From assembly GCF_002854065.1 (NCBI RefSeq), contig NZ_CP024147.1: a DNA stretch of 64,000 nt. One strand, given 5' to 3'. This DNA comes from Escherichia coli. Its GTDB lineage: Bacteria > Pseudomonadota > Gammaproteobacteria > Enterobacterales > Enterobacteriaceae. The notes below the pieces were generated by a model, which was given only the letters and a program-made list of their open reading frames with translations, ran no database searches and was not told the origin of the DNA. Positions 1 through 64,000 of the stretch are shown one piece after another (positions within the stretch are counted from its first letter, which is position 1; each line of letters starts with the position of its first letter). The position numbers were made by a program, and so were the translations under genes.

Positions 1-39
1 ACGGCATTTAGCCACCTCCGGTAATTTTTTTAAAAATTT

Positions 40-75
40 TCTGAACTCTTTCTTCCCAGGCGAGTCTGAGTATAT
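40..75 (+). promoter_or_regulatory. Putative sigmaE-type promoter for micA (GAACTC ... TCTGA just upstream of the sRNA 5' end)
   Basis: Motif resembling sigmaE -35 GGAACTT / -10 TCTGA positioned to start at G76; read by eye. Confidence 0.4.
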
Positions 76-148
76 GAAAGACGCGCATTTGTTATCATCA
101 TCCCTGAATTCAGAGATGAAATTTTGGCCACTCACGAGTGGCCTTTTT
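76..148 (+). ncRNA. micA: MicA (SraD) small regulatory RNA
   Basis: Sequence GAAAGACGCGCATTTGTTATCATCATCCCTGAATTCAGAGATGAAATTTTGGCCACTCACGAGTGGCCTTTTT matches the MicA sRNA as I recall it; ends in a GC hairpin plus T-run; lies just downstream of the gshA 3' end. Confidence 0.85.
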
Positions 149-156
149 CTTTTCTG

Positions 157-1740
<1,584 letters not shown>

Positions 1741-1785
1741 TTAATTAGCATAACTGTAATGGTGACCATATGTGCAGGCCTACAA

Positions 1786-2214
1786 TTAGTGCCACCACAT
1801 CATGCCCTGAACGGTCGCTGCTGCAACTGCAACATAGCGTAACGCTTTACCAAGGCACAAAAAAAAGATTACCGGCCCCCAGGAGATGCGCATCCATCCC
1901 GCTAACAGACACAGTAAATCGCCAACCACGGGCATCCAGCTTAATAATAGCGTGACTGCACCATAGCGTTTCAGCCAGCCGGTAGCTTTCTCTTGCCAGC
2001 GCGATGTTTTACGCAATGGAAAGAAACGCCCAAGGATAACGTTAGTTAACCCTCCAAGGCTATTACCCATTGTTGCTGTTAAAACTAAAACCCAGGGATG
2101 ACTGATCCCGGAAAGCAACATTGCCACCAGCACGACTTCGGAGTTGCCGGGTAATAGTGTAGCGCTGAGAAAACTACTGGCAAACAACGAGAAAAGCGAT
2201 AACGCTTCACTCAC
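1786..2214 (-). CDS. yqaA: DedA/YqaA-family inner membrane protein
   Basis: 142-aa hydrophobic ORF in the expected position after gshA. Confidence 0.85.
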   Translation of the reverse strand: MSEALSLFSLFASSFLSATLLPGNSEVVLVAMLLSGISHPWVLVLTATMGNSLGGLTNVILGRFFPLRKTSRWQEKATGWLKRYGAVTLLLSWMPVVGDLLCLLAGWMRISWGPVIFFLCLGKALRYVAVAAATVQGMMWWH

Positions 2215-2777
2215 AGCAAGCGAACATCCACAGCGTCCATGCCTGCTGCACGGGCCGCCTGAATACCGAAATCGGCATCTTCAAAGACCACACACTGCGT
2301 CGGTTGCACGCCCATACGCTGCGCGCACAACAAAAATGTGTCTGGCGCGGGTTTATGGTGTTTGACGTGATCGGCAGCGACGACGGCGTCAAAATAACGG
2401 CGTAATCCCAGGTGCGCCAGCAATGCCTCAGCGATGGCGCTTTCACTCCCCGTTCCTACAGCCATTGGGCGACGACCATGCCAACTTTTCACCACATCAA
2501 CAAGAGGAAGCGGTTCGACGCTATCCAGCAGCATACTTCTGACTGCTTCTGTTTTTTCACGCGCTAACGCATGCGGGTCGAGATCGGCCTGATTCAGCTC
2601 AATAATTGCCTGAGCAATACGCCAGGTGGGCGAGCCATTAAGCGCAATCATTGCCTGAACATCGTACTGAAGACCGTAGTGCCCTAATACTTCGCGCCAC
2701 GCTTTACGGTGCGTAGGCTCCGTATCCAGGATTGTGCCATCCATATCAAAAATTAAACCTGCATAACGCTCGTACAT
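2211..2777 (-). CDS. yqaB: HAD-family sugar phosphatase
   Basis: 188-aa ORF with HAD motif FDMDGTILDTE near the N-terminus; 4-bp overlap with yqaA. Confidence 0.9.
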   Translation of the reverse strand: MYERYAGLIFDMDGTILDTEPTHRKAWREVLGHYGLQYDVQAMIALNGSPTWRIAQAIIELNQADLDPHALAREKTEAVRSMLLDSVEPLPLVDVVKSWHGRRPMAVGTGSESAIAEALLAHLGLRRYFDAVVAADHVKHHKPAPDTFLLCAQRMGVQPTQCVVFEDADFGIQAARAAGMDAVDVRLL

Positions 2778-2921
2778 GGTCTTCTCGCAAGTCGAAAAAT
2801 ATGACGCTACTTTAGCGTAATTGCTTGATTTTGTCGCTGATGGCGAAGGAGAAGAAAATTCAGGAAATGGATAAAGTAGTTATTTAGAAATGAGATATTT
2901 TTGAAGGAAATTTTTTGGAGA

Positions 2922-3057
2922 AGATGGTGCATCCGGGAGGATGACTCACTGGCGTTCGCCCTTCGGGCCGTTGCTAAAGCAACGTTATCCTTCCTGGTGC
3001 CTGCGGTTAATTCCGCTACCTCTTCGATATCTTCATTGCTGAAGATTTCGGAGAATA
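2922..3057 (-). repeat. Repeat unit 1: truncated tRNA-Arg 3' end (2925-2941, 17 nt) fused to a ~116-bp hairpin-rich module, directly abutting the 3' end of the first intact tRNA-Arg
   Basis: TGGTGCATCCGGGAGGA matches the 3' end of the neighbouring tRNA-Arg genes then diverges; module contains palindromes CGTTGCTAAAGCAACG and GCCCTTCGGGC; a second copy is at 3536-3651. Confidence 0.7.
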
Positions 3058-3134
3058 TGGTGCATCCGGGAGGATTCGAACCTCCGACCGCTCGGTTCGT
3101 AGCCGAGTACTCTATCCAGCTGAGCTACGGATGC
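3058..3134 (-). tRNA. argQ: tRNA-Arg (anticodon ACG)
   Basis: Reverse complement gives GCATCCGTAGCTCAGCTGGATAGAGTACTCGGCTACGAACCGAGCGGTCGGAGGTTCGAATCCTCCCGGATGCACCA; copy name assigned by order only. Confidence 0.93.
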
Positions 3135-3236
3135 ATCGGGAAAATTTATTTTACTGCTGATATTGATATCGCTACTAAAGCCATATCAAATAAGAAAATC
3201 CATCTTAACCATCATCACTGATGATTACGGAGAATA

Positions 3237-3313
3237 TGGTGCATCCGGGAGGATTCGAACCTCCGACCGCTCGGTTCGTAGCCGAGTACTCTATCCAGCT
3301 GAGCTACGGATGC
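3237..3313 (-). tRNA. argZ: tRNA-Arg (anticodon ACG)
   Basis: Identical 77-nt tRNA-Arg sequence; copy name by order only. Confidence 0.93.
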
Positions 3314-3375
3314 ATCGGGAAATTTATTTTACTGCTGATATTGATACCGCTACTAAAGCCATATCAAGTAAGAGA

Positions 3376-3452
3376 TGGTGCATCCGGGAGGATTCGAACC
3401 TCCGACCGCTCGGTTCGTAGCCGAGTACTCTATCCAGCTGAGCTACGGATGC
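3376..3452 (-). tRNA. argY: tRNA-Arg (anticodon ACG)
   Basis: Identical 77-nt tRNA-Arg sequence; copy name by order only. Confidence 0.93.
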
Positions 3453-3535
3453 ATCGGGAAACTTACTTTACTGCAGATTTTTTGATACCGCTACTAAAGC
3501 CGTATCAAGTAAGAGATGGTGCATCCGGGAGGATT

Positions 3536-3651
3536 ACTCGCCTTGCGGCTCGCCCTTCGGGCCGTTGCTAAAGCAACGTTATCCTCCCTGGTGCCTGCGG
3601 TTAGTACCGCCACCTCTTCCATACCTTCATCGCTGAAGGTTACGGAGAATA
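3536..3651 (-). repeat. Repeat unit 2: truncated tRNA-Arg 3' end (3536-3554, 19 nt) fused to a ~97-bp hairpin-rich module, directly abutting the 3' end of the fourth tRNA-Arg
   Basis: TGGTGCATCCGGGAGGATT then divergence; same CGTTGCTAAAGCAACG / GCCCTTCGGGC module as unit 1. Confidence 0.7.
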
Positions 3652-3728
3652 TGGTGCATCCGGGAGGATTCGAACCTCCGACCGCTCGGTTCGTAGCCGA
3701 GTACTCTATCCAGCTGAGCTACGGATGC
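3652..3728 (-). tRNA. argV: tRNA-Arg (anticodon ACG)
   Basis: Identical 77-nt tRNA-Arg sequence, 3 bp from tRNA-Ser. Confidence 0.93.
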
Positions 3729-3731
3729 AAA

Positions 3732-3824
3732 TGGCGGTGAGGCGGGGATTCGAACCCCGGATGCAGCTTTTGACCGCATACTCCCTTAGCAGGGGAGCGC
3801 CTTCAGCCTCTCGGCCACCTCACC
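3732..3824 (-). tRNA. serV: tRNA-Ser (anticodon GCU)
   Basis: Reverse complement gives GGTGAGGTGGCCGAGAGGCTGAAGGCGCTCCCCTGCTAAGGGAGTATGCGGTCAAAAGCTGCATCCGGGGTTCGAATCCCCGCCTCACCGCCA with long variable arm. Confidence 0.93.
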
Positions 3825-3886
3825 ACACGCCTCTTACGAGTGCTTCGAAGAACTTGTTTATCGCTCATCGTCGCTGCGTGGCGCAC

Positions 3887-3914
3887 ATATTACTTTCTGA
3901 GACTTATAAGTCAA
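3887..3914 (-). promoter_or_regulatory. Putative sigma70 promoter of the serV-arg tRNA operon (-35 TTGACT, 16-bp spacer, -10 TAATAT, GC-rich discriminator)
   Basis: Motifs read on the minus strand about 55 nt upstream of the serV 5' end. Confidence 0.55.
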
Positions 3915-4140
3915 ACAATTTTTCCCACACTTTTATCGTTTGCACACTTCACGCTCAATTAGTCTGTAAAAACGTCAAAAAGAGTGTTTTATCAACAGAA
4001 AAAACGGAAGTCTGACAGATAGCAGTAATGTAAAAAAATGGAGACTTAAGTTGAATGAACGGGAGTAAAGCGAAAAGACTATAGAGTGAAGGAGAAATTT
4101 TGAGGGTGCGTCTCACCGATAAAGATGAGACGCGGAAAGA

Positions 4141-4326
4141 TTAGTAACTGGACTGCTGGGATTTTTCAGCCTGGATACGCTGGTAGATCTCTTCACGGTG
4201 AACAGAAACTTCCTTCGGGGCATTTACGCCAATACGTACCTGGTTGCCCTTTACCCCTAAAACTGTCACGGTGACCTCATCCCCAATCATGAGGGTCTCA
4301 CCAACTCGACGAGTCAGAATCAGCAT
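4141..4326 (-). CDS. csrA: Carbon storage regulator CsrA
   Basis: 61-aa [51 protein letters not shown]. Confidence 0.98.
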
Positions 4327-4560
4327 TCTTTGCTCCTTGAAAGATTAAAAGAGTCGGGTCTCTCTGTATCCCGGCATTATCCATCATATAACGCCAAAAA
4401 GTAAGCAATGACAAACACATTACATCTAAGCAGTCATGGCATTACATTCTGTTAAACCTAAGTTTAGCCGATATACACAACTTCAACCTGACTTTATCGT
4501 TGTCGATAGCGTTAATGCGAATGCCGTGAAGCGAGTCCACGGCATTGCCTGACGCTTATA

Positions 4561-7191
4561 TTATTGCAATTTCGCGCTGACCCAGCCTTTCACACTGGCT
4601 AACGCTGCAGGTAAGGCCGCAGCATCCGTACCACCGGCTTGCGCCATGTCAGGACGTCCACCCCCCTTGCCGCCCACCTGCTGAGCGACCATACCAATCA
4701 GTTCCCCTGCTTTCACACGATCTGTGACGTCCTTAGATACGCCTGCAATCAGAGAAACCTTACCTTCGGCTACCGTTGCCAGCACGATAATTGTCGACCC
4801 CAGCTGATTTTTTAAATCGTCAACCATGGTACGCAACATTTTCGGCTCAACACCGCTAAGCTCGCTAACCAACAGCTTAACACCATTAACATCAATTGCC
4901 TTACTGGAAAGATTTGCGCTCTCCTGTGCGGCAGCTTGTTCTTTAAGCTGTTGTAGTTCTTTTTCTAACTGACGCGTACGTTCCAGTACTGAGCGCACTT
5001 TATCAGCCAGATTATTGCTATCGCCTTTCAGCAGATGCGCGACTTCGCTTAAGCGATCGCTGTCTGCATGAACGGTGGCGATAGCGCCTTCTCCGGTTAC
5101 CGCTTCGATACGACGAACGCCTGCAGCAGTACCCGATTCAGAGATGATGCGGAACAGACCAATATCACCAGTGCGGCTGGCGTGAGTACCGCCACACAGC
5201 TCGGTGGAGAAATCGCCCATGCTCAGCACGCGTACGCGCTCATCATACTTCTCGCCGAACAGCGCCATCGCACCTTTCGCTTTCGCCGCTTCGAGATCCA
5301 TGATGTTGGTTTCGATCGGCAAATTGCGACGAATCTGTGCGTTCACCAGGTCTTCGACCGCACGAATCTCTTCTGGTTTCATCGCTTCGTTGTGTGAGAA
5401 GTCGAAGCGCAGCACCTTGTCGTTAACCAGTGAACCTTTCTGCGATACATGAGTACCCAGAACCTGGCGCAGCGCAGCGTGCATCAGGTGCGTTGCGGAG
5501 TGATTCAGACGAATACGGGCGCGACGAGCCTCATCAACATCAGCCTGCACCGCGTCGCCCACTTTCAGAGAACCCGCAGCAAGTTTACCGATGTGACCAA
5601 TCGCCTGGCCGTATTTCTGCGTATCTTCCACCGCAAAGGAGAAGTTAGCGCCTTTCAGTTCGCCTTTATCGCCAACCTGACCGCCGGATTCCGCATAGAA
5701 TGGCGTTTGATCCAGCACGACCACAGCTTCCTGGCCTGCATTGATGGCATCAACCGCTTTACCATCAACAAACAGCGCAGTCACTTTGCCGTTCAGTTCC
5801 AGATGGTCATAACCTTTAAATTCAGATGCACTGTCAACACGGATCATTGCGTTGTAATCGGCACCAAAGCCGCTGGCTTCGCGCGCGCGACGACGCTGCT
5901 CTTCCATTGCAGCTTCAAAACCAGCTTCGTCAACTTTGATGTTGCGCTCACGACAAACATCAGCCGTCAGGTCAACCGGGAAGCCATAGGTGTCGTACAG
6001 ACGGAAAGCAGTTTCACCATCCAGCGTATCACCAGAAAGTTTTGCCAGCTCTTCATCCAGCAACGCCAGACCGCGCTCCAGAGTACGAGCAAACTGCTCT
6101 TCTTCAGTCTTCAGCACCTGCTCAACCTGCGCCTGCTGGCGTTTCAGGTCTTCACCCGCAGAGCCCATAACGTCGATCAGCGGACCAACCAGTTTGTAGA
6201 AGAAGGTTTCTTTCGCGCCGAGCATATTACCGTGACGCACTGCGCGACGAATGATACGACGCAGTACATAACCACGGTTTTCATTGGACGGCATTACGCC
6301 ATCCGCGATCAGGAACGCACAAGAACGAATGTGGTCAGCGATTACGCGCAGCGATTTATTGCTCAGATCGGTTGCGCCAGTAACTTTCGCTACCGCCTGG
6401 ATCAACGTGCGGAACAGGTCGATGTCATAGTTAGAGTTAACGTGTTGCAGCACCGCAGCAATACGCTCCAGACCCATACCGGTATCTACAGACGGCTTCG
6501 GCAGCGGTTCCATCGTGCCATCGGCCTGGCGGTTGAACTGCATGAAGACGATGTTCCAGATCTCAATGTAGCGGTCGCCGTCTTCTTCCGGACTTCCCGG
6601 AGGGCCACCCCAAATGTGGTCGCCGTGATCGTAGAAGATTTCGGTGCACGGGCCGCACGGACCAGTGTCACCCATCTGCCAGAAGTTGTCAGATGCGTAT
6701 GGCGCACCTTTGTTATCGCCGATGCGAATAATACGTTCGCGCGGGATCCCGACTTCTTTTTCCCAGATTTCGTAGGCTTCGTCGTCGCTTTCATAGACGG
6801 TAACCCACAGACGCTCTTTCGGCAGGGCAAACCATTTTTCGCTGGTCAGCAGTTCCCATGCAAACTGAATGGCATCGTGTTTGAAATAGTCGCCGAAGCT
6901 GAAGTTGCCCAGCATTTCGAAGAAGGTATGGTGACGCGCGGTGTAACCGACGTTTTCCAGGTCGTTGTGTTTACCACCCGCACGCACGCAGCGTTGGGAA
7001 GTGGTAGCGCGGGAATAATTACGCTTGTCGAGCCCAAGGAACACATCCTTGAACTGGTTCATCCCGGCGTTGGTAAACAACAAAGTTGGGTCGTTATGGG
7101 GTACCAGGGAGCTGCTGGCAACTACCTGATGTCCCTTACTATGGAAAAAGTCGAGAAACGCCTGACGGATCTCAGCGGTGCTCTTGCTCAT
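4561..7191 (-). CDS. alaS: Alanine--tRNA ligase
   Basis: 876-aa ORF, N-terminus [24 protein letters not shown]. Confidence 0.97.
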
Positions 7192-7318
7192 AATTATCCT
7201 GAAATCAAGCTAACGAAATATCGCCACCAGCTCCAGCGTGTCTTAACCGCCGGGCTGGTAACTGAAAAGTGGGAATAAGATAAGTTTTCTTGACTGGGAA
7301 GTAAAATACCGTATGCGT

Positions 7319-7819
7319 TCAGTCGGCAAAATTTCGCCAAATATCCTGGATATCTTCCATCAGATAGCCACGATAGAGCAGAAAACGCTGGATCTTAACT
7401 TTTTCTGAAAAGACAGTTGGCAAAGGTTCACCATATTTTCGCGTCGCCTGATCGCGCGCCAGTGCGCACCAGTCGATGTCACATTCACGCATCGCTTTTT
7501 CTGTCGCTTCGCGGGAAATACCTTTCTGATTCAGTTCCTGGCGAATACGCGCAGGTCCATAACCTTTGCGGCTACGGCTGGCGATAAAGCGCGCAACAAA
7601 TCGGCTGTCATCGAGATAGCCATGTTCATGGCACCAGGCAATAACGCGCTCGTAATCTTCTGCCGTAGCATCAATCTCTTCTGGGCCATTTTTGCCCATA
7701 ATCGGTGCCGCGAGTTTACGTCGCAGTTCTTGCTCACTGTGATCGCGCACCGCCAGAATGCGTACCGCACGATCCAACAGGCGAGCATATGCCGGGCGAC
7801 GGGACGTTGATTCTGTCAT
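7319..7819 (-). CDS. recX: RecA inhibitor RecX
   Basis: 166-aa [39 protein letters not shown] immediately downstream of recA. Confidence 0.95.
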
Positions 7820-7837
7820 GGCATATCCTTACAACTT

Positions 7838-7867
7838 AAAAAAGCAAAAGGGCCGCAGATGCGACCC
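7838..7867 (-). terminator. Rho-independent terminator between recA and recX
   Basis: GGGTCGCATCTGCGGCCC stem followed by TTTTGCTTTTTT on the transcribed strand. Confidence 0.7.
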
Positions 7868-7980
7868 AAGTTTTGCTGATAAACAGATTTAATAGTCAAT
7901 GAGTGTGCAGAATGTTCCCGCAGGCCCAATTCGTTAGAGGATCGAGGTGAGAGTAATTTTTCACGCCAGTGCTGGCCTGT

Positions 7981-8034
7981 ACCCCTCCCCCTCCCCCTCA
8001 CCCTAACCCTCTCCCCAAAGGGGCGAGGGGACCG
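7981..8034. repeat. C-rich (plus strand) / G-tract (recA-sense strand) hairpin-forming element in the recA 3' flank
   Basis: acccctccccctccccctcaccctaaccctctccccaaaggggcgagggga; on the recA strand four or more G-runs and an imperfect CCTCGCCCC/GGGGAGAGG inverted repeat. Confidence 0.6.
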
Positions 8035-8073
8035 TCCGTGCACACATTATCTATTATCATCAATAACGAACGA

Positions 8074-9214
<1,141 letters not shown>

Positions 9215-9712
9215 TCAAGTGTTTTGTAGAAATTGTTGCCACAAGGTCTGCAATGCATACGCAGTAGCCTGACGACGCACCGCATCACGGTCGCCGCTGA
9301 AGCATTCCCTCCGGGTAATGCCTTCACCGCGGGCAGTGGCAAAAGCAAACCAGACGGTGCCGACAGGCTTCTCTTCACTGCCGCCATCCGGCCCGGCGAT
9401 ACCACTAATAGACACGGCATAATCAGCACGAGCCGCTTTCAGTGCACCTATCGCCATTTCCACCACGACGGGTTCGCTCACCGCGCCATGCTGCGCCAGC
9501 GTCTCTTCGCGTACGCCGATCATTTGCGCTTTGGCTTCGTTACTGTAGGTGACAAATCCGCGTTCAAACCAGGCGGAACTGCCGGCAATATCGGTAATCA
9601 CTTTCGCTACCCAACCGCCGGTACAAGACTCAGCAGTTGTTACGGTTGCGCCACGGGCTTTCAGCGCCTGCCCAACCTGTTCGCTTAACTGCATCAGTTC
9701 ACTGTCAGTCAT
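9215..9712 (-). CDS. pncC: NMN amidohydrolase (CinA-like C-terminal domain)
   Basis: 165-aa ORF MTDSELMQLSEQVGQALKARGATV. Confidence 0.9.
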   Translation of the reverse strand: MTDSELMQLSEQVGQALKARGATVTTAESCTGGWVAKVITDIAGSSAWFERGFVTYSNEAKAQMIGVREETLAQHGAVSEPVVVEMAIGALKAARADYAVSISGIAGPDGGSEEKPVGTVWFAFATARGEGITRRECFSGDRDAVRRQATAYALQTLWQQFLQNT

Positions 9713-9856
9713 CACAACCTCTGTCAGTCAAAAATTTATGCCGGACAAGATAGCACTTTCGTCAGGAAGATGGTGTTGGCGTTGCAATTTTACGAGGAGG
9801 ATTCAGAAAAAAGCTGATTAGCCAGAGGGAAGCTCACGCCCCCCTCTTGCAAATAG

Positions 9857-10942
9857 TTACTGCACGCGCGCCAGCGCCACGGCTTGTCCTAACTGCCAGA
9901 CCGCCATTGCGTAATGGGTGCTGTGGTTATAACGGGTAATGGTGTAGAAGTTCGGCAGACCGTACCAGTACTGGTAACCGGTACCGACATCCAGACGCAG
10001 CAGGCTGGCTTGTTGATGGTTGCCCAGCGGCTGCTGTGGCGTTAAACCTGCCGCGGCAAGCTGCGAAATGCTGTACCTGGTTTTGAAGCCATTTGGCAAG
10101 CCTGGAGCCTGACCGTTTGCCATTACCGCGACCTGATCGCCTTTCACCCAGCCGTGCGCTTTGAAATAGTTCGCCACGCTACCGATCGCATCAACCGGAT
10201 CCCACAGGTTGATATGCCCGTCGCCGCTGAAATCCACTGCATATTGTTTGTAAGACGACGGCATAAACTGTCCGTAGCCCATCGCCCCGGCAAAGGAACC
10301 TTTCAGATTGAGCGGATCGTCCTGCTCGTCGCGCGCCATCAGCAGGAAGGTTTCCAGCTCGCCAGAGAAATACTCCGCGCGGCGTGGGTAGTTAAATGAC
10401 AGCGTTGCCAGCGCATCGAGGATGCGAGTTTTCCCCATCACGCGCCCCCAGCGGGTTTCAACGCCGATAATCCCGACGATAATTTCCGGCGGTACGCCAT
10501 ACACCTGCCATGCGCGATTCAACGCATCTTCATACTGATTCCAGAAAACCACACCGTTCTGCACATTGTCCGGCGTAATAAATTTTTTGCGATAACGCAG
10601 CCATGCGCCGTTCGGACCTGATGGCGGTTTCACCGATGTGGTTGGTGCCTGGTTATCCATCAGCCGCAGTACCGAATCCAGACGTTTCGCCTGGGAGAGA
10701 ATTTCCTGCAACTGCTGACGATCGAAACCGTGTTTGTTCACCATTCTGTCGATGAACTGCTGGGCATTCGGGTTATTAGCGAAATCGCCGCCCATCTGCA
10801 TCACATTGTGCTGCGGCTCAAGCAGGAAGCCGCCAGACGGCGTTCCGGTGGTCGTTTCAGTCTCAGTAGGTTTTGGCTTGCTGCTACAGGCGGCAAGCAA
10901 CACAAAAAGGGGAAGCAATGTTACATAACGACGCTTGAACAT
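9857..10942 (-). CDS. mltB: Membrane-bound lytic murein transglycosylase B (lipoprotein)
   Basis: ORF with signal peptide and lipobox MFKRRYVTLLPLFVLLAACSS; start set at MFKRRY (361 aa). Confidence 0.92.
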   Translation of the reverse strand: MFKRRYVTLLPLFVLLAACSSKPKPTETETTTGTPSGGFLLEPQHNVMQMGGDFANNPNAQQFIDRMVNKHGFDRQQLQEILSQAKRLDSVLRLMDNQAPTTSVKPPSGPNGAWLRYRKKFITPDNVQNGVVFWNQYEDALNRAWQVYGVPPEIIVGIIGVETRWGRVMGKTRILDALATLSFNYPRRAEYFSGELETFLLMARDEQDDPLNLKGSFAGAMGYGQFMPSSYKQYAVDFSGDGHINLWDPVDAIGSVANYFKAHGWVKGDQVAVMANGQAPGLPNGFKTRYSISQLAAAGLTPQQPLGNHQQASLLRLDVGTGYQYWYGLPNFYTITRYNHSTHYAMAVWQLGQAVALARVQ

Positions 10943-11179
10943 GAGGGGTCCATTTAACAGATTCAACCAGGGGCAAGTATGGTAAAGCATCACGCCCCGC
11001 ACAAGGAAGCGGTAGTCACTGCCCGATACGGACTTTACATAACTCAACTCATTCTCCTCGCTATCCTTTTACTCAAACTTTCAAATTAAAATATTTATCT
11101 TTCATTTTGCGATCAAAATAACACTTTTAAATCTTTCAATCTGATTATATTAGGTTGCCGTTTGGTAATAAAACAATAA

Positions 11180-12717
<1,538 letters not shown>

Positions 12718-12727
12718 AGGCTGAAAC

Positions 12728-13882
<1,155 letters not shown>

Positions 13883-13889
13883 TCAACAG

Positions 13890-13952
13890 CGGAGATCCGT
13901 TAAGGATCTCCGTGAGACTAATAGAATGCCTGATGCGCTACGCTCATCAGGC
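13890..13952. repeat. Two perfect/near-perfect stem-loops in the srlD-gutM spacer (CGGAGATCCgttaaGGATCTCCG; REP-like GCCTGATGcgctacgcTCATCAGGC)
   Basis: Inverted repeats read directly from the sequence. Confidence 0.7.
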
Positions 13953-13987
13953 ATACAGGACTTCCGCCACTACATTAAGGAAAAGTT

Positions 13988-14347
13988 ATGGTATCCGCAC
14001 TCATCACTGTCGCCGTTATCGCCTGGTGTGCGCAACTGGCCTTAGGCGGCTGGCAAATTTCTCGTTTTAACCGTGCCTTCGACACACTATGCCAGCAAGG
14101 GCGGGTTGGCGTGGGCCGTTCCAGCGGGCGCTTTAAACCGCGGGTCGTGGTCGCCATCGCCCTGGACGATCAGCAGCGCATCGCCGACACCTTGTTTATG
14201 AAAGGACTGACCGTCTTCGCCCGACCGCAAAAAATTCCCGCAATTACCGGTATGCATGCGGGTGATTTACAGCCCGATGTGATCTTTCCCCATGATCCAC
14301 TATCACAGAATGCTCTATCATTGGCGCTTAAACTGAAACGTGGATAA
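13988..14347 (+). CDS. gutM: Glucitol operon activator GutM
   Basis: 119-aa ORF in operon position. Confidence 0.9.
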   Translation: MVSALITVAVIAWCAQLALGGWQISRFNRAFDTLCQQGRVGVGRSSGRFKPRVVVAIALDDQQRIADTLFMKGLTVFARPQKIPAITGMHAGDLQPDVIFPHDPLSQNALSLALKLKRG

Positions 14348-14413
14348 TTTCGTTGTGAATGTTACTTGCTTGCGAAGTTATCATTTTGAAACCTAAATCA
14401 GGTAATCACGCCC

Positions 14414-15187
14414 ATGAAACCTCGTCAGCGTCAAGCCGCCATTCTGGAGTATCTGCAAAAGCAGGGTAAATGCTCGGTTGAAGAATTGGCGCAATACTTT
14501 GACACCACAGGCACAACCATTCGCAAAGATCTGGTCATTCTGGAACATGCCGGAACCGTCATTCGTACTTATGGCGGAGTGGTGTTGAATAAAGAGGAAG
14601 CCGATCCGCCTATCGATCATAAAACACTCATCAACACCCACAAGAAAGAGCTGATAGCAGAAGCTGCCGTTGGTTTTATTCATGATGGCGATTCGATCAT
14701 TCTTGATGCTGGCAGCACCGTTTTGCAGATGGTGCCTCTGCTCTCGCGCTTTAATAACATCACGGTGATGACCAACAGTCTGCATATCGTCAATGCGTTA
14801 TCTGAACTGGATAATGAACAAACTATCCTGATGCCAGGCGGAACGTTTCGTAAAAAATCGGCCTCATTTCACGGGCAGCTGGCAGAGAATGCCTTCGAGC
14901 ATTTCACCTTCGACAAATTATTCATGGGTACTGACGGCATCGATCTCAATGCGGGCGTAACCACCTTCAACGAGGTCTATACCGTCAGTAAGGCAATGTG
15001 CAATGCCGCGCGCGAAGTGATTTTGATGGCGGACTCATCAAAGTTTGGCCGTAAAAGCCCCAACGTAGTTTGCAGTCTTGAAAGCGTCGATAAGCTGATT
15101 ACCGACGCAGATATCGATCCGGCGTTTCGTCAGGCGCTGGAAGAGAAAGGGATCGATGTGATCATAACCGGAGAGAGCAATGAGTGA
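14414..15187 (+). CDS. srlR: DeoR-family glucitol operon repressor
   Basis: 257-aa ORF with N-terminal HTH and DeoR C-terminal domain. Confidence 0.93.
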
Positions 15188-16145
15188 AGCACTACTGAAC
15201 GCGGGACGTCAGACGTTAATGCTGGAGTTGCAGGAAGCAAGCCGCTTACCGGAACGTCTGGGCGATGATTTTGTTCGCGCCGCCAATATCATCCTGCACT
15301 GCGAAGGCAAAGTGGTGATTTCGGGAATTGGCAAATCGGGCCACATTGGTAAGAAAATCGCCGCAACGCTTGCCAGTACTGGCACACCGGCTTTTTTTGT
15401 CCATCCGGCAGAAGCACTGCACGGCGATCTGGGGATGATCGAAAGCCGCGATGTGATGCTGTTTATTTCTTACTCCGGTGGCGCGAAGGAACTGGATCTG
15501 ATTATTCCGCGTCTGGAAGATAAATCTATCGCGCTGCTGGCGATGACCGGCAAACCGACGTCACCGCTGGGCCTGGCGGCGAAAGCGGTGCTGGATATCT
15601 CCGTAGAACGCGAAGCCTGCCCGATGCACCTTGCGCCGACCTCCAGCACCGTCAATACCCTGATGATGGGTGACGCGCTGGCGATGGCGGTCATGCAGGC
15701 GCGCGGATTTAATGAAGAAGATTTTGCCCGCTCCCACCCAGCCGGGGCACTGGGCGCTCGCTTGCTGAATAAAGTGCATCATCTGATGCGCCGTGATGAC
15801 GCTATCCCGCAGGTAGCGTTAACCGCCAGCGTGATGGATGCGATGCTGGAACTCAGCCGCACCGGTCTGGGGCTGGTGGCGGTATGTGACGCTCAACAAC
15901 AGGTACAAGGCGTCTTTACCGACGGCGATTTACGTCGCTGGCTGGTTGGCGGCGGCGCACTCACCACGCCAGTTAATGAAGCGATGACGACAGGCGGTAC
16001 CACATTACAGGCACAAAGCCGCGCCATCGACGCCAAAGAGATCCTGATGAAGCACAAAATCACTGCCGCACCGGTGGTAGATGAAAACGGCAAACTCGTC
16101 GGCGCAATTAACCTGCAGGATTTCTATCAGGCCGGGATTATTTAA
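15180..16145 (+). CDS. gutQ: D-arabinose 5-phosphate isomerase (SIS + tandem CBS domains)
   Basis: 321-aa ORF with SIS motif [25 protein letters not shown]. Confidence 0.93.
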
Positions 16146-17656
16146 TCCTTCAATCCCAGACGTTTCGCCAGCCGATGCAGGTTGGCGACGTCGGTTTCCA
16201 GCATTCGCGCGCAGGCTGCCCAGTTGTGATGATTTTGTGCCAGTGCCTGACGAATAGTTTCACGCTGGAACGCTTCTGTCGCTTCACGCAGGTTTTGCTT
16301 AACAACGGGCACCGCCGCCGCTTCTGGCGGCGGTAACGTCACCTCAGGAAAAGCAAAATGTTGCGCCTCAAGAATCACTTCATCGCCGTTGCGGGTGGCT
16401 CTCGCCAGAACTACCGCCCGATGAATAGCATGTTCCAGTTCGCGCACGTTTCCCGGAAAACTGTAGTGTTGCAGTAAATTTCGCGCTCCGGCACTTAATA
16501 CCACGCGGGAGAGCCCCTGCCGCAAACGACACTGCTCGCAGAAATACCCCGCCAGCAGAATGACATCATCGCCCCGCTCACGCAGCGGCGGCACCGAAAG
16601 TGGAAACACGCTCAGGCGGTGGAACAAGTCAGCGCGAAATCGCCCTGCCAGCACCTCTTCGCGTAAGTCGCGGTTAGTCGCCGCCAGCACGCGCACATCG
16701 ACCCGCAAACTACGGTCATCGCCAACGCGCTGAATATCGCCATACTGCAACACCCTCAGCAGCTTGGCCTGCAATGCCAACGACAACTCGCCGATCTCAT
16801 CCAGAAACAGCGTGCCGTTATCCGCCATTTCAAACTTCCCACTGCGGTTACTGATAGCGCCAGTAAACGCTCCTTTCACATGCCCGAACAACTCACTTTC
16901 CGCCACACTTTCCGGCAGTGCGGCACAGTTGAGATAGACCAGCGGATTCACCGCCCGTGGCGAGGCCTCATGAATCGCTTTCGCCACCAGCTCCTTACCG
17001 GTTCCCGTCTCACCGCTGATCAGGACGTTGAGATCGGACGCCGCCACAATCTCAATCTCTTTTTTCAGTTGCGTCATGCCAGGGGACAAGCCAATCATCT
17101 GCGTCTGTTTCACCGCTTCAAATGGAGCGGCATCGCCCGGCAACATATTCTGGCTTTCCAGTTGCTCAATCAGCAACGCATTGCTTAACGCTCCCGCCGC
17201 CAGCGCGGCAATCAGGCGTAACTCTTCGTCGCTGAAAACATCGAACTGATCGGGCTGCATCCCGTCGAGCGTCAATGCGCCGATCAGGTTTTGCCCGGCA
17301 AACAGCGGCAGACCAACGCAGGCGTGAACCTTCAGACTCTCCTGCCCTGGAATCAAACCGTCATAGGGATCGGGCAATTCGCTGTCTGCGGGAAAGCGCA
17401 CCACATCACCCGCGCGGGCAATCGCTTCCAGCCGTGGATGACCTTCCAGCGCAAAGCGTCTACCGAGTACATCCTTCGCCAGCCCGTCGATGGCAAGCGG
17501 AATAAACTGCCGCGAGTCGTAACGTAGCAACGCAGACGCATCGCACTCCAGCACCTGACGCAGCGTGGTGATCAGGCGCTGAAAACGATCCTGATGACCA
17601 ATCCCACGCTGCAATTCGATGGCGATATTCGCCAGCACATCAACGGAAAAACTCAT
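16142..17656 (-). CDS. norR: Sigma54-dependent NO-responsive regulator NorR
   Basis: ORF with GAF domain, AAA+ motif GETGTGKE and GAFTGA, C-terminal HTH; start set at [14 protein letters not shown] (504 aa); stop overlaps gutQ stop by 4 bp (convergent). Confidence 0.95.
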
Positions 17657-17668
17657 CTTTGCCTCACT

Positions 17669-17724
17669 GTCAATTTGACTATAGATATTGTCATATCGAC
17701 CATTTGATTGATAGTCATTTTGAC
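17669..17724. promoter_or_regulatory. NorR enhancer: three GT-N7-AC sites (GTCAATTTGAC, GTCATATCGAC, GTCATTTTGAC)
   Basis: Three evenly spaced 11-bp palindromic sites in the norR-norV spacer. Confidence 0.85.
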
Positions 17725-17779
17725 TACTCACTAATGAGCATAATTTTATTTATAGAGTAAAAACAATTAGATAAAAAAC

Positions 17780-17795
17780 TGGCACGCAATCTGCA
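17780..17795 (+). promoter_or_regulatory. Sigma54 promoter of norVW (TGGCAC-N5-TGCA)
   Basis: tGGcacgcaatcTGCa about 45 bp upstream of the norV start. Confidence 0.85.
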
Positions 17796-17842
17796 ATTAG
17801 CAAGACATCTTTTTAGAACACGCTGAATAAATTGAGGTTGCT

Positions 17843-19282
17843 ATGTCTATTGTGGTGAAAAATAACATTCATTGGGTGGGTCAACGTGACTGGGAAGTGC
17901 GTGATTTTCACGGCACGGAATATAAAACGCTGCGCGGCAGCAGCTACAACAGCTACCTCATCCGCGAAGAAAAAAACGTGCTGATCGACACCGTCGACCA
18001 TAAATTCAGCCGCGAATTTGTGCAGAACCTGCGTAATGAAATCGATCTGGCGGATATCGATTACATCGTGATTAACCATGCGGAAGAGGACCACGCCGGG
18101 GCGCTGACCGAACTGATGGCACAAATTCCCGATACGCCGATCTACTGTACTGCCAACGCTATCGACTCGATAAATGGTCATCACCATCATCCGGAGTGGA
18201 ATTTTAATGTGGTGAAAACTGGCGACACGCTGGATATCGGCAACGGCAAACAGCTCATTTTTGTCGAAACACCAATGCTGCACTGGCCGGACAGCATGAT
18301 GACTTACCTGACAGGCGACGCGGTGCTGTTCAGTAACGATGCTTTCGGTCAGCACTACTGTGACGAGCATCTGTTCAACGATGAAGTGGATCAGACGGAG
18401 CTTTTCGAGCAGTGCCAGCGTTACTACGCCAATATCCTGACGCCGTTCAGCCGCCTGGTAACGCCGAAAATTACCGAGATCCTAGGCTTTAACTTACCAG
18501 TCGATATGATAGCCACTTCCCACGGCGTGGTATGGCGCGATAACCCGACGCAAATTGTCGAGCTGTACCTGAAATGGGCGGCTGATTATCAGGAAGACAG
18601 AATCACCATTTTCTACGACACCATGTCGAATAACACCCGCATGATGGCTGACGCTATCGCCCAGGGGATTGCGGAAACCGACCCACGCGTGGCGGTGAAA
18701 ATTTTCAACGTCGCCCGAAGCGATAAAAACGAAATCCTGACCAATGTCTTCCGCTCAAAAGGCGTACTGGTCGGCACTTCGACGATGAATAACGTGATGA
18801 TGCCGAAAATCGCCGGGCTGGTGGAGGAGATGACCGGATTACGCTTCCGTAACAAACGCGCCAGTGCTTTCGGCTCTCACGGCTGGAGCGGCGGTGCGGT
18901 GGATCGTCTTTCCACGCGCCTGCAGGATGCGGGTTTCGAAATGTCGCTTAGCCTGAAAGCGAAATGGCGACCAGACCAGGACGCTCTGGAGTTATGCCGT
19001 GAACACGGTCGCGAAATCGCCCGTCAGTGGGCGCTCGCGCCGCTGCCGCAGAGCACGGTGAATGCGGTAGTTAAAGAAGAAACCTCTGCCACCACGACGG
19101 CTGACCTCGGCCCACGGATGCAGTGCAGCGTCTGCCAGTGGATTTACGATCCGGCAAAAGGCGAGCCAATGCAGGACGTTGCGCCAGGAACGCCGTGGAG
19201 TGAAGTCCCGGATAACTTCCTGTGCCCGGAATGCTCCCTCGGCAAAGACGTCTTTGACGAACTGGCATCGGAGGCAAAATGA
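17843..19282 (+). CDS. norV: Anaerobic NO reductase flavorubredoxin
   Basis: 479-aa [27 protein letters not shown] with C-terminal rubredoxin CxxC pairs. Confidence 0.97.
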
Positions 19283-20412
19283 GCAACGGCATTGTGATCA
19301 TTGGTTCGGGCTTCGCCGCCCGCCAACTGGTGAAAAATATTCGCAAACAGGACGCCAGTATTCCATTAACCCTGATTGCCGCCGACAGCATGGATGAGTA
19401 CAACAAACCTGACCTCAGCCATGTTATCAGTCAGGGGCAACGTGCCGACGACCTTACCCGCCAGACGGCGGGTGAATTTGCCGAGCAGTTTAATCTGCAC
19501 CTGTTTCCGCAAACCTGGGTGACGGATATCGATGCCGAAGCCCGTGTGGTGAAAAGCCAGAATAATCAGTGGCGATACGACAAGCTAGTGCTGGCAACCG
19601 GTGCCAGCGCCTTTGTCCCGCCAGTGCCTGGGCGTGAGTTAATGCTGACGTTAAATAGTCAGCAAGAGTATCGCGCCTGTGAAACGCAACTGCGGGATGC
19701 CCGACGCGTGTTGATTGTTGGCGGTGGTTTGATTGGTAGCGAACTGGCGATGGATTTTTGTCGTGCAGGCAAAGCGGTCACGCTAATCGACAACGCTACC
19801 AGTATTCTGGCGTCGTTAATGCCACCGGAAGTAAGCAGCCGCTTGCAGCATCGGTTGACGGAGATGGGCGTTCATCTGCTGTTGAAATCTCAGTTGCAGG
19901 GGCTGGAAAAAACGGATTCTGGCATTGTGGCAACGCTGGACCGCCAGCGTAGTATCGAAGTGGATGCGGTAATTGCCGCCACCGGACTGCGCCCGGAAAC
20001 CGCCCTGGCACGACGCGCTGGGCTGACGATTAATCGCGGCGTTTGCGTCGATAGTTATCTGCAAACCAGTAATGCCGATATTTACGCGCTGGGCGATTGC
20101 GCGGAAATTAACGGTCAGGTACTGCCGTTCCTGCAGCCGATTCAACTTAGCGCGATGGTGCTGGCAAAAAATCTTCTCGGCAATAACACGCCGCTTAAAC
20201 TACCGGCGATGCTGGTGAAAATCAAAACGCCGGAATTACCGCTGCATCTGGCAGGCGAAACCCAGCGTCAGGATTTACGCTGGCAAATTAATACCGAACG
20301 CCAGGGAATGGTGGCGCGCGGCGTTGACGATGCTGACCTGCTTCGCGCCTTTGTGGTCAGTGAGGATCGGATGAAAGAGGCATTTGGATTGTTGAAAACG
20401 TTGCCGATGTAG
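19279..20412 (+). CDS. norW: NADH:flavorubredoxin oxidoreductase
   Basis: 377-aa ORF with FAD motif [10 protein letters not shown]. Confidence 0.95.
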
Positions 20413-20539
<127 letters not shown>

Positions 20540-22792
20540 TTATCCGTTCTGGACTTCACCCGCTAACCAACGCGCCGCAGCAATAACCCCCTGCCCCAGA
20601 GACAAACCGCCATCACCCGCCGGTAAACTCTGTGGAAAGAGCAATGTGAAATCAGCGAGATAATGCGCCAGACGTGCACGCAGCAAACGGTTATGAATAA
20701 CCCCGCCGCTAAATACCAGCGTAGTGATACCACGCATCGTGGCCTGCTCACGCATCAACGCGGCAAAACCCTGCGCCAGCGCATCATGAAACGCCCACGC
20801 GCGTTGATTAACCGGTGCCTGCCAGTTCAGCCACTGCTGCCAGAAAGTGGCGAGATCCAGTTGATTGTCCACCCGCGGCATTGTCACCGGATGCGTCACT
20901 CCGTGGCATGAGGCTGCGAGCGCCTCCAGAGCACAAGCCGCTTCACCTTCATAACTTAACGTGGCTGGCGCACAGCCCAGTGCCGCCGCCACTGCATCGA
21001 ACACCCGCCCACACGATGACGCCAGCGGCGCGTTAATTCCACGCTCAATGGCCCGCGCCAGTACGCTCCAGTTTTGCTGTTGCACACTTGCCGTTTCAGG
21101 GTAATTCTGCCACTCCGGCACAAAGCGCAGGCACTGCGCCAGCAGGTTACGCCACGGCTGCTTCGCCGCCAAATCGCCACCCGGAAGCGCCACTGCAGGC
21201 AAGCCGCCCAGGTGCTCACATTCGCGATAGTTCACCCGCAGGCACTCGCCGCCCCACAAAGCGCCGTTCTCCCCCATACCGATACCGTCGAGCGTCAAAG
21301 CAATGACATCACCGCCCTCCAGTGGCCACTGATGCTCTGCCAGACACGCCGCTGCATGGGCATGATGATGCAGTACCGTTTGCGTCGGCAGATTCATTTC
21401 GCTCGCCCACTGGCTGGAGACATAGCCCGGATGCACGTCATGCACAACGTATTGCGGGGTGAAATCGTAGATGTTTTGCATCAGGCGTAACGCTTCGCGC
21501 CACTGCATCTGGATGCCATCGTCACTTAAATCGCCCAGATGCTGGCTCAACACCGCTTGTTCACCGCGCACCAGGCAGAAGGTATTTTTCAGATCCGCGC
21601 CGAGACACAGCACAGGCGGAACATTTTTAAAGCCCGGAGGCAAAGCCAGCGCATCCGGCACATACCCCCGCGAACGGCGCATCATTTCGCCGCTTTCGCG
21701 CACCACTGAATCATCCATCCGCTGCACGATGTCGCGGTTATGTATTAAGAATCCGTCGGCAATGCCCTGCAAATCCTCCAGCGCCTGTTCGTTGCTGATA
21801 GCCGGTGGTTTACCGCTCAGGTTGCCAGAGGTCATCACCAGCGGGCATTGCAGTTCCTGTAACAGCAAATGCTGAAGCGGATTCGCAGGCAACATTACCC
21901 CGACTTCGTTAAGGCCAGGGGCGATATCATCACAAATCTCAGGTACGTATTTTTTATCCACCAGCACAATCGGCGCAGCGGGCGTGGTAAGCAACTGGCG
22001 CGCAGCGTCTGGTAAACCGTCAGCCACTGGCAACATGACTGCCAGCGGTTTCGCCGGGCGATGTTTGCGCGCCCGAAGTGTCGCCACCGCGTTACTGTTA
22101 CGTGCATCGCAGGCAAGATGAAATCCGCCAATCCCTTTGATGGCGACAATGTTGCCCATTTTTAACTGTGCGATAGCCGCCTGTAATGCCGCCTCTTGTT
22201 CTGCATGTTCACCATGACTTACCCATTCAAGATGCGGGCCACACTCCGGGCAGGCCACCGGCTGGGCGTGGAAGCGACGATCGAGCGGGTCGCGGTACTC
22301 TTTATCACAGGCTGGACACAGCGGAAACGCCGCCATCACGGTAAACGGGCGGTCGTAAGGCATCGCGCGAATAATGGTGAAACGCGGGCCGCAGTGGGTA
22401 CAGTTGATAAACGGATAACGATAACGCCGTTCGCCTGGGGTATTCATTTCGGCAAGGCAAGCAGGGCAAGTAGCGGCATCGGGAACAATTTGCGTATTCA
22501 TGGCGCCGCCCGCGCTCTGGCGGATGGTGAACTCAGTGGGCAGTTGTGACCAGATAAACGGTTCACGCTCAACGCTATCAATACGCGCCAGCGGCGGGCA
22601 GTGCTGATGCAATTGAACAAGAAACGTTTCCGGGTCTTCCAGCAGCCGGACTTCTACGCCATCGCCGTCATTACAGACATCGCCGTGAAGATTTAATTGC
22701 TGTGCCAGTTGCCAGACAAACGGACGAAAACCGACGCCCTGCACTTTGCCACGAATACGCAGTTGGACACCGCAAGATGTGTTTTTTGCCAT
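20540..22792 (-). CDS. hypF: Carbamoyltransferase HypF (hydrogenase maturation)
   Basis: ORF with acylphosphatase, two Zn-finger CxxC pairs and YrdC/Kae1 domains; start set at [15 protein letters not shown] (750 aa). Confidence 0.93.
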
Positions 22793-22944
22793 TGAGTTAT
22801 TCCCGCCATCATGAATTGCGTAACCCGTCCAGCCGGACACGACAGCGTCGCATCCGGCAGTCACAGGTCGGCGATACCGCCCGCTCGGTATTCTACGAAT
22901 ATTTCCGGGAATTCCTTTGATGCCAGAACAGTTCTGTAAGATTT

Positions 22945-23472
22945 TTAGAACATCAGCGCCGTACGGCGGCGTTTTTCTGCGCTCAGTTGTTCAAGTTTAT
23001 TACGATCGACACAAATTAGCGCATGAGTCGGGCAAGCCGCCATACACGCCGGGCCGTCTTCACGATGGTTGCACAGGTCGCATTTATTGGCTTCGGCTTT
23101 GTCAGCCCGTACATTCAGACCCGCGCCGCTGTTGCGGATCACCGGACGTACCACCACTTCCATCGCGCCATACGGGCAAGCCACAACGCAGGTTTTGCAA
23201 CCAATGCAACGTTCCTGCATCACATGAACAAACCCTTTATCACGGCTGATAGCACCATTCGGGCAGACGTTAGCGCACGGTGCATCTTCACACTGACGGC
23301 AAACTGTCGCCGTGGAAATGTTCACACCTTTAATGACATGGATACGCGGTAAAAATGTTTCCGGGGTCAGCGATGCACAGTCCTGATTTTCCTGATGAGA
23401 AACCACGCACGCCACTTCACAGGTACGGCAACCAATACATTTACTCGCGTCAGCAATGATGAAACGGTTCAT
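22945..23472 (-). CDS. hydN: Ferredoxin-like 4Fe-4S electron transfer protein
   Basis: 175-aa ORF with multiple CxxCxxCxxxCP motifs. Confidence 0.92.
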
Positions 23473-23581
23473 CAAATTCTCCAGCTATGACAGTTAATGC
23501 GCCGATACATTCACAAATTATGCCAGTTTTTAATTAACTGTTATTTAAGGAAATTAATTTCTGTAATGCAGGAAAAAAAGA

Positions 23582-23620
23582 TGTCATCGACACTAGTGAC
23601 GATGACATGTGATGACAATG
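23582..23620. promoter_or_regulatory. Putative FhlA-type UAS upstream of hydN (TGTCATCGACA-like repeats)
   Basis: atgtcatcgacactagtgacgatgacatgtgatgaca resembles the TGTCG/CGACA motifs at the hyc/hyp UAS. Confidence 0.4.
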
Positions 23621-23621
23621 T

Positions 23622-24632
23622 TTATCGCGAAAGAGCAATGAGTGAGTCGCGGCAGATCAGTTTTCCGCTGAAGGTTTTCGGCGGTGAGAAATCCCCGCCA
23701 TCGAGCATAAAAATCAGCCGTCCAATAATTTCCTGAATCATCTCAGTCACCGGAATTTTTACGCTGGAGAGCGCCGGAACGATATAGGGGGCAATTGCGA
23801 TATCATCGAATCCGATAACTGACACCTGCTCTGGCACCGCTACGCCGCGCTCGTGTAACGCTTTCATCGCACCTATCGCCATATCGTCGTTACTGGCAAC
23901 TAACGCGCTAAATTTAGCCCCACGTTCGAGCAACGTTTCTACCCCTTCGGCCCCGCTGGCGGGCGTCCATTTACCGTTAGCGATAAGTTTTTCATTGAGC
24001 GCAATACCATGCTGCGCCAGCGCGTCTTTATATCCGGCAAGACGTTCAACGCTGGTGGGGGAATCCATCGAGCCGGTAAGAAAAGCAATCTCCTGATGCC
24101 CGGCGTTTATCAACTCTGCCACGGCGTTAAAGCTGGTCTGTTTATGATCGCACCAGACGCTATGGCTGCTATTTTTGCGCAGGCGGCGATTAAGCACCAT
24201 TATCGGCTGACTGTGCGCGTCAATGATGTCATCGATCTCATCCACACTTAAAAAACGCGGGTAAATCATAATGGCGTCGCAGCGCAAATCCAGCAGATAC
24301 TGAATCGCCTGGCGCTCTTCTTCGGCGCTGTGTTTACCATCTGCCAATAGCAACTGCCGCCCTTTCTCTTCCGCCATTCGCGCGGCATGAAACAGTAATT
24401 CACTAAAATAAATGCCGTGGTAAAGCGTGTTAGTCACTACCAGCCCCAGCGTCTGGGTACTTTTCGCCGACAGATTGCGCGCCAGCAAGTTTGGACGGTA
24501 ACCGCTCTCTTCTACCGCCTGAAACACGCGATCTTTAGTCTCCTGGCTGACGTAGCCATTACCTGAAAGCACGCGGGAAACGGTCGCTTTTGAAACCCCG
24601 GCGCGCTTCGCCACTTCCAGCATCGTCGTCAT
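23622..24632 (-). CDS. ascG: LacI-family repressor of the asc operon
   Basis: ORF with N-terminal HTH MTTMLEVAKRAGVSKATVSRVLSG; start set at MTTML. Confidence 0.92.
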   Translation of the reverse strand: MTTMLEVAKRAGVSKATVSRVLSGNGYVSQETKDRVFQAVEESGYRPNLLARNLSAKSTQTLGLVVTNTLYHGIYFSELLFHAARMAEEKGRQLLLADGKHSAEEERQAIQYLLDLRCDAIMIYPRFLSVDEIDDIIDAHSQPIMVLNRRLRKNSSHSVWCDHKQTSFNAVAELINAGHQEIAFLTGSMDSPTSVERLAGYKDALAQHGIALNEKLIANGKWTPASGAEGVETLLERGAKFSALVASNDDMAIGAMKALHERGVAVPEQVSVIGFDDIAIAPYIVPALSSVKIPVTEMIQEIIGRLIFMLDGGDFSPPKTFSGKLICRDSLIALSR

Positions 24633-24891
24633 CATTTTCATCCCTTTACACGCAATCAACGCAGTGTACTGCACCGTTTACCGATTGTCCTTGCGCAATC
24701 GGCGGGAAAAATATTCAGGTGACCGGTTTCACAAATATAAAAAATGAACAATTAACTCTCTTGCTTATTTGGTTACAACTATTCATGATTTTGTGAAACC
24801 GGTTTCTTAATTCCGTTTCAGCATCGGCATTTTTCCGTCACGTCGACTGATAACAACTACATCTTCCCTACTGATAACAGGATAAAATCCG

Positions 24892-27782
<2,891 letters not shown>

Positions 27783-27870
27783 GCAACCGTGCCGGATGCG
27801 GCGTGAACGCCTTATCCGGCCTACATAGTTCGTGCGACATGTAGGCCCGATAAGCGCAGCGCATCGGGCA
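27783..27870. repeat. REP/BIME palindromic repeats downstream of ascB
   Basis: gtgccggatgcggcgtgaacgccttatccggcctac and gtaggcccgataagcgcagcgcatcgggca. Confidence 0.85.
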
Positions 27871-27896
27871 ATCTGTGGATTGGCATCAGTCAAAAA

Positions 27897-28314
27897 TCAA
27901 AGAAACCATTCAGGCTTAACGCCAAATCGGGCTGAAAGTGCCTTAATGTGGGATATCGTCAGGGATCGTTGTCCAGACAAGATCTGGCTGACCAGGGATT
28001 TAGAACCGATTTCGTTCTTCAAATCCGCATAGTCAGATTATGTTGATCAATCAGCGTACGAAGTAACGCTACGCCAACCGGCATTGCCGCAACGGCTTTG
28101 TCGAACTCTGCAAACTTTTCGTTGTTGTTTTCATATTCTGCAATGCGGCTCGCCAGAAAGTCGATAAGTGGATTGGTGTCATCTTCTTCAATCAATATTC
28201 GACCAGTTCCAGTGCTTCACGATAATCATCTTCTGAGTCACTGCCTCCCAGAAAGGGGACTGCATTGACCAGTTCTCTTGTTGCTTTAACAGCGCGTGCA
28301 GCATTAGCAGTCAT
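27897..28314 (-). pseudogene. HigA-family (HTH_XRE) antitoxin-like gene disrupted by two 1-bp deletions
   Basis: Three consecutive frames encode MTANAARAVKATRELVNAVPFLGGSDSEDDYREALELVEY / IEEDDTNPLIDFLASRIAEYENNNEKFAEFDKAVAAMPVGVALLRTLIDQHNLTM / DLKNEIGSKSLVSQILSGQRSLTISHIKALSARFGVKPEWFL, together a ~139-aa HigA-like protein. Confidence 0.7.
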
Positions 28315-28549
28315 TCTTTGTTCTCTCTGTAGTATCGTATCAGACGCCCACTTTTCTAAAATGCCAGGTTTGCTCGGCATCATAAGGCATGGTCAGGAGA
28401 GGTTTCAGCGCCCGCTTTTGCGCATATTCGCTGTCACTCATTGGCAGATATTCGGTAAAGCTGGTGGCCTGTGCAGGCAGCACTAAGCTCAATAAAAAAG
28501 CGCACATCCCTGTTCTGATGTTCAATTCCCTGAATTCCCTAATGAAGAA

Positions 28550-29017
28550 TTATTCTTCCACCGCTAACTGCGCGAAGCCGCCGTTCCCTTCCCAGCCTTC
28601 CAGTCGTTGATAAACGGTTTCTACCGCATCTTTAATCGGCTGTGTCATCGGGTAGTAAAAGCCGACGATATCCGGCTGGATGCCGAGGAAAATCACTTCG
28701 CCAATATCTTCTTTCAACTGATCGATAAGGTAGTTCAACGGCATGTTATGGGTAGTCATCATAAACATCTCGGCGATATCATCCGGGTCGATGATGCGGA
28801 TTTCGCCGGGGTTTAGCCCCATATCCGTGGCGTCGACAATCAGCAGTCGTGTCGGGCGCAGTTCACGGATAGCGACGATGTCGTTTTCCGGTGCGCTACC
28901 GCCGTCAATCACCACCCAGTTACCTTTCGGCGCGGCAGCGCACTTTTCCGCCAGCAGCGGGCCTGCGCCATCATCGCCCATCATGCTATTGCCAACACAG
29001 AGTAAAACGTCAGTCAC
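28550..29017 (-). CDS. hycI: Hydrogenase 3 maturation endopeptidase
   Basis: 155-aa [28 protein letters not shown]. Confidence 0.95.
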   Translation of the reverse strand: MTDVLLCVGNSMMGDDGAGPLLAEKCAAAPKGNWVVIDGGSAPENDIVAIRELRPTRLLIVDATDMGLNPGEIRIIDPDDIAEMFMMTTHNMPLNYLIDQLKEDIGEVIFLGIQPDIVGFYYPMTQPIKDAVETVYQRLEGWEGNGGFAQLAVEE

Positions 29018-29420
29018 GCAGTCTCCTCACCATCAAATAGATGGCGTTTTCCTGATGAATATCATGCAGCATACTTAACAGCATTGTACTCCATTCCTTC
29101 TGCTGCGAAGTTTGCGCTGCCCGGGCTTTATCGAATGCATTAGCCAGCATCGGCACATGGTTAATGTCGATGACGATCTCACCATATTTCGGCACGCCTT
29201 CCATTTTGCGGCGGGCTTCGCTGCCCGCCTCCAGAGTGGCAATCCATGCCAGATAGTCATCCCACGGGCAGGTGAGCGCCGCTTCCAGGCAATCGATAAC
29301 CCCAAGGTGGTGACCAATCGCCAGGCTGTAATAGACCACCTGCTGCGCCTCGGCGGGCGTGGCATCGTTCTCATCAATAAATTTACGGCTCAGTTGACTG
29401 AACACCACCTTTTCACTCAT
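29010..29420 (-). CDS. hycH: Formate hydrogenlyase maturation protein HycH
   Basis: 136-aa ORF in operon position. Confidence 0.9.
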
Positions 29421-30184
29421 CGGATACGCGCCTCTTCAACAACATGATTCAGATGGCTGACAATCTCGTTCAGACGCGGATCGTTTTCCGCTTCCAGCCA
29501 GCGTGCAACCTGTTCTTCGCCCTGCCCTAACTGTGTCAGGAAGTCATCGGCAATCTGACGACCGTAACGATAACCCGCCAGTCGACGTGCTTCGCGATCC
29601 ACTTTCACACGCAGCGGCTGCACCATATCGCCATGCAGAATTTCTGCCGGTTGTTCATCCTGCTCACCCGGGCCACGGGCGTGAATTTTCTGCTCCAGCA
29701 GGCCGAGCGCCATTGCAAAGCCGTACAGCGTGGCCGCTGGCGTTGGCGGGCAGCCAGGGATATAAACATCCACCGGGACGATTTTATCCGTACCGCCCCA
29801 CACGCAGTAGAGATCGTGGAAGATCCCGCCACTGTTACCGCAGGCACCGTAGGAGATACAGATTTTCGGGTCCGGCGCGGACTGCCACGCACGCAGCGCA
29901 GGGGATCGCATTGCACGGGTGACCGCGCCGGTAAACAGTAAAATATCCGCATGACGCGGTGAAGGAACGACTTTAATGCCGAAGCGTTCTGCATCAAACA
30001 GCGGCGAAAGCGTGGCGAAAATTTCGATTTCGCAGCCGTTGCAGCCGCCGCAGTCCACGCGGTAAACGTAGGCAGAGCGTTTGATTTTTTTCAGTAACGA
30101 CGCCTTCATACTGGCGATGGATTCATCCACCGTCATCGGGACCGGAATGCCGTTGGCGTCACGGGGGCCTAATAAATTGCTCAT
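29417..30184 (-). CDS. hycG: Hydrogenase 3 small subunit (NuoB-like)
   Basis: 255-aa ORF with CxxC Fe-S motifs. Confidence 0.93.
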
Positions 30185-30726
30185 CAGATGGCCTCTTTCA
30201 TATGGCGAGTCAGTTCAATACGGTCGGACGGCACTAGGCATTTCTGGCGCTTACATTCCGGGCAAGTCTCAAAGCTTTCGCGGTGGTTTTCCGCGCGGCT
30301 GTCGCCGTTGTGCTTAAGCAGCGCAATGGCGTAGTCGATCTCTTTCTGAACGGCGAAAGGACGATTGCAGACGCGGCAGTTACACAGCGCGAAGCGGGAC
30401 TGTTGCAGGAAGTCTTCTTTCTTCCACACCGCCAGTTCGTACTCTTGCGACAGTTTGATCGCCGCCGTCGGGCAAACTTCTTCGCAGCGTCCACAGAAGA
30501 TGCAACGCCCGAGATTAAACTCCCACGCAAGCTCTCCTGTGGCGAGATCAGTTTCAACCGTTAAGGCGTTTGACGGGCAGGCATTGACGCAGGCCGCGCA
30601 GCCGATGCACTGCTGCGGGTTCTGCTCTGGCTTACCACGGAAGTTTTTATCAACCGCAATCGGCTCCAGCGGATAAGACGAGGTCGCCGTGCCGGTTTTG
30701 ATGACTTTTTTGATAAAGGTAAACAT
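30184..30726 (-). CDS. hycF: Formate hydrogenlyase 4Fe-4S subunit
   Basis: 180-aa ORF with two CxxCxxCxxxCP motifs. Confidence 0.93.
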
Positions 30727-30735
30727 GGCGATTCC

Positions 30736-32445
30736 TTATTTCAGCGGCGAGTTTTTACGCTCAATGCTGTAACGCTCGAGTTCTTTGTACGGCACCACTT
30801 TGCTCTTCTTCTTACGCACATCGACCACGGTCATGCGGTCGGTACAGGAGTAGCAAGGGTCGAGGCTACCGATAATCAGCGGCGCATCGGAAACGGTATT
30901 GCCACGCAGCATGTAGCGCAGGGTCGGCCAGTTCGCGTAAGTCGCGGCACGGCAGCGCCAGCGGTACAGCTTCTGGTTGTCGCCGGTCATGCTCCAGTGG
31001 ATATCGTCGCCGCGCGGCGCTTCGGCAAAGCCCAGCGCAAAGCGGTGCGGAATGTAGGTAAAGCCTTCCACCATCAGCGGGCCACCCGGCAGGTTATCCA
31101 GACCGTAGTCGATCATGTTCAGCGCGGTATAGACTTCGTTGATACGCACTTTCAGACGGGAAATAACGTCGCAGCCCTGCTCGCTGTGGACTTCCATTGG
31201 CAGCAAGCCATAACCAACAAACGGGTGATCGGCGCGAGTATCGCGGGCGTGACCGCTGGCGCGGACCATCGGGCCAACGTTACTGAAGTCGCGAGCGATT
31301 TCCGGGTCCAGACGACCAATGCCGACAGTGCGCTGTTCCATGTTCGGCGTACTCAGCAGCACATCCACCAGCTCCTGCACTTCACGACGCATCTGTTGCG
31401 CCAGTTGACGGGTCTGGATCATGTCATCTTTCAGCAGATCGCGACGAATCCCGCCGATCAGGTTCAGGCCGTAGGTTTTACGCGCACCGGTAAGGATCTC
31501 TGCCATTTTCATGGAGGTTTCACGCACGCGGAAGAACTGCATAAAGCCGGAGTCGAAGCCGGTAAAGTGGCAGGCGAGGCCGAGGTTGAGCAGATGCGAG
31601 TGCAGGCGTTCCACCTCCAGCAGAATGGCGCGGATCATCTGCGCACGTTCTGGCACCTGAATACCCATCGCGTTTTCCACCGACGTGGTGTAGGCGGTGC
31701 TGTGAGCAAAGCCGCAGATCCCGCACACACGGTCAGAGAGGAAGGTCACTTCGTTATAACCCATGCGGGTTTCCGCCAGTTTTTCCATGCCGCGATGGAC
31801 GTAGAACAGACGGTAGTCGGCGTCGATAATGTTTTCGCCATCGACGAACAGACGGAAGTGACCCGGTTCGTCAGAAGTGACGTGCAGCGGACCAATCGGC
31901 ACGACGTTGTTTTTCTTGTCGCCCAGTTCGTTGATGAACTCGTAGGTTTCAGCATCGGTGGTCGGTGCCGGACGTTGACGATAATCCATGCTGTCTTTAC
32001 GCAGCGGATAAAGTTCATCCGGCCAGTCATCCGGCAGCACCAGACGGCGTTCATCCGGCAGCCCTACCGGAATCAAACCGTACATATCGCGCACTTCGCG
32101 CTCGCCCCACACCGCCGCCGGAACGCGCGGCGTCACGGACGGATACTCCGGTTTGTTGGCATCAACTTCGACGCGAACCGTTACCCAACACTTGGTGCCC
32201 TTCTCCATCGACAGCACGTAATAAACGGCGTAATGACCATTCAGTTTGCGTTCGTCGTTACCAAACAGTACCGACAGCCAGCCACCCTGTTTGTAGTAAA
32301 GAAACTCCACCACTTCCGGCAGGTAGTTCACCTTTACGGTGACAGTCAGCTGATCTTTGGTCTGCCAGGCGTGGTCCAGCACGACGCCCGGAAATGCCTC
32401 ATTCAGCGCGGCGAGATAATGTTGACCTAATTTTTCTTCAGACAT
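30736..32445 (-). CDS. hycE: Hydrogenase 3 [NiFe] large subunit
   Basis: ORF with NuoC/NuoD-like domains; start set at MSEEKLGQHYLAAL (569 aa). Confidence 0.95.
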   Translation of the reverse strand: MSEEKLGQHYLAALNEAFPGVVLDHAWQTKDQLTVTVKVNYLPEVVEFLYYKQGGWLSVLFGNDERKLNGHYAVYYVLSMEKGTKCWVTVRVEVDANKPEYPSVTPRVPAAVWGEREVRDMYGLIPVGLPDERRLVLPDDWPDELYPLRKDSMDYRQRPAPTTDAETYEFINELGDKKNNVVPIGPLHVTSDEPGHFRLFVDGENIIDADYRLFYVHRGMEKLAETRMGYNEVTFLSDRVCGICGFAHSTAYTTSVENAMGIQVPERAQMIRAILLEVERLHSHLLNLGLACHFTGFDSGFMQFFRVRETSMKMAEILTGARKTYGLNLIGGIRRDLLKDDMIQTRQLAQQMRREVQELVDVLLSTPNMEQRTVGIGRLDPEIARDFSNVGPMVRASGHARDTRADHPFVGYGLLPMEVHSEQGCDVISRLKVRINEVYTALNMIDYGLDNLPGGPLMVEGFTYIPHRFALGFAEAPRGDDIHWSMTGDNQKLYRWRCRAATYANWPTLRYMLRGNTVSDAPLIIGSLDPCYSCTDRMTVVDVRKKKSKVVPYKELERYSIERKNSPLK

Positions 32446-32462
32446 GCTCAAACTCTCTTTAA

Positions 32463-33386
32463 TCACGCCGCCAGCAAGGAGACGAACGCTAAAAATGCAA
32501 AGCCAAACCCAGCCCAGGTAATGCGCGGAGTAATATCAAGACGCAGACGGGCCATGCTGTTTTCGAACAGCGCGATAACCAGGACGCCGACCACCAGTTT
32601 GACGATGGCAATCACCAACGCCAGCAGCAGCCCACCGACGGTGAAGGTTTCCATTTGTCCCCACGGAATAAACACCCCGACGAACATCTGCAGCACCACC
32701 AACTGTTTCAGGCTGATACCCCATTTCATGACGCCAAAGCCGCTGCCGCTGTACTCAGAGAGCGGACCTTCCTGCAACTCCTGCTCGGCTTCCGCCAGGT
32801 CGAACGGCAGTTTTCCCATTTCGATAAAAGTGGCGAACGCACAGGCACAAAGCGCCAGCACCAGCGGGATGCTCTGGCTCAGCGGCCAGTGATAAACGGT
32901 GTCGGTGATGTTGCTGATGTTGGTGGAACCGGCAACCTGTGCGGCAACCCACAGACCAAGCAGCAGCATCGGTTCGACCAGCACGCCAAGCATCGCTTCA
33001 CGGCTCGCGCCGATAGCAGTAAACGGGCTACCGGTATCCAGACCGGAAATGGCAAAGAAGAAACGCGCGATGGCAAAGAGATACAGTAAGGTGATCAAAT
33101 CGCCCAGTTGCGGCAGCGGAGAACCAACGGTCACCACCGGCAGCGCAGTAGCGATAGTCAGCATGACGCCCACCATCACATACGGCGTCAGGCGGAACAC
33201 CCAGCCGGAGGCATCCGGGCCAACGCTCTGACGCCCCAGCAGTTTGATAATGTCGCGATACTCCTGCAACACGCCCGGCCCGCGACGGTTATGCAAGCGG
33301 GCGCGCGCCACGCGGGTTATACCGGAGAGCAGCGGCGCAACGGCAAATAACACCAGCGCCTGAATTAACGGATATAAAACACTCAT
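32463..33386 (-). CDS. hycD: Formate hydrogenlyase membrane subunit (NuoH-like)
   Basis: 307-aa polytopic membrane ORF. Confidence 0.93.
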   Translation of the reverse strand: MSVLYPLIQALVLFAVAPLLSGITRVARARLHNRRGPGVLQEYRDIIKLLGRQSVGPDASGWVFRLTPYVMVGVMLTIATALPVVTVGSPLPQLGDLITLLYLFAIARFFFAISGLDTGSPFTAIGASREAMLGVLVEPMLLLGLWVAAQVAGSTNISNITDTVYHWPLSQSIPLVLALCACAFATFIEMGKLPFDLAEAEQELQEGPLSEYSGSGFGVMKWGISLKQLVVLQMFVGVFIPWGQMETFTVGGLLLALVIAIVKLVVGVLVIALFENSMARLRLDITPRITWAGFGFAFLAFVSLLAA

Positions 33387-33388
33387 TC

Positions 33389-35215
33389 TCAGGCTCCTCG
33401 TGAAACAATAATCACCACCAGTACCGCCAGTTCAACCAGCGCCATCCGGCGGAACAGCAACGCACTCCCCTCGCACTGCCAGCCCGGCACCAGCGACACC
33501 GGATTCAGCCATTTGCGCAGTTTCAGCACCGGCGCAAACGCCTGTTTCACCGGCATGGCAAAACCGTGAGCGGTAATCACCATTGATTTTTCGTGGTCGT
33601 AACCGCACACCCAGGCCGCACCGCGGGAACGCGATGGCAAACGATCGCCTTTGCAAATCGCCATAATGATGAATGGCAGCAGCGGGCAGGCAATCAGCAG
33701 CAACGTGATCATCGGTTGAGAAACGGTGGTGTTAGCAGGCTCCAGCGGCAGAGGTACAGCAGCAGACAGCATCGGCAGCAGCCACGGCGCAGCAACACCG
33801 CCAATTACGCAGCAAATCGCCAGTGCCACTACGCTTACGCTCATCAGGAGCGGCGCACAGGTGGCGTTTTCGGCTTCTTTGGTACGCGGCGCGCCGAGGA
33901 ACGTGACGCCATAGACTTTCGCCATACACATAACCGCCAGCGCACCGGTAATTGCCAGCCCCACAGCGAGCAGCGGCCCCAGCAGACGTGCAACAAACGC
34001 GCCACTATTGCTCAGTTTGAAAAAGGATTGATAGATAACCCATTCCCCGGCAAACCCGTTCAGCGGCGGCAGCGCAGCCATTGCCATCAACCCGACTAAC
34101 ATGGCGATGGAGATAACCGGCATTTTCTTGCCAATACCACCGAGTTTTTCGATATCGCGATGACCGGTACGGAACCAGACGCTCCCCGCCCCGAGGAACA
34201 GTACGCTTTTGAACAGGCTATGGTTAAGCAGATGGTACAGACCACCGACCAGGCCAAGAGCAATCAGCGCCGGTTGTTCGAGCGCGATACCCGTTACGCC
34301 AGCGCCCAGCCCCAGCAGGATAATGCCGATATTTTCCAGGGTGTGGTAAGCCAGTAGACGCTGGATGTTATGCTCCATCAGCGCATACAGACCACCGACG
34401 AACGCGGTGATCATACCGAGCACCAGCAGCGCGATCCCCCACCACAGCGGTGCATTACCACCCAGCAGCGACAGGGTTAAAATGCCCAGCAGGCCAATTT
34501 TCATGACTACCGTAGAAAACAACGCGGCAGCTGGCGCAGAGGCGTTCGCATGTGCCTGCGGCACCCAGCCGTGCAGCGGAATAATCCCGGCCAGCAGGCC
34601 AAAGCCAATCACACCGAGCAGCCAGATATCGGAACCGAGCGGCAGCTGTTGCATACGCATATCCAGCAGGCGCAGATCCAGCGTGCCGTAACGCTGCCAC
34701 AGCAGCCAGCAAGCAATCGCCAGCAGCAGAGTGCCAAGACGCCCCAGCGCAAACCACAGTTTGCCCTCTTTGCTGTTGTTGGTGAGGAACACCGCACACA
34801 AGGCCATGACTTCAGCCATTACCACGAACATGCCGAGGTTGCTGGCGATGACGGCGCAGACGGCGGCAGCCATCAACATATTGATCTGCAAGCCGTTGCA
34901 CTTCACCTGCGCGTGGCGATGCCAGTCAATGTTGTAGAGGCTGACAAACAGACCGCACAGACCGAGCGTAATCAGCCAAATCGCGTTAAGCGGAGAGATT
35001 TGCACATCGTAGCTTACCAGCGACAGCGCACCGCTCACGCCAACCGCGCCAGTCAGTACTGTGAAGCCCGCTGCTGCCGTATACAGACTACCAACCGCGC
35101 CGCCAATTCCGGCTATCCAGCCGCTTAGCGCCTTTTGAAAAGAAAAGAGAAATGCCAGAACAGCGGCGGCGACAAACCACGCCACGCCGCTATTGATCAG
35201 GGAAATTGCGCTCAT
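33389..35215 (-). CDS. hycC: Formate hydrogenlyase membrane subunit (NuoL-like)
   Basis: 608-aa polytopic membrane ORF. Confidence 0.93.
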   Translation of the reverse strand: MSAISLINSGVAWFVAAAVLAFLFSFQKALSGWIAGIGGAVGSLYTAAAGFTVLTGAVGVSGALSLVSYDVQISPLNAIWLITLGLCGLFVSLYNIDWHRHAQVKCNGLQINMLMAAAVCAVIASNLGMFVVMAEVMALCAVFLTNNSKEGKLWFALGRLGTLLLAIACWLLWQRYGTLDLRLLDMRMQQLPLGSDIWLLGVIGFGLLAGIIPLHGWVPQAHANASAPAAALFSTVVMKIGLLGILTLSLLGGNAPLWWGIALLVLGMITAFVGGLYALMEHNIQRLLAYHTLENIGIILLGLGAGVTGIALEQPALIALGLVGGLYHLLNHSLFKSVLFLGAGSVWFRTGHRDIEKLGGIGKKMPVISIAMLVGLMAMAALPPLNGFAGEWVIYQSFFKLSNSGAFVARLLGPLLAVGLAITGALAVMCMAKVYGVTFLGAPRTKEAENATCAPLLMSVSVVALAICCVIGGVAAPWLLPMLSAAVPLPLEPANTTVSQPMITLLLIACPLLPFIIMAICKGDRLPSRSRGAAWVCGYDHEKSMVITAHGFAMPVKQAFAPVLKLRKWLNPVSLVPGWQCEGSALLFRRMALVELAVLVVIIVSRGA

Positions 35216-35823
35216 TTAGCCTCTCCACTTTGAGCCTGCTGAAACAAGGTGAGATCGCCAAAGTCCGTGTTAAAGGTCAGCTCACGCTTACGTTTGCTGA
35301 CGCGGGCGATATCGGTGTTATCCACCAGATGCAGGGCTTTAGTCGGGCACATCCGCACGCAGGCCGGACCTTGTTCATCAAAGCTACAAAGGTCACATTT
35401 GACGGCGATCGCGCGAATACCTGGCACCCAGTCAAGCAATGTGCTGACACGCGCCGGAGCAGGCGGTGCCGGTGGCGCTTTCGGGGTATTGGCGTTTGCC
35501 GGAATATCCAGCGGACGGCTGCCGGAAAATTCGATTGCGCCAAACGGGCAGGCGATGCCGCACAGTTTGCAGCTTACGCACAGACTTTCATTCAACTGCA
35601 CGGCCCCATCAACGCGGGTGATGGCGTTAACCGGGCAGACCACCGCGCAGGGTGCATCTTCACAGTGGTGACAGAGCTGCGGCGCAGATTCTTTTTCATT
35701 GAGCATCACTCTCAGGCGCGGCATTGATTGCAGGCCGTGCTGGCGATGCGTCTCTGAACAGGCGGCCTCACAAGTGTGGCAACCGATACAGAGCGTGGAG
35801 TCAGCAATTACAAAACGATTCAC
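35212..35823 (-). CDS. hycB: Formate hydrogenlyase 4Fe-4S ferredoxin subunit
   Basis: 203-aa ORF with four CxxCxxCxxxCP motifs. Confidence 0.93.
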   Translation of the reverse strand: MNRFVIADSTLCIGCHTCEAACSETHRQHGLQSMPRLRVMLNEKESAPQLCHHCEDAPCAVVCPVNAITRVDGAVQLNESLCVSCKLCGIACPFGAIEFSGSRPLDIPANANTPKAPPAPPAPARVSTLLDWVPGIRAIAVKCDLCSFDEQGPACVRMCPTKALHLVDNTDIARVSKRKRELTFNTDFGDLTLFQQAQSGEAK

Positions 35824-35842
35824 CAGGCATTCCTCAGGTGAT

Positions 35843-35900
35843 TGTCATTTTTGACGAAAACATGCCGATGAAATGTCATTTTCGACACTCATCGACACGC
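35843..35900. promoter_or_regulatory. Putative FhlA-binding repeats in the hycA-hycB spacer
   Basis: ttgtcatttttgacgaaaacatgccgatgaaatgtcattttcgacactcatcgacacg contains repeated TGTCA/CGACA half-sites. Confidence 0.5.
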
Positions 35901-35947
35901 CCATCCCCAAACAGGCGTAACGCCTGCAAAACGGGCAAAGCCTCAGC

Positions 35948-36409
35948 TCATGCTGCCGGGCTTTGTCCCTTTACCAGTTGGCTTAAATTCACCGGCACAT
36001 TGTTTTCAATGGCGGTGTATAAGCTGTCGTAAACGCCAGCGATTTTTTCGAGATAGTGTTCCAGAACCTGTTCGCGATCGCGGATGTTGACCTTGCCATC
36101 AATCATGCCGTCAATGCTCAGTTGCGCCTGCGCAATCCGCTGTTTGTCTTCGCCATCTTTTGTTTCGACGTAATACTCGATGGTGTGGCTGTTAAAGCCA
36201 TCCGCCAGGGTGACGTAAATACGAAAATGTTCAAAAAGGACGAAACAGAGTTCTTTGTCCGGCGCGCAGCTCATGGCGTGATGCAGGCGCGCTTTCGATA
36301 ACGTGATCCCCTGAACCAGCGAATTGCAGTAGATGTGCCACTGGTCCTGTAGGCGACGATGCCGCTGTGCGATGTAATCGGCTTTCTCGCTTATTTCCCA
36401 AATAGTCAT
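35948..36409 (-). CDS. hycA: Formate hydrogenlyase regulatory protein HycA
   Basis: 153-aa ORF MTIWEISEKADYIAQRHRRLQDQ. Confidence 0.93.
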   Translation of the reverse strand: MTIWEISEKADYIAQRHRRLQDQWHIYCNSLVQGITLSKARLHHAMSCAPDKELCFVLFEHFRIYVTLADGFNSHTIEYYVETKDGEDKQRIAQAQLSIDGMIDGKVNIRDREQVLEHYLEKIAGVYDSLYTAIENNVPVNLSQLVKGQSPAA

Positions 36410-36445
36410 TGTCAGGTTACCCGTTTAACAGAGATGCCAGCTTTA

Positions 36446-36461
36446 AGCATTTTTTGTGCCA
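36446..36461 (-). promoter_or_regulatory. Sigma54 promoter of the hyc operon (TGGCAC-N6-TGCT)
   Basis: Minus-strand TGGCACaaaaaaTGCT with the GG-N10-GC spacing, about 40 bp upstream of hycA. Confidence 0.75.
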
Positions 36462-36506
36462 ACTTTTAATTTATTGTTATTAAAGCGATTTTTAAGATTT
36501 TGGTGA

Positions 36507-36550
36507 ATTTCGTCGCCGTGTCGACGTGTCATTTCGACATCATCGACATT
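36507..36550. promoter_or_regulatory. FhlA upstream activating sequence shared by the divergent hyc and hyp promoters
   Basis: cgtgtcgacgtgtcatttcgacatcatcgacatt, tandem TGTCG-N-CGACA palindromes midway between the two sigma54 promoters. Confidence 0.8.
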
Positions 36551-36574
36551 ATTCACTGCAGGGATAATCAACAC

Positions 36575-36590
36575 TGGCACAATTATTGCT
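36575..36590 (+). promoter_or_regulatory. Sigma54 promoter of the hyp operon (TGGCAC-N5-TTGCT)
   Basis: cTGGCACaattaTTGCTt about 30 bp upstream of hypA. Confidence 0.8.
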
Positions 36591-36620
36591 TGTAGCTGGC
36601 AATAGTTAATGGGAGGCGAT

Positions 36621-36971
36621 ATGCACGAAATAACCCTCTGCCAACGGGCACTGGAATTGATCGAACAGCAGGCCGCAAAACACGGCGCAAAACGCGTAAC
36701 TGGGGTCTGGCTCAAAATTGGCGCATTTTCTTGTGTCGAAACCAGCTCTCTTGCCTTTTGTTTTGATCTGGTTTGCCGCGGCAGCGTGGCGGAAGGTTGT
36801 AAACTGCACCTCGAAGAACAAGAGGCCGAATGCTGGTGTGAAACATGCCAACAGTATGTGACGCTACTGACCCAGCGCGTCCGCCGCTGTCCACAGTGTC
36901 ATGGTGACATGCTACAGATTGTGGCAGACGACGGTTTACAGATTCGGCGGATAGAAATAGACCAGGAGTGA
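36621..36971 (+). CDS. hypA: Hydrogenase nickel insertion protein HypA
   Basis: ORF MHEITLCQRALELIEQQAAKHGAKRV with C-terminal CxxC...CxxC zinc site; start set at MHEITL. Confidence 0.93.
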   Translation: MHEITLCQRALELIEQQAAKHGAKRVTGVWLKIGAFSCVETSSLAFCFDLVCRGSVAEGCKLHLEEQEAECWCETCQQYVTLLTQRVRRCPQCHGDMLQIVADDGLQIRRIEIDQE

Positions 36972-36974
36972 GCG

Positions 36975-37847
36975 ATGTGTACAACATGCGGTTGCGGTGA
37001 AGGCAACCTGTATATCGAGGGTGATGAACATAACCCTCATTCCGCGTTTCGTAGCGCGCCATTTGCCCCGGCGGCACGCCCGAAGATGAAAATCACCGGC
37101 ATTAAAGCGCCTGAATTTATCCCCAGCCAGACTGAAGAAGGCGACCTGCATTACGGTCATGGCGAAGCGGGCACTCACGCACCGGGCATGAGCCAGCGCC
37201 GGATGCTGGAAGTCGAAATTGACGTGCTGGACAAAAACAACCGTCTGGCTGAACGCAACCGCGCGCGCTTTGCTGCCCGCAAGCAACTGGTGCTCAACCT
37301 GGTTTCCAGCCCTGGTTCCGGTAAAACCACCCTGCTGACGGAAACCTTAATGCGCCTGAAAGACAGTGTTCCGTGCGCGGTTATTGAAGGTGACCAGCAA
37401 ACCGTGAACGATGCCGCACGCATTCGCGCTACCGGCACACCAGCGATTCAGGTGAATACCGGTAAAGGCTGCCATCTTGACGCACAGATGATTGCTGACG
37501 CCGCACCGCGCCTGCCACTGGACGATAACGGTATTCTGTTTATCGAAAACGTTGGCAACCTCGTATGCCCGGCGAGCTTCGATCTCGGTGAAAAACACAA
37601 AGTGGCGGTGCTTTCCGTTACCGAAGGTGAAGACAAACCGCTGAAATATCCGCATATGTTTGCCGCCGCCTCGCTGATGCTGCTCAACAAAGTTGACCTG
37701 TTGCCGTATCTCAACTTTGACGTTGAGAAGTGCATCGCCTGCGCCCGCGAAGTCAATCCAGAAATTGAAATCATCCTTATTTCCGCCACCAGCGGCGAAG
37801 GGATGGACCAGTGGCTGAACTGGCTGGAGACACAGCGATGTGCATAG
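36975..37847 (+). CDS. hypB: Hydrogenase nickel incorporation GTPase HypB
   Basis: 290-aa ORF with N-terminal [10 protein letters not shown] metal site and P-loop GSGKTT. Confidence 0.95.
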
Positions 37848-38110
37848 GCGTTCCCGGCCAGATCCGCACCATTGACGGTAACCAGGCGAAAGTCGACGTC
37901 TGCGGCATTCAGCGCGATGTCGATTTAACGTTAGTCGGCAGCTGCGATGAAAACGGTCAGCCGCGCGTGGGCCAGTGGGTACTGGTTCACGTTGGCTTTG
38001 CCATGAGCGTAATTAATGAAGCCGAAGCACGCGACACTCTCGACGCCTTACAAAACATGTTTGACGTTGAGCCGGATGTCGGCGCGCTGTTGTATGGCGA
38101 GGAAAAATAA
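37838..38110 (+). CDS. hypC: Hydrogenase maturation chaperone HypC
   Basis: 90-aa ORF starting [10 protein letters not shown] (conserved Cys2). Confidence 0.93.
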
Positions 38111-39231
38111 TGCGTTTTGTTGATGAATATCGCGCGCCGGAACAGGTGATGCAGTTAATTGAGCATCTGCGCGAACGTGCTTCACATCTCTCTTACACAG
38201 CCGAACGCCCTCTGCGGATTATGGAAGTGTGTGGCGGTCATACTCACGCTATCTTTAAATTCGGCCTCGACCAGTTACTGCCGGAAAACGTTGAGTTTAT
38301 CCACGGTCCGGGTTGCCCGGTGTGCGTACTGCCGATGGGTAGAATCGACACCTGCGTGGAGATTGCCAGCCATCCGGAAGTCATCTTCTGTACCTTTGGC
38401 GACGCCATGCGCGTACCAGGGAAACAGGGATCGCTGTTGCAGGCAAAAGCACGCGGTGCCGATGTGCGTATCGTTTACTCGCCGATGGATGCGTTGAAAC
38501 TGGCGCAGGAGAATCCAACCCGCAAAGTGGTGTTCTTCGGCTTAGGTTTTGAAACCACCATGCCGACCACCGCTATCACTCTGCAACAGGCGAAAGCGCG
38601 TGATGTGCAGAATTTTTACTTCTTCTGCCAGCACATTACGCTTATCCCGACGCTTCGCAGTTTGCTGGAACAGCCGAATAACGGTATCGACGCGTTCCTC
38701 GCGCCGGGGCACGTTAGTATGGTTATCGGCACTGATGCCTATAATTTTATCGCCAGCGATTTTCATCGTCCGCTGGTGGTCGCTGGTTTCGAACCCCTTG
38801 ATCTACTGCAAGGCGTGGTGATGCTGGTGGAGCAGAAAATAGCGGCCCACAGCAAGGTAGAGAATCAGTATCGTCGGGTGGTACCGGATGCCGGTAACCT
38901 GCTGGCGCAACAGGCGATTGCCGATGTGTTCTGTGTCAACGGCGACAGCGAATGGCGCGGCTTAGGCGTGATTGAATCTTCTGGCGTGCACCTGACGCCG
39001 GATTATCAACGATTCGATGCCGAAGCACATTTCCGCCCGGCACCGCAGCAGGTCTGCGATGACCCGCGCGCGCGTTGTGGTGAGGTATTAACGGGCAAAT
39101 GTAAGCCGCATCAATGCCCGCTGTTTGGTAACACCTGTAATCCTCAAACCGCATTTGGTGCACTGATGGTCTCCTCCGAAGGAGCGTGCGCCGCGTGGTA
39201 TCAGTATCGTCAGCAGGAGAGTGAAGCGTGA
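38110..39231 (+). CDS. hypD: Hydrogenase maturation factor HypD
   Basis: 373-aa ORF with [14 protein letters not shown]-terminus and CGxH / CPVC motifs. Confidence 0.95.
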   Translation: MRFVDEYRAPEQVMQLIEHLRERASHLSYTAERPLRIMEVCGGHTHAIFKFGLDQLLPENVEFIHGPGCPVCVLPMGRIDTCVEIASHPEVIFCTFGDAMRVPGKQGSLLQAKARGADVRIVYSPMDALKLAQENPTRKVVFFGLGFETTMPTTAITLQQAKARDVQNFYFFCQHITLIPTLRSLLEQPNNGIDAFLAPGHVSMVIGTDAYNFIASDFHRPLVVAGFEPLDLLQGVVMLVEQKIAAHSKVENQYRRVVPDAGNLLAQQAIADVFCVNGDSEWRGLGVIESSGVHLTPDYQRFDAEAHFRPAPQQVCDDPRARCGEVLTGKCKPHQCPLFGNTCNPQTAFGALMVSSEGACAAWYQYRQQESEA

Positions 39232-40238
39232 ATAATATCCAACTCGCCCACGGCAGCGGCGGCCAGGCGATGCAGCAATTAATCAACAGCCTGTTTTTGG
39301 AAGCCTTTGCCAACCCGTGGCTGGCAGAGCAGGAAGATCAGGCACGTCTTGATCTGGCGCAACTGATAGCGGAAGGCGACCGTCTGGCGTTCTCCACCGA
39401 CAGTTACGTTATTGACCCGCTGTTCTTCCCTGGCGGTAATATCGGCAAGCTGGCGATTTGCGGCACAGCCAATGACGTTGCGGTCAGTGGTGCCATTCCG
39501 CGCTATCTCTCCTGTGGCTTTATCCTCGAAGAAGGATTGCCGATGGAGACACTGAAAGCCGTAGTGACCAGCATGGCAGAAACCGCCCGCACGGCAGGCA
39601 TTGCCATCGTTACTGGCGATACTAAAGTGGTGCAGCGCGGCGCGGCAGATAAACTGTTTATCAACACCGCGGGCATGGGCGCAATTCCGGTGAATATTCA
39701 CTGGGGCGCACAGACGCTAACCGCAGGCGATGTATTGCTGGTTAGCGGTACACTCGGCGACCACGGGGCGACTATCCTTAACCTGCGTGAGCAGCTGGGG
39801 CTGGATGGCGAACTGGTCAGCGACTGCGCGGTGCTGACGCCCCTTATTCAGACGCTGCGTGACATTCCCGGCGTGAAAGCGCTGCGTGATGCCACCCGTG
39901 GTGGTGTAAACGCGGTGGTTCATGAGTTCGCGGCAGCCTGCGGTTGCGGTATTGAAATTTCTGAATCAGCGCTGCCGGTTAAACCTGCCGTGCGCGGCGT
40001 TTGCGAATTGCTGGGACTGGACGCCCTGAACTTTGCCAACGAAGGCAAACTGGTGATCGCCGTTGAACGCAACGCGGCAGAGCAAGTGCTGGCAGCGTTA
40101 CATTCCCATCCACTGGGGAAAGACGCGGCGCTGATTGGTGAAGTGGTGGAACGTAAAGGTGTTCGTCTTGCCGGTCTGTATGGCGTGAAACGAACCCTCG
40201 ATTTACCACACGCCGAACCGCTTCCGCGTATATGCTAA
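39228..40238 (+). CDS. hypE: Carbamoyl dehydratase HypE
   Basis: 336-aa ORF ending in the conserved C-terminal ...PRIC. Confidence 0.95.
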   Translation: MNNIQLAHGSGGQAMQQLINSLFLEAFANPWLAEQEDQARLDLAQLIAEGDRLAFSTDSYVIDPLFFPGGNIGKLAICGTANDVAVSGAIPRYLSCGFILEEGLPMETLKAVVTSMAETARTAGIAIVTGDTKVVQRGAADKLFINTAGMGAIPVNIHWGAQTLTAGDVLLVSGTLGDHGATILNLREQLGLDGELVSDCAVLTPLIQTLRDIPGVKALRDATRGGVNAVVHEFAAACGCGIEISESALPVKPAVRGVCELLGLDALNFANEGKLVIAVERNAAEQVLAALHSHPLGKDAALIGEVVERKGVRLAGLYGVKRTLDLPHAEPLPRIC

Positions 40239-40311
40239 TAAAATTCTAAATCTCCTATAGTTAGTCAATGACCTTTTGCACCGCTTTGCGGTGCTTTCCT
40301 GGAAGAACAAA

Positions 40312-42390
40312 ATGTCATATACACCGATGAGTGATCTCGGACAGCAAGGGTTGTTCGACATCACTCGGACACTATTGCAGCAGCCCGATCTGGCCTCGCT
40401 GTGTGAGGCTCTTTCGCAACTGGTAAAGCGTTCTGCGCTCGCCGACAACGCGGCTATTGTGTTGTGGCAAGCGCAGACTCAACGTGCGTCTTATTACGCA
40501 TCGCGTGAAAAAGACACCCCCATTAAATATGAAGACGAAACTGTTCTGGCACACGGTCCGGTACGCAGCATTTTGTCGCGCCCTGATACGCTGCATTGCA
40601 GTTACGAAGAATTTTGTGAAACCTGGCCGCAGCTGGCCGCAGGTGGGCTATACCCAAAATTTGCTCACTATTGCCTGATGCCACTGGCGGCGGAAGGGCA
40701 TATTTTTGGTGGCTGTGAATTTATTCGTTATGACGATCGCCCCTGGAGCGAAAAAGAGTTCAATCGTCTGCAAACATTTACGCAGATCGTTTCTGTCGTC
40801 ACCGAACAAATCCAGAGTCGCGTCGTTAACAATGTCGACTATGAGTTGTTATGCCGGGAACGCGATAACTTCCGCATCCTGGTCGCCATCACCAACGCGG
40901 TGCTTTCCCGCCTGGATATGGACGAACTGGTCAGCGAAGTCGCCAAAGAAATCCATTACTATTTCGATATTGACGATATCAGTATCGTCTTACGCAGCCA
41001 CCGTAAAAACAAACTCAACATCTACTCCACTCACTATCTTGATAAACAGCATCCCGCCCACGAACAGAGCGAAGTCGATGAAGCCGGAACCCTCACCGAA
41101 CGCGTGTTCAAAAGTAAAGAGATGCTGCTGATTAATCTCCACGAGCGGGATGATTTAGCCCCCTATGAACGCATGTTGTTCGATACCTGGGGCAACCAGA
41201 TTCAAACCTTGTGCCTGTTACCGCTGATGTCTGGCGACACCATGCTGGGCGTGCTGAAACTGGCGCAATGTGAAGAGAAAGTGTTTACCACTACCAATCT
41301 GAATTTACTGCGCCAGATTGCCGAACGTGTGGCAATCGCTGTCGATAACGCCCTCGCCTATCAGGAAATCCATCGTCTGAAAGAACGGCTGGTTGATGAA
41401 AACCTCGCCCTGACCGAGCAGCTCAACAATGTTGATAGTGAATTTGGCGAGATTATTGGCCGCAGCGAAGCCATGTACAGCGTGCTTAAACAAGTTGAAA
41501 TGGTGGCGCAAAGTGACAGTACCGTGCTGATCCTCGGTGAAACTGGCACGGGTAAAGAGCTGATTGCCCGTGCTATCCATAATCTCAGTGGGCGTAATAA
41601 TCGCCGCATGGTCAAAATGAACTGCGCGGCGATGCCTGCCGGATTGCTGGAGAGCGATCTGTTTGGTCATGAACGTGGGGCTTTTACTGGTGCCAGCGTC
41701 CAGCGTATCGGTCGTTTTGAACTGGCGGATAAAAGCTCCCTGTTCCTCGACGAAGTGGGCGATATGCCACTGGAGTTACAGCCGAAGTTGCTGCGTGTAT
41801 TGCAGGAACAGGAGTTTGAACGCCTCGGCAGCAACAAAATCATTCAGACGGACGTGCGTCTAATCGCCGCGACTAACCGCGATCTGAAAAAAATGGTCGC
41901 CGACCGAGAGTTCCGTAGCGATCTCTATTACCGCCTGAACGTATTTCCGATCCACCTGCCGCCACTACGCGAGCGTCCGGAAGATATTCCGCTGCTGGCG
42001 AAAGCCTTTACCTTCAAAATTGCCCGTCGTCTGGGGCGCAATATCGACAGCATTCCTGCCGAGACGCTGCGCACCTTGAGCAACATGGAGTGGCCGGGTA
42101 ACGTACGCGAACTGGAAAACGTCATTGAGCGCGCGGTATTGCTAACACGCGGCAACGTGCTGCAGCTGTCATTGCCAGATATTGCTTTACCGGAGCCTGA
42201 AACGCCGCCTGCCGCAACGGTTGTCGCTCAGGAGGGCGAAGATGAATATCAGTTGATTGTTCGCGTGCTGAAAGAAACTAACGGCGTGGTTGCCGGGCCT
42301 AAAGGCGCTGCGCAACGTCTGGGGCTGAAACGCACGACCCTGCTGTCACGGATGAAGCGACTGGGAATTGATAAATCGGCATTGATTTAA
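40312..42390 (+). CDS. fhlA: Formate hydrogenlyase transcriptional activator FhlA (sigma54 enhancer-binding protein)
   Basis: ORF with GAF domains, AAA+ GETGTGKE and GAFTGA, C-terminal HTH; start set at MSYTPMSDLGQQGLF. Confidence 0.95.
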   Translation: MSYTPMSDLGQQGLFDITRTLLQQPDLASLCEALSQLVKRSALADNAAIVLWQAQTQRASYYASREKDTPIKYEDETVLAHGPVRSILSRPDTLHCSYEEFCETWPQLAAGGLYPKFAHYCLMPLAAEGHIFGGCEFIRYDDRPWSEKEFNRLQTFTQIVSVVTEQIQSRVVNNVDYELLCRERDNFRILVAITNAVLSRLDMDELVSEVAKEIHYYFDIDDISIVLRSHRKNKLNIYSTHYLDKQHPAHEQSEVDEAGTLTERVFKSKEMLLINLHERDDLAPYERMLFDTWGNQIQTLCLLPLMSGDTMLGVLKLAQCEEKVFTTTNLNLLRQIAERVAIAVDNALAYQEIHRLKERLVDENLALTEQLNNVDSEFGEIIGRSEAMYSVLKQVEMVAQSDSTVLILGETGTGKELIARAIHNLSGRNNRRMVKMNCAAMPAGLLESDLFGHERGAFTGASVQRIGRFELADKSSLFLDEVGDMPLELQPKLLRVLQEQEFERLGSNKIIQTDVRLIAATNRDLKKMVADREFRSDLYYRLNVFPIHLPPLRERPEDIPLLAKAFTFKIARRLGRNIDSIPAETLRTLSNMEWPGNVRELENVIERAVLLTRGNVLQLSLPDIALPEPETPPAATVVAQEGEDEYQLIVRVLKETNGVVAGPKGAAQRLGLKRTTLLSRMKRLGIDKSALI

Positions 42391-42434
42391 CAGATGTGGT
42401 TATACTCGATCAACATTCAATGAAAGGAGGCAGT

Positions 42435-42863
42435 ATGGCAGTTTCAGCAAGAAATCAATTAACCGGAACAGTTAGCGCAGTAGCAATGGGCGCGGTGAAT
42501 GACGAAGTAGAACTGACGCTGGCAGGTGGTGCAAAACTGGTGGCGATTGTTACACACAGCAGCCAACAGGCTCTGGGGCTGGCAAAAGGGAAAGAAGCGA
42601 TTGCCCTGATTAAAGCCCCGTGGGTAACGCTGGCCACGGAAGACTGTGGACTGAAATTCTCTGCTCGCAACCAGTTTGCTGGCAGCGTGTCGACAATCAC
42701 CGAAGGCGCAGTGAACGCCACTGTCCATATCAAAACGGATGCGGGTTTTGAAATTGTGGCAGTGGTAACAAATGAAAGTCAGGATGAAATGAAACTTACC
42801 ACTGGCTCACGCGTTATTGCGTTGATCAAAGCATCAGCAATCCTGATTGCTACCAAAGCGTAA
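42435..42863 (+). CDS. Standalone di-Mop (tandem TOBE) molbindin, predicted molybdate/tungstate-binding protein
   Basis: 142-aa ORF with strong SD AAAGGAGG 6 nt upstream; two ~70-aa repeats each starting SARNQ(L/F)(T/A)G(T/S)VS with the Mop/TOBE signature. Confidence 0.8.
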   Translation: MAVSARNQLTGTVSAVAMGAVNDEVELTLAGGAKLVAIVTHSSQQALGLAKGKEAIALIKAPWVTLATEDCGLKFSARNQFAGSVSTITEGAVNATVHIKTDAGFEIVAVVTNESQDEMKLTTGSRVIALIKASAILIATKA

Positions 42864-42874
42864 GCGCCTTATTT

Positions 42875-42897
42875 GCCGGAGAGTATGGCTCTCCGGC
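42875..42897. terminator. Bidirectional terminator hairpin between the molbindin gene and convergent ygbA
   Basis: GCCGGAGAGtatggCTCTCCGGC stem-loop with T-rich flank. Confidence 0.7.
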
Positions 42898-42901
42898 AGA
42901 T

Positions 42902-43246
42902 TTATTTCTTTGGACGATATTTTTCTGGCAACTCCGGCACCGGACGCTTGTCATCGATGAGATGACGCACGGTTAAGATCGGATGACGCCACAGCATTCT
43001 CGGCCCGGCCCAACGCATAATCTGTTTCATCTCTTCACGCTTTGCAGGCTGGTAACAGTGCACCGGACACTGCTTACAGGCTGGCTTCTCTTCGCCGAAC
43101 ACACATTTATCCAGCCGCTTTTGCGCGTAAACAAACAACGCCTCGTAATGCTCCGGCTCCGCTGACGCCTGCGGGCATTTCGCTTGATAAAGATCGATCA
43201 TTTTTTTAATCGTCAGTTTTTCACGAGAGATACGCTTGCCGGACAT
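42902..43246 (-). CDS. ygbA: YgbA-family protein (NsrR-regulon, nitrosative stress induced)
   Basis: 114-aa ORF MSGKRISREKLTIKKMIDLYQAKCPQ with CxxC...CxxC cysteines. Confidence 0.85.
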   Translation of the reverse strand: MSGKRISREKLTIKKMIDLYQAKCPQASAEPEHYEALFVYAQKRLDKCVFGEEKPACKQCPVHCYQPAKREEMKQIMRWAGPRMLWRHPILTVRHLIDDKRPVPELPEKYRPKK

Positions 43247-43261
43247 ACTGCCTCCACCTCA

Positions 43262-43294
43262 TTAAGATGCATTTATATTACAACTTAATCTTAA
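43262..43294. promoter_or_regulatory. Putative NsrR operator in the ygbA promoter region
   Basis: TTAAGATGCATTTatattacaacttAATCTTAA: AAGATGCATTT matches the NsrR half-site as I recall it; outer arms are inverted repeats. Confidence 0.5.
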
Positions 43295-43532
43295 AGGGCA
43301 CTATGACTCTAAAGAAGAAGGGTTAGCCAACCGATACAATTTTGCGTACTTGCTTCATAAGCATCACGCAAAAGCTGCAAAACAGCATCTTTCCCGGAAC
43401 CAGCATCAAGAACTCGCCGTTCGCTTCTTCCCCTGAAATGATTAACTCCGGTATCATGTGCGCCTTATGTGATTACAACGAAAATAAAAACCATCACACC
43501 CCATTTAATATCAGGGAACCGGACATAACCCC

Positions 43533-46094
43533 ATGAGTGCAATAGAAAATTTCGACGCCCATACGCCCATGATGCAGCAGTATCTCAAGCTGAAAGCCCA
43601 GCATCCCGAGATCCTGCTGTTTTACCGGATGGGTGATTTTTATGAACTGTTTTATGACGACGCAAAACGCGCGTCGCAACTGCTGGATATTTCACTGACC
43701 AAACGCGGTGCTTCGGCGGGAGAGCCGATCCCGATGGCGGGGATTCCCTACCATGCGGTGGAAAACTACCTCGCCAAACTGGTGAATCAGGGCGAGTCCG
43801 TTGCCATCTGCGAACAAATTGGCGATCCGGCGACCAGCAAAGGTCCGGTTGAGCGCAAAGTTGTGCGTATCGTTACGCCAGGCACCATCAGCGATGAAGC
43901 CCTGTTGCAGGAGCGTCAGGACAACCTGCTGGCGGCTATCTGGCAGGACAGCAAAGGTTTCGGCTACGCGACGCTGGATATCAGCTCCGGGCGTTTTCGC
44001 CTGAGCGAACCGGCTGACCGGGAAACGATGGCGGCAGAACTGCAACGCACTAATCCTGCGGAATTGCTGTATGCAGAAGATTTTGCTGAAATGTCGTTAA
44101 TTGAAGGCCGTCGCGGCCTGCGCCGTCGCCCGCTGTGGGAGTTTGAAATCGACACCGCGCGCCAGCAGTTGAATCTGCAATTTGGGACCCGCGATCTGGT
44201 CGGTTTTGGCGTCGAGAACGCGCCGCGCGGACTTTGTGCTGCCGGTTGTCTGTTGCAGTATGCGAAAGATACCCAACGTACGACTCTGCCGCATATTCGT
44301 TCCATCACCATGGAACGTGAGCAGGACAGCATCATTATGGATGCCGCGACGCGTCGTAATCTGGAAATCACCCAGAACCTGGCGGGTGGTGCGGAAAATA
44401 CGCTGGCTTCTGTGCTCGACTGCACCGTCACGCCGATGGGCAGCCGTATGCTGAAACGCTGGCTGCATATGCCAGTGCGCGATACCCGCGTGTTGCTTGA
44501 GCGCCAGCAAACTATTGGCGCATTGCAGGATTTCACCGCCGAGTTACAGCCGGTACTGCGTCAGGTGGGCGATCTGGAACGTATTCTGGCGCGTCTGGCG
44601 TTGCGTACTGCTCGCCCGCGCGATCTGGCCCGTATGCGCCATGCTTTCCAGCAACTGCCGGAACTGCGCGCGCAGTTAGAAAATGTCGATAGTGCACCGG
44701 TACAGGCGCTGCGTGAGAAGATGGGCGAGTTTGCCGAACTGCGCGATCTGCTGGAGCGGGCAATCATCGACACACCACCAGTGCTGGTACGCGACGGTGG
44801 TGTTATCGCACCGGGCTATAACGAAGAGCTGGATGAGTGGCGGGCGCTGGCTGACGGCGCGACCGATTATCTGGAGCGTCTGGAAATCCGCGAGCGTGAA
44901 CGTACCGGCCTGGACACGCTGAAAGTCGGATTTAACGCGGTGCATGGTTATTACATTCAGATCAGCCGTGGACAAAGCCATCTGGCCCCCATCAACTACA
45001 TGCGTCGCCAGACGCTGAAAAATGCCGAGCGCTACATTATTCCAGAGCTAAAAGAGTACGAAGATAAAGTTCTCACCTCAAAAGGCAAAGCACTGGCACT
45101 GGAAAAACAGCTTTATGAAGAGCTGTTCGACCTGCTGTTGCCGCATCTGGAAGCGTTGCAACAGAGCGCAAGCGCGCTGGCAGAACTTGATGTGCTGGTT
45201 AACCTGGCGGAGCGGGCCTATACCCTGAACTACACCTGCCCGACTTTTATTGATAAACCGGGTATTCGCATCACCGAAGGCCGCCATCCGGTGGTTGAAC
45301 AGGTGCTGAATGAGCCGTTTATCGCCAACCCGCTGAACCTGTCGCCACAGCGTCGCATGTTGATCATTACCGGTCCGAATATGGGCGGTAAAAGTACCTA
45401 TATGCGCCAGACCGCACTGATTGCGCTGATGGCCTACATCGGCAGCTATGTACCGGCACAAAAAGTTGAGATTGGACCTATCGATCGCATCTTTACCCGC
45501 GTAGGGGCAGCGGATGATCTGGCATCCGGGCGTTCAACCTTTATGGTGGAAATGACCGAAACCGCCAATATTTTACATAACGCCACCGAATACAGTCTGG
45601 TGTTAATGGATGAGATCGGGCGTGGAACGTCCACTTACGATGGTCTGTCACTGGCATGGGCGTGCGCGGAAAATCTGGCGAATAAGATTAAGGCATTGAC
45701 GCTGTTTGCTACCCACTATTTCGAGCTGACCCAGTTACCGGAGAAAATGGAAGGCGTCGCCAACGTGCATCTCGATGCACTGGAGCACGGCGACACCATT
45801 GCCTTTATGCATAGCGTGCAGGATGGCGCGGCGAGCAAAAGCTACGGCCTGGCGGTTGCAGCTCTGGCGGGCGTGCCAAAAGAGGTGATTAAGCGCGCAC
45901 GGCAAAAACTGCGTGAGCTGGAAAGTATTTCGCCGAACGCCGCCGCTACACAAGTGGATGGTACGCAAATGTCTTTGCTGTCAGTACCGGAAGAAACCTC
46001 GCCAGCGGTCGAAGCTCTGGAAAATCTCGACCCGGATTCACTAACTCCGCGTCAGGCGCTGGAATGGATTTATCGCTTGAAGAGTCTGGTGTAA
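43533..46094 (+). CDS. mutS: DNA mismatch repair protein MutS
   Basis: 853-aa [43 protein letters not shown] with Walker [10 protein letters not shown]. Confidence 0.98.
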
Positions 46095-46100
46095 TAACAA

Positions 46101-46135
46101 TTCCCGATAGAAAAATACTATCGGGAATATTATCT
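46101..46135 (+). terminator. mutS rho-independent terminator
   Basis: TTCCCGATAGaaaaatacCTATCGGGAA hairpin followed by a T-rich tract. Confidence 0.7.
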
Positions 46136-46199
46136 ACAGCTGACGAATCAAATAAAAATACCCTGTATAATAGGAAAGTTTATTTTACAGGGTAAAACC

Positions 46200-46856
46200 A
46201 TGCCATCTACACGCTATCAAAAAATCAATGCCCATCACTATCGCCATATATGGGTCGTTGGTGATATTCATGGTGAATATCAGTTATTACAATCCCGCTT
46301 ACATCAACTCTCTTTTTTCCCCGAAACCGACTTACTTATTTCTGTCGGCGATAATATTGATCGTGGGCCGGAGAGTCTTGACGTCCTGCGCCTGCTAAAC
46401 CAGCCCTGGTTTATCTCCGTTAAAGGCAACCACGAAGCAATGGCGCTGGATGCGTTCGCGACCGGCGATGGCAATATGTGGCTTGCCAGCGGTGGTGACT
46501 GGTTCTTTGAGTTAAATGATATGGAACAAAAAGAAGCTATAGGTCTATTGCTGAAATTTCATCAACTTCCACATATTATTGAAATTACCAACGACATTAT
46601 AAAATATGTCATCGCACATGCGGATTATCCGGGCAATGAATATCTCTTTGGCGGACAAATAGCGGAGAGCGAATTACTTTGGCCTGTTGATCGTGTGCAG
46701 AAATCTCTTAATGGCGAGTTACAACAAATAAACGGCGCTGATTATTTTATATTTGGACATATGATGCTTGATAACATTCAGACGTTCGCTAACCAGATTT
46801 ATATTGATACCGGATCGCCGAAAAGCGGGCGGCTGTCATTTTATAAAATAAAGTAG
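46200..46856 (+). CDS. pphB: Serine/threonine protein phosphatase 2 (calcineurin-like)
   Basis: 218-aa ORF with GDIHG and GNHE metallophosphatase motifs. Confidence 0.93.
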   Translation: MPSTRYQKINAHHYRHIWVVGDIHGEYQLLQSRLHQLSFFPETDLLISVGDNIDRGPESLDVLRLLNQPWFISVKGNHEAMALDAFATGDGNMWLASGGDWFFELNDMEQKEAIGLLLKFHQLPHIIEITNDIIKYVIAHADYPGNEYLFGGQIAESELLWPVDRVQKSLNGELQQINGADYFIFGHMMLDNIQTFANQIYIDTGSPKSGRLSFYKIK

Positions 46857-46857
46857 T

Positions 46858-46883
46858 CTCATGCTTCTTCTGTGAAGCATGAG
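46858..46883. terminator. Bidirectional terminator hairpin between convergent pphB and ygbI
   Basis: CTCATGCTTCttctgtGAAGCATGAG perfect stem-loop. Confidence 0.65.
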
Positions 46884-46906
46884 TAACCCGGTGTTATTGC
46901 AGGCCA

Positions 46907-47704
46907 TTATTCATTTTTCGCTACCAGCAAAGAGAGATCCTGCTTCGCCAGCGCGCGACTGGCACTCTCCGGCAAACCGTCGTCTGTAATAATCTGATCA
47001 AACTCGCTTAATGGTAACGCCAGCCATGTCGCCACCTGACCATATTTCGTCGCATCACAGACCAAAACTCGCTGGCGGCTGGCACTGGCAATCGCCCGTT
47101 TCACCGTGACTTTATCTTCCGCTGGCGTAGAAATCCCCCGCAAACTCCATGACGATGCAGAAATAAAAGCCTGATCAATCATCAGGCTGCGCAGCATGGT
47201 CGCAGCGGCTTCCCCGACACAGGAACGGTTTTCCCGACACACTGCACCGCCAGTGTGAATAATTGTGCAATTACTGTTGTCGAGCAAGTAGTCCGCAATA
47301 ACGAAATCGTTTGTGACCACAGTCAGTGACTCCATGTGAATCAGATGCTGTGCTATCGCTAACGTGGTCGTTCCCGCATCCAGATAGATACAACTTCCCG
47401 GCTGAACAAGACTTGCCGCCAGCTTGCCAATAGCCGCTTTTTGCGTCATTGCCAGCGCAGTTTTTACCTGATGAGAAGGTTCATGCGCCACGCGTCCCGG
47501 AGACTGGACGCCTCCGGATACCAGCACAACGGCTCCCTGCTGCTCCAGTTTTTGTAAATCCCGACGAATGGTCATATGTGACACATTCATTCTGTCCGTT
47601 AGTTCAGCAATACTGACAATGCCTTTTTCAGCTACCATCTCAAGGATGATTTGGCGACGCTCTACGGGTATCAACTTTTGCTCCTTCCTTTGTCCTGCTG
47701 ACAT
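46907..47704 (-). CDS. ygbI: DeoR-family transcriptional regulator
   Basis: ORF with N-terminal HTH (MTIRRDLQKLEQQG) and DeoR sugar-binding domain; start codon not resolved. Confidence 0.85.
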   Translation of the reverse strand: MSAGQRKEQKLIPVERRQIILEMVAEKGIVSIAELTDRMNVSHMTIRRDLQKLEQQGAVVLVSGGVQSPGRVAHEPSHQVKTALAMTQKAAIGKLAASLVQPGSCIYLDAGTTTLAIAQHLIHMESLTVVTNDFVIADYLLDNSNCTIIHTGGAVCRENRSCVGEAAATMLRSLMIDQAFISASSWSLRGISTPAEDKVTVKRAIASASRQRVLVCDATKYGQVATWLALPLSEFDQIITDDGLPESASRALAKQDLSLLVAKNE

Positions 47705-47869
47705 TCTACGCTATTTGCCTGCGAAACGTGCGCGGCGCAACTAACGCTTAGTTCACATAAAATAACACACAATGTTAATTTTTGTGAATCAGCTCACCAT
47801 ATCGTTATCTTCCAGCGCTTATATTCACAATATCAAACAAAATATCACTTAAATTAACAATGAGAGCAG

Positions 47870-48777
47870 ATGAAAACGGGATCTAGTTTCATGTCGGTAT
47901 CGTTGGCTTAGGGTCAATGGGAATGGGAGCAGCACTGTCATGTGTCCGCGCAGGTCTTTCTACCTGGGGCGCAGACCTGAACAGCAATGCCTGCGCTACG
48001 TTGAAAGAGGCAGGTGCTTGCGGGGTTTCTGATAACGCCGCGACGTTTGCCGAAAAACTGGACGCTCTGCTGGTGCTGGTGGTCAATGCGGCCCAGGTTA
48101 AACAGGTGCTGTTTGGTGAAACAGGCGTTGCACAACATCTGAAACCCGGTACGGCAGTAATGGTTTCTTCCACTATCGCTAGTGCTGATGCGCAAGAAAT
48201 TGCTACCGCTCTGGCTGGATTCGATCTGGAAATGCTGGATGCGCCAGTTTCTGGTGGTGCAGTAAAAGCCGCTAACGGTGAAATGACTGTCATGGCCTCC
48301 GGTAGCGATATTGCCTTTGAACGACTGGCACCCGTGCTGGAAGCCGTTGCCGGAAAAGTTTATCGCATAGGTGCAGAACCGGGACTAGGTTCGACCGTAA
48401 AAATTATTCACCAGTTGTTAGCGGGCGTACATATTGCTGCCGGAGCCGAAGCGATGGCACTTGCAGCCCGTGCGGGGATCCCGCTGGATGTGATGTATGA
48501 CGTCGTGACCAATGCCGCCGGAAATTCCTGGATGTTCGAAAACCGGATGCGTCATGTGGTGGATGGCGATTACACCCCGCATTCAGCCGTCGATATTTTT
48601 GTTAAGGATCTTGGTCTGGTTGCCGATACAGCCAAAGCCCTGCACTTCCCGCTGCCATTGGCCTCAACAGCATTGAATATGTTCACCAGCGCCAGTAACG
48701 CGGGTTACGGGAAAGAAGACGATAGCGCAGTTATCAAGATTTTCTCTGGCATCACTCTACCGGGAGCGAAATCATGA
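47870..48777 (+). pseudogene. ygbJ: 3-hydroxyisobutyrate dehydrogenase-family oxidoreductase with a -1 frameshift near codon 6
   Basis: ATG at 47870 gives MKTGSSFMSVSLA* in one frame; the Rossmann motif VGIVGLGSMGMG is encoded in another frame directly upstream of the track ORF (47917), preceded by in-frame TAG at 47884-47886. Confidence 0.75.
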
Positions 48778-50036
48778 TCAAGATTGGCGTTATCGCCGAT
48801 GATTTTACCGGCGCGACGGATATCGCCAGTTTTCTGGTGGAAAACGGTCTACCAACGGTACAAATTAACGGTGTTCCAACAGGTAAAATGCCGGAAGCAA
48901 TCGACGCACTGGTGATCAGCCTGAAAACGCGTTCCTGTCCGGTGGTTGAAGCCACACAGCAATCGCTGGCGGCTCTGAGCTGGTTGCAACAGCAAGGTTG
49001 CAAACAGATCTATTTCAAATACTGCTCTACTTTCGACAGTACGGCTAAAGGTAATATCGGCCCGGTTACCGATGCATTAATGGATGCTCTCGACACGCCG
49101 TTTACGGTCTTCTCTCCGGCCCTGCCGGTCAACGGACGTACGGTTTATCAGGGGTATTTGTTCGTAATGAATCAACTGCTGGCCGAATCCGGGATGCGCC
49201 ATCACCCGGTAAATCCCATGACCGACAGCTATCTTCCCCGTCTGGTTGAAGCGCAATCCACAGGGCGCTGCGGCGTCGTTTCGGCACATGTTTTCGAACA
49301 AGGTGTGGATGCCGTTCGTCAAGAGCTGGCTCGCTTACAGCAAGAGGGCTACCGCTACGCGGTGCTTGATGCGCTGACCGAACACCATCTGGAAATTCAG
49401 GGAGAAGCCTTGCGCGATGCCCCACTGGTAACGGGCGGTTCTGGTCTGGCGATTGGCCTGGCCCGGCAGTGGGCGCAAGAAAACGGTAACCAGGCTCGCA
49501 AAGCAGGGCATCCGCTCGCTGGGCGCGGCGTAGTGCTCTCCGGTTCATGCTCTCAAATGACCAACCGCCAGGTGGCACATTACCGTCAAATTGCACCAGC
49601 CCGTGAAGTTGATGTGGCACGCTGCCTCTCAATTGAAACTCTGGCCGCTTATGCACACGAACTGGCAGAGTGGGTTCTGGGCCAGGAAAGTGTACTTGCT
49701 CCACTGGTTTTTGCCACCGCCAGCACTGACGCATTGGCAGCAATTCAACAGCAATACGGTGCACAAAAAGCCAGTCAGGCAGTAGAAACACTGTTTTCTC
49801 AACTAGCGGCGCGGTTAGCAGCGGAAGGCGTGACACGCTTTATTGTCGCAGGCGGTGAGACCTCCGGCGTAGTCACACAGAGCCTGGGAATAAAAGGGTT
49901 TCATATTGGCCCAACCATTTCCCCCGGCGTGCCGTGGGTAAACGCACTGGATAAGCCTGTCTCACTCGCCCTTAAATCTGGCAACTTCGGTGATGAAGCC
50001 TTTTTTTCACGAGCCCAAAGAGAGTTTTTATCATGA
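48774..50036 (+). CDS. ygbK: Four-carbon acid sugar kinase family protein
   Basis: 420-aa ORF in operon position, overlaps ygbJ by 4 bp. Confidence 0.85.
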   Translation: MIKIGVIADDFTGATDIASFLVENGLPTVQINGVPTGKMPEAIDALVISLKTRSCPVVEATQQSLAALSWLQQQGCKQIYFKYCSTFDSTAKGNIGPVTDALMDALDTPFTVFSPALPVNGRTVYQGYLFVMNQLLAESGMRHHPVNPMTDSYLPRLVEAQSTGRCGVVSAHVFEQGVDAVRQELARLQQEGYRYAVLDALTEHHLEIQGEALRDAPLVTGGSGLAIGLARQWAQENGNQARKAGHPLAGRGVVLSGSCSQMTNRQVAHYRQIAPAREVDVARCLSIETLAAYAHELAEWVLGQESVLAPLVFATASTDALAAIQQQYGAQKASQAVETLFSQLAARLAAEGVTRFIVAGGETSGVVTQSLGIKGFHIGPTISPGVPWVNALDKPVSLALKSGNFGDEAFFSRAQREFLS

Positions 50037-50671
50037 GCGATTTCGCAAAAGTAGAGCAGTCTTTGCGAGAGGAGATGACGCGGATTGCCAGTTCATTCTT
50101 TCAGCGCGGCTATGCAACCGGTTCGGCTGGCAATCTGTCGCTGCTTTTACCTGACGGGAATTTACTGGCGACACCGACAGGTTCATGCCTGGGCAATCTC
50201 GAGCCGCAGCGGCTTTCCAAAGTCGCCGCGGATGGCGAATGGTTAAGTGGTGACAAACCCTCGAAAGAGGTGCTCTTTCATCTGGCGCTGTATCGCAACA
50301 ATCCGCGCTGTAAAGCGGTGGTGCATTTGCACAGCACATGGTCGACGGCGCTTTCCTGCCTGCAAGGGCTGGACAGCAGCAACGTTATTCGTCCGTTCAC
50401 ACCATACGTGGTGATGCGGATGGGAAATGTCCCGCTGGTGCCTTATTACCGACCGGGCGATAAACGCATCGCACAGGATCTGGCGGAACTGGCAGCAGAC
50501 AATCAGGCTTTTTTACTGGCAAATCATGGCCCAGTGGTTTGCGGTGAAAGCCTGCAAGAAGCCGCCAACAATATGGAAGAGCTGGAGGAAACGGCAAAGC
50601 TGATTTTTATTCTCGGTGACCGCCCGATCCGTTATCTGACCGCAGGTGAAATTGCGGAATTAAGGAATTAA
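50033..50671 (+). CDS. ygbL: Class II aldolase/adducin-family protein
   Basis: 212-aa ORF with class II aldolase fold signature (HxH region). Confidence 0.85.
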
Positions 50672-50675
50672 TGCA

Positions 50676-51452
50676 ATGCCTCGTTTTGCAGCTAATTTAT
50701 CCATGATGTTCACCGAAGTGCCTTTTATTGAACGCTTCGCCGCAGCGCGAAAAGCCGGGTTCGATGCTGTGGAATTTCTGTTTCCCTATAACTACTCCAC
50801 CCTGCAAATCCAAAAGCAACTGGAGCAAAACCATCTGACACTGGCGCTGTTCAATACCGCTCCCGGAGATATTAATGCGGGGGAATGGGGATTATCCGCC
50901 CTTCCCGGACGTGAGCACGAAGCACACGCAGACATCGACCTGGCACTGGAATATGCATTGGCGCTCAATTGTGAACAAGTCCATGTAATGGCAGGCGTCG
51001 TGCCCGCTGCCGAAGATGCTGAACGGTACCGGGCAGTATTTATCGATAATCTCCGCTACGCTGCCGACCGCTTTGCGCCACACGGCAAGCGAATATTAGT
51101 TGAAGCACTCAGCCCCGGCATTAAGCCTCATTATCTCTTCTCCAGCCAGTATCAGGCACTGGCTATTGTTGAAGAAGTTGCGCGAGATAACGTGTTTATT
51201 CAACTAGATACTTTTCATGCGCAAAAAGTAGATGGCAACCTGACGCATTTAATCCGCGACTACGCCGGGAAATATGCGCACGTACAAATTGCCGGACTAC
51301 CTGATCGACATGAACCGGACGATGGAGAAATCAACTATCCGTGGCTGTTCCGCCTGTTCGATGAGGTGGGATATCAGGGCTGGATCGGTTGTGAATATAA
51401 ACCTCGTGGCCTCACCGAAGAAGGACTTGGCTGGTTTGACGCCTGGCGCTAA
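50676..51452 (+). CDS. ygbM: Xylose isomerase-like TIM-barrel protein (hydroxypyruvate isomerase family)
   Basis: 258-aa [24 protein letters not shown]. Confidence 0.85.
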
Positions 51453-51540
51453 TTCGTTAAATCCCTAATTACAACGTACCCATACATCCCCCCATCTACG
51501 GATGGGGTAGGTTAACTATAACTTTCAGACAGGGTTTCCC

Positions 51541-52836
51541 ATGTCCACAATTACATTGTTATGCATTGCGTTAACTGGCGTAATCATGCTGTTGCTGCTG
51601 GTCATCAAGGCAAAGGTACAACCATTCGTTGCTCTGCTCCTCGTCAGCCTGTTAGTCGCACTTGCGGCGGGTATACCGGCGGGCGAAGTGGGTAAAGTGA
51701 TGATCGCCGGGATGGGCGGTGTGCTTGGTTCCGTCACTATTATTATTGGTCTGGGCGCTATGCTGGGGCGTATGATCGAACACTCTGGTGGTGCAGAGTC
51801 ACTGGCTAATTATTTCAGTCGCAAGTTAGGTGACAAACGAACTATCGCTGCGCTGACTCTGGCAGCGTTCTTCCTCGGTATTCCCGTCTTCTTTGATGTC
51901 GGCTTTATTATTCTTGCGCCAATCATTTACGGTTTTGCCAAGGTTGCCAAAATATCGCCACTCAAATTTGGCCTGCCTGTCGCTGGGATCATGCTAACTG
52001 TACATGTGGCGGTACCGCCGCATCCAGGCCCTGTCGCCGCAGCAGGGTTACTCCACGCAGACATCGGCTGGCTAACCATCATCGGTATTGCGATTTCTAT
52101 TCCCGTAGGGATTGTTGGCTACTTTGCAGCGAAAATAATCAATAAGCGCCAATATGCGATGTCGGTGGAAGTACTGGAACAGATGCAACTGGCTCCGGCC
52201 AGTGAGGAAGGCGCGACAAAATTAAGCGATAAAATAAATCCACCGGGCGTCGCGCTGGTCACCTCGCTAATTGTTATTCCTATCGCGATTATCATGGCGG
52301 GTACGGTTTCCGCAACACTGATGCCGCCTTCGCATCCCCTGCTTGGTACGCTACAGCTGATCGGCTCACCAATGGTAGCTCTAATGATTGCGCTGGTGCT
52401 GGCATTCTGGTTATTGGCTTTACGTCGCGGCTGGAGCTTACAACACACCAGCGACATTATGGGCTCAGCGCTTCCTACTGCGGCGGTAGTGATTTTGGTT
52501 ACTGGTGCTGGAGGGGTATTTGGCAAAGTGCTGGTGGAATCGGGCGTCGGCAAAGCCCTTGCCAACATGTTACAAATGATTGACCTGCCTCTGTTACCAG
52601 CCGCATTTATTATTTCACTGGCGCTGCGTGCATCGCAGGGGTCAGCAACCGTAGCAATACTGACAACCGGCGGGTTACTCTCAGAAGCGGTGATGGGATT
52701 GAATCCGATTCAGTGCGTATTGGTGACGCTGGCAGCCTGCTTTGGTGGGCTTGGTGCGTCACATATTAATGACTCAGGGTTCTGGATTGTGACCAAATAT
52801 CTGGGATTGTCGGTAGCAGACGGTCTGAAAACCTAG
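51541..52836 (+). CDS. ygbN: GntP-family permease, apparently truncated by an in-frame TAG
   Basis: 431-aa polytopic ORF; the 22 codons after the TAG (TVLTTILGFTGFLITWCVWAVI, ending TGA at 52903-52905) are in frame and hydrophobic. Confidence 0.8.
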   Translation: MSTITLLCIALTGVIMLLLLVIKAKVQPFVALLLVSLLVALAAGIPAGEVGKVMIAGMGGVLGSVTIIIGLGAMLGRMIEHSGGAESLANYFSRKLGDKRTIAALTLAAFFLGIPVFFDVGFIILAPIIYGFAKVAKISPLKFGLPVAGIMLTVHVAVPPHPGPVAAAGLLHADIGWLTIIGIAISIPVGIVGYFAAKIINKRQYAMSVEVLEQMQLAPASEEGATKLSDKINPPGVALVTSLIVIPIAIIMAGTVSATLMPPSHPLLGTLQLIGSPMVALMIALVLAFWLLALRRGWSLQHTSDIMGSALPTAAVVILVTGAGGVFGKVLVESGVGKALANMLQMIDLPLLPAAFIISLALRASQGSATVAILTTGGLLSEAVMGLNPIQCVLVTLAACFGGLGASHINDSGFWIVTKYLGLSVADGLKT

Positions 52837-52912
52837 ACAGTGTTAACGACCATTCTCGGTTTTACCGGATTCTTAATTACCTGGTGCGTATGGGCGGTAA
52901 TTTGACCTTAAT

Positions 52913-52943
52913 AAAAAGGTCCGATGAGCATCGGACCTTTTAT
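52913..52943. terminator. Bidirectional terminator between ygbN and the convergent decarboxylase operon
   Basis: AAAAAGGTCCGATGagcaTCGGACCTTTTATTT, stem-loop flanked by A-run and T-run. Confidence 0.75.
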
Positions 52944-53180
52944 TTAGCGCTTATCTGCCGCCAGCAGCGGCGGAATGCTCGGCACCATTGGCGCGTCATC
53001 AATATCTTTCTGCGTCATGCGGAACTCTTCGGGATAATGTTCGCGGCTGGTACGGCGCAGCGGTTCGGTATCGCGCCAGGTATAAAGGCAATGCTGGCAC
53101 TGATATACCGTCCAGACATCTTTCACCGGCGATTTCGCCATCACTTCAATCTGTTCATCGGCACAACGTGGACAAATCAT
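52944..53180 (-). CDS. Small subunit of a UbiD-type aromatic acid decarboxylase (YclD/KpdD-like)
   Basis: 78-aa ORF MICPRCADEQIEVMAKSPVKDVWTVYQCQHC with CxxC...CxxC zinc-ribbon-like cysteines, immediately after the UbiD-like gene. Confidence 0.75.
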   Translation of the reverse strand: MICPRCADEQIEVMAKSPVKDVWTVYQCQHCLYTWRDTEPLRRTSREHYPEEFRMTQKDIDDAPMVPSIPPLLAADKR

Positions 53181-53190
53181 CTTCTTCTCC

Positions 53191-54618
53191 TTATTTACGT
53201 GCAGCCAGCATAGCGGTCAGTTTTTCAGCCCAGGCTTTGGTTTCCGGCAAATCCACCACCGGCTGGCTGTAGTGACCACGGTTGTCCGGGGCGACAGGCG
53301 TGGTGGCGTCGATAATCAGCTTGTCGGTGATCCCCGCCGGGCTTGAGCCAGGGTCGAGTTCCAGCACGGACATATTCGGCAACTGCACCAAATCCCCTGC
53401 CGGGTTCACTTTCGAGGAGAGCGCCCACATCACCTGCGGCAGGTTGAACGGATCAACGTCTTCATCGACCATAATCACCATCTTCACGTAGCCCAGACCG
53501 TGCGGCGTGGTCATCGCGCGCAGGCCCACCGCGCGGGCAAAGCCGCCGTAGCGTTTTTTGGTGGAGATAATCGCCAGCAGGCCGTGGGTGTACATGGCGT
53601 TTACCGCCTGCACTTCCGGGAACTCGGCTTTCAGTTGTTGATATAGCGGTACGCAGGTGGCTGGCCCCATCAGGTAGTCGATTTCGGTCCACGGCATGCC
53701 GAGGTACAGCGATTCGAAAATCGGCCTGGTGCGGTAAGAGACTTTATCGATGCGCACCACGGTCATGTTACGCCCGCCGGAGTAGTGTCCGGTAAACTCA
53801 CCGAACGGCCCTTCGATTTCGCGTTTACGGCTTTCGATGACCCCTTCGAGGATCGCTTCTGAACCCCACGGCACATCAAAACCGGTCAGCGGGGCGGTGG
53901 CGATCGGGTACGAGCTTTCACGCAGCGCGCCTGCCATTTCATACTCAGACTGATCGTATTTCAGCGGCGTGGCCCCCATCAGCGTGATGATCGGATCGTT
54001 ACCGAGCGTGATCGCAATCGGCAGATCTTCACCGCGCTCTTCTGCTTTATGCAGATGCAGGGCGATATCGTGCATCGGCACCGGTTGCAGGCCGAGCTTA
54101 CGCTTGCCCTTCACTTCCATGCGGTAGATGCCGACGTTCTGCTTGCCGAAGTTATCCGGGTCGAGCGGATCGCGGGAAACCACGCACGCTTTGTCGAGAT
54201 AGAAACCGCCATCACCGTCGTTTAAACGAAACAGCGGCAGGATATCGAACAGATTAATCTCGTCACCATCGACGGTGTTCTGCGCCCAGGCTGGATTGGC
54301 GCGGCGCTCCGGGGCAATCGGGAAGTTATCCCAGCGGCGGATAAACTCATCAATCTGTTTTTTAACCGGGGTGTTTGGCGGCAGGCCCAAGGAAATCGCG
54401 TGGTTCTGCCAGGAACCGATGGTATTCATCGCCACGCGGGCATCGGTAAAACCGCGAATATTATCAAACCACAGCGCCGGTGCACCATCGCCGATACGCC
54501 CGGTGGCGTTGGCAGCGGCAGCCAGATCCGGTTCCGCGTTCACCTCTTCGCTGATTTTCAGTAACTGGCCGTGGTCATCAAGCGCCTGTAAAAAGCTGCG
54601 TAAATCATCAAATGCCAT
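53191..54618 (-). CDS. UbiD-family (prenylated-FMN dependent) decarboxylase
   Basis: 475-aa ORF MAFDDLRSFLQALDDHGQLLKISEEVNAEPDLAAAANA typical of UbiD/phenolic acid decarboxylase subunit C. Confidence 0.85.
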   Translation of the reverse strand: MAFDDLRSFLQALDDHGQLLKISEEVNAEPDLAAAANATGRIGDGAPALWFDNIRGFTDARVAMNTIGSWQNHAISLGLPPNTPVKKQIDEFIRRWDNFPIAPERRANPAWAQNTVDGDEINLFDILPLFRLNDGDGGFYLDKACVVSRDPLDPDNFGKQNVGIYRMEVKGKRKLGLQPVPMHDIALHLHKAEERGEDLPIAITLGNDPIITLMGATPLKYDQSEYEMAGALRESSYPIATAPLTGFDVPWGSEAILEGVIESRKREIEGPFGEFTGHYSGGRNMTVVRIDKVSYRTRPIFESLYLGMPWTEIDYLMGPATCVPLYQQLKAEFPEVQAVNAMYTHGLLAIISTKKRYGGFARAVGLRAMTTPHGLGYVKMVIMVDEDVDPFNLPQVMWALSSKVNPAGDLVQLPNMSVLELDPGSSPAGITDKLIIDATTPVAPDNRGHYSQPVVDLPETKAWAEKLTAMLAARK

Positions 54619-55211
54619 TATTCATTCTCCTGAGAAAAATTCCGGGCCTGCGGCAATCCTTGCCAGCGCCTGGCGTAGGGATGTTCAAGGCCAAATTGAT
54701 CCAGCACGCGGGCTACCACGTGGTGGACAATGTCATCTACCGTTTCGGGATGGTTATAAAAGGCAGGCATCGGCGGCACCATCGCCACGCCCATGCGTGA
54801 AAGTGCGAGCATATTTTCGAGATGGATGGTGTTAAGCGGCATTTCACGCGGCACCAGTACCAGTTTGCGGCCTTCTTTGAGCACGACGTCCGCCGCGCGC
54901 CCTACCAGGCCATCGGCGTAACCAGCGCGGATACCGGCGAGCGTTTTCATACTGCACGGAATAACGATCATGCCGTCGGTACGAAAGGAACCTGAGGAGA
55001 TGGTCGCCGCCTGATCCGCCGGGTTATGGCTGAAGTCAGCGAGGGCAGCAACATCGCGGGCGCTGTAAGGCGTTTCCAGTTCAATGGTGGTTTTCGCCCA
55101 CTTCGACATCACCAGATGAGTCTCGATATTCGGCATCTCCTGCAGCGCTTGCAGTAATGCCACACCAAGAGGCGCACCGGTAGCCCCTGTCATCCCGACG
55201 ATCAGTTTCAT
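54618..55211 (-). CDS. UbiX/Pad1-family flavin prenyltransferase
   Basis: 197-aa ORF MKLIVGMTGATGAPLGVALLQAL with flavoprotein motif; stop overlaps the UbiD-like start. Confidence 0.85.
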   Translation of the reverse strand: MKLIVGMTGATGAPLGVALLQALQEMPNIETHLVMSKWAKTTIELETPYSARDVAALADFSHNPADQAATISSGSFRTDGMIVIPCSMKTLAGIRAGYADGLVGRAADVVLKEGRKLVLVPREMPLNTIHLENMLALSRMGVAMVPPMPAFYNHPETVDDIVHHVVARVLDQFGLEHPYARRWQGLPQARNFSQENE

Positions 55212-55324
55212 TGCTTACTCTCTTAATTGTTCGTATACGAACGTTATTATTAAAATACGCCTCTGTTCTCATTGCGGCAAGCACTGAAAAGTAACAACAT
55301 CCCCTTCGTCACTGAAAAACCGCT

Positions 55325-55765
55325 ATGATAGCGGCAGATAGTTTGCCCGGAGTTTACATGGCGTTACGAAATAAAGCGTTCCATCAGTTACGACAGCTTT
55401 TTCAGCAGCACACATCTCGCTGGCAGCACGAGTTACCTGACCTGACCAAACCACAGTATGCGGTGATGCGTGCCATTGCTGATAAGCCTGGTATCGAACA
55501 GGTGGCACTGATAGAAGCAGCAGTCAGCACCAAAGCAACGCTGGCAGAAATGTTGGCAAGAATGGAAAATCGTGGCTTAGTCAGACGTGAACATGACGCC
55601 GCTGATAAGCGGCGACGCTTTGTCTGGCTGACTGCCGAAGGAGAAAAGATACTTGCTGCGGCGATACCGATTGGTGACAGCGTGGATGAGGAATTTTTGG
55701 GGCGTTTGAGTGCAGAAGAGCAGGAGCTGTTTATGCAGCTGGTGCGCAAGATGATGAACACATAG
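55325..55765 (+). CDS. MarR/SlyA-family transcriptional regulator, divergent from the decarboxylase operon
   Basis: 146-aa ORF with winged-helix region TKPQYAVMRAIADKPGIEQVALIEAA; true start may be the internal Met at 55358. Confidence 0.8.
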   Translation: MIAADSLPGVYMALRNKAFHQLRQLFQQHTSRWQHELPDLTKPQYAVMRAIADKPGIEQVALIEAAVSTKATLAEMLARMENRGLVRREHDAADKRRRFVWLTAEGEKILAAAIPIGDSVDEEFLGRLSAEEQELFMQLVRKMMNT

Positions 55766-55833
55766 GATGCAAATTGCCGGGTAGGACGCTGACGTGTCTT
55801 ATCCAGGCGACAAAAACACATGCTTCCCAAACA

Positions 55834-55872
55834 AAAGAAAAAAGGCCAGCCTCGCTTGAGACTGGCCTTTCT
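55834..55872 (-). terminator. rpoS rho-independent terminator
   Basis: Minus strand GGCCAGTCTCAAGCGAGGCTGGCC hairpin followed by TTTTTTCTTTTG. Confidence 0.75.
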
Positions 55873-55885
55873 GACAGATGCTTAC

Positions 55886-56878
55886 TTATTCGCGGAACAG
55901 CGCTTCGATATTCAGCCCCTGCGTTTGCAGGATTTCGCGCAAACGGCGCAGGCCTTCAACCTGAATCTGGCGAACACGTTCACGGGTGAGGCCAATTTCA
56001 CGACCTACATCTTCCAGTGTTGCCGCTTCGTACCCAAGCAAACCGAATCGACGTGCCAGCACTTCACGCTGTTTGGCGTTCAGTTCGAACAGCCATTTGA
56101 CGATGCTCTGCTTCATATCGTCATCTTGCGTGGTATCTTCCGGACCGTTCTCTTTTTCATCGGCCAGGATGTCCAGCAACGCTTTTTCGGAATCACCACC
56201 CAGCGGGGTGTCTACCGAGGTAATGCGCTCGTTAAGACGAAGCATACGGCTGACGTCATCAACTGGCTTATCCAGTTGCTCTGCGATCTCTTCCGCACTT
56301 GGTTCATGGTCCAGCTTATGGGACAACTCACGTGCGGTTCGCAGGTAAACGTTCAGCTCCTTTACGATGTGAATCGGCAAACGAATAGTACGGGTTTGGT
56401 TCATAATCGCCCGTTCAATCGTCTGGCGAATCCACCAGGTTGCGTATGTTGAGAAGCGGAAACCACGTTCCGGGTCAAACTTCTCTACCGCGCGGATCAG
56501 CCCCAGGTTGCCCTCTTCGATAAGGTCCAGCAACGCCAGACCACGATTGCCATAACGGCGGGCAATTTTTACCACCAGACGCAAGTTACTCTCGATCATC
56601 CGGCGGCGAGAGGCGACATCTCCACGCAGTGCGCGACGCGCAAAATAAACTTCTTCTTCGGCCGTTAACAGTGGTGAATAACCAATCTCACCAAGGTAAA
56701 GCTGAGTCGCGTCCAACACACGCTGTGTGGCTCCCTGCGATAACAGTTCCTCTTCGGCCAAATCGTTATCACTGGGTTCCTCTTCTACTAAGGCCTTTTC
56801 GTCAAAAACCTCAACTCCGTTCTCATCAAATTCCGCATCTTCATTTAAATCATGAACTTTCAGCGTATTCTGACTCAT
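55886..56878 (-). CDS. rpoS: Stationary-phase sigma factor RpoS (sigma38), apparently intact
   Basis: ORF contains [37 protein letters not shown]; start set at MSQNTL (330 aa); codon 33 is GAG (Glu). Confidence 0.97.
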
Positions 56879-56940
56879 AAGGTGGCTCCTACCCGTGATC
56901 CCTTGACGGAACATTCAAGCAAAAGCCTGGTTCCGCCGAT

Positions 56941-58080
56941 TTATCGCTGCGGCAAATAACGCAGCGGGTTTACGGATTTCCCCTTGTAACGAATTTCAAA
57001 ATGCAAGCGTGTTGAACTGGTTCCGGTGCTACCCATGGTTGCTATTTTTTGCCCCGCCTTCACTTCTTGTTGTTCCCGGACCAGCATTGTGTCGTTATGG
57101 GCGTAGGCACTCAGGTAATCATCATTATGTTTGATGATAATCAGATTACCGTAGCCGCGCAGCGCGTTACCGGCATAAACAACGCGGCCATCTGCGGTCG
57201 CGATAATTGCCTGTCCTTTGCTGCCTGCGATATCAATCCCCTTGTTGCCCCCCTCAGAAGCGCCAAAGGTTTCGATCACTTTGCCCTCAGTCGGCCAGCG
57301 CCAGGTGGAGATAGGCGTACTGGTTGATGTACTGCTGACAGTCGGCTCGGTTGTGCTTGCTGTTGGTACCGTTACAGGCGCTGTGACCGTGGTCGCAGTT
57401 GGCTTGTTGTTCGGCAACATTTTGTTAGCACTCTGTTCACCCGAAGACTCAGAATACGTAATTGTCGGTTGCGACGCAACAGCAACGGTGGAATTTTGTG
57501 CAGGCTTGATCACAACTCCTTGCTCTGCTGCGTCGGCCTGGGTAATGGCATTTCCGCCAGTGATTGGCGTACCGGAAGCATTACCCACCTGTAAGGTCTG
57601 ACCGACGTTCAGCGCGTATGGTGCCTGAATATTGTTGCGCTGAGCAAGGTCACGGAAATCGTTGCCAGTAATCCAGGCGATATAGAAAAGTGTGTCGCCT
57701 TTTTTCACGGTATAGGTACTGCCGCTATAACTGCCTTTCGGAATGTTCCCATACTGACGGTTATAGACGATGCGTCCGTTTTCCATCTGTACCGGCTGCT
57801 GAGCTACTGGCTGCACTGGCTGGATTTGCGGTTGTTGAGTAGCCTGAATTTGTGGCTGCTGTACCGGCTGAATTTGCGGTTGCTGGGCTGTAGACGTCGT
57901 CCCCATTTTCGGCGGCGGCGTAATCAACATACCAGAATTGGTATTTGCAGGCGCATTGCCATTAACGGAGCTGACCGGTGCCGGTGGATTTGAAGTGTCA
58001 GAACAGCCTGCCAGCCATAGCGAAACCAGTGACAAAGCCGCAATGCGGCGAACGGTGAATTTTGGGCTTCCCGCGCTCAT
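56941..58080 (-). CDS. nlpD: Murein hydrolase activator lipoprotein NlpD (LysM + M23 peptidase-like)
   Basis: 379-aa ORF with lipobox LAGCS and Q/P-rich repeats. Confidence 0.95.
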
Positions 58081-58219
58081 TTATCCCCCAGGAAAAATTG
58101 GTTAATAACCAGTGACATAATTACCGTGCAAGGCACCATACTGAACACTGGAAAAGATGTTCACGATACGCTGACCTGCGGCAAAATAACCAGGAAAAAT
58201 CCAGGTATTTCCTCACGTT

Positions 58220-59581
<1,362 letters not shown>

Positions 59582-59601
<20 letters not shown>

Positions 59602-60631
59602 AATCACCTGTTGTGTTGATAAGTTCCCTGACAACGCTGGTTGCAAAACTACCCGCCGGAAGCCAGAAACGGATCTCTACGGTGACGTCATCCCACCAAT
59701 TCCAGCTTAATTGTTGCGGATACAGCAGCATCGCTCTGCGCGCGGCTTCAACTTTTTCGCGCACCAGTAAAGCTTGTAATTCAGTTTCTGCGGCGACAGC
59801 TGCTTGTTCGAATGCCAGCGCTTCACGCTGAGTTCCCCATTCGCCACTGCCCGGCAATGCGGCTGTTATCATCAGCTCTTTATCGTTGACGCGACGCTGT
59901 AATTCCGCCAGTTCTTCGGTGGTTGCTACAAACCAGCTACCACGTCCGGCTAATTGTAGCGCATCGCCGTCAACAACTTGATTAACGTCTGCTTTTTTGA
60001 GGCGCTCAGCAACAATCTGATTAAACAACGCACTGCGGGCTGCCGACAACCAAAAACTCCGTTTATTGCGATCGCGCACCGGAGTATTGGTTTGCGCCCA
60101 GCGCAGCGCGCCCTGCAAGTTGCTACCGCCAATCCCAAAACGTTGGGCACCGAAGTAGTTCGGTACACCTTTTACGCAAATATCGATCAGACGTTGTTCA
60201 ACGTCATCGCGATTGCTCACTTCGCGCAGAACCAGGGTAAAGGCGTTACCTTTCAGCGCCCCTAAACGCAGCTTGCGCTTGTGCCGCGTATACTCCAGCA
60301 CCTGGCAGCCTTCCAATTGAAAGGCGCTCAGATCGGGCATTTCCTTGCCCGGCACGCGAGCGCATAACCACTGTTCTGTAACAGCATGTTTGTCTTTTTG
60401 CCCAGCAAAGCTGACTTCACGGGCATGAATTTTCAGGAATTTCGCCAGTGCATCCGCCACAAAACGGGTATTGCAGCCGTTTTTGAGGATTCTAACCAGA
60501 ATATGCTCACCTTCACCATCAGGCTCAAAGCCCAAATCTTCCACCACCACAAAGTCTTCCGGATTGGCTTTCAGCAGCCCGGTGCCTTGCGGTTTACCGT
60601 GGAGGTAAGTGAGATTATCAAACTCAATCAT
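59582..60631 (-). CDS. truD: tRNA pseudouridine(13) synthase TruD
   Basis: 349-aa [30 protein letters not shown]. Confidence 0.93.
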
Positions 60632-61107
60632 TTTGTTGCCTTAATGAGTAGCGCCACCGCTTCACAGGCAATCCCTTCCCCACGTCCGGTAAATCCAAGT
60701 TTTTCCGTAGTAGTGGCTTTCACGTTAACATCATCCATATGGCAGCCGAGATCTTCGGCAATAAACACGCGCATTTGTGGAATGTGCGGCAACATCTTCG
60801 GTGCCTGAGCGATGATAGTGACATCGACGTTGCCAAGGGTATAACCCTTCGCCTGAATACGACGCCAGGCTTCGCGTAGCAGCTCGCGGCTGTCGGCACC
60901 TTTAAATGCCGGATCGGTATCCGGGAACAGCTTGCCGATATCCCCCAGCGCCGCCGCGCCAAGCAATGCATCGGTCAACGCATGGAGCGCCACGTCGCCA
61001 TCAGAATGCGCCAGCAATCCTTTTTCGTAAGGAATGCGTACGCCACCAATGATAATTGGGCCTTCACCGCCAAAGGCGTGTACGTCAAAACCGTGTCCAA
61101 TTCGCAT
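60628..61107 (-). CDS. ispF: 2-C-methyl-D-erythritol 2,4-cyclodiphosphate synthase
   Basis: 159-aa [30 protein letters not shown]. Confidence 0.97.
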
Positions 61108-61817
61108 TATGTATTCTCCTGATGGATGGTTCGGGTGAGGTAAAACTCGGCCAGTGCCAAATCCTCCGGGCGCGTGACTTTAATGTTATCCGCACGGCCT
61201 TCGACCAACTGAGGATGGAATCCGCAATATTCCAGCGCCGAGGCTTCGTCGGTAATAGTCGCGCCTTCATTTAGAGCGCGCGTCAGACAGTCATGTAACA
61301 GCTCACGAGGGAAAAATTGCGGCGTCAGCGCGTGCCATAAGCCGTTGCGATCAACGGTATGAGCAATGGCATTTTTGCCCGGTTCGGCACGTTTCATAGT
61401 ATCGCGCACTGGTGCGGCGAGGATCCCCCCCGTGCGGCTGGTTTCGCTCAACGCCAACAATCGCGCCAGGTCATCCTGATGCAGACAAGGACGAGCGGCG
61501 TCATGCACCAATACCCACTGCGCGTCGCCAGCGGCTTTCAAACCTGCCAGCACGGAATCGGCACGCTCATCACCGCCATCTACAACGGTGATTTGCGGAT
61601 GATTCGCCAGAGGAAGTTGTGCAAAACGGCTATCGCCAGGACTTATGGCAATGACGACACGTTTCACCCGGGGATGCGCCAGCAGCGCATGCACCGAGTG
61701 TTCAAGAATGGTTTGATTACCGATTGAGAGATATTGCTTAGGACATTCCGTTTGCATTCGACGGCCAAATCCGGCCGCCGGAACCACGGCGCAAACATCC
61801 AAATGAGTGGTTGCCAT
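61107..61817 (-). CDS. ispD: 2-C-methyl-D-erythritol 4-phosphate cytidylyltransferase
   Basis: 236-aa [24 protein letters not shown]. Confidence 0.97.
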
Positions 61818-61835
61818 GTTAATTCCCGGGCTGAT

Positions 61836-62147
61836 TTATCGATTGTTTTGCCCCGCAGACTGTGCGCGCTTCGACGCGTCAGGTACCAGACGATAAAAAG
61901 TTTCGCCCGGCCTGGTCATGCTGAGTTCATTACGCGCACGCTCTTCGAGCGCCTCCTGGCCGCCATTGAGATCGTCAATTTCGGCAAAAAGTTGATCGTT
62001 TCGCGCTTTAAGTTTCGCGTTTGTAGCTTGCTGTGCCGCCACATCATCATTGACGCGGGTATAGTCATGTATACCGTTCTTACCGAACCACAGCGAATAC
62101 TGTAGCCAGACCAGAATAGCCAGCAACAGCAGCGTTAGTTTACCCAT
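61836..62147 (-). CDS. ftsB: Cell division protein FtsB
   Basis: 103-aa [28 protein letters not shown] with TM segment and coiled coil. Confidence 0.95.
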
Positions 62148-62340
62148 CCTGCCCCCTGAAAAACGGCATCATCATCCCATGCATCCGAAGACGACTCTAC
62201 ATCCTCTGTTGGGGATACCGCGACAACGCGGGCAAATGTACCACATTTGTCCATTGTTACGTATACCCAGGGCGTGCAGAACATAATCTCATTATTAGTT
62301 ACGGTTTGAATTATGAACAGAGGAGACAAGAAAGTACAAA

Positions 62341-62664
62341 TTAGCCCAGTAGCCACATAAACAGTGCGCCAAACATAATGCCTACTGTCATCAGGGTGAA
62401 AACAATACTGTAGCGTAGCTTTCCGTCCATCAATGAATGCAGCGCAATCCCCACCACTACCGCGACAGGCATCAGTGCCAGAAAGAAAGGCCAGGTGTAG
62501 ATAAAGAAGAACAGCGTGTTAGAGCCATAAATCAACATCGGCATCGCCAGCGCAAATAACCAAGAGATAAAACCGACCACGGCACCAGGCAGTGACCATG
62601 TGGTTTCTTCATCCTCAGTAAGGCTGTCGTTATTTGTTAGTGTAATGTTATGGCTATTACGCAT
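62341..62664 (-). CDS. ygbE: DUF3561-type inner membrane protein
   Basis: 107-aa hydrophobic ORF in the expected position. Confidence 0.85.
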   Translation of the reverse strand: MRNSHNITLTNNDSLTEDEETTWSLPGAVVGFISWLFALAMPMLIYGSNTLFFFIYTWPFFLALMPVAVVVGIALHSLMDGKLRYSIVFTLMTVGIMFGALFMWLLG

Positions 62665-62713
62665 ATTTGATCCTGTTACTTTGACGAACCGGGCATGGAA
62701 ACCCGGTGGTGTC

Positions 62714-63319
62714 TCAGGATCTGATAATATCGTTCTGTCTCAACAGATCTAATAATTGCTGTACCAAATTTGTTACTAATTGTTCACCATTGAGATGAAT
62801 TTCTGCCGATTCAGGCGCTTCGTAAACGGAATCTATTCCCGTAAAGTTGCGCAGTTCACCGGCACGCGCTTTCTTATATAAGCCTTTTGGATCGCGGGCT
62901 TCGCAAATCGCCAGCGGCGTATCGACAAACACTTCGATAAAGCGCCCTTCTCCTACGCGTTCGCGAACCATCTGGCGTTCGGCGCGGTGTGGCGAGATAA
63001 ATGCAGTCAGCACCACCAGTCCGGCTTCAACCATCAAATTCGCCACTTCACCGACGCGACGGATATTCTCTTTACGATCGGCATCGCTAAAACCGAGATC
63101 GCTGCATAATCCGTGGCGAACATTGTCGCCATCCAGCAGATACGTACTGACGCCGAGTTTATGTAACGCCTCCTCCAGCGCCCCGGCGACCGTTGATTTA
63201 CCGGACCCGGAGAGGCCGGTAAACCACAACACTACACCACGATGACCGTGGTGTAGCTCGCGTTGTTGCACAGTGACCGGATGGCTATGCCAGACGACGT
63301 TTTCGTCATGCAGCGCCAT
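62714..63319 (-). CDS. cysC: Adenylyl-sulfate kinase
   Basis: 201-aa ORF with P-loop GLSGSGKST. Confidence 0.97.
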
Positions 63320-64000
63320 TATTTATCTCCCAGCAAATCGCGCGCGCCCCAGTGCGGAAAGTGGCGGCGAACCAGAGCATTCAATTCCAGTTCGAATGCA
63401 CTGAATTCAGATGGCGCAGCAGTTGCCTGGCTAACTGGCTCGTGCACCATACCGGCGCCCACGGTCACATTGCTCAGGCGATCGATAAAAATCAGCCCAC
63501 CGGTAACCGGGTTTTGCTGATAACGATCTAACACCAGTGGCTCGTCAAAAGTGAGATCCACCAGGCCGATGCCGTTCAGCGGCAGGTTTTCAACTTCGCG
63601 TTGGGTAAGGTTATTAATATCAACCTGATAACGAATGCCATCAACACGAGCACGCGTCTTCTTACCGGCAATTTTGATGTCATAACTCTGGCCCGGGGAA
63701 AGCGGCTGTTCCGCCATCCATACCACATCCACCGACGCGCTCTGCACAGCTGGTAACGCTTCGTCTGCCGCCAGCAGCAGATCGCCACGGCTGATGTCGA
63801 TCTCATCCGTCAGCACCAGGGTGATCGCTTCTCCGGCAAAGGCTTCTTCGCGATCACCATCAAAAGTCACGATCCGCGCGACGTTTGATTCCACACCAGA
63901 GGGCAGCACTTTTACACGTTGCCCGACTTCCACGCGACCGGATGCCAGCGTTCCGGCGTAGCCACGAAAATCGAGATTTGGGCGGTTAACGTACTGCACC
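63319..64000 (-). CDS. cysN: Sulfate adenylyltransferase subunit 1 (CysN), C-terminal portion only; 5' end lies beyond the window
   Basis: Partial ORF (226 aa visible) with EF-Tu-like beta-barrel domain sequence, stop overlapping the cysC start. Confidence 0.9.

Follow-up and report, generated by a model that had tools for sequence, protein, structure and literature searches.

A two-half-site NsrR operator upstream of ygbA in Escherichia coli and its likely overlap with the -10 hexamer

The 23 bp at 43264-43286 of the window, which is the whole stretch of 64,000 nucleotides (64 kb) of E. coli DNA analyzed here, are the already published NsrR operator of ygbA and belong to the ordinary type with two half-sites. 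The site is an 11-1-11 inverted repeat, AAGATGCATTT-A-TATTACAACTT, centered on a dyad at 43275, and was recognized by its matrix score, its identity to published sites and its conservation. The probability that it is the operator for NsrR control of ygbA, with the overlap of the -10 hexamer and the occlusion of the promoter included in the reading, is put at about 93%. The operator itself is already known, as is the place of ygbA in the nitrosative-stress regulon of NsrR. The analysis fixes the operator boundaries at 43264-43286 instead of the 33 bp marked earlier, attributes the apparent degeneracy of the distal half to overlap with the likely -10 hexamer and not to weakness, and assigns the site to ygbA rather than to mutS; its importance beyond correct annotation is small. 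What this work itself shows is the match in sequence, with its significance and conservation, and the fixed position relative to ygbA.

Locus and motif match

The window includes the fhlA–ygbA–mutS region of the E. coli chromosome, of which the segment 42850-43560 was present in 5419 of the 5426 complete E. coli genomes, three of them being 100% identical. The RefSeq annotation of an identical genome places fhlA before a TOBE-domain gene (42435-42863, + strand), followed by ygbA (42902-43246, - strand, 114 amino acids), a hypothetical ORF of 44 amino acids (43323-43457, - strand) and mutS (43533-46094, + strand). The regulated gene, ygbA, was also found in the ORF listing, and its product matched the Pfam family PF11756 (YgbA_NO) with E = 1e-40. 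Direct reading of the sequence gives a ygbA Shine-Dalgarno element GGAGG at 43251-43255 (- strand), 4 nt before the ATG at 43246, and a G-rich block at 43253-43256 is conserved among 81 orthologous promoters. The region marked by the first-pass annotation, 43262-43294 (TTAAGATGCATTTATATTACAACTTAATCTTAA), lies 16-48 nt upstream of this ATG, within the 286-bp spacer between ygbA and mutS. The mutS start codon is at 43533, 247 nt from the operator.

The neighboring genes differ in part from those of K-12. The TOBE gene, molybdate-binding and similar to the C-terminal part of ModE, is located between fhlA and ygbA here and is absent in K-12, where fhlA directly adjoins ygbA; also, YgbA has 114 amino acids here and 117 in K-12, with a different 3' end of the gene. 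According to PMC7232297, the interval between fhlA and mutS is a hotspot for insertions (SPI-1, sitABCD), with ygbA as an older resident. Many RefSeq E. coli genomes carry an annotation for the 44-amino-acid ORF at 43323-43457, which had no Pfam match; its span includes a terminator-like hairpin (43386-43374, - strand) as well as a perfect 8-bp inverted repeat (43340-43347 and 43366-43373). The ORF is unlikely to be a real gene; the repeats in this span might be related to mutS regulation.

For the motif search, the published sites were taken from Table 4 of Mehta et al. 2015 (PMC5320621), which has 27 rows of 11-1-11 NsrR sites of strain CFT073. A palindromic weight matrix was built from 24 distinct sites (48 halves), leaving out those of ygbA and hycB, and tail probabilities were obtained by exact calculation of the score distribution. 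With this matrix, the allele of the window (AAGATGCATTTATATTACAACTT, 43264-43286) scored 23.9 bits and was the best match in the 64 kb, having p = 3.8e-9 at the composition of the window and 4.4e-8 at that of the AT-richer spacer, so that about 0.0002-0.003 matches this good are expected per 64 kb. Placed beside the 24 sites from which the matrix was made, the score would rank about 6th. The site has 4 mismatches to the idealized AAGATGCATTTnAAATGCATCTT, which no other position in the window equals. The spacing of 1 nt between the halves also defines a single register, with offsets around 43264 all scoring negative except for a shadow of 10.3 bits at +6. The expectation of an NsrR site ahead of ygbA, raised by the first-pass annotation together with a motif scan as its check, was thus borne out by a significant score for a site that had been kept out of training (as had hycB) and that matches the published CFT073 site in all but 1 nt. 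The gene nsrR lies outside the window and was found in 5425 of the 5426 complete E. coli genomes (at least 95% identity).

The proximal half-site, AAGATGCATTT at 43264-43274 (+ strand), reached the highest score that the half-site matrix allows, 16.0 bits, and was the best 11-mer in the window. It equals the consensus derived from the 48 published NsrR half-sites, as the earlier description of a perfect left half had it, and is also the half-site of ytfE. The distal half-site, TATTACAACTT at 43276-43286 (read as AAGTTGTAATA on the - strand), lies 1 nt from the proximal half and scored 7.7 bits, near the 25th percentile of the 48 published halves, whose 5th to 95th percentiles extend from 5.5 to 16.0 bits. 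The two halves agree at 7 of the 11 positions.

NsrR-like elements were also observed elsewhere in the window. The runner-up of the 23-bp scan, AACATGCCGATGAAATGTCATTT at 35859-35881 (14.5 bits, not used in training), is a second published site, the reverse complement being the CFT073 hycB site, for which an NsrR ChIP-seq peak has been reported (PMC5320621); it is located between hycA (35948-36409, - strand) and hycB (35212-35823, - strand). An isolated half-site, AAGTTTCATTT at 42787-42797 (- strand), ranks second among all 11-mers of the window (14.5 bits) and falls within the 3' end of the TOBE gene. As the 23-mer around it (42775-42797) has just 11.6 bits, it is probably a chance match.

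The regulation of the gene is known from the literature, which provides the NsrR- and NO-dependent expression and the in vivo binding in K-12. Holo-NsrR belongs to the Rrf2 family and acts as a repressor in the form of a winged-helix homodimer, whose Fe-S cluster is labile to NO (PMC5320621). The original personal communication on this regulation is recorded in PMC1274295. Regulation of E. coli ygbA by NsrR was described in K-12 (Bodenmiller and Spiro 2006, as cited in PMC5320621), and ChIP-chip in K-12 had NsrR bound to the ygbA promoter (Partridge et al. 2009, cited in PMC5320621). In Salmonella, ygbA was up 31.8-fold in an nsrR mutant (PMC2884951). In CFT073, ygbA is among the genes most induced by nitrate/NO; ChIP-seq gave no NsrR peak there, which its authors think is probably a false negative (PMC5320621). 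Applied to the site described here, one NsrR homodimer carrying the NO-sensing [4Fe-4S] cluster would bind the 23-bp 11-1-11 repeat, and NO would nitrosylate the cluster, lowering the affinity for DNA and leading to de-repression of ygbA.

Conservation and the predicted ygbA promoter

A genome scan for YgbA yielded 80 loci, one per species, which together with the window gave 81 aligned promoters. These cover Escherichia, Citrobacter, Salmonella, Enterobacter, Klebsiella, Raoultella, Kluyvera, Lelliottia, Leclercia, Rahnella and other genera. When the 130 nt ahead of the ygbA start were scored in each of the 80 loci, the best NsrR match always ended 12-25 nt short of the ATG, and in 79 loci this match is also the best of the whole locus of about 3.3 kb (median of 21.4 bits at the upstream site vs 6.7 bits for the best match elsewhere in the locus). 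A MAFFT alignment of the 81 promoters, made without the matrix, delimited the conserved block as 43264-43286, next to which conservation is weaker at 43287-43288 and 43262-43263, and the same block was obtained from the alignment anchored on the matrix. Within the block, the constraint is mirror-symmetric. Numbered in the orientation of ygbA, A1, A2 and G6 on one side and C18, T22 and T23 on the other are each kept in 99-100% of the 81 species, and positions 1, 2, 6 and 8 of the distal half are invariant or nearly so, the first three being the mirror images of 23, 22 and 18.

The gene to which the operator belongs also follows from this comparison. The gene mutS was found within 1.5 kb upstream of ygbA in 24 of the 80 loci only, while the operator is at its usual place in essentially all 80. 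The earlier remark that the site lies in a spacer shared with the mutS promoter region describes no more than a coincidence of position, seen in Escherichia and some relatives. The operator is that of ygbA, and the present data hold no evidence for an action on mutS.

Positions 7-12 of the site in the orientation of ygbA read T, A, T/A, T/A, A, T among the 81 species, with T7, A8 and T12 invariant and A11 at 99%. The hexamers found at this place are TATTAT (51 loci), TAAAAT, TAATAT, TAGAAT and a few others, and 70 of the 80 loci match TATAAT at 5 of 6 positions, the E. coli hexamer having only 4 of 6. Published NsrR sites have a different composition at this place. Position 11 of their half-sites is T in 81% and A in 10% of cases, the central base has no preference, and TAnnnT occurs in just 3 of the 24. 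From conservation alone, TAATAT at 43275-43280 (- strand) is therefore assigned as the putative -10 hexamer of ygbA, and the operator would contain it.

The candidate -35 element, TAGTGC at 43298-43303 (- strand), is weak, matching TTGACA at 2 of 6 positions, and lies 17 nt upstream of the -10 hexamer; in this element T/C-T-G is conserved at 43303-43301 at the fixed 17-nt spacing, with the G in 93% of the 81 species. By geometry only, the ygbA transcription start is predicted at 43267-43269 (- strand), which is in the proximal half and about 6-8 nt downstream from the -10 hexamer, and from a start near 43268 the ygbA leader would have about 21 nt. A sigma-70 consensus scan of 43150-43600 called no promoter. 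The Cappable-seq supplements, in both MG1655 coordinate versions, had no entry around the predicted start, which probably reflects incomplete files or a repressed gene that escaped detection.

With these assignments, the operator would span the putative -10 hexamer (43280-43275, - strand) as well as the predicted start at about 43268, and bound NsrR would thereby keep RNA polymerase from forming the open complex, a steric occlusion that we infer from the layout. The overlap also offers an explanation for the distal half, whose bases would have to act as a -10 element at the same time and would for this reason differ from the NsrR consensus. Its degeneracy thus appears to be dual coding and not decay into a weak or half-site operator. 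A further conjecture is that, with the distal half locked to TAnnAT in at least 80 Enterobacterales species as the apparent -10 hexamer of ygbA, NsrR affinity and promoter strength are evolutionarily coupled at this gene; it is improbable.

A NarL/NarP-like sequence of the 7-2-7 type, TGACTCTAAAGAAGAA, was observed near the promoter at 43304-43319, its center being about 43.5 nt upstream of the predicted ygbA start. It has 3 mismatches, is equaled by 21 positions in the 64 kb, and is kept in Escherichia and not across genera.

The 33-bp palindrome and alternative readings

The segment 43262-43294 forms a palindrome of 16+1+16 nt that is imperfect, the arms (43262-43277 and 43279-43294) being complementary at 12 of 16 pairs (75%); the outer arms, TTAAGAT and ATCTTAA, are perfect 7-mers. 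Its sequence, coordinates and palindromic character are as the first-pass annotation described them, but the palindrome does not go beyond chance and is not the binding unit. The window has 6 centers with at least 12 of 16 pairs, and Markov-1 simulations gave 2.8 +/- 2.0. Its dyad is at 43278, vs 43275 for the NsrR site. The outer right arm comes from the second copy of a 6-bp tandem repeat, AACTTA|ATCTTA, read directly from the sequence at 43282-43293, whose K-12 counterpart consists of two perfect copies of ATCTTA; outside E. coli this second copy is not conserved. This second copy also forms a third element resembling a half-site, AAGATTAAGTT (the reverse complement of 43282-43292), which scored 7.66 bits and is 7 nt, not 1 nt, from the proximal half, and the register-shifted 23-mer at 43270-43292 scored only 10.3 bits. 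Columns 43289-43294 carry 0.02-0.20 bits each across the 81 orthologous promoters and are variable even among Escherichia species. The second half had been placed wrongly as AATCTTAA at 43287-43294, which is outside the operator, the true partner being TATTACAACTT at 43276-43286. The palindrome was rejected as a functional unit on the grounds of chance expectation, spacing and missing conservation.

It would be a long shot to propose that the E. coli-specific tandem duplication gives NsrR a second register or a second dimer, tuning the repression threshold between lineages in combination with a dual-coded operator. Another reading makes the 33-bp palindrome with its dyad at 43278 the actual unit, in which NsrR uses the proximal half with AAGATTAAGTT across the 7-nt gap, or in which a second dimer or a shifted register tunes repression in E. 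coli, and has hardly any probability. The 12 of 16 pairs with perfect 7-bp ends would speak for it, but pairing of this extent is not above chance (6 observed vs 2.8 +/- 2.0 expected). Likewise, AAGATTAAGTT equals the true distal half in score (7.66 bits) and the shifted 23-mer at 43270-43292 reaches 10.3 bits, but a 7-nt gap misfits the 11-1-11 architecture of the published sites. The 6-bp repeat is present in K-12 too, although 43289-43294 hold only 0.02-0.20 bits and AAGAT changes to ATGAT or AAAAT within Escherichia.

The reading in which only the proximal half at 43264-43274 is functional, with NsrR bound to a single 11-bp motif and exerting weak repression, is very unlikely, and the earlier suggestion of a weak or half-site operator is not supported. 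It has been put forward that one 11-bp motif by itself is enough for NsrR to bind (Partridge et al. 2009, cited in PMC5320621), and the distal half matches the proximal one at just 7 of 11 positions; however, a recognizable second half exists at the 1-nt spacing, its 7.7 bits are in the normal range of 5.5-16.0 bits, the full site scores above hmp (21.6 bits) and the K-12 allele is symmetric at 9 of 11 positions. The CFT073 ChIP-seq without a ygbA peak (PMC5320621) would agree with weak binding, whereas the 31.8-fold de-repression in Salmonella (PMC2884951) and the ygbA expression data of CFT073 (PMC5320621) oppose it. Furthermore, A1, A2 and G6 lie outside the -10 hexamer and are still kept in 99-100% of the 81 species, mirroring C18, T22 and T23. 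Mirror-symmetric conservation is the prediction for a dyad-symmetric dimer site, which argues against an operator with a half-site only. The remaining reading, in which the block is a mere core promoter or the site of FNR, CRP, Fur, IscR or NarL/NarP and its likeness to NsrR sites is incidental, is the least credible of all. It draws on the AT-richness of the block, the apparent -10 hexamer inside it and the weak NarL/NarP 7-2-7-like match nearby at 43304-43319, which, however, lacks conservation between genera. Within 43247-43340, even the best matches to FNR, CRP, Fur and IscR (type 1 and type 2) are poor, with 151-4789 window positions at least as good, vs exactly 1 for NsrR, and a promoter alone does not account for a mirror-symmetric pattern with A1 and A2 upstream and C18, T22 and T23 downstream of the -10 hexamer. 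The two-half-site NsrR operator at 43264-43286 is hence the reading retained here.

Alleles and comparison with known NsrR operators

The ygbA sites of CFT073 and K-12 have in common with that of the window the locus, the position relative to the ATG and the 11-1-11 architecture. The CFT073 site, AAGGTGCATTTATATTACAACTT (Table 4 of PMC5320621), is identical at 22 of 23 positions and scored 22.4 bits vs 23.9 here, the single difference being position 4, which is G there and A here. The K-12 sequence, AAGATGTATTTATATTACATCTT, is identical at 21 of 23 positions, scored 23.5 bits and is symmetric at 9 of 11; it has T instead of C at position 7 and T instead of A at position 20. All of these differences (positions 4, 7 and 20) fall at positions where the motif is tolerant. 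The 81 bp at 43235-43315, which include the operator allele of the window, were 100% identical in several O157:H7 genomes, and the same 81-bp query had a megablast match in 1855 of the 5426 E. coli genomes. There are at least three operator alleles within E. coli, namely the K-12 type, the O157/window type and the CFT073 type.

In the alignment of the 81 promoters and the consensus scans of 43247-43340, no conserved site for a second regulator was found for ygbA. This differs from hmp, which is also under FNR and other regulators (PMC5320621). The hmp operator, TTGATGTATCTCAAATGCATCTT, is an imperfect 11-1-11 repeat like that of ygbA, with one good and one degenerate half and 7 of 11 pairs; it is identical to the reverse complement at 16 of 23 positions and scored 21.6 bits, below the 23.9 bits of ygbA. 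The ytfE operator, AAGATGCATTTAAAATGCATCTT, which the first-pass annotation had named with hmp for comparison, has the same 11-1-11 architecture, an identical proximal half and 19 of 23 identical positions overall. It is a perfect palindrome with 11 of 11 pairs and 32.3 bits, whereas the ygbA site has 7 of 11 pairs. The ygbA site is below ytfE in pairing and score because its distal half has TAATAT instead of the consensus bases.

Follow-up and report, generated by a model that had tools for sequence, protein, structure and literature searches.

A one-base deletion at codon 6 of ltnD (ygbJ) in a single Escherichia coli assembly: recent pseudogene or consensus error?

Between mutS and rpoS, the stretch of Escherichia coli DNA analysed here (64,000 nucleotides, hereafter "the window") carries a dehydrogenase gene whose native start codon and enzyme-coding frame do not agree. 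The locus thus raises the question of whether a gene has been disabled by a genuine mutation or whether a base has been lost from the assembled sequence and, if the mutation is genuine, what would remain of the enzyme and of its operon.

Identity of the gene and position of the missing base

The native start codon is the ATG at 47870–47872, which is followed by AAA ACG GGA TCT AGT TTC ATG TCG GTA TCG TTG GCT and by a TAG at 47909–47911; upstream of ATG AAA ACG GGA TCT AGT TTC, the region reads ...AACAATGAGAGCAG. As the original prediction had claimed, the frame opened by this ATG ends after 13 codons, in the sequence as well as in translation, and this remnant (47870–47911, plus strand) translates to MKTGSSFMSVSLA*. 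The enzyme-coding frame (hereafter, the body frame), which contains FHVGIVGLGSMGMG..., spans the region from a TAG at 47884–47886 to the stop codon at 48775–48777; in translation, this TAG is followed by FHVGIVGLGSMGMGAALSC..., which is open to 48777. The first ATG, GTG or TTG in the body frame is the ATG at 47917 (the next is the ATG at 47923), and it opens a 286-amino-acid ORF (47917–48777, plus strand), the longest ltnD ORF that remains, which corresponds to residues 17–302 of K-12 YgbJ according to the ORF list, profile searches and alignment. Translation also places the Rossmann motif where it had been predicted, in the other frame upstream of ATG 47917 and cut off by the TAG at 47884–47886.

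By sequence, the gene is identified as ltnD (ygbJ), encoding L-threonate dehydrogenase. Against the NCBIfam equivalog NF043037 for L-threonate dehydrogenase (cut-off, 350), the 302-amino-acid protein obtained by restoring one base (the repaired protein) reaches 473.6 bits and the 286-amino-acid ORF 454.8 bits; the two-domain architecture of the β-hydroxyacid dehydrogenases is also present, with Pfam matches to NAD_binding_2 (2.2e-39) and NAD_binding_11 (3.4e-34). The ORF is identical to residues 17–302 of K-12 YgbJ at 285 of 286 positions, and the genomic context is that of ltnD, with otnK (DUF1537 kinase), otnC (class II aldolase-like decarboxylase) and otnI alongside. The locus is the same as that of K-12 YgbJ/LtnD (b2736), between mutS/pphB/ygbI and rpoS, and the start codon and first five codons are identical to those of K-12, whereas the window lacks one G of codon 6 and carries Y25C. 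The repaired protein matches residues 4–295 of PDB 3g0o, the Salmonella Typhimurium YgbJ orthologue (E = 4.8e-149), deposited as a 3-hydroxyisobutyrate dehydrogenase and a member of the β-hydroxyacid dehydrogenase family; the match takes in the N-terminal TGxxFHVGIVGLGSMGMGAA of the repaired protein, whereas in the window as written residues 1–16 are out of frame with the remainder. A single-sequence AlphaFold2 model of the repaired protein was unusable (mean pLDDT, 35.3) and was left out of the evidence.

The check proposed with the original prediction, a pairwise alignment to K-12 ygbJ, was run and revealed one 1-bp gap. Relative to both K-12 MG1655 and the strain CUWW06, exactly one base is absent, namely the G that forms the first base of codon 6 (GAG), between 47884 and 47885 on the plus strand and 1 nt after a GATC at 47880–47883; the sequence GGATCTGAG in the two references is GGATCTAG in the window. 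The alignments thereby pin the lesion to a single position within the interval in which one missing base had been expected (47884–47890). The deletion changes TCT-GAG to TC-TAG and so makes the TAG at 47884–47886 (plus strand), which closes the body frame upstream. Repair gives MKTGSEFHVGIVGLGSMG and a protein of 302 amino acids, the length of K-12 YgbJ, and both references have an intact gene of 909 nt (302 amino acids). As in a pseudogene, the indel is not a multiple of three, and it represents a 1-bp gap relative to K-12, CUWW06 and all other relatives. The missing G is the sole difference from CUWW06 within the 5 kb around ltnD, and thus the pattern is not one of chance.

The dinucleotide-binding fingerprint GxGxxG (G13-L-G15-S-M-G18; 47905–47922, plus strand, by translation) is split by ATG 47917, which encodes M17. 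A product starting at M17 is without strand β1 (HVGIVG) and without G13 and G15, two of the three fingerprint glycines, which bears out the predicted truncated product lacking part of the motif. In the Pfam NAD_binding_2 profile, the repaired protein aligns from position 2 onwards, whereas the 286-amino-acid ORF aligns only from position 10, and the complete β1-GxGxxG-αA element is not in frame with a start codon, G13 and G15 lying upstream of the only body-frame start. The interpretation of the ltnD lesion that was first proposed is supported by these results.

The ltnD operon and its other lesions

In PMC12540250, with reference to Zhang et al. (2016), LtnD is described as converting L-threonate to 2-oxo-tetronate, from which OtnI, OtnK and OtnC then produce DHAP; LtnD is thus the NAD-dependent dehydrogenase of the entry step of L-threonate catabolism. 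The pathway deals with a breakdown product of ascorbate. The gene order is ltnD-otnK-otnC-otnI-ygbN with a divergent ygbI, flanked by mutS/pphB and rpoS. The DeoR-type repressor gene of the operon, ygbI (46907–47674, minus strand), is intact, as judged from its ORF and from the ygbI annotation at the matching position in CUWW06, and, according to PMC8464067, the region between ygbI and ygbJ is bound by YgbI, which represses the ygbJK promoter. A promoter scan of this intergenic region picked up a single consensus match, located on the minus (ygbI) strand, which is as many as chance alone would produce. Just upstream of ygbI, in the region that corresponds to about 46200–46856 of the window, pphB is interrupted by IS1B in the related strain 100416 (L014, 18109–19542), a further lesion close to the operon.

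The otnK gene (ygbK; 48774–50036, plus strand) encodes a 3-oxo-tetronate kinase of 420 amino acids, and its start overlaps the ltnD stop codon (ATGA); the feature that comes next in the operon listing occupies 50033–50671 (plus strand). The C5 run at 49917–49921 of the window is one base shorter (CCCC) in ygbK of K-12 MG1655 (L105), and because of this 1-bp deletion the K-12 YgbK is 388 amino acids long and separated by a 91-nt gap from ygbL, whereas OtnK of the window is 420 amino acids long and overlaps otnC. The position of otnI (ygbM; 50676–51452, plus strand), encoding a 2-oxo-tetronate isomerase with an AP_endonuc_2 fold, was transferred from the gene calls of relatives. In RefSeq, the ygbM genes of CUWW06, 100416 and TUM13936 bear the product name "HPr family phosphocarrier protein"; the ygbM product hits Pfam AP_endonuc_2 and is annotated as a putative 2-oxo-tetronate isomerase in K-12, and the RefSeq name looks like a naming error of the annotation pipeline.

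The last gene of the operon, ygbN (51541–52905, plus strand), encodes a GntP-family transporter and, by translation, is broken by a TAG at 52834–52836, codon 432 of 454. The annotations of both CUWW06 and 100416 give ygbN an internal stop, and of 4,598 complete genomes these two alone are identical to the window over the stretch containing it. In public assemblies, 257 blocks contain the 431-amino-acid YgbN product, with ltnD intact in all of the matches listed; the nonsense codon is therefore an established clone-level allele.

A Shine-Dalgarno site precedes ATG 47870 (47859–47864, plus strand), as had been anticipated, but it is a weakened one: alignment to K-12 shows AATGAG, with T at 47861, in place of the usual AAGGAG that K-12 has, and its pairing with the anti-SD sequence is predicted to yield –2.7 kcal/mol, vs. 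–8.5 kcal/mol for AAGGAG. The same change also creates an ATG at 47860, the 8-codon frame of which stops at the TAG at 47884. The T allele, a minority variant, is common to CUWW06 and several sister contigs; over 47800–47883, 28 of 4,505 complete genomes match the window exactly, with ltnD annotated as intact in all of the matches listed.

The 286-amino-acid ltnD ORF arises elsewhere through four other independent lesions within the first 16 codons, each a different mutation: GGA to TGA at codon 4 (L004), a T insertion at codon 5 (L005), a deletion of roughly 20 bp (L006) and TCA to TAA at codon 16 (L007). The outcome is the same as in the window, with ATG 47917 called as the start, whereas none of these lesions is the G deletion found here. 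Contig breaks at ltnD codons 2–3 form a further set: in at least six draft assemblies (L008–L013) and in seven similar places, contigs start at codon 2–3 (47874–47876 of the window), which suggests that a repeated element, probably an IS, has inserted at the start of the gene in some lineage. The ltnD operon is dispensable and often damaged, and is already impaired in the lineage of the window; the ltnD frameshift is a known kind of event in a well-characterised accessory gene.

Occurrence among relatives and origin of the deletion

No carrier of the deletion was found among the 4,587 complete RefSeq E. coli genomes that have the locus, in which the best match (221 of 222) amounts to the gap itself; the ltnD region is missing altogether from 839 of 5,426 complete genomes. 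Likewise, the deleted sequence was present in none of the metagenome contigs searched, vs. 51 contigs with the intact sequence used as a control pattern, and when all fetched loci were searched for the two patterns, GGATCTAG occurred in the window alone and GGATCTGAG in every relative. The possibility that orthologues in related strains share this exact sequence and initiate at ATG 47917 is thereby excluded, since no carrier appeared in any of the three sets (complete genomes, fetched relatives and metagenome contigs).

The nearest complete genome is that of E. coli CUWW06 (NZ_CP182139.1), with 11 mismatches and 2 single-base gaps over the whole 64 kb, and closer relatives were located through rare protein variants of the window. 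Contigs with the decD variant A52E (L016 and L017) are 1–2 SNPs from the window over 14.2 kb, and they have the G and a 302-amino-acid LtnD. Contigs with the GutQ variant R292H (L019 and L020) match the window at 100% identity for 21 kb and 12.5 kb, in stretches outside ltnD, and an 81-kb sister contig of GCA_035821435.1 shows 100% identity over 5180–26145. Exact-protein look-ups with the 286-amino-acid ORF, decD-E52, GutQ-H292, YgbN-431 and OtnK recovered only intact or differently damaged ltnD genes. Thus, among all genomes examined, the deletion is, as far as their sequences indicate, private to one strain or assembly.

We consider the missing G to be, with a probability of roughly 0.55, a genuine and very recent one-base deletion that makes ltnD a strain-private pseudogene, an ordinary loss-of-function allele. 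The consensus is not generally indel-prone, since none of the 216 homopolymer runs of at least 5 nt (51 of at least 6 nt and 12 of at least 7 nt) differs in length from its counterpart in CUWW06, and neither of the two indels relative to that genome lies in a run of three or more; in addition, constraint on the ltnD operon is visibly relaxed. Against a real event stands the restriction of the allele to one assembly, with the G present in sisters separated from it by only 1–2 SNPs over 14.2 kb. Across the 35 kb that are readable in close sisters, moreover, the window has no private SNP, and the private indel is its sole difference. These same facts feed the somewhat less probable, though substantial, alternative that the G was lost in sequencing or consensus calling and that the strain really has an intact 302-amino-acid ltnD like its relatives: the deletion is confined to a single assembly in every set searched, the window differs by the indel alone from sisters that are otherwise 100% identical over 21 kb or 1–2 SNPs distant over 14 kb, and the source genome lies outside the RefSeq complete-genome set that was searched. 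A second isolated single-G deletion, at 28031 and absent from the three relatives readable there (CUWW06, 100416 and L097), also favours an error, but it affects a gene that was dead beforehand, and in such pseudogenes real indels pile up freely. The context of the Dam site GATC is prone to nanopore errors, and the ltnD deletion lies 1 nt past a GATC, a distance within which only 5.5% of the window falls; nanopore errors linked to methylation are, on the other hand, mostly substitutions, and neither deletion is in a homopolymer. A mutator background was considered as well and rejected for the window, since its mutS has a single change, which is synonymous.

It is very improbable that the allele is real and yet not null, an active enzyme being made by a –1 slip or by re-initiation. 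A –1 slip of tRNA-Phe in the P site, from UUC (47888–47890) to UUU (47887–47889), would give a 302-amino-acid LtnD with E6S, and the UUU and UUC codons of the two frames do overlap, but there is no slippery heptamer of the form X XXY YYZ, the downstream RNA folds no better than shuffled sequences (z = +0.91) and selection cannot have shaped a recoding site out of a frame break that only one genome has. Programmed frameshifting was rejected on these grounds, with the frame break absent from all relatives. Alternatively, ribosomes might stop at the TAG at 47909–47911 and re-initiate at ATG 47917, which begins 5 nt after it and is preceded by AGGG, to yield a truncated protein that keeps some activity; its SD-like pairing, at –3.7 kcal/mol, is close to the background level of ATGs throughout the window (median, –2.45), and the truncated product is without β1 and the two fingerprint glycines. 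More improbable still is the specific combination of a real deletion with expression through a –1 tRNA-Phe slip on G-UUU-C (47887–47890), which would supply full-length E6S LtnD of 302 amino acids, or its milder version, in which the operon decays in stages. Such a staged decay, as a sequence of events, is possible: the ygbN nonsense codon would have come before the G-to-T change in the SD site and the ltnD frameshift last, after loss of the transporter, an order that rests on three events and has no statistical support.

Predicted consequences and neighbouring observations

If the deletion is genuine, ribosomes starting from the native ATG at 47870 would read 13 codons and halt at the TAG at 47909–47911. 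Since the 286-amino-acid product of re-initiation lacks β1, G13 and G15, it should neither bind NAD nor fold properly, judging from what is generally known of Rossmann-fold β-hydroxyacid dehydrogenases. As the ltnD stop overlaps the otnK start, reduced translation of ltnD would probably also lower the expression of otnK, through translational coupling, and of the genes downstream. This lineage would tolerate the loss of ltnD since the operon, an accessory one in E. coli, had already been impaired in it by the ygbN nonsense codon and the weakened ltnD ribosome-binding site. The isolate would then be without the first enzyme of L-threonate catabolism, its ltnD would have to be annotated as a frameshifted pseudogene and the deletion could act as a marker for the isolate; if the deletion is an artefact, it is a base to correct in the assembly. 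In either case the lesion carries little weight beyond annotation and raises no new biological question.

The second deletion of the window lies in a gene for a HigA-like HTH antitoxin (27897–28383), situated between ascB and hycI and encoding 139 amino acids when intact. This gene is already frameshifted in CUWW06 and 100416, and the window adds the single-G deletion at 28031/28032; no record was found for the 58-amino-acid product, and a look-up with the 99-amino-acid form recovered relatives that were all more distant. Some other strains (L096, L099 and L102) have a gene for the partner toxin HigB, which is not present in the window.

Between ygbN and rpoS, at approximately 52944–55770, the window contains three genes for a non-oxidative hydroxyarylic acid decarboxylase (B, C and D) and a MarR-type regulator gene, whereas in K-12 rpoS directly follows ygbN. 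The mutS-rpoS interval is described as a mosaic region of E. coli in PMC4209514, and the presence of the decarboxylase genes is an instance of this known mosaicism. The A52E variant of subunit D (decD) carried by the window is rare and was found in only 9 contigs.

Follow-up and report, generated by a model that had tools for sequence, protein, structure and literature searches.

A conserved RNA stem-loop in the ygbM–ygbN spacer of the Escherichia coli threonate/erythronate operon, probably a stability or attenuation element

The window—the whole stretch of 64,000 nucleotides analysed here—lies in the mutS–rpoS region of the E. coli chromosome and contains the ygb genes, which form the threonate/erythronate operon. 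The repressor gene ygbI is encoded on the minus strand and is followed on the plus strand by ltnD (ygbJ), otnK (ygbK), otnC (ygbL), ygbM (otnI), and ygbN. On the 3′ side of the operon lie a hydroxyarylic-acid decarboxylase cluster, a MarR-family gene, and rpoS. The last enzyme gene of the operon, ygbM (50676–51452, plus strand), encodes 2-oxo-tetronate isomerase, and ygbN (51541–52905, plus strand) encodes a transporter of the GntP family. The TAA stop codon of ygbM occupies positions 51450–51452 and the ATG of ygbN begins at 51541; hence, the spacer between them runs from 51453 to 51540, and the original prediction, which had placed a hairpin in an 88-bp gap between these two genes inside a putative operon, assigned both spacer and genes correctly.

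The ygbM product scores 394.6 bits against the NCBIfam model for 2-oxo-tetronate isomerase (NF043033; cutoff 325), and the protein is a TIM-barrel isomerase of family PF01261. The RefSeq/PGAP label for ygbM in all E. coli matches is ‘HPr family phosphocarrier protein’, which derives from NCBIfam NF007441 (PRK09989); it looks as if hydroxypyruvate isomerase was confused with HPr when this model was named.

Both the first and the last gene of the operon are altered in the window. In ygbN, a nonsense change at codon 432 (TGG to TAG, 52834–52836) removes the last 23 residues of YgbN, leaving 431 amino acids vs 454; the change is shared with strain CUWW06, in which RefSeq treats ygbN, with its internal stop, as a pseudogene. 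The start of ltnD (47860–47911) has one G fewer than K-12 and strain 88-3493 at about position 47885 (GATCT-AG vs GATCTGAG), with the consequence that the frame runs into a TAG at 47909–47911, and the Shine–Dalgarno sequence AAGGAG of this gene reads AATGAG in the window. Since ltnD is intact in CUWW06, the nearest complete genome, the frameshift reflects either a pseudogene particular to this strain or an error of sequencing. Taken together, the ltnD frameshift and the ygbN nonsense change suggest that the operon is decaying in the lineage of the window.

The control region of the operon is the divergent one between ygbI and ltnD (47705–47869, plus strand), which contains TTCACA/TGTGAA repeats and holds the only YgbI site found by ChIP-exo, at ygbI/ygbJ (PMC8464067); the transcripts that run through the hairpin originate here. 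The operon ends after ygbN in a canonical intrinsic terminator (52912–52945, plus strand; AAAAAGGTCCGAT-GAGC-ATCGGACCTTTTATTT). With an A-tract, a 9-bp stem (GGTCCGAT..), and a T-tract, this terminator looks bidirectional; it is missed by the consensus scan, probably because the A and T tracts lengthen the stem, and it gives weak, sub-threshold Rfam matches (C0465 and cyano_het_sRNA). Two sigma-70-like promoter matches lie antisense in the 5′ part of ygbN (51809–51836 and 51922–51950, minus strand), one of them scoring 10/12 with an extended −10 TG, and the number of such matches is no higher than in shuffled sequence.

The hairpin itself spans positions 51490–51507 on the plus strand. As predicted, its stem is perfect and GC-rich: the 5′ arm CCCCAUC (51490–51496) and the 3′ arm GAUGGGG (51501–51507) form seven pairs, five of them G–C, around the loop UACG (51497–51500). 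The loop, c(UACG)g, is a UNCG sequence closed by a C–G pair and is thus an extra-stable tetraloop of the UNCG type. Folded alone, the hairpin has a free energy of −12.7 kcal/mol, and in a 208-nt mRNA context each of its stem pairs has a predicted probability of 0.94–0.98. It is separated from the ygbM stop by 37 nt and from the ygbN AUG by 33 nt. Upstream of it, the 37 nt at the 5′ end of the spacer (51453–51489, plus strand), with 12 C and 2 G, are variable, rich in C and poor in G, and predicted to be mostly unpaired.

Downstream of the stem, an A/U-rich linker (51508–51527, plus strand; UAGGUUAACUAUAACUUUCA) leads to the ribosome-binding region of ygbN. Within the linker, ACUUU at 51521–51525 may speculatively be read as a match to the RNase E motif RN|WUU, as that motif is defined elsewhere (PMC5927463). 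The linker is followed by a second small hairpin (51528–51545, plus strand; GACAGGG-UUU-CCC(A)UGUC) that encloses both the Shine–Dalgarno sequence AGGG (51531–51534) and the AUG (51541–51543) of ygbN. In the 208-nt fold, the Shine–Dalgarno sequence and the U and G of the start codon have a probability of being unpaired of at most 0.04, and the predicted structure probably lowers the initiation of ygbN translation. Another predicted hairpin, at 51509–51524, is weak and is not conserved in the enterobacterium L089 described below; it is not claimed here.

An intrinsic terminator combines a G–C-rich stem of about 5–14 bp and a short loop with a U-tract of at least about five U in eight nucleotides. 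The stem-loop has the former (7 bp, five G–C pairs, 4-nt loop), but the eight bases that follow it (TAGGTTAA) include three T and no T-run, in agreement with the original prediction, and the corresponding RNA tail (UAGGUUAA) thus has three U. The consensus scan reports no intrinsic terminator anywhere in the spacer. A search of the spacer against Rfam at a permissive E-value gave a single overlapping match, SAM-Chlorobi at 16.8 bits (gathering threshold 35, E = 7.8), which is noise. A dispersed repeat of the REP, BIME, or MITE kind was also considered and rejected, as the hairpin is 18 nt long, is without the REP consensus, and occurs once per genome. Among complete E. coli genomes, a 38-nt segment centred on the hairpin is present in at most one copy and the 88-nt spacer in a median of one and a maximum of two (the latter where a phage splits the locus); neither has a match outside the ygb locus in these genomes.

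A perfect 7-4-7 inverted repeat might also be read as DNA, that is, as an operator bound by a dimeric regulator of a separate ygbN promoter, and ygbN is listed in databases as its own transcription unit, as stated in PMC8464067. Several observations render this barely credible. The consensus scan found no sigma-70-like promoter on the plus strand of the spacer, and the single ChIP-exo site of YgbI lies at the other end of the operon. A mismatch-tolerant search detected no relative of the palindrome in the window, including the control region at 47705–47916; nor does the hairpin resemble the sequence of the ygbI–ltnD region, which was compared in place of a defined operator motif of YgbI, a DeoR-type regulator.

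Whether the stem-loop exceeds chance can be judged from the E. coli sequence only in part. Of 5000 dinucleotide shuffles of the spacer, 83 (1.7%) yielded a perfect stem with a minimum of 7 bp and five G–C pairs, and there are dozens of spacers in a 64-kb window; the window contains 15 such hairpins, compared with 7.9 ± 3.1 in shuffles. The whole 88-nt spacer is not unusually structured relative to its shuffles (z = −0.74). Because these statistics are only mildly unusual, the hairpin in this one sequence is no more than suggestive. They sit comfortably with the view that it has no function: the palindrome would have arisen by chance or be what is left of an old, decaying terminator, and would look conserved in Escherichia only through low divergence. 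That it exceeds chance follows from conservation and covariation and not from single-sequence statistics.

Of 5426 complete E. coli genomes, 4591 contain the ygb locus. Among these, the full 88-nt spacer is identical in 3308 and the 38-nt segment around the hairpin (51480–51517) in 4569, with the other 22 carrying a mismatch. The hairpin is unchanged in the E. coli variants compared, in E. albertii, in E. marmotae, and in two further Escherichia lineages. Across Escherichia, the first 85 nt of the spacer contain eight variable sites, all of them within the first 34 nt. Apart from these, only position 51538 varies: E. marmotae and Escherichia sp. KTE11 have T in place of C, which keeps the affected pair of the ribosome-binding-site hairpin as G–U. 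The linker at 51508–51527 is invariant within the genus and partly kept in L089 (TAACTAT.ACTT). This distribution points to constraint on the hairpin and on the region 3′ of it, in which structure and sequence are not separated at the shallow depth of Escherichia; the small divergence within the genus is likewise what an element without function would show.

Greater depth is provided by two enterobacteria, L089 and L088. In L089, YgbN and YgbM are 88% and 78% identical to their E. coli counterparts, ygbM DNA is 72% identical, and the locus has the same rpoS–nlpD neighbourhood; YgbN of L088 is 84% identical to that of E. coli. Their spacers are 84 nt (L089) and 83 nt (L088) long and, in the 5′ part, can barely be aligned with that of E. 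coli. Both nevertheless contain a hairpin in exactly the same register, namely CCUCAUC-UCAC-GGUGAGG in L089 and (G)CCCUGUG-UUCG-CACAGGG(C) in L088. Conservation of the stem in orthologous loci, which had been suggested as a check, is thus borne out: all seven pairs are kept in the two lineages through four double changes and one U–G wobble. All 28 pair cells of the alignment are standard pairs (100%). Of 500 column shuffles, one attains such pairing and double changes, and when the partner is slid by one to three columns, pairing drops to 57% or less and double changes almost vanish.

The loops, by contrast with the pairs, change freely: c(UACG)g in E. coli, g(UUCG)c in L088, and UCAC in L089, with UNCG in two of the three lineages. 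The covariation sample consists of three independent hairpin sequences. When RNAalifold was applied to 12 enterobacterial spacers, it recovered only part of the helix, as the more distant hairpins are shifted in register, and for the same reason the counting of pairs was limited to the three in-register lineages. As far as these alignments go, the pattern indicates selection on RNA pairing rather than on a DNA motif. The sequence of the half-sites changes across lineages while complementarity is kept, and the U–G wobble of L089 pairs only as plus-strand RNA and is a mismatch in a DNA palindrome, which speaks further against an operator. The absence of function also fits poorly, since the seven pairs are maintained at about 28% divergence of coding DNA, whereas the loop and the upstream spacer are scrambled.

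Protein searches with E. coli YgbN returned mostly near-identical E. coli variants, and queries from Entomohabitans and L089 added a few intermediate lineages. In each spacer examined in which ygbM is directly followed by a ygbN orthologue, there is a strong hairpin of unrelated sequence; this holds for Entomohabitans, L090, Serratia ureilytica, Pantoea sp. A4, Gallibacterium salpingitidis, and an Actinobacillus species. Compared with their own shuffles, six independent ygbM–ygbN spacers gave p values of 0.07, 0.10, 0.07, <0.01, <0.01, and 0.04, for which our own Fisher combination is about 1e-4. Where ygbM closely precedes a different gene (Salmonella diarizonae, Gallibacterium genomosp. 1, and Chelonobacter; L004, L006, and L007), the spacers are short (18–39 nt) and hairpin-free. 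Both the excess over shuffles in six independent lineages and these short, hairpin-free spacers argue against a structure devoid of function, and we regard that explanation as decidedly unlikely. In some Pasteurellaceae, ygbM is followed by a hairpin that does have a U-tract and is a true terminator (L015, L017, and, in L018, the second hairpin).

The position of the structure is also regular. In Escherichia, L089, L088, L090, Entomohabitans, Serratia, and Gallibacterium, the strongest hairpin has no U-tract and ends 27–33 nt before the ATG of ygbN, in spacers that range from 83 to 129 nt; in Pantoea, Actinobacillus, and Yersinia this spacing is not kept. A distance of 27–33 nt corresponds approximately to the 5′ edge of the 30S footprint. 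The hairpin might therefore serve ygbN, either as a 5′ protector after RNase E cleavage upstream, in the manner of papBA, or as an insulator that shields the ribosome-binding and standby region from the variable, C-rich sequence 5′ of it. The invariance of the linker and ribosome-binding region in Escherichia is in line with this, and 5′-protective hairpins are documented in E. coli operons (PMC5927463). However, destroying the stem in silico leaves the predicted ribosome-binding-site hairpin unchanged, the constant spacing may reflect nothing more than a lack of indels in homologous spacers, and the three genera just named depart from it. The message that would be protected is, moreover, the scarcer one, ygbN RNA being about 3-fold less abundant than that of ygbM (see below), and a role on behalf of ygbN is accordingly unlikely. 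A related idea, prompted by the retention of a stem-loop about 30 nt upstream of the ygbN start in several genera while the sequence turns over, is that the hairpin is a cis-regulatory handle for the transporter, such as a site for an RNA-binding protein (e.g., ProQ) or one state of a switch by which substrate availability would govern the translation or decay of ygbN. This is conceivable and highly improbable; if true, it would give the transporter a post-transcriptional control apart from the repression of the enzymes by YgbI.

Transcription across the hairpin can be followed in strains without the repressor. Loss of YgbI de-represses the five genes from ygbJ to ygbN together, as reported in two independent studies (PMC8464067 and PMC6452873). 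In the DESeq2 results for the ygbI deletion (PMC8464067, Dataset S6), the log2 fold changes are 5.55 for ygbJ (baseMean 842), 5.15 for ygbK (927), 5.09 for ygbL (284), 4.62 for ygbM (306), and 3.95 for ygbN (176), the last corresponding to about 15-fold. To obtain read densities, baseMean was normalized to gene length and adjusted for the share of the wild type, which gives mutant densities of about 1814, 1545, 863, 758, and 242 per kb for the five genes in the same order. Uniform transcript coverage, which the original prediction had named as an observation that would count against a functional element, is not what these values describe: at gene level, density falls about 3.1-fold from ygbM to ygbN (758 vs 242 per kb).

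In the repressed wild type, the densities are 15.6 per kb for ygbN vs 30.8 for ygbM. Because ygbN lies below ygbM even here, nothing points to a constitutive promoter of its own for ygbN, a result that the operator reading would not predict. As ygbN is induced about 15-fold and the only YgbI site found is at ygbI/ygbJ, 3.6 kb upstream, transcripts cross the hairpin; and as this induction from the upstream promoter is accompanied by a drop of only about 3-fold, the hairpin is not an efficient terminator. The suggestion that it is a stability or processing element or a partial attenuator rather than a terminator therefore holds in its negative half, given the missing U-tract and the read-through into ygbN. 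The positive half fits the compensatory pairing and the roughly 3-fold drop, and the hairpin is probably a stability or attenuation element whose mechanism we infer from these features.

The step-down coincides with the hairpin, and its attribution to the hairpin is likewise inferred, for a drop of this size could equally come from poor translation, faster decay of membrane-protein mRNA, partial termination, or mapping effects. In the same K-12 data from the ygbI deletion, the ygbK–ygbL junction also shows a drop, of about 1.8-fold. In K-12, otnK (ygbK) is 1167 nt long vs 1263 nt (L001 2476–3733 vs L002 3475–4737), which leaves a 91-nt untranslated gap before otnC, and the drop at that junction possibly arises through polarity. 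In published Term-seq tables (PMC7815308), the only entry near ygbN is the rpoS terminator, annotated as antisense to ygbN, and the tables of PMC5927463 contain no ygb entry; the ygb operon was repressed under the conditions of both studies.

The fall in RNA also bears on whether the hairpin acts on RNA polymerase itself. It might be a partial attenuator or pause site, assisted perhaps by NusA/NusG or with Rho loading afterwards on the C-rich, untranslated spacer, such that about two thirds of transcripts end before ygbN. The stem is stable and G–C-rich, RNA falls about 3-fold across the spacer, and C exceeds G (C/G about 1.7 in 78-nt windows), most strongly in the C-rich stretch upstream of the stem; the true terminators that follow ygbM in Pasteurellaceae suggest descent from a terminator. 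However, only three U occur in the eight nucleotides after the stem, hairpins at the same position in other lineages have no U-tract, and the scan reports no terminator here. For Rho, rut signals lie downstream of such hairpins (PMC6061677), but the downstream C/G ratio here is about 0.8–1.1. Together with the roughly 15-fold induction that still reaches ygbN from the upstream promoter, these features make attenuation somewhat unlikely.

The reading that we prefer, with a probability of roughly 45%, is that of an intercistronic stem-loop that protects the mRNA upstream of it and so sets the ratio of enzyme to transporter, in the way of malE–malF and of the elements described by Dar and Sorek. 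The hairpin would lie inside a polycistronic ltnD–otnK–otnC–otnI (ygbM)–ygbN mRNA and be mostly read through by RNA polymerase. At 37 nt past the stop codon and 33 nt before the AUG, it is beyond the usual footprints of terminating and initiating ribosomes, and it can thus stay folded on a translated message. With its ribosome-binding site and AUG enclosed in the second small hairpin, the ygbN segment seems to be translated weakly, and this would expose it to RNase E or Rho. Once RNase E had cleaved this segment or Rho had terminated it prematurely, the 3′-to-5′ exonucleases PNPase and RNase II would trim back until halted at the UNCG-capped stem. The outcome would be a stable message from ltnD to ygbM and less message for the transporter, at a ratio of about 3:1.

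The exonuclease barrier, the downstream cleavage or termination, and the causal link between hairpin and step-down are taken here by analogy with established cases. Stable hairpins without a U-tract bound differentially decaying segments of E. coli operons (PMC5927463), form the 3′ ends of Rho-terminated transcripts (PMC6061677), and guard against PNPase and RNase II (PMC5927463 and PMC6061677). One observation that a pure 3′ barrier does not predict is the near-constant distance from the hairpin to the ygbN AUG, which in Enterobacterales may simply be inherited.

Among known systems, malE–malF and the Dar and Sorek elements (PMC5927463) are closest. In these, as in the ygb operon, a stable hairpin without a U-tract stands where an abundant upstream segment of the transcript gives way to a scarcer downstream one, its structure is conserved in relatives, and polymerase reads through. 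The ygb hairpin is, however, intergenic and unrelated to REP, whereas malE–malF is a REP sequence and most Dar and Sorek elements lie inside the downstream open reading frame; and the likeness rests on structure, conservation, and abundance, whereas the class is defined by a 3′ end, half-life, and dependence on exonucleases. The stem-loops at Rho-terminated 3′ ends (PMC6061677) similarly have terminator-like energies, few U after the stem, and surroundings in which C exceeds G. They differ in that their downstream gene is not co-expressed, whereas ygbN is expressed by read-through, and in that their C-rich stretch lies downstream of the hairpin and that of the ygb spacer upstream.

Comparison with the remaining classes brings out further differences. 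Like an intrinsic terminator, the hairpin has a G–C-rich stem and a 4-nt loop and stands just after a stop codon, but it has no U-tract and permits substantial read-through, and the terminator of the operon is the one at 52912–52945. Like REP and BIME sequences, it is a palindrome between genes of an E. coli operon and could halt exonucleases; REP elements, however, are dispersed in hundreds of copies, whereas this 18-nt hairpin occurs once per genome and has no REP consensus. A 5′-protective hairpin of the papBA type is also intercistronic and closely precedes the downstream cistron, whose start codon lies at a fixed distance, but here that cistron, ygbN, is about 3-fold scarcer (in abundance, not half-life) rather than favoured. 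In the lac operon, Murakawa and colleagues reportedly described (in 1991) a lacZ–lacY stem-loop at which lacZ-only transcripts end, giving a graded expression ratio and natural polarity. That junction likewise joins an enzyme to a permease and carries a stem-loop, but the sequences are unrelated.

The hairpin belongs to a well-known kind of element, of which it is a new example that had not been annotated before, and it raises no new question of RNA biology. If the preferred reading—protection of the upstream message—is true, the hairpin explains why databases split the operon into ygbJK, ygbLM, and ygbN despite one repressor site for five genes, and it accounts for transporter message being less abundant than enzyme message. 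It would also add a clean non-REP, intergenic example, supported by covariation, to the class of hairpins that reshape operons. With 18 nt, a UNCG loop, and a step-down of roughly 3-fold, it may be a compact part for setting expression ratios in synthetic operons.

Two rearrangements of the spacer were also noted. In Entomohabitans relatives L087 (2278–2500) and L094, in which YgbN is 78% identical, the spacer is 223 nt long and the hairpin is weakened, carrying an A–C mismatch. A relic of an NAD-binding gene's 5′ end (ATGCACATCATCATCACCGGCGGGGGCGGCTGA vs ATGCAGATTATCATTACCGGCGGGGGCGGCTTT) remains in this spacer; that gene follows ygbM in Salmonella diarizonae, which implies that a deletion brought ygbN next to ygbM in these relatives. 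In E. coli OkiPb01711 (L085), a Mu-like prophage with Mom and Com genes at its end lies inside the ygbM–ygbN spacer. The insertion point corresponds to 51509/51510 of the window, two bases past the hairpin, and ygbN is thereby cut off from the operon.

Follow-up and report, generated by a model that had tools for sequence, protein, structure and literature searches.

The closest described relative of the gene considered here is ygbN of Escherichia coli K-12, whose older name is o454 and which lends that name to the polymorphic o454-nlpD region within mutS-rpoS (PMC4209514). The gene has been described as a putative D-2,4-dihydroxybutyrate transporter (PMC12709889), and its operon is normally repressed by YgbI (bioRxiv 10.1101/2021.06.10.447994; PMC6452873), for which ChIP-exo and derepression data have been reported (bioRxiv 10.1101/2021.06.10.447994). 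The literature on ygbN and threonate serves here as context only; neither a transport assay of YgbN nor a study of a C-terminally truncated YgbN was found in it. In a K-12-like genome the gene spans 1365 bp and codes for 454 amino acids. Two further systems are relevant for comparison. Amber hot spots at Dcm sites in lacI are said to have been described by Coulondre, Miller, Farabaugh and Gilbert in 1978, and deamination of 5-methylcytosine at Dcm CCWGG sequences is the classical mechanism of such hot spots. In elevator-type carriers, the final helix is part of the mobile transport domain, where it comes next after the second re-entrant hairpin.

The ygbN locus and its in-frame amber codon

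The stretch of E. coli DNA analysed here (64 kb in all, hereafter the window) carries mutS, pphB, ygbI, ltnD (ygbJ), otnK (ygbK), otnC (ygbL), ygbM and ygbN in this order, followed by convergent hydroxyarylic acid decarboxylase genes, a MarR regulator and rpoS. This ygbN-rpoS arrangement is 'pattern IV' of PMC4209514 and differs from the K-12 locus, where rpoS is directly downstream of ygbN and no decarboxylase genes intervene. A 401-base query around the TAG site has a chromosomal match, annotated as ygbN, GntP family transporter, in 4862 of 5426 complete E. coli genomes. The window and the K-12-like locus are 97.9% identical across 8.3 kb, the gene occupies the same place between ygbM and the rpoS side, and over about 185 nt the two 3' ends are the same except for two bases, of which the TAG accounts for one; by locus position and near-identity the gene is the orthologue of K-12 ygbN. 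When the TAG is read through, the 454-residue protein matches the Pfam family PF02447 (GntP_permease) with 515.2 bits (cut-off 22.5) over residues 5-453, corresponding to profile positions 2-439 of 440, and has weaker matches to the CitMHS and DctM models. The product that is actually encoded ends at residue 431 and lacks a complete PF02447 domain with its C-terminal helix. PapM-32-1 is the nearest relative with TGG, and its YgbN is one residue off the read-through protein.

The features of the ygbN site, by window position, are as follows.

51541-52905, plus strand: ygbN (o454/b2740), probable pseudogene of a GntP-family permease gene, 454 codons with the TAG read as Trp
51541-52836, plus strand: shortened ygbN ORF from the ORF list, the actual coding part, 431 amino acids plus TAG
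52832-52836, no strand assigned: former Dcm site by sequence context, CCTGG in the wild type and now CCTAG
52834-52836, plus strand: premature amber TAG, TGG (Trp432) in intact alleles, changed base 52835 (G to A)
52837-52905, plus strand: orphaned 22 codons and native TGA, the remainder of the last transmembrane helix
52914-52941, no strand assigned: G+C-rich hairpin between an A-run and a T-run, RNA fold of -17.3 kcal/mol, z = -4.3

Translation of 51541-52905 gives 431 residues, a stop, TVLTTILGFTGFLITWCVWAVI and TGA. The first-pass annotation, made from the letters of the window, had claimed that the TAG ends the ORF early and is followed in frame by 22 sense codons up to a TGA (52903-52905), that the read-through product has the length of K-12 YgbN, and that the TAG stands for a TGG Trp codon. 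The first claim is borne out by the ORF list and the translation, and the second agrees with the K-12-like gene. As to the third, alignment to the K-12-like genome identifies the codon as Trp432, TGG there and TAG here, with the 69 bases up to the TGA otherwise identical. To run for 22 codons without a stop is nothing unusual, the chance being (61/64)^22, about 0.35, but the stretch is meaningful here because the 69 bases after the TAG match the 3' end of intact ygbN. Moreover, position 432 is Trp in 120 of 120 close YgbN sequences. An in-frame stop thus stands where orthologues have a sense codon, and the old frame and native TGA are still recognisable. Our assessment is that ygbN in the window is very probably a recent pseudogene, generated by a single G-to-A transition at 52835 that turned the TGG of Trp432 into an amber codon.

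The hairpin at 52914-52941 lies just past the native TGA and not past the TAG. It was missed by a simple terminator scan and became visible upon folding of the region, where 0 of 200 shuffles folded as well. It is probably a bidirectional terminator common to ygbN and the convergent decarboxylase subunit D gene. The TAG would be expected to have no polar effect, because ygbN is the last gene in its unit and the next gene is convergent.

Distribution and mutational origin of the TAG allele

We searched for the allele with 55-mers that have the variable base in the middle, which makes each 28-base megablast seed span the SNP. The TAG version is present in 2 of the 5426 complete E. coli genomes, CUWW06 (NZ_CP182139.1; wastewater, Thailand) and 100416 (NZ_CM128593.1; stool, the Gambia), and the TGG version in 4572 (about 84%). 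Hence the situation that the first-pass annotation had named as contrary to its reading, with many orthologues ending at the same TAG, is not what these genomes hold. PGAP labels the gene in both TAG genomes as 'GntP family transporter, pseudo, internal stop'; the ygbN TAG is an ordinary nonsense pseudogene already flagged by the NCBI pipeline in sister genomes. The TAG allele of CUWW06 and 100416 is identical to that of the window and the flanks are nearly identical, the difference being that ltnD is intact in both, whereas the window carries an extra 1-bp ltnD deletion. The TAG genomes differ from the window at 3-8 positions in 14-18 kb; for CUWW06 the count over 18 kb is three (2 substitutions, 1 deletion), and it rises to about 11 substitutions plus 2 deletions when 62 kb are compared. 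With so few differences, the window is therefore a third member of the CUWW06/100416 lineage.

Two other differences within this lineage were also seen. The second 1-bp deletion relative to CUWW06 (GG to G) is at window position 28032, in a helix-turn-helix gene (about 27897-28383, minus strand) between ascB and hycI that is already frameshifted in CUWW06 according to PGAP; the deletion splits the 99-aa part of this gene into 58 and 41 aa. In 100416, an IS1B element interrupts pphB (1409-2106 of its retrieved contig), which is intact in the window (46200-46856) and in CUWW06.

The base change falls in a sequence context that suggests how it arose. The wild-type sequence AACCTGGAC has become AACCTAGAC in the window. 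The altered base is G4 of CCTGG, whose partner on the minus strand is the inner, methylated C of CCAGG; Trp432 thus presents the sequence of a Dcm hot spot, i.e., CCWGG with a transition at the inner-cytosine base pair. Deamination of 5-methylcytosine on the template strand, at the inner C of CCAGG, would give exactly CCTAG, and the resulting mismatch would have escaped very-short-patch repair. The site resembles the lacI-type hot spots in its CCTGG wild type and in its amber product with a CTAG, which Vsr repair normally prevents. It also resembles them in that W432* recurs independently. A TAG-carrying Logan contig (L010, from SRR10830771) shows 259 differences from the window in 13296 positions, 11 of them at synonymous sites of ygbN, and exactly one, the TAG, from the intact genome CFSAN061768. 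Being one base off CFSAN061768 and 259 off the window, it therefore represents an independent origin of W432*. That L010 might be an assembly chimera was considered and ruled out, given L010-specific SNPs 26-29 bp from the TAG and the single-base difference from an intact genome. In contrast to the lacI-type sites, methylation and deamination at W432 are read from the sequence context, and the excess of amber alleles over non-Dcm Trp codons is no more than suggestive. Both dcm and vsr are located outside the 64-kb window.

Other Trp codons of ygbN provide a comparison. The gene contains three Dcm sites, and only those at W432 and W448 are able to yield a stop codon. TAG at W448 occurs in 4 complete genomes on at least two backgrounds (one K-12-like, three ST131-type). 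The W448* carriers are 2018-11-1BCC and three further strains, among them the O25b:H4-ST131 strain 4433; in these three, the match stops at the start of the ST131-type downstream region. At the non-Dcm W298, TAG is found in 3 genomes (ET76, EC6 and ES1), and 0 of the complete E. coli genomes have an amber codon at the non-Dcm W177, W290, W415 or W451. A 176-aa product ending just before W177 is present in 52 contigs; for truncations on the commonest allele background, most protein look-ups gave no hit, and TAG and TGA are indistinguishable in such look-ups. Amber alleles therefore occur at 2 of 2 Dcm and 1 of 5 non-Dcm Trp codons, a difference short of significance (one-sided Fisher p about 0.14). 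The idea that amber alleles are found at no Trp codon other than the two in Dcm sites was rejected in view of W298* in 3 genomes and the product ending before W177, and since amber alleles exist outside Dcm sites, we infer rather than assert the hot-spot origin. On balance, and with some reserve, we favour 5-methylcytosine deamination at CCTGG/CCAGG as the source of W432*. The TAG allele would then be one more natural case in line with the Dcm amber hot spot of the textbooks, and not a discovery.

The repeated appearance of null-type alleles could also mean that gene loss is adaptive here, with selection acting in favour of strains without YgbN, instead of reflecting neutral decay at a mutational hot spot. 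W432* arose twice, W448* is found on at least two backgrounds, W298* in 3 genomes and the pre-W177 product in 52 contigs, about 10% of the genomes are without ygbN, and the window strain appears to have lost ltnD as well. On the other hand, about 84% of the complete genomes retain the intact TGG context and every null allele is rare. Furthermore, the operon is normally repressed by YgbI, and relaxed constraint is therefore enough to produce the pattern with no need for selection. We regard adaptive loss as possible but unlikely.

Predicted consequence for the permease

A first homologue search returned near-identical E. coli YgbN only, which was uninformative on family conservation, and representatives of 50% clusters were used instead. 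The resulting family set consists of 95 near-full-length GntP representatives with 27-54% identity to YgbN, shorter entries having been left out. From column 432 onward there are 0 gaps among these 95 sequences, and the tail past this column is at least 21 residues long in 95/95 (median 22). Column 432 itself is W in 71 and Gln in 4 of the 95, and column 433 is T or S in 92. The most conserved motif of the family, S407-H-x-N-D-x-G-F-W415 (the SHxNDSGFW hairpin), directly precedes the terminal helix.

Searching the PDB by sequence yielded no YgbN relative, and an AlphaFold2 model built on the family alignment (mean pLDDT 92.3, pTM 0.90) was used together with Foldseek. In this model, the terminal helix comprises residues 425-453 (pLDDT about 95-98), and the TAG leaves 7 of its 29 residues. 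Together with the span of the GntP_permease match and the tail found in all 95 representatives, this upholds the first-pass claim that the last transmembrane segment is removed. Foldseek relates the model to elevator-type carriers, namely the DASS proteins NaS1, NaDC3 and VcINDY, the TRAP transporter SiaQM, and the AbgT proteins MtrF and YdaH, with a likeness over the whole chain (probability 1.00, TM 0.45-0.67); sequence identity of these carriers to YgbN is 12-17%, and the role given here to the last helix is taken from them by analogy. As the last helix of YgbN comes after the conserved SHxNDSGFW re-entrant hairpin, a 431-residue product would be unable to complete the transport domain of such a carrier. 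From conservation and the predicted model, we infer that the 431-residue product would be inactive or degraded, leaving the strain without YgbN-mediated uptake of four-carbon sugar acids.

Other natural variants of YgbN were noted at residues 324 and 325. In the YgbN of PapM-32-1, a glycine that at least 90% of the family representatives conserve is replaced (G324R), and G325R or G325E occurs in other natural E. coli YgbN variants. These substitutions may likewise point to relaxed constraint on ygbN.

It is very improbable that ygbN still works, either because the 431-aa protein is active without its last helix or because a split transporter is made by re-initiation at a GTG. The allele does persist in many samples: the exact 431-aa product is found in 176 contigs (257 blocks) of public collections (e.g., EZJ84098.1, KEO30873.1 and CAM6448088.1), which comprise isolates, gut metagenomes and Logan assemblies, from NCBI, ENA, JGI and Logan. 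In addition, the 69 bases downstream of the TAG and the other operon genes are undecayed in 8 TAG-carrying contigs. Apart from the ltnD frameshift of the window, the operon shows no further decay, which fits a recent event and would also fit a retained function of the truncated allele. However, divergence within the lineage is only about 0.03-0.08%, and the absence of further decay therefore carries no weight. Against activity of the shortened protein, 0 of the 95 aligned representatives end before the terminal helix, in a set chosen to be near-full-length, and W298*, W448*, the products ending before W177 and the absence of the whole gene from some genomes indicate that ygbN is dispensable. 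As for re-initiation, an in-frame GTG (52840-52842) does lie 3 nt past the TAG, within the orphaned tail, but no Shine-Dalgarno-like sequence was seen upstream of it. The specific scheme in which translation restarts at this GTG and the 21-residue helix peptide so made joins up again with the 431-residue body has a slimmer chance still; if true, it would account for the persistence of the allele in many samples alongside an otherwise intact operon.

Two further explanations would leave the strain with a full-length protein, and to both we assign a negligible probability. The amber codon could be read through by a suppressor tRNA or by near-cognate decoding, and the Gln found at column 432 in 4 of the 95 representatives indicates that a supE-type W432Q might be tolerated. 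Amber suppressors have reportedly been encountered in environmental coliforms, and basal UAG read-through in E. coli is low. The tRNAs within the 64-kb window are four of the Arg-ACG and one of the Ser-GCT type, with no CUA anticodon among them, and the sequence has no sign of programmed recoding. These tRNA genes, four tRNA-Arg(ACG) and one tRNA-Ser(GCT) at 3058-3824 with repeated spacers, form the usual argQZYV-serV arrangement. The other explanation, that the TAG is a sequencing or assembly error in a strain that is truly TGG, can point to the two 1-bp deletions of the window relative to CUWW06, which indicate that the window is not error-proof, but base 52835 is a substitution outside any homopolymer and the same base recurs in the complete assemblies of CUWW06 (Thailand) and 100416 (the Gambia), which are independent of each other, and in the 176 contigs. 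The TAG allele is real, not an assembly artefact, and is already in the databases.

The remaining ygbI-ygbN operon and dispensability of ygbN

The other genes of the operon in the window are as follows.

46907-47674, minus strand: ygbI, DeoR-type repressor of the operon, intact (coordinates transferred from the CUWW06 annotation)
47870-48777, plus strand: ltnD (ygbJ, L-threonate dehydrogenase), frameshifted by a 1-bp deletion between 47884 and 47885, codon 6
48774-50036, plus strand: otnK, intact, 420 aa, full expected length
50033-50671, plus strand: otnC, intact, 212 aa, full expected length
50676-51452, plus strand: ygbM/otnI, intact, 258 aa, full expected length

A frameshift in ygbJ, which had also been claimed from the letters of the window, is indeed there. 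The missing base is a G (TCTGAG to TCTAG), and the new frame stops at a TAG at 47909-47911. The next in-frame ATG of ltnD, at 47917, is past the GxGxxG NAD-binding motif (GIVGLGSMG), and a product restarted from it would thus be predicted to lack the dinucleotide-binding motif. The deletion junction occurs in 0 of the 5426 complete genomes and in 0 of the 8 TAG-carrying contigs, and all eight of these retrieved contigs encode a 302-aa ltnD product. As the deletion is absent from the TAG relatives, the sequences would place the ygbN lesion first, in the ancestor of the lineage, and the ltnD lesion later and in the window strain only, unless the latter is an assembly error; alternatively, that is, the 1-bp deletion could be an assembly error rather than a real lesion. 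Both lesions in the operon (47882-47886 and 52833-52836) create a CTAG tetranucleotide, of which the window has 12 in 64 kb, compared to 145 CCWGG sequences. The creation of CTAG by the ltnD deletion is probably a coincidence.

The first-pass view that the whole locus is decaying stands as far as the two lesions in ygbN and ltnD are concerned, but it does not extend to ygbI, otnK, otnC and ygbM, which are intact; the lengths of otnK, otnC and ygbM agree with the annotation of CUWW06 and 100416. Two points of annotation were noted along the operon. The 420-aa OtnK of the window (48774-50036) and of most other strains overlaps otnC, whereas OtnK in the K-12-like genome (4176-5342 of its retrieved contig) has 388 aa and is followed by a 91-bp gap before otnC; the K-12 OtnK copy appears to be C-terminally shortened. 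In each of the four annotated genomes that were inspected, PGAP gives the ygbM gene (50676-51452 in the window) the name 'HPr family phosphocarrier protein', while the recorded Pfam family of its product is AP_endonuc_2, a xylose-isomerase-like TIM barrel. The name looks like a slip for a hydroxypyruvate-isomerase-family protein (2-oxo-tetronate isomerase).

By the 401-base query, about 10% of the complete E. coli genomes are without ygbN, and the ygbN-less arrangement corresponds to pattern I of PMC4209514. Overall, ygbN seems to be dispensable in E. coli. The lineage represented by the window, CUWW06 and 100416 is predicted to be unable to import the substrates of YgbN, which are thought to be four-carbon sugar acids. 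The window strain would additionally be without L-threonate dehydrogenase, the codon-6 frameshift in ltnD also removing the first enzyme of the pathway. Beyond the annotation of the strain, the truncation of ygbN matters little.

Follow-up and report, generated by a model that had tools for sequence, protein, structure and literature searches.

The closest described counterpart of the locus analyzed here is hosA-ecdBCD of Escherichia coli O157:H7 and EPEC (pad1-yclC-yclD with 'slyA'), in which genes, order, orientation and flanks are all alike. The two are separated by allelic differences only, the ygbN gene beside our copy having a nonsense codon; proteins of the O157-type locus are 96-100% identical to those described below and the operator is identical. 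The orthologous KpdBCD of Klebsiella pneumoniae and HadBCD of Enterobacter cloacae (amino acid identities of 96-97% for EcdC, 85-87% for EcdB and 88-90% for EcdD) have a hosA-like regulator, the operator and the adjacency to rpoS as in E. coli. Unlike E. coli, they carry a second operator-like copy upstream, and several Klebsiella and Enterobacter genomes have ~2.6 kb of extra DNA between rpoS and hosA. More distant are the VdcCD enzymes of Sedimentibacter hydroxybenzoicus and Bacillus subtilis (ShdCD, BsdCD; PDB 7AE4), which share a full-length UbiD-type C subunit (~58% identical), identical zinc-ribbon cysteine positions in the D subunit and the B-C-D operon logic. However, these are Firmicutes enzymes that are regulated differently, without the HosA/operator module, and the linker of their D subunit is shorter (68 aa versus 78 aa for the EcdD studied here). 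UbiX and UbiD of E. coli belong to the same two superfamilies as EcdB and EcdC and use the same prFMN chemistry, but the substrate of UbiD is membrane-bound and prenylated, and the enzyme has neither a D subunit nor HosA control. The names kpdBCD, hadBCD, vdcBCD and pad1-yclC-yclD with 'slyA' are synonyms for the same locus.

Here, a 64-kb stretch of E. coli DNA (the window) was analyzed, in which the segment at 52944-55765, beside rpoS, holds a B-C-D operon on the minus strand, coding for proteins of 197, 475 and 78 aa, and a divergent MarR-family gene (Table 1). This segment is almost certainly the already described hosA-ecdBCD locus. It is an ordinary locus, carried by ~44% of complete E. 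coli genomes, and the locus, its polymorphism, the crystal structure of the B protein, the regulator, the operator and the effector have all been published already, with RefSeq naming the genes correctly; its weight as a discovery is therefore small. Gene content, family assignments above cut-offs, catalytic and zinc-binding motifs, the operator and its deep conservation, frequency, synteny and divergence were established directly.

Table 1. Features of the hosA-ecdBCD locus and its flanks, in positions of the 64-kb window.
Feature	Position	Strand	Description
ygbN (o454)	51541-52905	+	GntP-family transporter, left flank; pseudogene here
Bidirectional intrinsic terminator	52909-52946		common to ygbN (+) and ecdD (-)
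ecdD (vdcD/kpdD/hadD)	52944-53180	-	78-aa zinc-ribbon subunit, predicted to activate the C subunit
ecdC (vdcC/kpdC/yclC/hadC)	53191-54618	-	475-aa UbiD-family, predicted prFMN-dependent hydroxyarylic acid decarboxylase
ecdB (vdcB/kpdB/pad1/hadB)	54618-55211	-	197-aa UbiX-family flavin prenyltransferase, predicted to make prFMN
HosA operator	55229-55242		14-bp palindrome GTTCGTATACGAAC, located 18 bp 5' of the ecdB ATG
Predicted ecdB promoter	55252-55280	-	-35 TTGCCG (55280-55275), 17-nt spacer, -10 TATTTT (55257-55252)
Palindrome ACCGCTATGATAGCGGC	55319-55335		upstream of the hosA start; 7-pair hairpin
hosA ('slyA' or kpdR in older annotations)	55358-55765	+	135-aa MarR-family protein, predicted repressor of ecdBCD
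Degenerate REP-like element	55776-55811	+	between hosA and the rpoS terminator
rpoS intrinsic terminator	55839-55872	-	15-pair stem followed by a T-run; 13-nt arms
rpoS	55886-56878	-	right flank; NCBIfam RpoS PRK05657, 604 bits; RefSeq annotation

The open reading frames form a tightly spaced, co-directional set in the order B, C, D, in which the stop codon of the 197-aa gene and the start codon of the 475-aa gene overlap by 1 nt (ATGA) and a gap of 10 nt, with GGAG inside, separates C from D. In profile searches all three products exceeded the curated NCBIfam cut-offs for VdcB (NF041206, 311 bits versus 290), VdcC (NF041204, 785.7 versus 650, covering profile positions 2-466 of 467) and VdcD (equivalog NF041205, 121.2 versus 30), and the broader models TIGR00421 (ubiX_pad, 246 versus 109) and TIGR00148 (UbiD family, 416 versus 245) placed EcdB and EcdC in the UbiX and UbiD families. 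The first-pass annotation of UbiX-like, UbiD-like and small-subunit genes with a MarR/SlyA-type regulator, for which it proposed family membership as a check, was thereby borne out by matches far beyond chance. The highest score for EcdB came from BagM_FevK (340), under that model's own cut-off of 420, and this assignment was rejected. Against solved structures, EcdB matched PDB 1SBZ over residues 1-197 (E=3.8e-129) and is essentially this protein, the E. coli O157:H7 Pad1 described as a 'probable aromatic acid decarboxylase'. EcdC matched VdcC (7AE4_A) over residues 3-471 (E=2.8e-159), and EcdD matched ShdD (7AE4 chain a, E=1.7e-11). The E(D)RE-type motif of EcdC lies in GIYR (R166) and EGPFGE (E269, E274), residues that are identical in the aligned ShVdcC of 7AE4 and that we take, by motif rather than structural overlay, to be those of Fdc1. 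This E(D)-R-E motif is integral for activity (PMC8379154), and Cys3, 6, 28 and 31 of EcdD, which make up two CXXC knuckles, are at the positions of the ShVdcD zinc ligands C3, C6, C28 and C31 (PMC8379154). Across Enterobacteriaceae EcdC retains 95-99% amino acid identity, with a dN/dS of ~0.02.

The divergent regulator, separated from ecdB by a 146-bp spacer, is HosA. It matches Pfam MarR (PF01047, E=1.3e-11) and is 97.8% identical in amino acids to the O157-type protein; no HosA-specific NCBIfam model exists, and the best model, BagL_FevM, gave 87 bits, under its cut-off of 230. The gene ends at 55765, but the start implied by the first-pass annotation, ATG 55325, probably gives too long a protein (146 aa), since RefSeq, on identical sequence, starts its 'MarR family winged helix-turn-helix transcriptional regulator' at 55358 and the DNA from one ATG to the other varies in length and sequence across other genera. 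The primary HosA paper is reportedly that of Roy and Ranjan from 2016, to which PMC13355054 and PMC6261655 both refer for the protein. The palindrome GTTCGTATACGAAC with its flanks exactly matches the binding-site oligonucleotides listed for HosA in table S1 of PMC6261655, and TTCGTnnACGAAC did not vary among 17 taxa, which extend from E. coli to Vibrio and Shewanella, at a mean intergenic identity of 40%. 4-Hydroxybenzoate dissociates HosA from the 14-bp site, with a KD of 4.74 µM by ITC (PMC6261655), and this release has been reported for HosA of both UMN026 and O157:H7 (PMC6261655, PMC13355054). The response of E. coli HosA is strong and specific to 4-hydroxybenzoate when compared to 3-hydroxybenzoate, benzoate, 4-aminobenzoate and 4-methylbenzoate (PMC13355054).

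In the ecdB-hosA spacer, nothing exceeded the threshold of a simple scan for sigma-70 promoters. The ecdB promoter predicted here scored below that threshold and agrees with the consensus at 8 of 12 positions; with this placement, the operator would sit at approximately +3 to +16. Alignment of the intergenic region across genera showed that the CTTGnC and GTATTTTAAT blocks were kept and that the TATCATA core of ACCGCTATGATAGCGGC was at least 90% conserved. The latter palindrome may serve as the hosA -10 (TATGAT) or as a second site of regulation.

On the left, ygbN scored 779 bits against NCBIfam PRK09821, covering only profile positions 1-431 of 454, and an amber codon (W432*) is found at 52834-52836, where K-12 has TGG instead of TAG. 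The same gene is annotated as a pseudogene ('internal stop') in the two nearest genomes, CUWW06 and strain 100416. The ygbI-ygbN segment, which had been described as complete, is thus complete as DNA, but its ygbN is not intact. The intergenic repeat that follows has 18-nt arms (89% complementary) with a run of A and a run of T at its sides, and the left K-12 deletion breakpoint falls within it at ~52943/52944: K-12 is collinear through '...ggaccttttatt' and then skips to the rpoS terminator. The right breakpoint lies just outside the latter, at ~55830-55842, with K-12 sequence common again from 'aaaaggccagcctcgc' on. Between hosA and this terminator, the REP-like element has 7 mismatches to what we take to be the REP consensus and is one of only two plus-strand matches at nine or fewer mismatches in the window; the region around it (55766-55840) folds at -23.3 kcal/mol. 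Both boundaries, a bidirectional terminator on the left and the rpoS terminator with REP-like sequence on the right, were therefore as the first-pass annotation had drawn them.

The frequency of this arrangement was assessed by typing the junctions in 5426 complete E. coli genomes, 5384 of which showed one of four types: ygbN/rpoS (K-12-type, 1944), ygbN/ecdD as in the window (1592), ygbN/MBL-hydrolase (B2-type, 1042) or pphB/ecdD (O157-type, 806). The hosA-ecdBCD segment was present in 2380-2417 genomes, always chromosomal and in single copy. As had been stated in the first-pass annotation, a segment of ~2.9 kb (~52944 to ~55840) is absent from K-12, where MG1655 ygbN lies only 93 bp from rpoS, and is carried by O157:H7-type strains, which have it directly beside pphB and lack ygbI-N. 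Its coexistence with ygbI-ygbN is likewise evident from the ygbN/ecdD junction of the window. By the junction counts, this combination is the commonest islet-bearing state (1592 of ~2400 carriers) and nothing special. It was published as 'pattern IV', that of EPEC E2348/69 (Ewers et al. 2014, PMC4209514), whose gene order o454(ygbN)-kpdD-kpdC-kpdB-slyA-rpoS is that of the window. In-silico PCR produced amplicons of 4547 (o454-nlpD), 1394 (slyA-nlpD), 7365 (mutS-yclC) and 15193 bp (fhlA-nlpD), matching those published for E2348/69 with the same pairs (4546, 1394, 7365 and 15192 bp; PMC4209514). The allele itself is rare, occurring at ≥99% identity in only 2 of the 5426 genomes; it is 2-4% diverged from the studied O157, UMN026 and E2348/69 alleles and from common alleles, while its flanks are 99-100% identical.

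For the effector, the repression, the enzymatic activity and the function of the D subunit, we drew on the literature about E. coli HosA proteins 97-98% identical to this one and about homologous enzymes (EcdC of Klebsiella and Enterobacter, ~96-97% identical; ShVdcC of Sedimentibacter, ~58%). Following these precedents, a HosA dimer on GTTCGTATACGAAC, just upstream of ecdB, would repress the operon, and binding of 4-hydroxybenzoate (reported KD of about 5 µM) would take HosA off the DNA. EcdB would prenylate FMN to prFMN, with which EcdC would convert 4-hydroxybenzoate to phenol and CO2 in a reversible, non-oxidative reaction and, probably, vanillate to guaiacol and CO2; EcdD would be the zinc-ribbon subunit that VdcCD-type enzymes need for activity. 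The allele of the window is presumably both expressed and active. Direct enzymology of the E. coli enzyme is said to have been carried out by Lupa et al. in 2005. In vitro, the VdcCD homologues (~58% identity to EcdC) act as decarboxylases on both 4-hydroxybenzoate and vanillate, and VdcC is oxygen-sensitive and requires VdcD for activity (PMC8379154). Genera with the KpdC-type HadBCD (KpdBCD) are tabulated as phenol producers, with HadC 93-100% identical in Enterobacteriaceae (PMC6424909).

The substrate had been considered not determinable from the sequence, a question that the literature largely settles, as HosA is specific for 4-hydroxybenzoate. It is quite unlikely that HosA sensing tells only part of the story and that the main activity is instead on vanillate, protocatechuate or gallate, or is a reverse phenol carboxylation. 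Acceptance of both 4-hydroxybenzoate and vanillate by VdcCD homologues (PMC8379154), the generic NCBIfam family name ('hydroxyarylic acid') and the reversibility of UbiD-family reactions would all allow for this. However, E. coli HosA distinguishes 4-hydroxybenzoate from related benzoates (PMC13355054), near-identical HadC (93-100%) is found in phenol producers from a screen that included 4-hydroxybenzoate (PMC6424909), and EcdC matches solved protocatechuate decarboxylases far more weakly (E ~1e-23 to 1e-26) than VdcC (1e-159). Shared family membership could also suggest that EcdB and EcdC are a spare UbiX and UbiD for ubiquinone synthesis, decarboxylating 3-octaprenyl-4-hydroxybenzoate. The HosA effector 4-hydroxybenzoate doubles as the ubiquinone ring precursor, which would agree with such a role. 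This is nevertheless scarcely credible, given that EcdC scored only 173 bits on the UbiD ubiquinone equivalog (PRK10922, cut-off 788) against 786 on VdcC, that a dedicated VdcD subunit is encoded, and that the 56% of E. coli genomes without the module, K-12 included, still make ubiquinone. It is plausible that UbiD could receive prFMN from EcdB, although this would be cofactor sharing and not the function of the operon.

Similar scrutiny applies to the term islet, which had been used for the segment and which fits its variable presence among E. coli but implies an acquisition that synteny and synonymous divergence speak against. The module is an ancestral enterobacterial neighbor of rpoS that K-12 has lost, and not an insertion, since at least 13 further genera of enterobacteria have it adjoining rpoS-nlpD (Citrobacter, Pseudocitrobacter, Kluyvera, Klebsiella, Enterobacter, Leclercia, Lelliottia, Atlantibacter, Kosakonia, Franconibacter, Mangrovibacter, Cedecea, Pluralibacter, Salmonella and Phytobacter) and its dS equals that of the flanks (ecdC 0.7-0.9 versus other genera; nlpD 0.75-0.97). 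That it is instead a horizontally acquired islet, inserted downstream of rpoS in O157-/EPEC-type lineages with K-12 as the ancestral empty site, is very improbable. Besides patchy presence in E. coli, this reading can draw on the GC content of the segment (0.56-0.60 versus ~0.51), on an ecdC GC3 of 0.70 versus ~0.53 in the flanks, which alone would suggest foreign origin, and on the early term 2.9-kb 'insertion', as summarized in PMC4209514. Against it stand not only the shared position beside rpoS-nlpD and the synonymous divergence of ecdC, which is that of nlpD and rpoS, but also the lack of any integrase, transposase, tRNA or flanking direct repeat at the locus, the lack of plasmid copies among 20,395 records and the terminator-to-terminator K-12 junction, as a deletion would give. 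Membership in a genomic island was rejected, as the segment is without mobility genes or direct repeats, is syntenic in those genera and has the dS of its flanks. Under the ancestral reading, presence and absence in E. coli reflect lineage-specific loss or replacement: a clean deletion from the ygbN terminator to that of rpoS in the K-12-type, an MBL-hydrolase/flavodoxin pair in place of the module in the B2-type, and loss of ygbI-N in the O157-type.

EcdC is conserved about as strongly as RpoS and its place beside rpoS has been kept in more than 12 genera, yet 56% of complete E. coli genomes have lost the module, by at least two routes (clean deletion and MBL-hydrolase/flavodoxin replacement). 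From this, strong niche-dependent antagonistic selection on the module could be proposed, although we regard it as unlikely. If true, the module would pay off where 4-hydroxybenzoate from plants or tyrosine, or parabens, are abundant and be costly elsewhere, via drain of the ubiquinone ring precursor or toxic phenol. Whether a genome has it would then be a genuine ecological or host-metabolite marker of E. coli lineages (for phenol and phenyl sulfate production) rather than the neutral residue of a recombination hot spot. Overall, the census provides up-to-date frequencies for all four types of the region, together with a clear case for the K-12 state being a deletion, and the strain has a mutS-rpoS region of the E2348/69-type 'pattern IV' class. 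By analogy with the characterized enzymes, it is predicted to be able to turn 4-hydroxybenzoate into phenol, a trait that would bear on gut phenol and phenyl sulfate production and on tolerance of phenolic acids and parabens.

Four genes occupy the interval from the natural end of ygbN (52905) to the rpoS stop codon (55886), a tightly packed ecdB-ecdC-ecdD operon and the divergent MarR-type gene hosA. The coordinates and anatomy given in the first-pass annotation proved correct, as the open reading frames, both terminators and the REP-like element were recovered as described and a permissive E-value Rfam scan of 52600-56100 detected no RNA gene, with sub-threshold matches confined to the two terminator hairpins (best match, 22.6 bits; gathering score, 50). 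Only one other REP-like match with nine or fewer mismatches was present on the + strand of the 64-kb window, a good REP at 20434-20469. The start of hosA follows RefSeq, as annotated in a genome with 100% identity; a 146-aa MarR frame beginning at the ATG at 55325 was rejected because its extension is unconserved in length and sequence and its ATG sits inside a conserved palindrome.

Features of the hosA-ecdBCD segment and its flanks (window positions)
Feature	Position	Strand	Description
ygbN	51541-52905		left flank; nonsense codon at 52834-52836
Left boundary hairpin	52909-52946		18-nt arms, A-run on one side and T-run on the other; serves ygbN and ecdD
ecdD	52944-53180	-	78 aa; 10-nt gap after ecdC, with GGAG ribosome site within gap
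ecdC	53191-54618	-	475 aa; start overlaps ecdB stop as ATGA
ecdB	54618-55211	-	197 aa; first gene of operon
HosA operator	55229-55242		14-bp palindrome, 18 bp upstream of ecdB ATG
Putative ecdB -10	55257-55252		
Putative ecdB -35	55280-55275		
Palindrome ACCGCTATGATAGCGGC	55319-55335		just upstream of hosA start codon
hosA	55358-55765	+	135 aa; MarR-type, divergent
REP-like element	55776-55811	+	degenerate, ahead of rpoS terminator; seven mismatches to the REP consensus
rpoS terminator	55839-55872		right boundary

The prediction of UbiX-like, UbiD-like and small-subunit genes was borne out, as all three products exceeded the curated NCBIfam cut-offs for subunits B, C and D of non-oxidative hydroxyarylic acid decarboxylase (EcdB, 311 bits against 290; EcdC, 786 against 650; EcdD, 121 against 30). 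EcdC fell below the NCBIfam ubiquinone UbiD model (173 against a cut-off of 788). EcdB is essentially the crystallised Pad1 of E. coli O157:H7 (PDB 1SBZ; E=3.8e-129, all 197 residues), and EcdC and EcdD match the Sedimentibacter VdcC/VdcD complex (PDB 7AE4; E=2.8e-159 and 1.7e-11). The R...E-x4-E catalytic motif is retained in EcdC (R166, E269, E274), as are four zinc-binding cysteines in EcdD (positions 3, 6, 28 and 31), which are the positions of the zinc ligands in ShVdcD (PMC8379154). The VdcC/VdcD complex decarboxylates 4-hydroxybenzoate and vanillate using prFMN from a UbiX-type enzyme, is sensitive to oxygen, and shows no activity when VdcC lacks VdcD (PMC8379154). Assignments to the bagremycin proteins BagM (for EcdB) and BagL (for HosA) were rejected because their scores lay under the curated cut-offs. 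In the papers found under them, the names EcdB, EcdC and EcdD are mostly put to unrelated uses, and also appear for accessory genes of Enterobacter cloacae employed in muconate engineering; PMC13253662 and PMC11481567 had no bearing on the locus. In about 11 Enterobacterales species, including Superficieibacter, Cedecea, Chimaeribacter, Siccibacter, some Rahnella and Erwinia endophytica, hosA-ecdC-ecdD occurs without ecdB in the expected gap (loci L040, L052, L053, L060, L064, L066, L072, L073, L078, L080 and L081); these modules presumably rely on the housekeeping UbiX for prFMN.

A Pfam MarR domain agrees with the MarR/SlyA-family label first given to the regulator. The regulator is HosA (PMC13355054, PMC6261655), with 4-hydroxybenzoate as its known effector, which largely answers the substrate question. 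The E. coli O157:H7 regulator gave an up to 38-fold, highly specific 4-hydroxybenzoate response in a reporter circuit (PMC13355054), and HosA of E. coli UMN026 is released by 4-HBA from a 14-bp palindromic site (KD 4.74 uM), represented in the supplement by oligonucleotides ...CTCTTAATT-GTTCGTATACGAAC-GTTATTATTAAAATACGCCTCTG (PMC6261655). The window carries this exact oligonucleotide sequence, flanks included. In an alignment of the ecdB-hosA spacer from 17 taxa, ranging from E. coli to Vibrio and Shewanella, no position of TTCGTnnACGAAC varied, against a spacer mean identity of 40%, which lends independent comparative support to this site as the HosA operator. A sigma-70 scan gave no hit above threshold in the spacer, and its two hits, both inside coding sequence, equalled shuffle expectation, so the ecdB promoter was placed by conservation: CTTGnC and GTATTTTAAT blocks conserved upstream in the alignment suggest -35 and -10 elements, an arrangement in which the operator would lie immediately after the transcription start. 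The palindrome ACCGCTATGATAGCGGC, which holds the ATG of the spurious 146-aa frame, has a TATCATA core at least 90% conserved across Enterobacteriaceae within an otherwise unconserved spacer, and TATGAT within it could be the hosA -10. In Klebsiella, Enterobacter, Kluyvera, Pseudocitrobacter, Vibrio and Shewanella (L018, L034, L043, L008, L074 and L083), a second operator-like copy (CGTnTACGAAC / GTTCGTnnACGAAC) sits ~60-70 bp further upstream than the main HosA operator. No such second site was found in the aligned E. coli alleles (window 55285-55300), suggesting that hosA autoregulation may differ among genera.

Of 5426 complete E. coli genomes, 2379 cover at least 80% of the 3049-bp segment and 2417 match when the interior alone is queried; it is always on the chromosome and in single copy. 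No counterpart exists in K-12 MG1655, where ygbN and rpoS are 93 bp apart: this genome follows the window as far as '...ggaccttttatt' and matches it again from the rpoS terminator onward, a terminator-to-terminator deletion of ~2.9 kb. O157-type genomes have ecdD directly after pphB, without ygbI-N, and the absence from K-12 and presence in O157:H7-type strains given in the first-pass annotation thus held. Junction-specific 300-bp queries assigned 5384 of the 5426 genomes to four types, namely ygbN-rpoS (K-12-type, 1944 genomes), ygbN-ecdD (this window, 1592), ygbN-MBL-hydrolase (B2/ST131/CFT073-type, 1042) and pphB-ecdD (O157-type, 806), the same four patterns that Ewers et al. 2014 described (PMC4209514). 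The window is pattern IV, whose reference strain EPEC E2348/69 has the order o454, kpdD, kpdC, kpdB, slyA, rpoS, and the published primers yielded in silico products of 4547, 1394, 7365 and 15193 bp (published, 4546, 1394, 7365 and 15192 bp; PMC4209514). The co-occurrence of both variable blocks therefore stands, but as the commonest islet-bearing arrangement, already documented, and not as a special state.

The fhlA-mutS interval (41907-43580) is the long 1674-bp form with the c3292/TOBE-domain gene at ~42434-42862; it accompanies pattern IV here, against the text of PMC4209514, which calls this amplicon size exclusive to pattern III strains, and the table of that paper contradicts itself about this amplicon in E2348/69. 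A rare fifth arrangement was seen in E. coli AREA_494 (L085, 3352-4884), where an IS1 element links truncated copies of pphB and a flavodoxin gene, with loss of all sequence from mutS/pphB to the B2-type insert next to rpoS.

The window is 99.98% identical over 23 kb to E. coli CUWW06 (wastewater, Thailand), and the islet reaches at least 99% identity only there and in strain 100416 (human stool, Gambia); 2390 genomes carry it at 95-99%. In 250-bp bins (52750-56000 against L087, L088 and L003), the islet shares 90-98% identity with a typical pattern-IV genome and its flanks ygbK-M and rpoS-nlpD 99-100% within E. coli; the bins of the two non-coding spacers (55250 and 55750) drop to ~90-91%. 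This divergence is the known hyper-polymorphism of the mutS-rpoS region, and no gene, motif or operator of the islet is disrupted in the window allele. The ygbI-ygbN block, described as complete, is present with ygbN as a pseudogene: a TGG->TAG change (W432*) cuts 23 of the 454 residues from the C-terminus, so the block is probably without its transporter in this lineage. The internal stop is also annotated in CUWW06 and strain 100416, and ygbN is intact in K-12 and MINF_2E.

Overall, the islet observation is confirmed and its interpretation supported with four corrections, concerning the HosA effector, the common both-blocks state, the ygbN pseudogene and ancestry, and hosA-ecdBCD is already known in every checkable respect. 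With regard to ancestry, the word islet suggests acquisition, but the segment is ancestral and has been lost elsewhere. Raised GC (0.56-0.60; ecdC GC3 0.70) is the sole feature pointing to insertion, and that model was rejected on evidence from other genera. Among 80 loci with close EcdC relatives (88-99% aa identity; one genome per species, neighbours located by tblastn), hosA-ecdBCD directly adjoins rpoS-nlpD in Citrobacter, Pseudocitrobacter, Kluyvera, Klebsiella, Enterobacter, Leclercia, Lelliottia, Atlantibacter, Kosakonia, Franconibacter, Mangrovibacter, Cedecea and Pluralibacter, and the module remains next to rpoS, though inverted, in Salmonella and Phytobacter. Pantoea, Rahnella, Erwinia, Vibrio and Shewanella have the module with no rpoS within 8 kb. 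Nei-Gojobori dS for ecdC against Citrobacter, Salmonella, Klebsiella and Enterobacter (0.7-0.9) falls in the range of the flanks (nlpD, 0.75-0.97; rpoS, 0.4-0.95), with dN/dS of ~0.02. In Pseudocitrobacter (L006-L008), ecdC and ecdD are much closer to window 52944-54618 (dS 0.35 and 0.18) than the adjacent rpoS and nlpD are to theirs (0.70 and 0.99), a hint of recombination between genera that was limited to ecdCD. The ancestral-and-lost view is reportedly in line with the title and general argument of Herbelin et al. 2000. Together, rpoS adjacency across genera, flank-like dS and low dN/dS show that the module is a long-standing neighbour of rpoS, passed on vertically and kept under strong purifying selection, which K-12-type and B2-type genomes have lost or replaced.

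Follow-up and report, generated by a model that had tools for sequence, protein, structure and literature searches.

Full-length rpoS with a glutamate codon at position 33 in an Escherichia coli genome close to wastewater isolate CUWW06

The rpoS gene found in the window, by which we mean the whole 64,000-nucleotide stretch of Escherichia coli DNA analysed here (GCF_002854065.1, contig NZ_CP024147.1), is very probably the standard wild-type gene of a natural E. coli closely related to CUWW06, and encodes a 330-aa sigma-S with Glu33. RpoS is the stationary-phase and general-stress sigma factor, sigma-S (sigma-38). The Glu33 allele is already known, and the result is best taken as a useful negative that in itself matters little: with no lesion in rpoS, there is no need to assume a defect in this gene when interpreting the stress phenotypes of the strain.

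The rpoS reading frame and its product

The gene and the codon under study were located as follows.

55886..56878, minus strand: intact rpoS coding sequence of 330 codons and a terminal TAA
56780..56782, minus strand: codon 33, GAG (Glu), where MG1655 has CAG (Gln)

The coding sequence spans 993 nt between the first base of its ATG (56878) and the last base of its TAA (55886), and contains one stop codon in frame, the terminal one. The initial annotation had described a fully open 330-aa frame with GAG at codon 33, and both statements held, the codon lying exactly at 56782..56780. In the list of open reading frames the frame appears with 342 aa, from an in-frame ATG at 56914, 12 codons upstream of 56878. 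Annotations of K-12 MG1655, CUWW06, and strain 100416 all start rpoS at the ATG corresponding to 56878, and a GGAG motif lies 8 nt upstream of this ATG in an intact Shine-Dalgarno region. According to the open reading frames and the RefSeq annotation of near-identical genomes, rpoS immediately follows nlpD, and pcm and surE are also upstream. Two open reading frames on the plus strand (55820-56452 and 55986-56348) run antisense over rpoS, a highly conserved coding gene; they are annotated in none of the near-identical genomes.

Alignment to reference alleles had been proposed as the check on this gene. Run over the full length of MG1655 rpoS, it was gapless with four nucleotide differences, and we found no frameshift or premature stop anywhere in rpoS. 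The difference at nt 97 (G here, C in MG1655) converts codon 33 from Gln to Glu, and the other three, in codons 265, 281, and 330, are synonymous. Q33E is the sole amino-acid difference between the two proteins, which have the same residue at 329 of 330 positions. Measured against MG1655 and the public protein collection, RpoS carries no rare missense changes. The exact protein occurs on at least 1000 contigs in that collection, under the name 'MULTISPECIES: RNA polymerase sigma factor RpoS [Enterobacteriaceae]'. Its 330 residues are those of RefSeq WP_000081550.1, an accession also annotated on CUWW06 and strain 100416, and the rpoS DNA is 100% identical to that of both.

Profile searches placed the protein within the same family. 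It scored 604.6 bits against the NCBIfam RpoS equivalog NF004207 (cutoff 394; residues 1-329 of 329) and 480.7 bits against TIGR02394, also an RpoS equivalog (cutoff 378.7), and the Pfam domains Sigma70_r1_2 (56-88), r2 (94-163), r3 (174-248), and r4 (262-315) follow one another uninterrupted. Judged by these profiles, it is an RpoS of Enterobacteria with the group-2 sigma-70 architecture. Residue 33 falls in the acidic N-terminal segment, before region 1.2 (residue 56 onward). Save for Q33, the sequence in the solved structures of the sigma-S holoenzyme (5ipl, 6kj6, and 6omf) is that of the protein here.

Codon 33 across the species and the origin of the window

Codon 33 had been presented as the classic polymorphic site of K-12 laboratory stocks, which PMC2700278 supports: some K-12 stocks have GAG at this codon, and natural isolates outside K-12 commonly carry it, all tested VTEC included (PMC2700278). 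All isolates in a further study carry 33E (PMC1852560), and Q33E 'has similar functional activity' (PMC3074542). We searched 5426 complete E. coli genomes with three versions (GAG, CAG, and TAG) of a 61-mer that has codon 33 at its centre. The GAG version was found exactly in 4818 of the 5414 genomes with a match, the CAG version in 173, and the TAG version in 121, counts that leave out about 300 genomes with other changes inside the 61-mer. The 40 CAG matches listed were all MG1655-type or other K-12 derivatives, and the 40 TAG matches listed comprised W3110, J53, cloning strains, O16:H48 derivatives, and BLR(DE3), a B strain. Glu is thus encoded at position 33 in about nine of every ten E. 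coli sequenced. GAG is the wild type throughout the species; the other two versions, CAG and TAG, are laboratory oddities. The polymorphism is informative for K-12 laboratory stocks only, Glu33 being the default in natural isolates. The initial annotation, taken as a whole, was therefore right about the GAG codon, the open frame, the polymorphic site, and the decay of neighbouring genes, but its K-12 context does not apply, since the window is not K-12 and GAG is the state of the species at large.

The nearest genome is that of the wastewater isolate CUWW06 (NZ_CP182139.1, Thailand). Over the 17 kb from 43000 to 60000, the window differs from it by three substitutions and one single-base deletion, and the first 43 kb adds about ten further differences; only 12 of the 5426 genomes match the 17 kb at an identity of at least 99%. 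Identity to K-12 is 99.0-99.7% for ygbI to ygbN, rpoS, nlpD, and pcm, compared with 96.6% for mutS and 93.3% for pphB. Divergence from K-12 is concentrated in 44364-46864, the 3' part of mutS together with pphB, where it reaches 4-8% against ∼0.5% in the flanks, and by this distribution the segment is a recombination mosaic. Mosaicism of this kind around mutS is known from earlier literature.

A segment foreign to K-12 separates ygbN from rpoS, with homology to K-12 ending right after the rpoS terminator on one side and right after the ygbN terminator on the other.

52944..55765: non-K-12 block of 2.9 kb between ygbN and rpoS
52944-53180, minus strand: hydroxyarylic acid decarboxylase subunit D
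53191-54618, minus strand: hydroxyarylic acid decarboxylase subunit C
54618-55211, minus strand: hydroxyarylic acid decarboxylase subunit B
55325-55765, plus strand: MarR/SlyA-like regulator

Several smaller differences were noted among the closest genomes. Relative to CUWW06, the window has a single-base deletion at 28033, within a helix-turn-helix gene (CUWW06 L004:27896-28314) whose CUWW06 copy already carries a frameshift annotation, and a small cluster of substitutions around 28339-28350. A nonsynonymous difference at 53026 gives decarboxylase subunit D E52 here and A in CUWW06. In strain 100416, the other genome with identical rpoS, an IS1 insertion splits pphB (L001:24024-25457), which is intact in the window, and beyond mutS there are an IS3 element and a fragment of an integrase.

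Two explanations that would change the meaning of the intact GAG allele were weighed against these data. If the window came from a K-12 laboratory lineage with Glu33, GAG would be informative on the history of the stock; such stocks exist (PMC2700278), and the 99.0-99.7% identity of ygbI to ygbN and rpoS to their K-12 counterparts is what that origin would give. Yet the mutS and pphB alleles are not those of K-12, the 2.9-kb MarR/decarboxylase block absent from K-12 takes the place of ygbN beside rpoS, the best match is CUWW06 with only a few differences per 17 kb, and rpoS itself has three further synonymous differences from K-12. By the mutS/pphB divergence, the block, and the nearest match, we regard a K-12 origin as ruled out, with practically no chance of being correct. 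The open frame could also be an artefact of the assembly, through a consensus hiding an rpoS-mutant subpopulation or through an uncorrected error. It is true that rpoS mutants arise readily in culture and that the two bases missing by comparison with CUWW06, at 28033 and 47885, could be assembly errors, but open reading frames are usually broken, not mended, by errors, and the independent assemblies of CUWW06 and strain 100416 agree with the window on rpoS base for base. We hold an artefact to be highly improbable and retain the reading of an ordinary natural allele.

The rpoS leader, promoter, and terminator

We then compared the control regions of rpoS with those of K-12, using the following features.

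56941..58080, minus strand: nlpD, the upstream gene carrying the rpoS promoter and leader
56879..57445, minus strand: rpoS 5' leader inside nlpD, 567 nt
55839..55872, minus strand: rpoS intrinsic terminator, a hairpin followed by a T run

For the length of 567 nt and the transcription start, we assumed the literature values. The 1422 nt upstream of the rpoS ATG align with K-12 without gaps and with nine differences, all synonymous in nlpD, and the NlpD protein is identical to that of K-12. Three of the differences, at -294, -183, and -162, fall in the leader. From -161 to the ATG the sequence is identical to K-12, and these last 161 nt presumably comprise the pairing site for DsrA/RprA/ArcZ, the inhibitory hairpin, and the ribosome-binding site. 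The changes at -183 and -162 flank the A-rich Hfq sites, (AAN)4 and A6, which we take to lie near 57075-57045. A 95-mer covering this Hfq-site segment, from -205 to -111, was found exactly in 4281 of 5417 genomes, O157:H7 included; the bases of the window at -183 and -162 are the majority alleles, and K-12 has the minority form. Relative to CUWW06, the base at 57248, which is -370 in the leader, is nonsynonymous in nlpD: the window has the K-12 base and encodes NlpD G278 as K-12 does, whereas CUWW06 has D.

No difference from K-12 occurs around -567, the site of the main promoter. A consensus promoter scan of 55300-57600 returned no sigma-70-like site, a result that carries no information, since the promoter region matches K-12 exactly and the K-12 promoter is known. 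At the other end of the gene, the terminator hairpin has 15 pairs, 7 of them G-C, followed by TTTTTTCTTTTGTTT, and the alignment with K-12 breaks just downstream of it, after GGCCTTTT. An Rfam scan of the whole window detected no RNA family in or beside rpoS. Its matches, MicA and five tRNAs, were all away from the gene: the MicA sRNA is at 76-147 on the plus strand, between luxS and gshA, and four identical-scoring tRNA (Arg) genes and one tRNA-Ser occupy 3061-3824 on the minus strand, upstream of csrA. Among the cis elements checked, the terminator, the Shine-Dalgarno sequence, and the promoter region show no damage, and in its Hfq-site part the leader has the majority E. coli sequence.

From established knowledge, rpoS in this strain would be transcribed mainly from the promoter within nlpD, and its long leader would fold so as to hide the ribosome-binding site until the Hfq-dependent sRNAs DsrA, RprA, and ArcZ open it. 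The protein would be controlled by RssB/ClpXP proteolysis and would steer RNA polymerase toward stress genes, katE and glg among them. A working RpoS, as expected in the initial annotation, is likely given the intact sequence, and we infer a normal RpoS phenotype for the strain. The strain could nevertheless be RpoS-low with an intact rpoS, through changes outside the window (for example in ppGpp/SpoT, RssB, Hfq, or sRNAs); the trans-acting regulators rssB, hfq, dsrA, rprA, arcZ, crl, and spoT all lie beyond it. Natural isolates give some grounds for this: sigma-S levels differ widely among strains with normal rpoS sequences, those of the ECOR strains being unexplained by rpoS sequence alone (PMC3074542), and sigma-S activity is variable among isolates that uniformly carry 33E (PMC1852560). 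However, such variation amounts to a background prior for natural isolates, and every cis element that could be checked here is standard, with no sign of a defect. We consider an RpoS-low state unlikely and a working sigma-S the better expectation.

Neighbouring gene decay and comparison with known systems

The decay of ygbJ and ygbN, to which the initial annotation had contrasted the open rpoS, was seen in both genes.

47870..48777, plus strand: ygbJ (ltnD), L-threonate dehydrogenase, frameshifted by a 1-bp deletion at 47885
51541..52905, plus strand: ygbN pseudogene, GntP-family transporter, amber at codon 432

In ygbJ, the deletion reduces codon 6 from GAG to AG and shifts the frame. CUWW06 and K-12 have an intact ygbJ, and the deletion, which is private to the window sequence and lies outside any homopolymer, may be real or may be an assembly error. 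In ygbN, codon 432 (52834-52836) has changed from TGG to TAG with loss of the last 23 residues. This amber is common to CUWW06 and strain 100416 (Gambia), and PGAP marks it as an 'internal stop'. Between the two genes, ygbK/otnK (3-oxo-tetronate kinase; 48774-50036) encodes 420 aa and overlaps ygbL. In the K-12 ygbK (L002:7336-8502), a 1-bp indel close to the 3' end shortens the product to 388 aa, and on this comparison, the K-12 copy is the decayed one.

One might see in this arrangement a clone whose rpoS stays untouched while the neighbouring L-threonate/tetronate utilisation cluster is inactivated, inside a recombination-imported mutS-pphB segment. We think this conjecture doubtful at best. 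If true, it would be a small case, in a lineage associated with wastewater, of niche-specific gene loss beside a recombination hot spot, and it would say nothing new about rpoS itself.

The block between ygbN and rpoS corresponds to a published arrangement. By gene order and primer positions, 52944-55765 is the known o454-nlpD 'pattern IV' (PMC4209514), the type of EPEC E2348/69, in which ygbN (o454), kpdD/C/B-like decarboxylase genes, a slyA-like MarR gene, and rpoS come in the same order as here. With the primers of that study, the in silico fhlA-nlpD amplicon is 15193 bp (published, 15.192 kb), the o454-nlpD amplicon is 4547 bp (published, 4.546 kb; primer F5 has one mismatch), and the slyA-nlpD amplicon is 1394 bp (published, 1.394 kb). 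The o454-yclC product differs, with 734 bp from the primer positions here compared with 716 bp tabulated for pattern IV (PMC4209514). The window further departs from pattern IV in that ygbN and ygbJ are inactivated.

Among known forms of the gene itself, the common natural allele RpoS-33E (WP_000081550.1) is alike over all 330 residues, with no difference. K-12 MG1655 RpoS (b2741, NP_417221.1; 33Q) has the same length, domains, start, and stop, but MG1655 differs in having CAG rather than GAG at codon 33, in the three synonymous changes, and in having ygbN as the downstream neighbour, where the window has the MarR/decarboxylase block. The K-12 rpoS(Am) allele of W3110, J53, and many cloning strains varies at the same polymorphic codon; there, TAG places a stop at codon 33, whereas the window's rpoS reads through that position without one.
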